From Salpingoeca rosetta (lineage: Eukaryota; Protista; Choanoflagellata), in assembly GCA_033442325.1 (NCBI GenBank), contig JAWQFM010000019.1, positions 405,099-469,098 on the forward strand: 64,000 nucleotides of DNA. Direction: 5' to 3'. Positions 1-64,000 of the stretch are shown piece after piece. The first letter of the stretch is position 1. Every line of letters starts with the position of its first letter. The notes beneath the pieces were generated by a model. That model ran no database searches. It had not been told where the DNA came from and saw nothing but the letters and a program-made list of their open reading frames with translations. Position numbers and translations under genes: made by a program.

Positions 1-30577: not shown

Positions 30578-33500
30578 TTAGATGCACTTGCACACCTGAG
30601 AAAGGGTAATGAGCAACACACACAAGCGTGAGTCAGTCTGCAGGGCGTGAAGGGGAGAGACACAAGCAGTCGGCACATCGAAAAGGAGTAGCACCCATTC
30701 AACAGCACCACACAAGCGCAGCAGGCATCATCCCCACCTTCTTGCAGGCGTCCACAGACCCGTGCCAGAAGCGTTTTCCTTGAGATCTGCAATGCTTCTT
30801 GCACTGTCGTTTGGGCATGACATCATACTGCGTGGCGCAGCCACAGCGGCACACCTGCCACAAGCGGGAGTAGAGAGGCGTGTTGCAAGGGACAAAGGGT
30901 GTGTGAGCGGGCGGGAGGCAGTGCGGAACAGACAGGTGAAAGAGCTAGCATGCCTGCATGCACGCAGGTTGTCAGACGAAGACACAGGCAATCACCTGCC
31001 CTGGCAAGCGAGACTCACCCCGGTGCAGCCCTTGAAGCGAGGGTGATGCGTCCAGTCAAGGCCTATCGCGCCGCAATGCTGCTTGCATGTCCAGCGTGAC
31101 ATGAGGGAAGGCAGGCCACCGCACCCTTGTGAGGACGAGGTGACCACTGTGCTTGTGCTTGTCTCCGGCTGTGTTGACGTCATCTCTTCGGAAGATGAGG
31201 TCGTCGTGGTCGTGGTCGTGGTCGTGGCAATGGTGGCCGTGGTGGTAGTAGTAGTTGTTGTTGTGGTCGTTGTGGTTGTCGTGGTTGTGCCAGTTGTGGT
31301 TGTGGTTGTGGTTGTCGTGGTTGTCGTAGTTGTTGTGGTTGTGGTTGTTGTGGTTGTTGTGGTTGTGGTTGTGGTTGTGGTTGTAGGCGGAGTGGTACTT
31401 GTCGTCGTCGTCGTCGTCGTGGTCGTCGTAGTGGAATCAACCGTCGCACAGTGTCCAACAATTGCTCGGTCCAAGACATAGCCTCCAGCACTTGGCGAGT
31501 AGACCTTCGCCGATCCTGTGACGTCATCCACCAACACGGGCGTGGCACCTTGCTTGCGCACGTACGCGTACACAGAGCCTGAGCATCAACAAGGCAGTCA
31601 CAAGGCCAACGTGAGACACCTGTCGACAGCATCTGGGCTCAATCAAACACGCACAAGCAAACACGCACGCATGCACAGGCACAGAAGCAAACCACATTCA
31701 ATGCCATGTCCTCACACACGTACACACGCACATGCACACCAGTAAATTAAATGACCAACCAACACACCACGCACACATACAGACACTCATACGACACGAG
31801 TGGTTACCTCTGATGACTGGGCCAAAGTACCAGCCAAGACCGTCGGAGTAGGCGAGCATGTCACCGTTGGAGTAGACGGGGTAGTCCTGGAATGTGCTCG
31901 TGCGGGTGTACTCGCCGTTGATACGAGCAGCAAAGCCGGTGGCACCGCTAATGACTGGCGTGTCACACACATCTGGTACATGGTGTATGTAGTTGGTCGT
32001 GATGAGCTCGTCACGTCAATTGCAAACAGACAGGGGTTTGCGATTTCACACTTGACACACGCACACACACACACGCACACGCACACACACACACACACAC
32101 ACACAGCACAGCACAACACAACACAACACAACACAAGCATGCAGCTCACCTGCTGGCAATGAAACGACGACGGTGTAATAGTCAACGCGGGTGAAGCCGG
32201 GCCTGCCTGGAACGGTGAAACCGCGGACAGAGACGGTGTACGTGACGTCGTCAGCTGTGCTCAGCACGTCATCCTGTGGCATCTCCCAGACGAGCGCAGG
32301 GTCAAGCAGCGGCTGGAGCGGCAGCTGCTTGATGGCCAGACGCACCCCATCCCGATGGACAGACACGGTGGTGGAAGAAAAGTCTGCAAAGGGGATGGTG
32401 ATGGACCATCGGCGAGATGTCGGGAGCACCTGCTTGGGGAAGAAGCCTGGGGAAGGCCAGGCAACAAACTCGCGCGTGCTGCTGGCTGGGCCAAGCATGT
32501 GCTTGAAGAAGATGGCGTTGCTTGCCATGTGCGCGCCATTCTCGGGGACATCACCAACAGCAACACCGTGGAGGCGCGGCGAGAGGAACCAGCGGCGGTG
32601 GCCAACGCCGGTGTTGATCGCGCCGTAGTCGTCCATGAACGCATCCACTGCTGCCACGCCACCAATGCCAATGGCGATGTTGGACCACGCTGCTGCCTCA
32701 CCGGCCTCTGGTGAATGGCAGGCAAAGCCCTCGGTGTTGTAGTGGGCGGTGCGGCCTTCTGCGCTGAACATTAGGGCCGCTGCTTGCGGGTACACGCTGA
32801 GGTCCTCGCGCAGACTAAGTGGGAAGAGGCCAGCCTAGGCGGTGTCAGGTGTGAATACATCAGGGGTGAGTGGGTAAGATGGCTTGTTTGGCATGAAAGT
32901 GGCCAGCAAAATGAGCTAGGCAATGAGATGCGGATCAAGGGCGTCACACGCGCAAGCACGAGAGCACCTCCGAACGAACGTGAGGCTCAACACACCAGCT
33001 CGCGGTAAAAGTTGATGCGGTTGACGACGGCCTGTTGGTGCTGGAGTGAGGTGGTGCCGGCCTCACACTCCCGGACGTCGCCAGTCCACCCAAGACCTGG
33101 GACCGGTGTGTCCTTGAACTCCGTCTTGTAGAGCGCAATCACTTCATCGCGGTTGTACGGATCGACCAGGCTTGTTGCTGAACCTGTGAGCATGATGGTG
33201 TACATGTGAGTCGGGACTGTGGCATCATGCCAGGTGGTGATAGCGTTCAGTGTGGGCAAGCCCCCTTGACAGGCAGCAGAGTAAGTAACATGACACACAT
33301 ACACACACGCACATGCACAGACACACACGTACATACACATACACAAACACATACACAAACACAGACACACAAGTACGCTCACACGCACATACATACACAC
33401 ATACACGCACGCACATACACGCACATACACACACACACACATACACATACACACACATACACACATGAACCACCAACGCTTGCTGTTCCGTACGTCTGGC

Positions 33501-33779
33501 AATCTGCTGGACAGCATCGAAACTTGCAATGTCCTGGTCAAGCGACTGAACATCTACTGCGGGGCTTGGCAGCAACACTGTTACAGGCGAGTTAAAAGCG
33601 CAATCAGCATGAGCGTGTCGGAGCGCCTGGGGGCTCACGAGAGAGAACAAGCGCACACCGACCGCGGCAGAGTGAACGTGTGAACAAAGGGTTGGCCCAC
33701 CTTGTGCATTCGCTACCGCCACTGAGCCACACAGGACGAGCAGTGTCAGCAGCAGCTCGGTGGCTGCTGTCATCGTCAT
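30578..33779 (-). CDS. Secreted protein: signal peptide, bacterial-type CAP/SCP domain with C-terminal extension, small Cys-bracketed module, poly-Thr stalk, two 6-Cys defensin-like repeats; ~8 exons
   Basis: MTMTAATELLLTLLVLCGSVAVANAQ; WTGDVRECEAGTTS..VVNRINFYREL|AGLFPLSLREDLSVYPQAAALMFSA..TAHY..SNIAIG..FMDDYGAINTGVGHRRWFLSP..FVAWPSPGFFP..RWS..ADFS. Last exons are 31579-31019, 30854-30738 and 30595-30578 (VCKCI*). Confidence 0.8.
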
Positions 33780-34228
33780 CGCTTTTGTTCAAGGAGCGAG
33801 AAGGGGAAGCAGCAGCAACGGCAGAAAGCAGACGGTGAAGGGAAAATGAAGCCAATCGCGTTGAGGGCGGCACCAACAACAACACCCCACCAACAGCAGC
33901 AGCAAAATCAGCAACAACAAGAGTGCAGGTTGTTTTTTGGATGGGGAGACAGCAGCGATGAAAATCAGTGAACAGCGCGAGGAATAAGGTGTGGGAAGCA
34001 AGCCAGGCGAAGGCGGCTTTGTTTTTGTTTGTGTTGTTGTTGTTCTGCTGTTCTCGAAACAAAATTTGACACGAACCAGCGTGAAGTCCGCCGCGCCGCG
34101 CGTGCACCCTTGCTTGCTGTTGTTGCTGTTGTATGTTGTTGTTGTTGTTGCTCCCGAGTGGGTGCAGTTGTGTGGGTTCTGCTCCTTTAAGCTTGCGTAC
34201 GTTTTTTTTTTTCTGTTTGGACTTCTAA

Positions 34229-34300
34229 TTCCCGCGCTTTCGCCTTGATGACGTCACCACGCGCTCGTGCAGAGCGAAAGTTGTTTCCAAATTGGCCAAT
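34229..34300. promoter_or_regulatory. Candidate cis-element cluster in the divergent CAP-gene/MRG15 promoter (E2F-like, CRE, palindromic CCAAT)
   Basis: TTCCCGCGC 34229-34237, TGACGTCA 34249-34256, ATTGGCCAAT 34291-34300. Confidence 0.4.
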
Positions 34301-34658
34301 AAGCTCGTGCCAACCGCACCACAAGCAAGCAAGGATATATTATTTTTGCTGTTGGCGCCTCCCACTACAGAACATCGTGTCGGGTACACAAGAGCGGACT
34401 GCGTGACTGGCTGGTTGTGAGACATGATGTGTGGGCGCGCGTGGAACGCTTGATGGAGTGTGTGTGGATGACAGGTGGCATGGCATGATCAAAGCCCCCT
34501 CTACTCACCATGGCAAGAGTGGGATGAGTGAACCGTGTGTGACATACACTTCACGTCACAGCACTGCTTGACTCGCTTTCAATTTTCCTCCTCACACAGA
34601 CACGTCACAGGCGTTTGGCGGGAAGCTTGAAGCAAAGTCAGTGAAGCAACCGAGCGCC

Positions 34659-36139
34659 ATGAGCTTTGCTTACGAGATCAACGACAAAGTGTTTGCCGAG
34701 TATGGCGGACACCTCTACGAAGCCAAGGTATGTTGTGCGGTGTGGAAGGGGGAGGGGAAAGGAAAAGGGTGGCTCAGAGCGTGCGCGCGTGTGCGTGTGC
34801 GTGTGCGTGTGCGTGTGCGTGTGCGTGTGCGCGTGCGTGTGCGTGTGCGCGTGCGTGTGCGTGTGTGTGTGCGCGTGCGTGTGCGTGTGTGCGTGCGTGT
34901 GCTTGTGTGCTTGTGTGCGCACGCATGCTGTGTGTGTGTGCTTTTGTTTGTGTGTGCGTGCGCGCGTGTGTGTGATGACGGCTCATGGCCACGCTCACTC
35001 CCTCAACCTCACTCGCGATGTCTCCCCTGTTCCTTTCATCAGTGCGTGAAGCGCAGGATGAAGGACGGCATCCCACAGTATTACCTCAAGTACTTTGGAT
35101 TTGGCAAGCGGTGAGCCCATGTGACACGATGCTCATTGTTGAATGGAGTTGCGGCTTTCGTTCTTGCTTGATCCAGTTATACTCTTCACCGCTTACACGA
35201 GGCGCATGCACACACGCGCGCATGCACGAATGGTGCCCAAGCAGCAACAACCGGTGGCAGCCGGAGAAGGATCTGTATCCTTACAATGAGGAGAACAGAG
35301 AGGTGATGCTTGACAGAAGGTGAGCGACCGCCCCAAACAAGACGTCATTGTTTGTGTCGTGTGTGTGTGCAGGTGTGGGTGCGCGTGTGCTCGGGTGCGT
35401 GTGTGCGTGTATGCGTGTGTGTGTGTGTGTAGGTGTATGCGTCCAGGGTTCAGCTTTACCCTCTATGCAAGGATCGTGCTTGAAGAGCGCGTGTGCACTG
35501 TCGCTGTCACGTACACACGCACCCGAGCACACGCATGCTCACCTCCTTTCATGTTGATTGTCACAGAGAGGCTGCACGTCGACTTGAAGAGGAGCAGAAA
35601 CAGGCAAAGGCGCGAAAGCGTGCATCGACCTCAAGCGCAAGCCCATCCGGCGGTGCACAACGTTCGTACTCATGACTGCTGCTTGGTAGTTAGTCGGTGG
35701 GCTGGAAGTGTGAAGCAGCGTGGTTNNNNNNNNNNNNNNNNNNNNNNNNNNNNNNNNNNNNNNNNNNNNNNNNNNNNNNNNNNNNNNNNNNNNNNNNNNN
35801 NNNNNNNNNNNNNNNNNNNNNNNNNAATCGTCGTTGGGCGTGCGCGGTGGTGCATCGACTGCCAAGAGTACCGCAGGCTCACTCACCATCTCAAACGTCA
35901 TTAAATCGTGCGTGGACACGTTTGTATATGCTTCTGAGGCGGTGCTGTGTGTCCGTGTGTGTTGAAGAACGATGCTTCTTCCATGCAATGCGTGCCTTTG
36001 TTTCCACCATACTCACGCGTGCGTGTGCGCATATTTACATGTGTGATGTGCACAGGTCGCTGTCCGTGCCCCCGTCCTTGTCCCGTAATCTCGTCCTTCA
36101 ACACCTTCGACACGCAGATCGCATGGTGTGTGTGCGTGC

Positions 36140-36234
<95 letters not shown>

Positions 36235-36954
36235 CTCCTCCCTGTGTGTGTGTGTGTACGCGCACGCGCCAAATTTCAATTTCCTTTCATGATCATGGTT
36301 GCTTCTTCTGCGTTGTCGCGTGCTCACGTGAGGGTATTCCTGCGTGTTCGCATGTGTACATGTGTGCGCGTGTGCGTGTGCAGCTGATTCCGCTTCCTCG
36401 CCGCCCGTCTGTTCACGAGATCCTCTCGCGGTTTCGCCATCACGACATCGACGCAAAGGATGACACCAGGTACCCCTTGCAATTGCCCTGCATGTGGCTT
36501 GTGTCTTGTCTTTCCTACCTACGTTTGTGTATGTGTGATGTGTGTGTGTGATGTGTATGTGTATGTGTGCCTGTGTGTGTCCCGCCTGTCTGTCTCCCGT
36601 CTCTTGCGTGCGCGTTTGTGTGTGATGGCATTTTGCAGCATGGACACTTATTCTCACACACGTACGCACTCATACACGCACTCATACACGCACGCACTGC
36701 TACGGTTGAACGCACCCACCACCACCATCACCACCACATTTGTTTGTCACAACCCCTTCTTTCCCCTTCTCCTGCGTTGCGTGCGGTGCATTGGGTCGAC
36801 AGGCGGCAACAGGAGGAAGAGTTTTGCGCGAACATGGAGGTTGTTTTCTCCACTGCTCTCGGCCAGCGCCTCCTATGGTCAATCGAGCGCGCACAGGTGC
36901 TGCTGCTGATGCTGCCTCCTCTTGATGTTGGACATGCGTGTGTGTGTGTGTGTG

Positions 36955-37021
<67 letters not shown>

Positions 37022-37713
37022 TTGTGGATGCGTGTGTATCGCGGTGGATATGTGCGCAACGTGTCTCACATCCCGAATGCTCTCCGTTTGTTCGTGCGTG
37101 CCCGTACGTCTGTGTGTATATACGTGCGCGCGCGTGTACTTATGTGTATGCGTGTGTGCAGTACATGCACTGGCTGAAGAAGCGGGATGCACTGCCGGTC
37201 GACGACCAGGTCACCTTCTTCGCCCGCATCTACGGCGCAGAGCACTTCCTTCGCCTCATCGGTACAGTGCCGTTGGTGGTTGTTGCTTGGTGGTGATGGA
37301 GAATACTTGGTTGAGAATGCATTTTTCTGCTCATGGTGTGCCACGCACTGTCGCTGCTACGTGCTCACCACGCCTTGCCCACACATCACCCACCATCACC
37401 ACCATTATTATCATTATCACCTCCTGCTCCTGCTCCTCCTCCTCCTCCTCCTGCCCCTGCCCTTGACTTCTGCAGTGTTGATGCCTGAGCTCCTGCGCGT
37501 GTGCGTTCCGGCAAACATGCCCATCTTCCAGCGCGAGCACGTGAGCACACGGCCTCATTGTGGCGCCGCTGTTTGCTGCTGCTGTTTGCTGCCGCTGTTT
37601 GCTGCTGCTGTTCGCTGTCATTGATGATCGTTTCCGTGCCACTCCTGTCCTCATCATCTCTATGAGCTGCTACGTTACGCACACATAACACACCCACAAT
37701 CACACACACGCAT

Positions 37714-37760
<47 letters not shown>

Positions 37761-37931
37761 GCGCACACATGACACACACACACACACACACACACAATAC
37801 ATGCGACACAGGCTGTGTTTCTGCGGGAGCTGATTGAGTTTATGAACGGGCACCAGGACGAGCTGTTCACGCCCACGTACCAGCCCTCCCCGCCAGAATA
37901 CCTTCGCCTCTCCCACTTTGCAGGCCTGTGA
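34659..37931 (+). CDS. MRG15: MRG15/Eaf3 (chromo-barrel plus MRG domain); the middle is interrupted by a gap
   Basis: MSFAYEINDKVFAEYGGHLYEAK|CVK..YYLKYFGFGKR; LIPLPRRPSVHEIL; FSTALGQRLLWSIERAQ|Y; IYGAEHFLRLI|VLMPELL; LRELIEFM..YQPSPPEYLR. Confidence 0.9.
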
Positions 37932-38133
37932 TAAGAAAGGAGGGTGTGTGTGTGTGTGGCGTGTGTGTGTGTATGTGAGGCTGTGGGTAAGTGACGAGAA
38001 AGTGGGAGAGAGAGAGACGCACGCACGTTCCACGCACGTTCCACGCATTGGCGCTGCGCCCTTTCATGCATGACAGACAGACTGCCAACGAGCAATCTGC
38101 AATAAATGAACGCCTTGTGTCCAAGTGCACTGC

Positions 38134-38164
<31 letters not shown>

Positions 38165-38170
38165 AAACAC

Positions 38171-38209
<39 letters not shown>

Positions 38210-38390
38210 CAAAAGCAACGCGGAGGACAACTCATCAAAACACCAGTCAGGCATTGTTTTGTTGTTGTTTTGGTTGTGGGGGCGTGTTGTGTGCTTGTTC
38301 CTTCCAACCGCTGCTGCTGTGCTTGGTGTTGTGTGGTGGCGTGAGCCGCAATCAAGCAAGTGCAACCAACCAGCAACAGGCACTGCTGCA

Positions 38391-41452
<3,062 letters not shown>

Positions 41453-41545
41453 CACCCCCGCTTGTGTCGATGCAGATGCAGAGGGAATTAGCGTGGAGAA
41501 GGGACTGTCGTGTGTGTGTGTGTGTGTGTGTGGGTTTACGTTTGC

Positions 41546-41638
<93 letters not shown>

Positions 41639-42334
41639 TGTGGTGCAAAGTTCCGGGACGGTTTAGTACGTGGGTTTACGTTTGCGTGCGTGTGTATGTG
41701 TGTAAAGTGATGTGGCATGCTTGCATGCACGACATGCTCGCGCTCAGTTCATTGGTTTATTTCTTCGTCGTTTCCATCCATGCCCGCTTGTGTTACATTG
41801 CCATGTGCTTGTTGCTTTGTCTGATGTGTAGCGGTGCTGATCATGTTGTGTGCCGCCTTTGTTTGCTTGTGCGCAATGCCATGGCAGCGCTTGCTTCATC
41901 TCTTGTTCATCATTTTTGTTTTCTTTTTGTTGGTTTTTCATGCATTGTAATTGGACGCTCATACAACGACAGCTGTGAACACACACACACACACACGCAC
42001 ACGCACGCACGCACGCACACACACACACACACACACACACGAATGCACTTTGTCAACTTACGCGCCTGCAAAACACGACCAGCTTTCTTCATACAACAAA
42101 GGAGACAACGAAACGCGCTGACTCAACAGGACAGCTCACACGCGTACAGACAAGACACACAGACACACACGTGCAGATAACAGCAGCGGTGCGCTTATGA
42201 CAACATGGGATGGGGAGGGGGGAAGTGCAATGAGGAGGAAAGGAAACACAAAACAAGCAACCGAACCGAACGAGAGTACACTTTGTTGTTGTTGTTGTTG
42301 TTGTTGTTGTCGGTGTGCATCTGTTGGGCGGGCC

Positions 42335-45300
42335 TCAGAGGAACATTTTCCTGTGGATGATGGACGGGCCGACCTCGCTGTATTCCGCCTTGGACACCCA
42401 GATGCGCCGGAACGTGTCAAGCGACGCAAGGATGGACCCGCTGGCACCACCAATGGTGATGGCAATGATGATGATGGCAAAGGTGATGGTGACGAGCGGG
42501 AGTGGGAGAGGAGATGGATGAGTGGATGATGACGGACAGTCAAACCAAACAGCATCCGTAGGTTCACACACACCAACACACACCCACACCCATACCCACA
42601 CCCACACCCATACCCACACCCACACCCACACACACCCACACACCCACACACCCACACACACACACACACACCCACTACCCCCCCACCCCACACACACACA
42701 ACCCCCGCCCCCGCCCCCGGCATCGCCTGTTGTGGTTGTACCCGAGCCAGGTGGAGAATTGGCGCTCGGGCGGAGCCATGATCTTGATCTTGATGTCCTT
42801 CGGCGCATCAGCACGCACCTCCTTAAGCAGCCGCTGCCCAAAGCCCTGCAAAGGTCGTGTGTGAAAATTTTGTACACAAGTGCACGTTGCGTTAGTTTTT
42901 GGGCGAGGACCAAGAGCAATGCGAAGGCCACAGTGTCTGCATCAACAAGTGTGTGTGCGCACCTCGAAGCGGGTTGAGCCGCCAGAAAGGACGATGCCCT
43001 GATAAAGGGCGCGGCGCAGGTCCAGATCAGACTTCTGGATCGAATACGTCAGCACCTTGTGAACACCTGACGTAAGCAGCGGAGAGAGGGAGCGAAGAGA
43101 CACGAAGGGGGAGGGGAAACCGTTGGTGTGGTGGTGGAGGTGCCGGCGGCGGAAACATGAGGTGGGCAGTGGTGCACGTGTGTAACGGGCATTGCCCGTA
43201 ATTGAACGGATCGAATCAAGCAAGCCAGTGCGTACATCACATGAAAACACAAACTCCCAACCCTAACCACATCCACATCCGCATCCACACCACCATGTAT
43301 CGCCATCAGTACGCCGCCAACAACGCCAGTGACTGAACGCACCTTCGCACTCCTCGCCAATAATCTCCGGGTTGAAGAGCACCTCGGGCGCCCTGTAGCG
43401 CGCGCCCTCAATCTACACACACACGCACACACAGACACACAGACACAGACACACGCACGCATGTGTAGGCGATAGTGTGAGACACAAATAGTCCCAGAAG
43501 CATGACCTTCCACTGCGGTAGCACAGCCACATTCATGTGCTCAGGCCTCTTCGCTCGCAAAAGCACAGGCGACAACACCCTGTTCTATGCTCTCTCTGCC
43601 CTTCCCCACACCACAACACCGCTCCCCTTTGTCACACCATGATCTCGCGGCCATCAGGGAGGCGATAGCGGGTGGGGGCGCGGTCTGTGCGTGCGTCCTC
43701 CTTCTCAGCGTTGTCCGACACGAAGCACGCCTTCTCCTTGATGGTGCGCACCACCTCAAACTCGGCCGACGTCTTGAAAATGTGGCCCTCCCGCCGCAGC
43801 AGCAGCTGAAGGTGCCGCGTCACGTCCCTGCACACACAGAGAGAGGCATTGAGGGGAGAGGCGAATGGGAGATGATAAGCGGGGTTGCAAACGACAACGT
43901 TGGTGCTTGATGGAACCGTGAACAAACAAGCACCGGGAGAGCGCACGTACCAGAAAAGGCATACATTCCCCACCACCCAGCCACCATGATCACCACGACC
44001 ACAACAACAGCAACGCAAGCAAGTGCAGCGGTACCGGACCTTCCTGCGACGTCGATGCGGCGAATTGCATTCTTGACAGCAAATCCTTCGTAGACGGGCA
44101 CGGCGTGCGTGACGCCATCACCACAGTCAAGCACCACACCCGTCGTGTTGCCGCTCGCGTACCTGATGTGCACATGGACGAATGGCGGGGGAGAGGGGCG
44201 GCGAAGGGTTGGAGAGCGTCAGTAGTGAGAGAGACAGGTCGTGTGTGTATTGGTTGAGGTGGTGAACGCATACACACGCACATGCACACACACACACACA
44301 TTTGAGGCTGCGCAGTCACGCAGTTGCATTGGCAGTTGCGAATCAATCCAGCAGCAAGCAACAAACAAACAACGAGGCAAACAAGGCGTGAGGCGAGCAA
44401 GGCGAGCAAGGCGAGCAAGGCGTACAGGCTGAGGACGGCCTGCATGGAGATGAAGAGCGCGGGAACGCCGAGCGCCTCAAAGAACGTCTGCAGCAGCACC
44501 CAGTTGTAGATCAACCGTCAGCGGCAGTGTTATTGGCTTTGGCGAGGCTAACCCTGCCTTGCCGACATTCACATCCACACACATGAACATGCACGCACGC
44601 ACGCACACACACACACACGACAACCACAAACCAAGGGAATCAAGCAAGCAAACAGTGGCAGCAACATCAGCCATAGCGACCACGGGGGTTTGACAAACCT
44701 CTGCTGCCCATTCGCGATTTCTGCGGGGATTCAGAGGCGCCTCTGTCAACAGCACAGGATGCTCTGTACAAGGGGAAGGGGAAGAAGAGAGGATTGCAGT
44801 GCGCGTGTCATGTCATTGTGTTTGTGATGTGCGATGAGTGATGAAGCGTACTTGGACCAGCAGCTGTGTTGAAAATACATCCACAGGCCATGCCATTCGA
44901 CTGATGCATTCGTCCTTTAAACACGTTCGCACAGATGCCCAGACGCACACAAACACCCCCCCCACACACACACACCTTCTGGCTGCACGTTGAGCAGCTT
45001 CTGATAGACGTGGTTCCAGATCTTCTTCATGTCGGCCTCGTCGTTCACAATACCGTGCTCCATGGGATAGTTGAGCTTCAGCAACCCGCGGTGCTCCTGC
45101 GTTGGCGTGTGCATGTGTACATGTGTGTGTGTGCATGTGTACATGTGTGTGTGCATGACGCAGGGTCAAGCAAACAAGCACCAAGTGTCAGGACAGCAAG
45201 TAAGAGCAAAGTGGATTGGAAAGCGAAAGAACGGAACTACCCCTGAGAACCATGCATGAAGACCGTGAATGCAGGACACGCAGCTGACACACGCGTTCAA

Positions 45301-45507
45301 ACACACATGCTGACACCAAACATATACCCGCGCGCTCAACTCCTCCCACCTTGGCCTTCTGTCCAATAAACTCTTCTTCGAGGGTGCCCGCCATCACGCG
45401 CTCATGCTTCACTCGCCCGACACTGTCGAGTGGGTCACCAAGGCCTGTGAGTGCGACAAACAGGGGCAAGCGCAGGGCAGGCACAACACAGACAGACAGA
45501 CAGACAA

Positions 45508-45582
<75 letters not shown>

Positions 45583-45620
45583 CGCACACACACACACACA
45601 CAGACGCACACACACAGACG

Positions 45621-45658
<38 letters not shown>

Positions 45659-45993
45659 CACACACGCACACACACACACACAGCAGACTCACTATGCGGG
45701 GATTGTCTTGGGGAGCTGGTCGGCGGCAAAGCCAGCCTTGATGATGCCCGACCCCTGCGAAGGGACGACCAAGAAAGAAAACAAACAGCCAAGCGTGTGA
45801 GCCAGTCAAACGGTTGCATAGCTCCCTCCCCGACCTCCTCCAACTCAGCGCGCACAAAACCTATGTCGCCATGTCTCGCGCCACCACTGGCAGAAGCAAC
45901 AACGAAGGCCTTTGCTTGCTCTGCTAGGCACGTCGTACGCACATTGTCAATGACAACTGGTGGGTTCTGCAAAACCTCTGTGTAGTCTGCCAT
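42335..45993 (-). CDS. ACTR1: Actin-related protein 1 (centractin, dynactin subunit), ~12 exons
   Basis: PVVIDN|[16 protein letters not shown]; [15 protein letters not shown]; [17 protein letters not shown]; [15 protein letters not shown]; [17 protein letters not shown]; [19 protein letters not shown]; [37 protein letters not shown]. Confidence 0.95.
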
Positions 45994-46388
45994 CCTTCAG
46001 CGCTGTTGAAGTGCCCTGGTGTGGGTTGTTATTTATGGTCAGGCCTTTGCTGCTTCTCAACCTTGCTGAGTTGCTTGCTTGCTTGCTTCCTCTTCTGGCT
46101 GTGTCTGTGTTGAGCTGGGTGTCACTGCCGCACACCTTCGTGCCTGTGCTGTTGCTGTCGTTGTTTGCCTTCCTTCTTTTCTTCTTCTTGCTCGATCTCT
46201 GCTCGCACTGGCAAAACCAAACACTGCAGAAATTATTTTTTTCCCCACATCGACACCGCTTTCGCCTGGGCCCGTACCACGCAACGGAGGTTCTGACATA
46301 CACTTTATCGTGTCGTTGCGGTGCTTGCAAGCAATTTTTAATGTTGTGGGTGCGGTTCAAGGCTTTGTTTGTGTGGGCGTCAGCGACG

Positions 46389-50564
<4,176 letters not shown>

Positions 50565-51113
50565 CGGGGAGCCATGAAGAGGGAAATGCCTCGTCTGATG
50601 TATGAAGATATTGGTTGATGTGACCACTGAGGAAGCTGGTGACACTGTGACATCTTATCCGCGTTGCGTGCAAGCATCTGCCTCATCCGTTCTCTCCAAA
50701 TCCTCTCTCTTCGAACTTTTTGTCACGTTAATCCATCTTTGCTTGCTCATGTTCCCTTGGGCGTTGCTCGCTTTTATGTTGCAGTTGCTGTTTTTCCTAA
50801 TTGCTGTGAATAGGAATGGATGACACTGTATGTCCCATATCATCTCAGCAAAAACACACACACANNNNNNNNNNNNNNNNNNNNNNNNNNNNNNNNNNNN
50901 NNNNNNNNNNNNNNNNNNNNNNNNNNNNNNNNNNNNNNNNNNNNNNNNNNNNNNNNNNNNNNNNACACACACACACACACACACACCAACACAGGAAAGC
51001 ACAAACACCTAAACAAACCCAAGGGGGTCTCCGGAGATGTGATCGTTGGGTGTATTCGTTTCAACAACAACACATGTCGCACACAAGCGCCTACAACGTT
51101 TTCAAACACTCAT

Positions 51114-58555
<7,442 letters not shown>

Positions 58556-58592
58556 GCTTTCCGCTTGCTTCCTGTGTTGTGCACGAGGGAGG

Positions 58593-58648
58593 GTTGGTAA
58601 AATGCTGAATTTACCAACAGCACAGTGTAATTTGCCACCGGTGGTAAA
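58593..58648. promoter_or_regulatory. Two inverted-repeat elements built from TGGTAAA/TTT(A/G)CCA half-sites in the Rrp6/GT71 divergent promoter
   Basis: GTTGGTAAA-N8-TTTACCAAC (58593-58618) and TTTGCCACCGGTGGTAAA (58631-58648). Confidence 0.4.
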
Positions 58649-58980
58649 AAAGCAACGAGCGACTACCGCGGATTTTGTGTGCTGCGCCCAGGCATTATTC
58701 GCGCATTGTTAAAATCAAACCCCCCTGCTGCTAGTGCTCCTCTTCACACTGCTGGCGCTGCTGTGTGCACTCTTTGACACCCAGCACCACCCGCGACCCA
58801 TTGTTGTGGCTGCTGTTGCCGACCGCTGCACGGTCACAGCCCTCTTCTTCGTCCCCTGCTTACCCTGGCAGTCCACGCTGCTGTCGAGTTCACACACACT
58901 TGCCCCACCCCGCGCAACTCTTCTCTCCTCTCTTGGAGTTTCTGTTCATCCCTGTTCCCTGTCGCTTGCTCACCTTGACG

Positions 58981-59210
58981 ATGGCGCGCGTGGTGGGCCT
59001 GGACGTGCTAGCGCCGATGGTTCTGGTGGCATGCTCGCTGATCGCAGTCTCGGTTTCCGCACAAGCACCAACAAGATCAGGTAACGCGTCTCAATGAACA
59101 CACTCTGACCTTCCCCCTGGGCCGCATCGCCCTTCTTGTTGAGCATTGTTCTTTTCCAACATCCACAACAGCCACGCACCATGCAAAGACATCTCCTGGC
59201 CTTGGTACAG

Positions 59211-59261
<51 letters not shown>

Positions 59262-62200
59262 ACACACATACACACACACTACGCACACCAACGCGCGGGT
59301 GGATAGCGCGCTGAAACGCAGTTGCTGATCATCGATCCATACGCTAATCACCACACTTCAAAACACACACACACACACACGCACACACACTCTCTCGCAC
59401 ATGGCGCACGTCACATCACTCTCTTGCCCCTGCAGAGTTCATTGTACGAAACGACACGAGATGCGACCATCACATGGCACTGCACTCGCTGTCGCGCGAT
59501 GCCCTCGACCAATGCCAGAGGTTGTGTGAGAAGGATAAGCAGTGCACTTCCTTTTCCCTCAACGACAAAACAGGGGAATGCTTTCTCTTTGGCGAGGACG
59601 CATCGTGTCATCAAGCTCTGATGTGGACATCTGGATTCAAAGGTGCATGGGCGCGTGCGTATGTGTGCGGGCATTTGTGTGTGTGTGTTGTGTGTGTGTT
59701 GTGTGTGTGTTGTGTATGTGTGTGTGTTGTGTGTGTGTTGTGTGTGTGTGGGCAATCGTCTAACTTGTGTGGCATACGTGTACACAGCCGATGCAGTGCC
59801 AAGATGTGTTGTATGGCACCGCACCTACGTCGCTGTGTCCGTTGATCGTGCACAGTCGTTGCGGCTGTGTGTCCTTGTGCAATTCCCCAACTGTTGCTCA
59901 CAACTCCTTCATTTGTCGTCACGGTGCATGCGTGTGTGTGTGTGTGTGTTCGACACAGACACGCGGGCTGTGCGAGCTGTGGAAGGCAGCGTCGCTCGCA
60001 TGTCCTGTCCCAAAGGAATGTACATCAGCAACGTCAAGGCCAAGTTCAACGCTCCAGGGTGCACTGCCCACGACGTCAGCGACATTGTGCAGGACCTTTG
60101 CTTGCAGCAACAAGCGTGTGCTGTCTCTGTTGCTCGTGAGCTCTTCCTCGTGAACCCAGAGTGCAAAGGCACCTTCGTCCTCTCCGCAGCAGCTTCTTGC
60201 GAAGGTGGGAATGAACGTTTTGTGGTTGAAGGGAGCCAACGTCAGGCACGTGCCAGTCATATGCACCATGTGCCAAACATCATGTGTCTCGTGAACCCCA
60301 TCACCAAACACACAAGCACACACACACACACACAAGCACACACACACATACACAAACACACACAAGCACACACACATACACAAACACACACAAGCACATA
60401 CACACACACACAAGCACACACACACAAGCATATACGTACACGAGCACACTCGCCTCACCCATACCCATCACCAATGCCATCACCAATGCCATCACCAATG
60501 CCATCACCACACCATTGCACTGCCTTTTCTTCCAGCTGGCGTGGCGTTTTATGAGGACGAGCACTTTAGCAGCTGGAGCAGTGCCAACTGGGACGCTGCA
60601 CGCGCTGTTGTCGATGACAGGAGAGCAGAGTGGAAGCAGTACCTTGAGAACGTGCCTACTTACCCTGAAGGCAAGTACCGTGGCCGCGGTATCATCATCG
60701 TTGCCGGCGGCAGGTACCTCGCCTCTGCCCTGGTCTCCGTCAAGATGCTGCGCGACCTTGGATGTACGCTGCGCATCCAAATCTGGCACCTGGGCCCGGA
60801 GGAGGTTGACGCTGCTCAGCGGGAGGTGCTGGCTGCGTACGACGTTGAGCCGCGTGACTTCACCGCCGTTGTTCCACCAGAGCTGCTGAAGCCCATTGAA
60901 AGCAACGTCGGCATGCGCCTCTTCCAGCTCAAACCGCTAGCGCTGCTGTACTCTGACCTGCAGGAGGTGCTCCTCATCGACTCTGACAACACGCCCCTCA
61001 TGGACCCGACCTACCTCTTCTCGGAGCAGGGGTTCCAGGACACGGGCACCGTGTTCTGGCCAGACTACTGGAAGACGAGCTTCGACAACCCCATCTGGGC
61101 CATCCTGGGCATGGAGCCCAAGGCCATGTGGGAGCAGGAGAGCGGGCAGCTGCTCATCAACAAGCGGGCGGCGTGGCGCGGCCTCAACCTGTGCGTCCAC
61201 TTCAACAGCGCCTTCTACATGGGGCTCATCAACGGCGACAAGGATACCTTCCGCTTCGCATGGCTGGCAGCAGGTGTCCCTTTTGTCATGAACTCGTGGA
61301 TGCCCAGCGCCGTCGGCACCGTCAAGGAGCGCCACTCTGACACGGACCTTGGCTTCTGCAGCCACACCATGCTGCAGCACGACCTTCAGGGCAGGCCCCT
61401 CTTTGTCCACCACAACCAGCTCAAGCACGCGCAGCTGCCGCTTGGCGAGAATTTCCGCTACATGAAGAGCCTGCGCGGTGTCAACGCCCGCGTGCTCCCT
61501 GTCGCGGGCCTGGACGTGAACGGCGCCGTGTTGCCGTGCAACGACGTCATCAGCGGAGAGCTTCCCTTGGCCAGCAGCGGCGCCACCTCCGCCGAGCCGA
61601 CGGGGCTGGGTGCGTTTGAGGTGCGCTACTTTGCTGCCACCTATCACATTGCCGCTCAGCTCGAAGAGGCAGTCGCTCGCATCGGCACCGGCACCGTGGC
61701 CGCTACGCAGCAACAACGGCAGCAGCCAACAGCAGGAGCAGAAGCAGCAACGCCAGGTGCACAGCTTGCAGGATTTGGTGAGGCGGAGAGCCTCCTGATC
61801 CGCGATCGCCGCGTCACATCGGACAACGTCACCACCAACTGCAACGTGGGCGAGTTTGAGCTTGCCCCGAATGTGTGCGAGTACATCACCGCGTGTGAGG
61901 CTGACCAGGTCGAAATGAGCGCTCCCACTGCGACCTCTGATCGCGTGTGCGAAGCCGGCCCAAGTTACGTCGACCCCATCCTCCAGACCATCACTGTCAC
62001 TAGCGATGGCGCGGCGTTCAACCTTGCCGCAGACGGCCAGGCTGCACAGGCTGCACCCGCCATTACTGTGAGCCAGGGCGGCCGGTACCTGTTCCAGTTG
62101 TCCAGCGTCCCAACATCGTCCAGCTTCGTGATTGAGGACGGGGCCGGGGCAACCGTCGCTGGCCCTGCAACCGAGGATCAGGGCGTGCAGCTGCAGCCGG

Positions 62201-62583
62201 GCGAGCTGGGCGTGGAGTTCACCTACTACGACGGCACAGGCTCGCTCACGGGTAACACCATCACCGTGGACACGACCACCAGCTACTCGCTGCAGTACTC
62301 CGGGTATCACGGCACACATACAGGGCCATATCAGCGATACAACACCGCCTACGACCCGAGCAATCACCTGTTCACCCGCGACGTGTTCAGCCTGACGAGC
62401 AAAGGGTTTTCCGCGGCGCGCACAGAGTGCAGGGTGGCATGCAGCCAGGACTCCGCCTGCACCGGGTTCTACGTGTATGTCACAGACACGAAGACGGTCT
62501 GTCATGGGCTTGCATACCTCGGTGAGCCCACTGACACTTTGGCAGACAGTGAGAGCTGGATCAAGGTCACCCAAGTGAACTAG
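58981..62583 (+). CDS. Secretory-pathway GT71 (Mnn2/Mnn5-like) alpha-mannosyltransferase with N-terminal PAN/Apple and SUEL-type lectin domains, plus C-terminal PTxTSDRxC and PAN modules; 4 exons, ~866 aa (couscous-like architecture)
   Basis: Exons 58981-59080, 59436-59642, 59959-60204, 60536-62583. RGIIIVAGGRY, LRDLGCTLRIQIW, FQLKPLALLYS..VLLIDSDN (DxD), FWPDYW, EQESGQLLINK, GDKDTFRFAW. PAN: CQRLCEKDKQCTSFS..GECFL. SUEL-like: MSCPKGMYI..VQDLCLQQQACAVSV..NPECKGT. Confidence 0.9.
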
Positions 62584-62694
62584 CTTGCTTGTTGCCAAAC
62601 GCGTAGGTTGCTTGGTTTGCCTTGGTGCACATGGTGAACGCCCTCCGTCGATGGAAGGTTGTGACAAAAGGTGCTTGGTCACCTGTAATTGTGG

Positions 62695-62732
<38 letters not shown>

Positions 62733-63228
62733 GCTGCGATGTTGGCGCGTTGGATTGGTTGCGATAAGTGGACTCGGCATGCATGTTCATTCGTGTGCGG
62801 GATATTTTAGTGGCTTCCTGAAGCGACGGCTAGTGTCTTCAGGCTTGCCCGACGGTTGCGAGGAGTTTGTGTGTGTGTGTGTGCGCGTGTGCGCGTGTGC
62901 GTGTGTGCGTGTGCGTGTGCATGTGTGTTTGTACAACGCACACGTGCTATCATGTACACATGTGTGTGCTGGTGTGTTACACTTACACATTTCTTTCATT
63001 CTTTGATTTGTAGCGAAGGAGAGGGAGGGGCGGGAAGAAGGGCAAGAGCGAGAGGCAGTTGTACATTTGTCAGCCTGTTGATTGCTTGTTGTGTGGCCAG
63101 GTTGTTCCTGGTGACCATGTACTCATGTCAGATGTGCACAGCAAAAGCCAAGAACGAAAGACAAGAAACGAAACAGAAACGAACGCAAGAATGAGACATG
63201 GCATGAATGTGATACCGTGTGAACCCAA

Positions 63229-63263
<35 letters not shown>

Positions 63264-63285
63264 CCACACACACACACACACACAT

Positions 63286-63363
<78 letters not shown>

Positions 63364-63485
63364 CGGGTTCAGCAACCTGCTCACACAAAACAGATGCAAA
63401 GCGCGACGCGTATCAACGTGATGAGAGTACCCAGCTCATTTTGAAACACGACAAGATAAGCAAGGCCATGGAAGGGGCACCACCA

Positions 63486-64000
63486 CTATCGCTCCTGCGA
63501 GTCGAGCCATCGCGAGCGGCCCGTCAGCGATCGACACAGGTTGCGCAATGTGGTGTCGAGGTCTGGTGTCACCCAGTGCTGGGCGCCGTGTGTTGGGTGG
63601 GGCTCAGTCACGTCGTTTGAATCGACAAAGATGAGGGGGCTTTCCGAGATGGGAGGCTCGCTGTGCTCCTTCGACTGCCCAGAGCCATGCTTCGTGCCTG
63701 TTCCTGTGGGCTGCGGCGACGTGTGACCCGTGCTCGCTGCGCCACCGCCACCACGTCCAAGCTGCTGATTTGATGCACTCCGCCCAGTGCCACCAAGCGC
63801 AGATGCACGACCGATGCTGCTGGTGTTGTTGTCGTTGTTGGTGGCGGGGTTATTGTGGCCTGTGCTCGTGCTGTCCACGGCCGCGTTGCTGCTACGGTGC
63901 TGCCCACCACCACCGCCGCCACCACCACCACTACCACTGTTACTGCTTGTTGTTGCGACTGCACCATGGTTGGTCGTGGACGTGGTCGCTGCATTCGCCA
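63486..64000 (-). CDS. Terminal exon of an unidentified gene (low-complexity Gly/Ser/Thr/Asn C-terminus) that starts beyond the window
   Basis: One frame is open from the window edge (ANAATTSTTNHG..) to DTTLRNLCRSLTGRSRWLDSQER*; non-microsatellite, GC-rich composition. Confidence 0.6.
   Translation of the reverse strand, partial: ANAATTSTTNHGAVATTSSNSGSGGGGGGGGGQHRSSNAAVDSTSTGHNNPATNNDNNTSSIGRASALGGTGRSASNQQLGRGGGGAASTGHTSPQPTGTGTKHGSGQSKEHSEPPISESPLIFVDSNDVTEPHPTHGAQHWVTPDLDTTLRNLCRSLTGRSRWLDSQER

Follow-up and report, generated by a model that had tools for sequence, protein, structure and literature searches.

A choanoflagellate gene for a secreted, stalked protein with a bacterial-type CAP region and two tandem C-terminal modules that fit the CSab cystine framework

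Organization of the seven-exon gene

The window analyzed here, a 64-kb stretch of the Salpingoeca rosetta genome, contains on the minus strand a gene of seven exons (A to G) with a coding total of 1812 nt, that is, 604 codons including the stop (protein of ~603 aa). All six introns are of the GT-AG type, and their phases are consistent. The predicted protein consists, in this order, of a signal peptide, a bacterial-type CAP region, an unknown domain of ~100 aa, a Thr-rich stalk of 78 residues, and two small modules with six cysteines each. The features are as follows.

33701–33779, minus strand: exon A, the ATG and a 26-residue signal peptide, a hydrophobic leader ending in VAVANAQ; phase-1 donor CAAG/GTGGGC
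32996–33183, minus strand: exon B, start of the bacterial-type CAP region, from the alignment with P0004; phase-0 donor CTG/GTGTGT
32150–32834, minus strand: exon C, remaining CAP region and C-terminal beta-rich domain, from the PF00188 relatives; phase-1 donor CAG/GTGAGC
31808–31972, minus strand: exon D, first half of the Cys-bounded ~100-aa domain; phase 1 at both ends, frame kept (G+AT)
31019–31578, minus strand: exon E, second half of that domain, the Thr-rich stalk, a Ser/Thr linker and module 1 from C1 to C4, from translation
31199–31432, minus strand: the Thr-rich (mucin-like) stalk within exon E, from translation
31019–31129, minus strand: module 1, C1 to C4 (QGC...CKQHC...GCTG), from translation
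30855–31018, minus strand: intron E/F, 164 nt, GTGAGT...CAG, phase 0, with stops in all three frames
30738–30854, minus strand: exon F, symmetric (0-0), 39 codons, closing module 1 with VCRC and carrying C1 to C4 of module 2; GC3 0.69
30596–30737, minus strand: intron F/G, 142 nt, GTGGGG...CAG, phase 0, from sequence reading
30578–30595, minus strand: coding part of exon G, VCKCI and the stop (end of module 2), from sequence reading

The initial annotation had placed the two modules in the context of a secreted CAP protein with a Thr-rich stalk, and this context is borne out: the signal-peptide exon was found, and bacterial PF00188 proteins align collinearly with exons B and C. At the A/B junction, a Gly codon is assembled from the last base of exon A (G) and the GT that opens exon B. 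Exon B aligns with residues 55–111 of P0004, a 361-aa protein carrying PF00188 (35% identity, E = 4e-11), and exon C aligns, collinearly with exon B, with residues 129–318 of the same protein (43% identity, E = 2e-45). The gap between the two alignments on P0004 is filled by the first 16 residues of exon C, and the collinearity of the two exons thus serves as a check of the B/C junction. A word search identified 253 relatives of exon C, nearly all of them PF00188/'YkwD' proteins of ~355–375 aa, with E values down to 1e-36; the few relatives with a named source come from Chloroflexota, Anaerolineae, and Caldilineaceae, with identities of 35–43%. When the exon pieces were scanned directly with Pfam and NCBIfam, no CAP call was obtained, nor did the genome scan produce one, so that the CAP label rests on these homologs; by these alignments, the N-terminal region is homologous to the CAP superfamily (PF00188).

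The bacterial CAP proteins terminate at the position where exon C terminates. Judging from this comparison, exons A to C (32150–33779, minus strand) are a complete bacterial-type CAP/YkwD-like protein and the 3' remainder of the gene is an addition; because the bacterial proteins end at this point, exons A to C look like a transferred gene that later gained introns and new 3' exons. The best match of exon C, P0003, is a Logan-derived sequence of 206 aa (47% identity, E = 9e-49) that has no Pfam annotation and starts and ends close to the limits of exon C. P0003 looks like the same exon of an orthologous, intron-bearing gene in another eukaryote. Neither the CAP exon nor exon D has a second copy in the genome.

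The ~100-aa domain downstream of the CAP region (31433–31972, minus strand), which is encoded by exon D and the start of exon E, is bounded by two cysteines and contains the motif G-E-Y...Y-P-V-Y-S-N-G-D...G-W-Y-F-G-P; Pfam, NCBIfam, and PDB contain no match to it. The Thr-rich stalk that follows may be O-glycosylated. Introns of the gene (33300–33470, 32040–32140) are full of imperfect TG/CA microsatellites that give rise to long Cys/Val-rich pseudo-ORFs, and because of such microsatellites, searches with Cys-codon patterns are swamped genome-wide. An N run (assembly gap) at ~35720–35830 accounts for the X-runs in several of the listed ORFs.

Two six-cysteine modules interrupted at the same place

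The initial annotation had joined three terminal exons into two six-cysteine modules, and the reading of the minus strand gives exactly that. The exons 31578–31019, 30854–30738, and 30595–30578, spliced by two canonical GT-AG phase-0 introns, encode two modules of ~40 aa each, with the spacing C-x11-C-x3-C-x15-C-x3-C-x-C in module 1 and C-x11-C-x3-C-x14-C-x3-C-x-C in module 2, as read exon by exon. Exon E ends at 31019 with F-K-G-C-T-G (GCTG), immediately before the GTGAGT donor; the acceptor AG of intron E/F lies at 30856–30855, and exon F opens with VCRC, continues with GC...CKKHC...ACKK, and is followed by the GTGGGG donor. The acceptor AG of intron F/G lies at 30597–30596, and exon G reads VCKCI and a stop, with TAA and TGA next in frame, so that three in-frame stops close the gene. 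Both introns are in phase 0, two codons past C4. Both modules are cationic, as had been stated, with a net charge, by hand count, of ~+4 in module 1 and ~+8 in module 2.

Could such a pair have arisen by chance, given the many cysteine codons that a TG-rich genome offers? When the window is translated in six frames, the C1–C4 spacing alone occurs at the chance level (5 observed compared to 5.2 in shuffles), and each of two Cys-codon patterns floods the genome with ~11,000 matches that derive from TG and TGC repeats. However, the composite signature, defined as C1–C4, two codons, GT, 80–400 nt, AG, and V-C-[KR]-C, occurs in the window only at this locus and in none of the 40 Markov-1 controls. 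With both strands of the 64 kb counted, V-C-[KR]-C directly behind an acceptor AG is found only twice, each time at this locus, against 0.125 expected. Furthermore, the alignment of the two C1–C4 pieces, with E = 6e-5, spans 27 aa at 33% identity and has G-C, M, C-K-x-H-C, G, and H in common, and the modules are encoded in frame by the last exons of a gene with seven exons. A chance origin is effectively refuted by these observations and appears extremely improbable; on this evidence, the module pair is non-random and duplicated.

The exon duplication that had been proposed is upheld by the identical place and phase of the two introns together with the module-to-module similarity. In this event, a stretch of the gene extending from the module start, across a pre-existing phase-0 intron, to just past the CxC would have been duplicated in tandem. 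Such a history would explain the identical location of the two introns as well as the hybrid nature of exon F, in which the end of module 1 is joined to the first part of module 2. The two module introns do not align to each other, which implies that the duplication is old, and also that it is not datable from the introns. Despite this divergence of the introns, every cysteine and the CK[QK]HC core are kept in both copies, which argues for selection on both.

A different 3' end of the gene has to be considered as well. Intron E/F could be retained, with a stop at 30992 (GCTG followed by 9 residues), or exon F could be left out of transcripts or represent a duplicate in decay; one or both modules would then never be complete. 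The splicing is deduced from the sequence, the ORF that runs into intron E/F indeed closes after 9 codons, and the terminal exons are present in no protein of a library of 1.84 billion representatives; moreover, because exon F is symmetric, its skipping would keep the frame and yield a one-module protein. Against such an ending, the two junctions have canonical signals, bring the reading frame exactly back into register, and twice yield a full six-cysteine framework; the GC3 of exon F is high, like that of the other exons; and all cysteines and CK[QK]HC have been retained while the introns diverged, which points to selection on both copies. We consider an altered 3' end improbable. The terminal exons are real and coding, to judge by junctions, frame, and composition, and complete the seven exons from which a secreted protein would be made; the gene model appears sound, and the modelled junctions are presumably spliced in vivo.

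Relationship of the modules to CSab peptides

The consensus framework of CSab peptides is Cys1...Cys2X3Cys3...Cys4...Cys5X1Cys6, and its CX3C and CXC motifs are described as decisive for the fold (PMC5234102). Both modules, as read exon by exon, fit this framework, and their n-loop of 11 residues is inside the range of 4–16 in insect defensins (PMC5116183). The canonical gamma-core, GXC at Cys4 (PMC5116183), is absent, with K-G-C preceding this position in module 1 and D-A-C in module 2.

AlphaFold2 and the sequence searches were run on single-exon pieces, each of which lacks the CxC. No CSab protein or profile was matched significantly: hmmscan of the pieces against Pfam, with E values up to 10, detected no defensin or toxin family, and the six-frame genome scans with PF01097 (Defensin_2) and PF14866 (Scorpion_toxin_alpha-beta) did not match the locus. 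The search of PDB sequences with exon F yielded two matches, both to the CSab peptide Hge-scorpine and both over GC...CK[KR]HC, the better one with E = 0.52. Thus, the initial description of the modules as CSab-defensin-like stands as far as the cystine framework is concerned, which equals the published consensus, and finds no counterpart in a significant sequence or profile match or in a gamma-core.

The structural check suggested along with that description gave a similarly divided result. For the module-1 piece, modelled with module 2 as the alignment, AlphaFold2 predicts a helix at residues 12–21 that covers CKQHC, followed by strands at 25–28 and 33–36, with C4 within the second strand (mean pLDDT 70.6); for the exon F piece, a helix at residues 15–25 covers CKKHC (mean pLDDT 64). 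At the CxxxC helices of both pieces, the pLDDT is moderate (~70–80). Foldseek with the module-1 piece lists CSab structures in ~30 of the 47 rows, including scyllatoxin-based CD4 mimics, tamapin, OSK1, kaliotoxin, BmBKTx1, and plant defensins; the TM score on the target is at most 0.6, no match is significant, and the 3Di+AA score may merely reward aligned cysteines. Hence the CxxxC in a helix, the succeeding strands in module 1, and the weak CSab matches agree with the proposal, whereas none of the matches to these partial modules reaches significance. In Foldseek, the exon F model retrieved only Ras-like beta-alpha-beta fragments, a meaningless result, exon F not being a structural unit.

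In CSab peptides, the strand with Cys5-X-Cys6 is stapled to the helix, and the disulfide pairing is C1–C4, C2–C5, and C3–C6. If the modules share this fold, C2-x3-C3 would lie on a short helix that is stapled by disulfides to a C-terminal strand carrying C5-x-C6; a third bridge would connect C1 and C4, and the long C3–C4 segment would add an extra hairpin. Such a fold, with this putative disulfide pairing, appears the most likely one.

The modules share with CSab defensins and short scorpion toxins (plectasin, tick and mollusc defensins, scorpine, tamapin) the six-cysteine framework, the cationic character, the CxxxC in a helix (here a predicted one), and V-C-[KR]-C as the last motif. Unlike these peptides, the modules have no GXC gamma-core, and in CSab peptides, the C3–C4 gap is typically shorter than the 14–15 residues seen here and the C4–C5 gap typically longer than 3. 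Furthermore, the modules are two fused copies at the C terminus of a ~600-aa protein and not the product of a small signal-pro-peptide precursor. The layout of a defensin-type precursor, with a signal peptide, an optional propeptide, and a single mature peptide of <100 aa, is accordingly not found in this C-terminal domain pair of the ~603-aa protein, and no dibasic or other processing site is visible before or between the modules. The avian AvBD11, a double beta-defensin, likewise has a unit of defensin size duplicated in tandem in a single polypeptide (PMC9138766); AvBD11, however, is a trans-defensin and a small secreted peptide, whereas the modules described here are part of a mucin-like protein.

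An alternative is that the modules adopt another small disulfide-rich fold, such as a ShKT-like helical knot or a new fold, so that the CSab-like spacing is coincidental, and that the modules, as the ends of a mucin-like matrix protein, have a structural, cross-linking, or oligomerizing role. A C4-x3-C5 spacing is typical of the ends of ShKT domains, and the CRISP architecture combines a CAP/PR-1 domain with a C-terminal Cys-rich, toxin-like domain, an ShK-like regulator of ion channels. Like the protein described here, CRISPs thus carry a small disulfide-rich domain behind a secreted domain of the CAP family, but the CAP region here is of the bacterial YkwD type, the ~100-aa domain and the 78-residue Thr stalk intervene, and the modules end with CxC and have no ShK profile match. 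The lack of any defensin profile match at the locus and the uniform weakness of the structural matches are in line with a different fold. In addition, the fold of the superfamily is not fixed, as defensin-like peptides with an altered cystine framework are known to change fold (PMC5234102).

On the other side, each of the two copies has both of the invariant motifs of CSab peptides. As to ShKT specifically, the ending of the modules is C-x3-C-x-C as opposed to C-x3-C-x2-C, the helix predicted by AlphaFold2 in module 1 leads into strands rather than into more helices, and the PF01549 profile matches a different contig of the genome (C12, E = 1e-5) and not this locus. Readings of the modules as EGF, Kazal, knottin, or beta-defensin domains were rejected because of the misfit of the spacing, and Pfam found no such family. 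We regard another disulfide-rich fold as rather unlikely. Altogether, CSab (cis-defensin) domains of a stalked, secreted, seven-exon protein are the best available explanation of the modules, and our confidence in this assignment is evenly balanced.

The matches to PF01549 on contig C12 (G000:C12:1193939-1194398, minus strand) are themselves two adjacent, true ShK domains, with E values of 1e-5 and 0.01, both over the cut-off.

Search for relatives of the modules

A two-piece profile of the modules, compared to the 1.84 billion representative proteins, retrieved no relative, and accordingly, these representatives provide no conservation or covariation support for the modules. Each module scores 83–87 bits against its own profile; given these self-scores and the lack of a library match, the exons are absent from all proteins of the library, and this end of the gene is apparently missing from the public protein sets on which the library draws. 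Two profile matches, P0001 and P0002, were discarded as spurious repeat proteins that sum copies of a word similar to KHCGSIGLEH or KVHCTSVG. These proteins reach E values of 1e-7 to 1e-13 against the 37-position profile by adding up 9–18 copies of a partial match of 11–15 residues, so multi-stretch matches of short Cys-rich profiles call for caution.

Within the genome, no paralogs of the modules were detected by tblastn or by the profile, the four weak profile matches being TG-repeat junk. The codon pattern for CK[QK]HC occurs at 29 genome sites, and the module context is present in two of these, both at this locus. A word search with the 80-aa tail among proteins of 44–140 aa yielded no candidates, and the ESM Atlas contained no usable match to exon F.

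Possible function and implications

Because no processing site precedes the modules, they probably remain part of the protein, with the stalk projecting them outward. As their charge is strongly positive, they may bind anionic surfaces, for instance those of bacterial envelopes or of the extracellular matrix. The modules could thus act as a tethered, cationic binding head, possibly an antibacterial one.

CSab defensins are known mainly from plants, fungi, and invertebrates, more recently from bacteria, and, in silico, from ciliates (PMC5234102, PMC11561630, PMC10040121), and our literature searches found no report of a CSab defensin in choanoflagellates. Tentatively, and with somewhat less confidence than in the assignment itself, the modules may be genuine CSab domains, the first in a choanoflagellate, arranged in tandem and mounted on a stalk in a large secreted protein that is built on a bacterial-type CAP gene. 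Should the fold be different, the locus would still be a clear case of a bacterial-type CAP gene that was extended by eukaryotic exons and underwent an internal exon duplication. If the modules are indeed CSab domains, they would be a natural case of this scaffold being used in tethered form, as a domain, and not as a free peptide, and the fold would be present in the closest unicellular relatives of animals. Such a finding, in a bacteria-eating relative of animals, would bear on the origin of animal defensins: it would favor vertical descent of the defensin scaffold that is common to fungi and invertebrates and would point to an ancestral role in the handling of bacteria.
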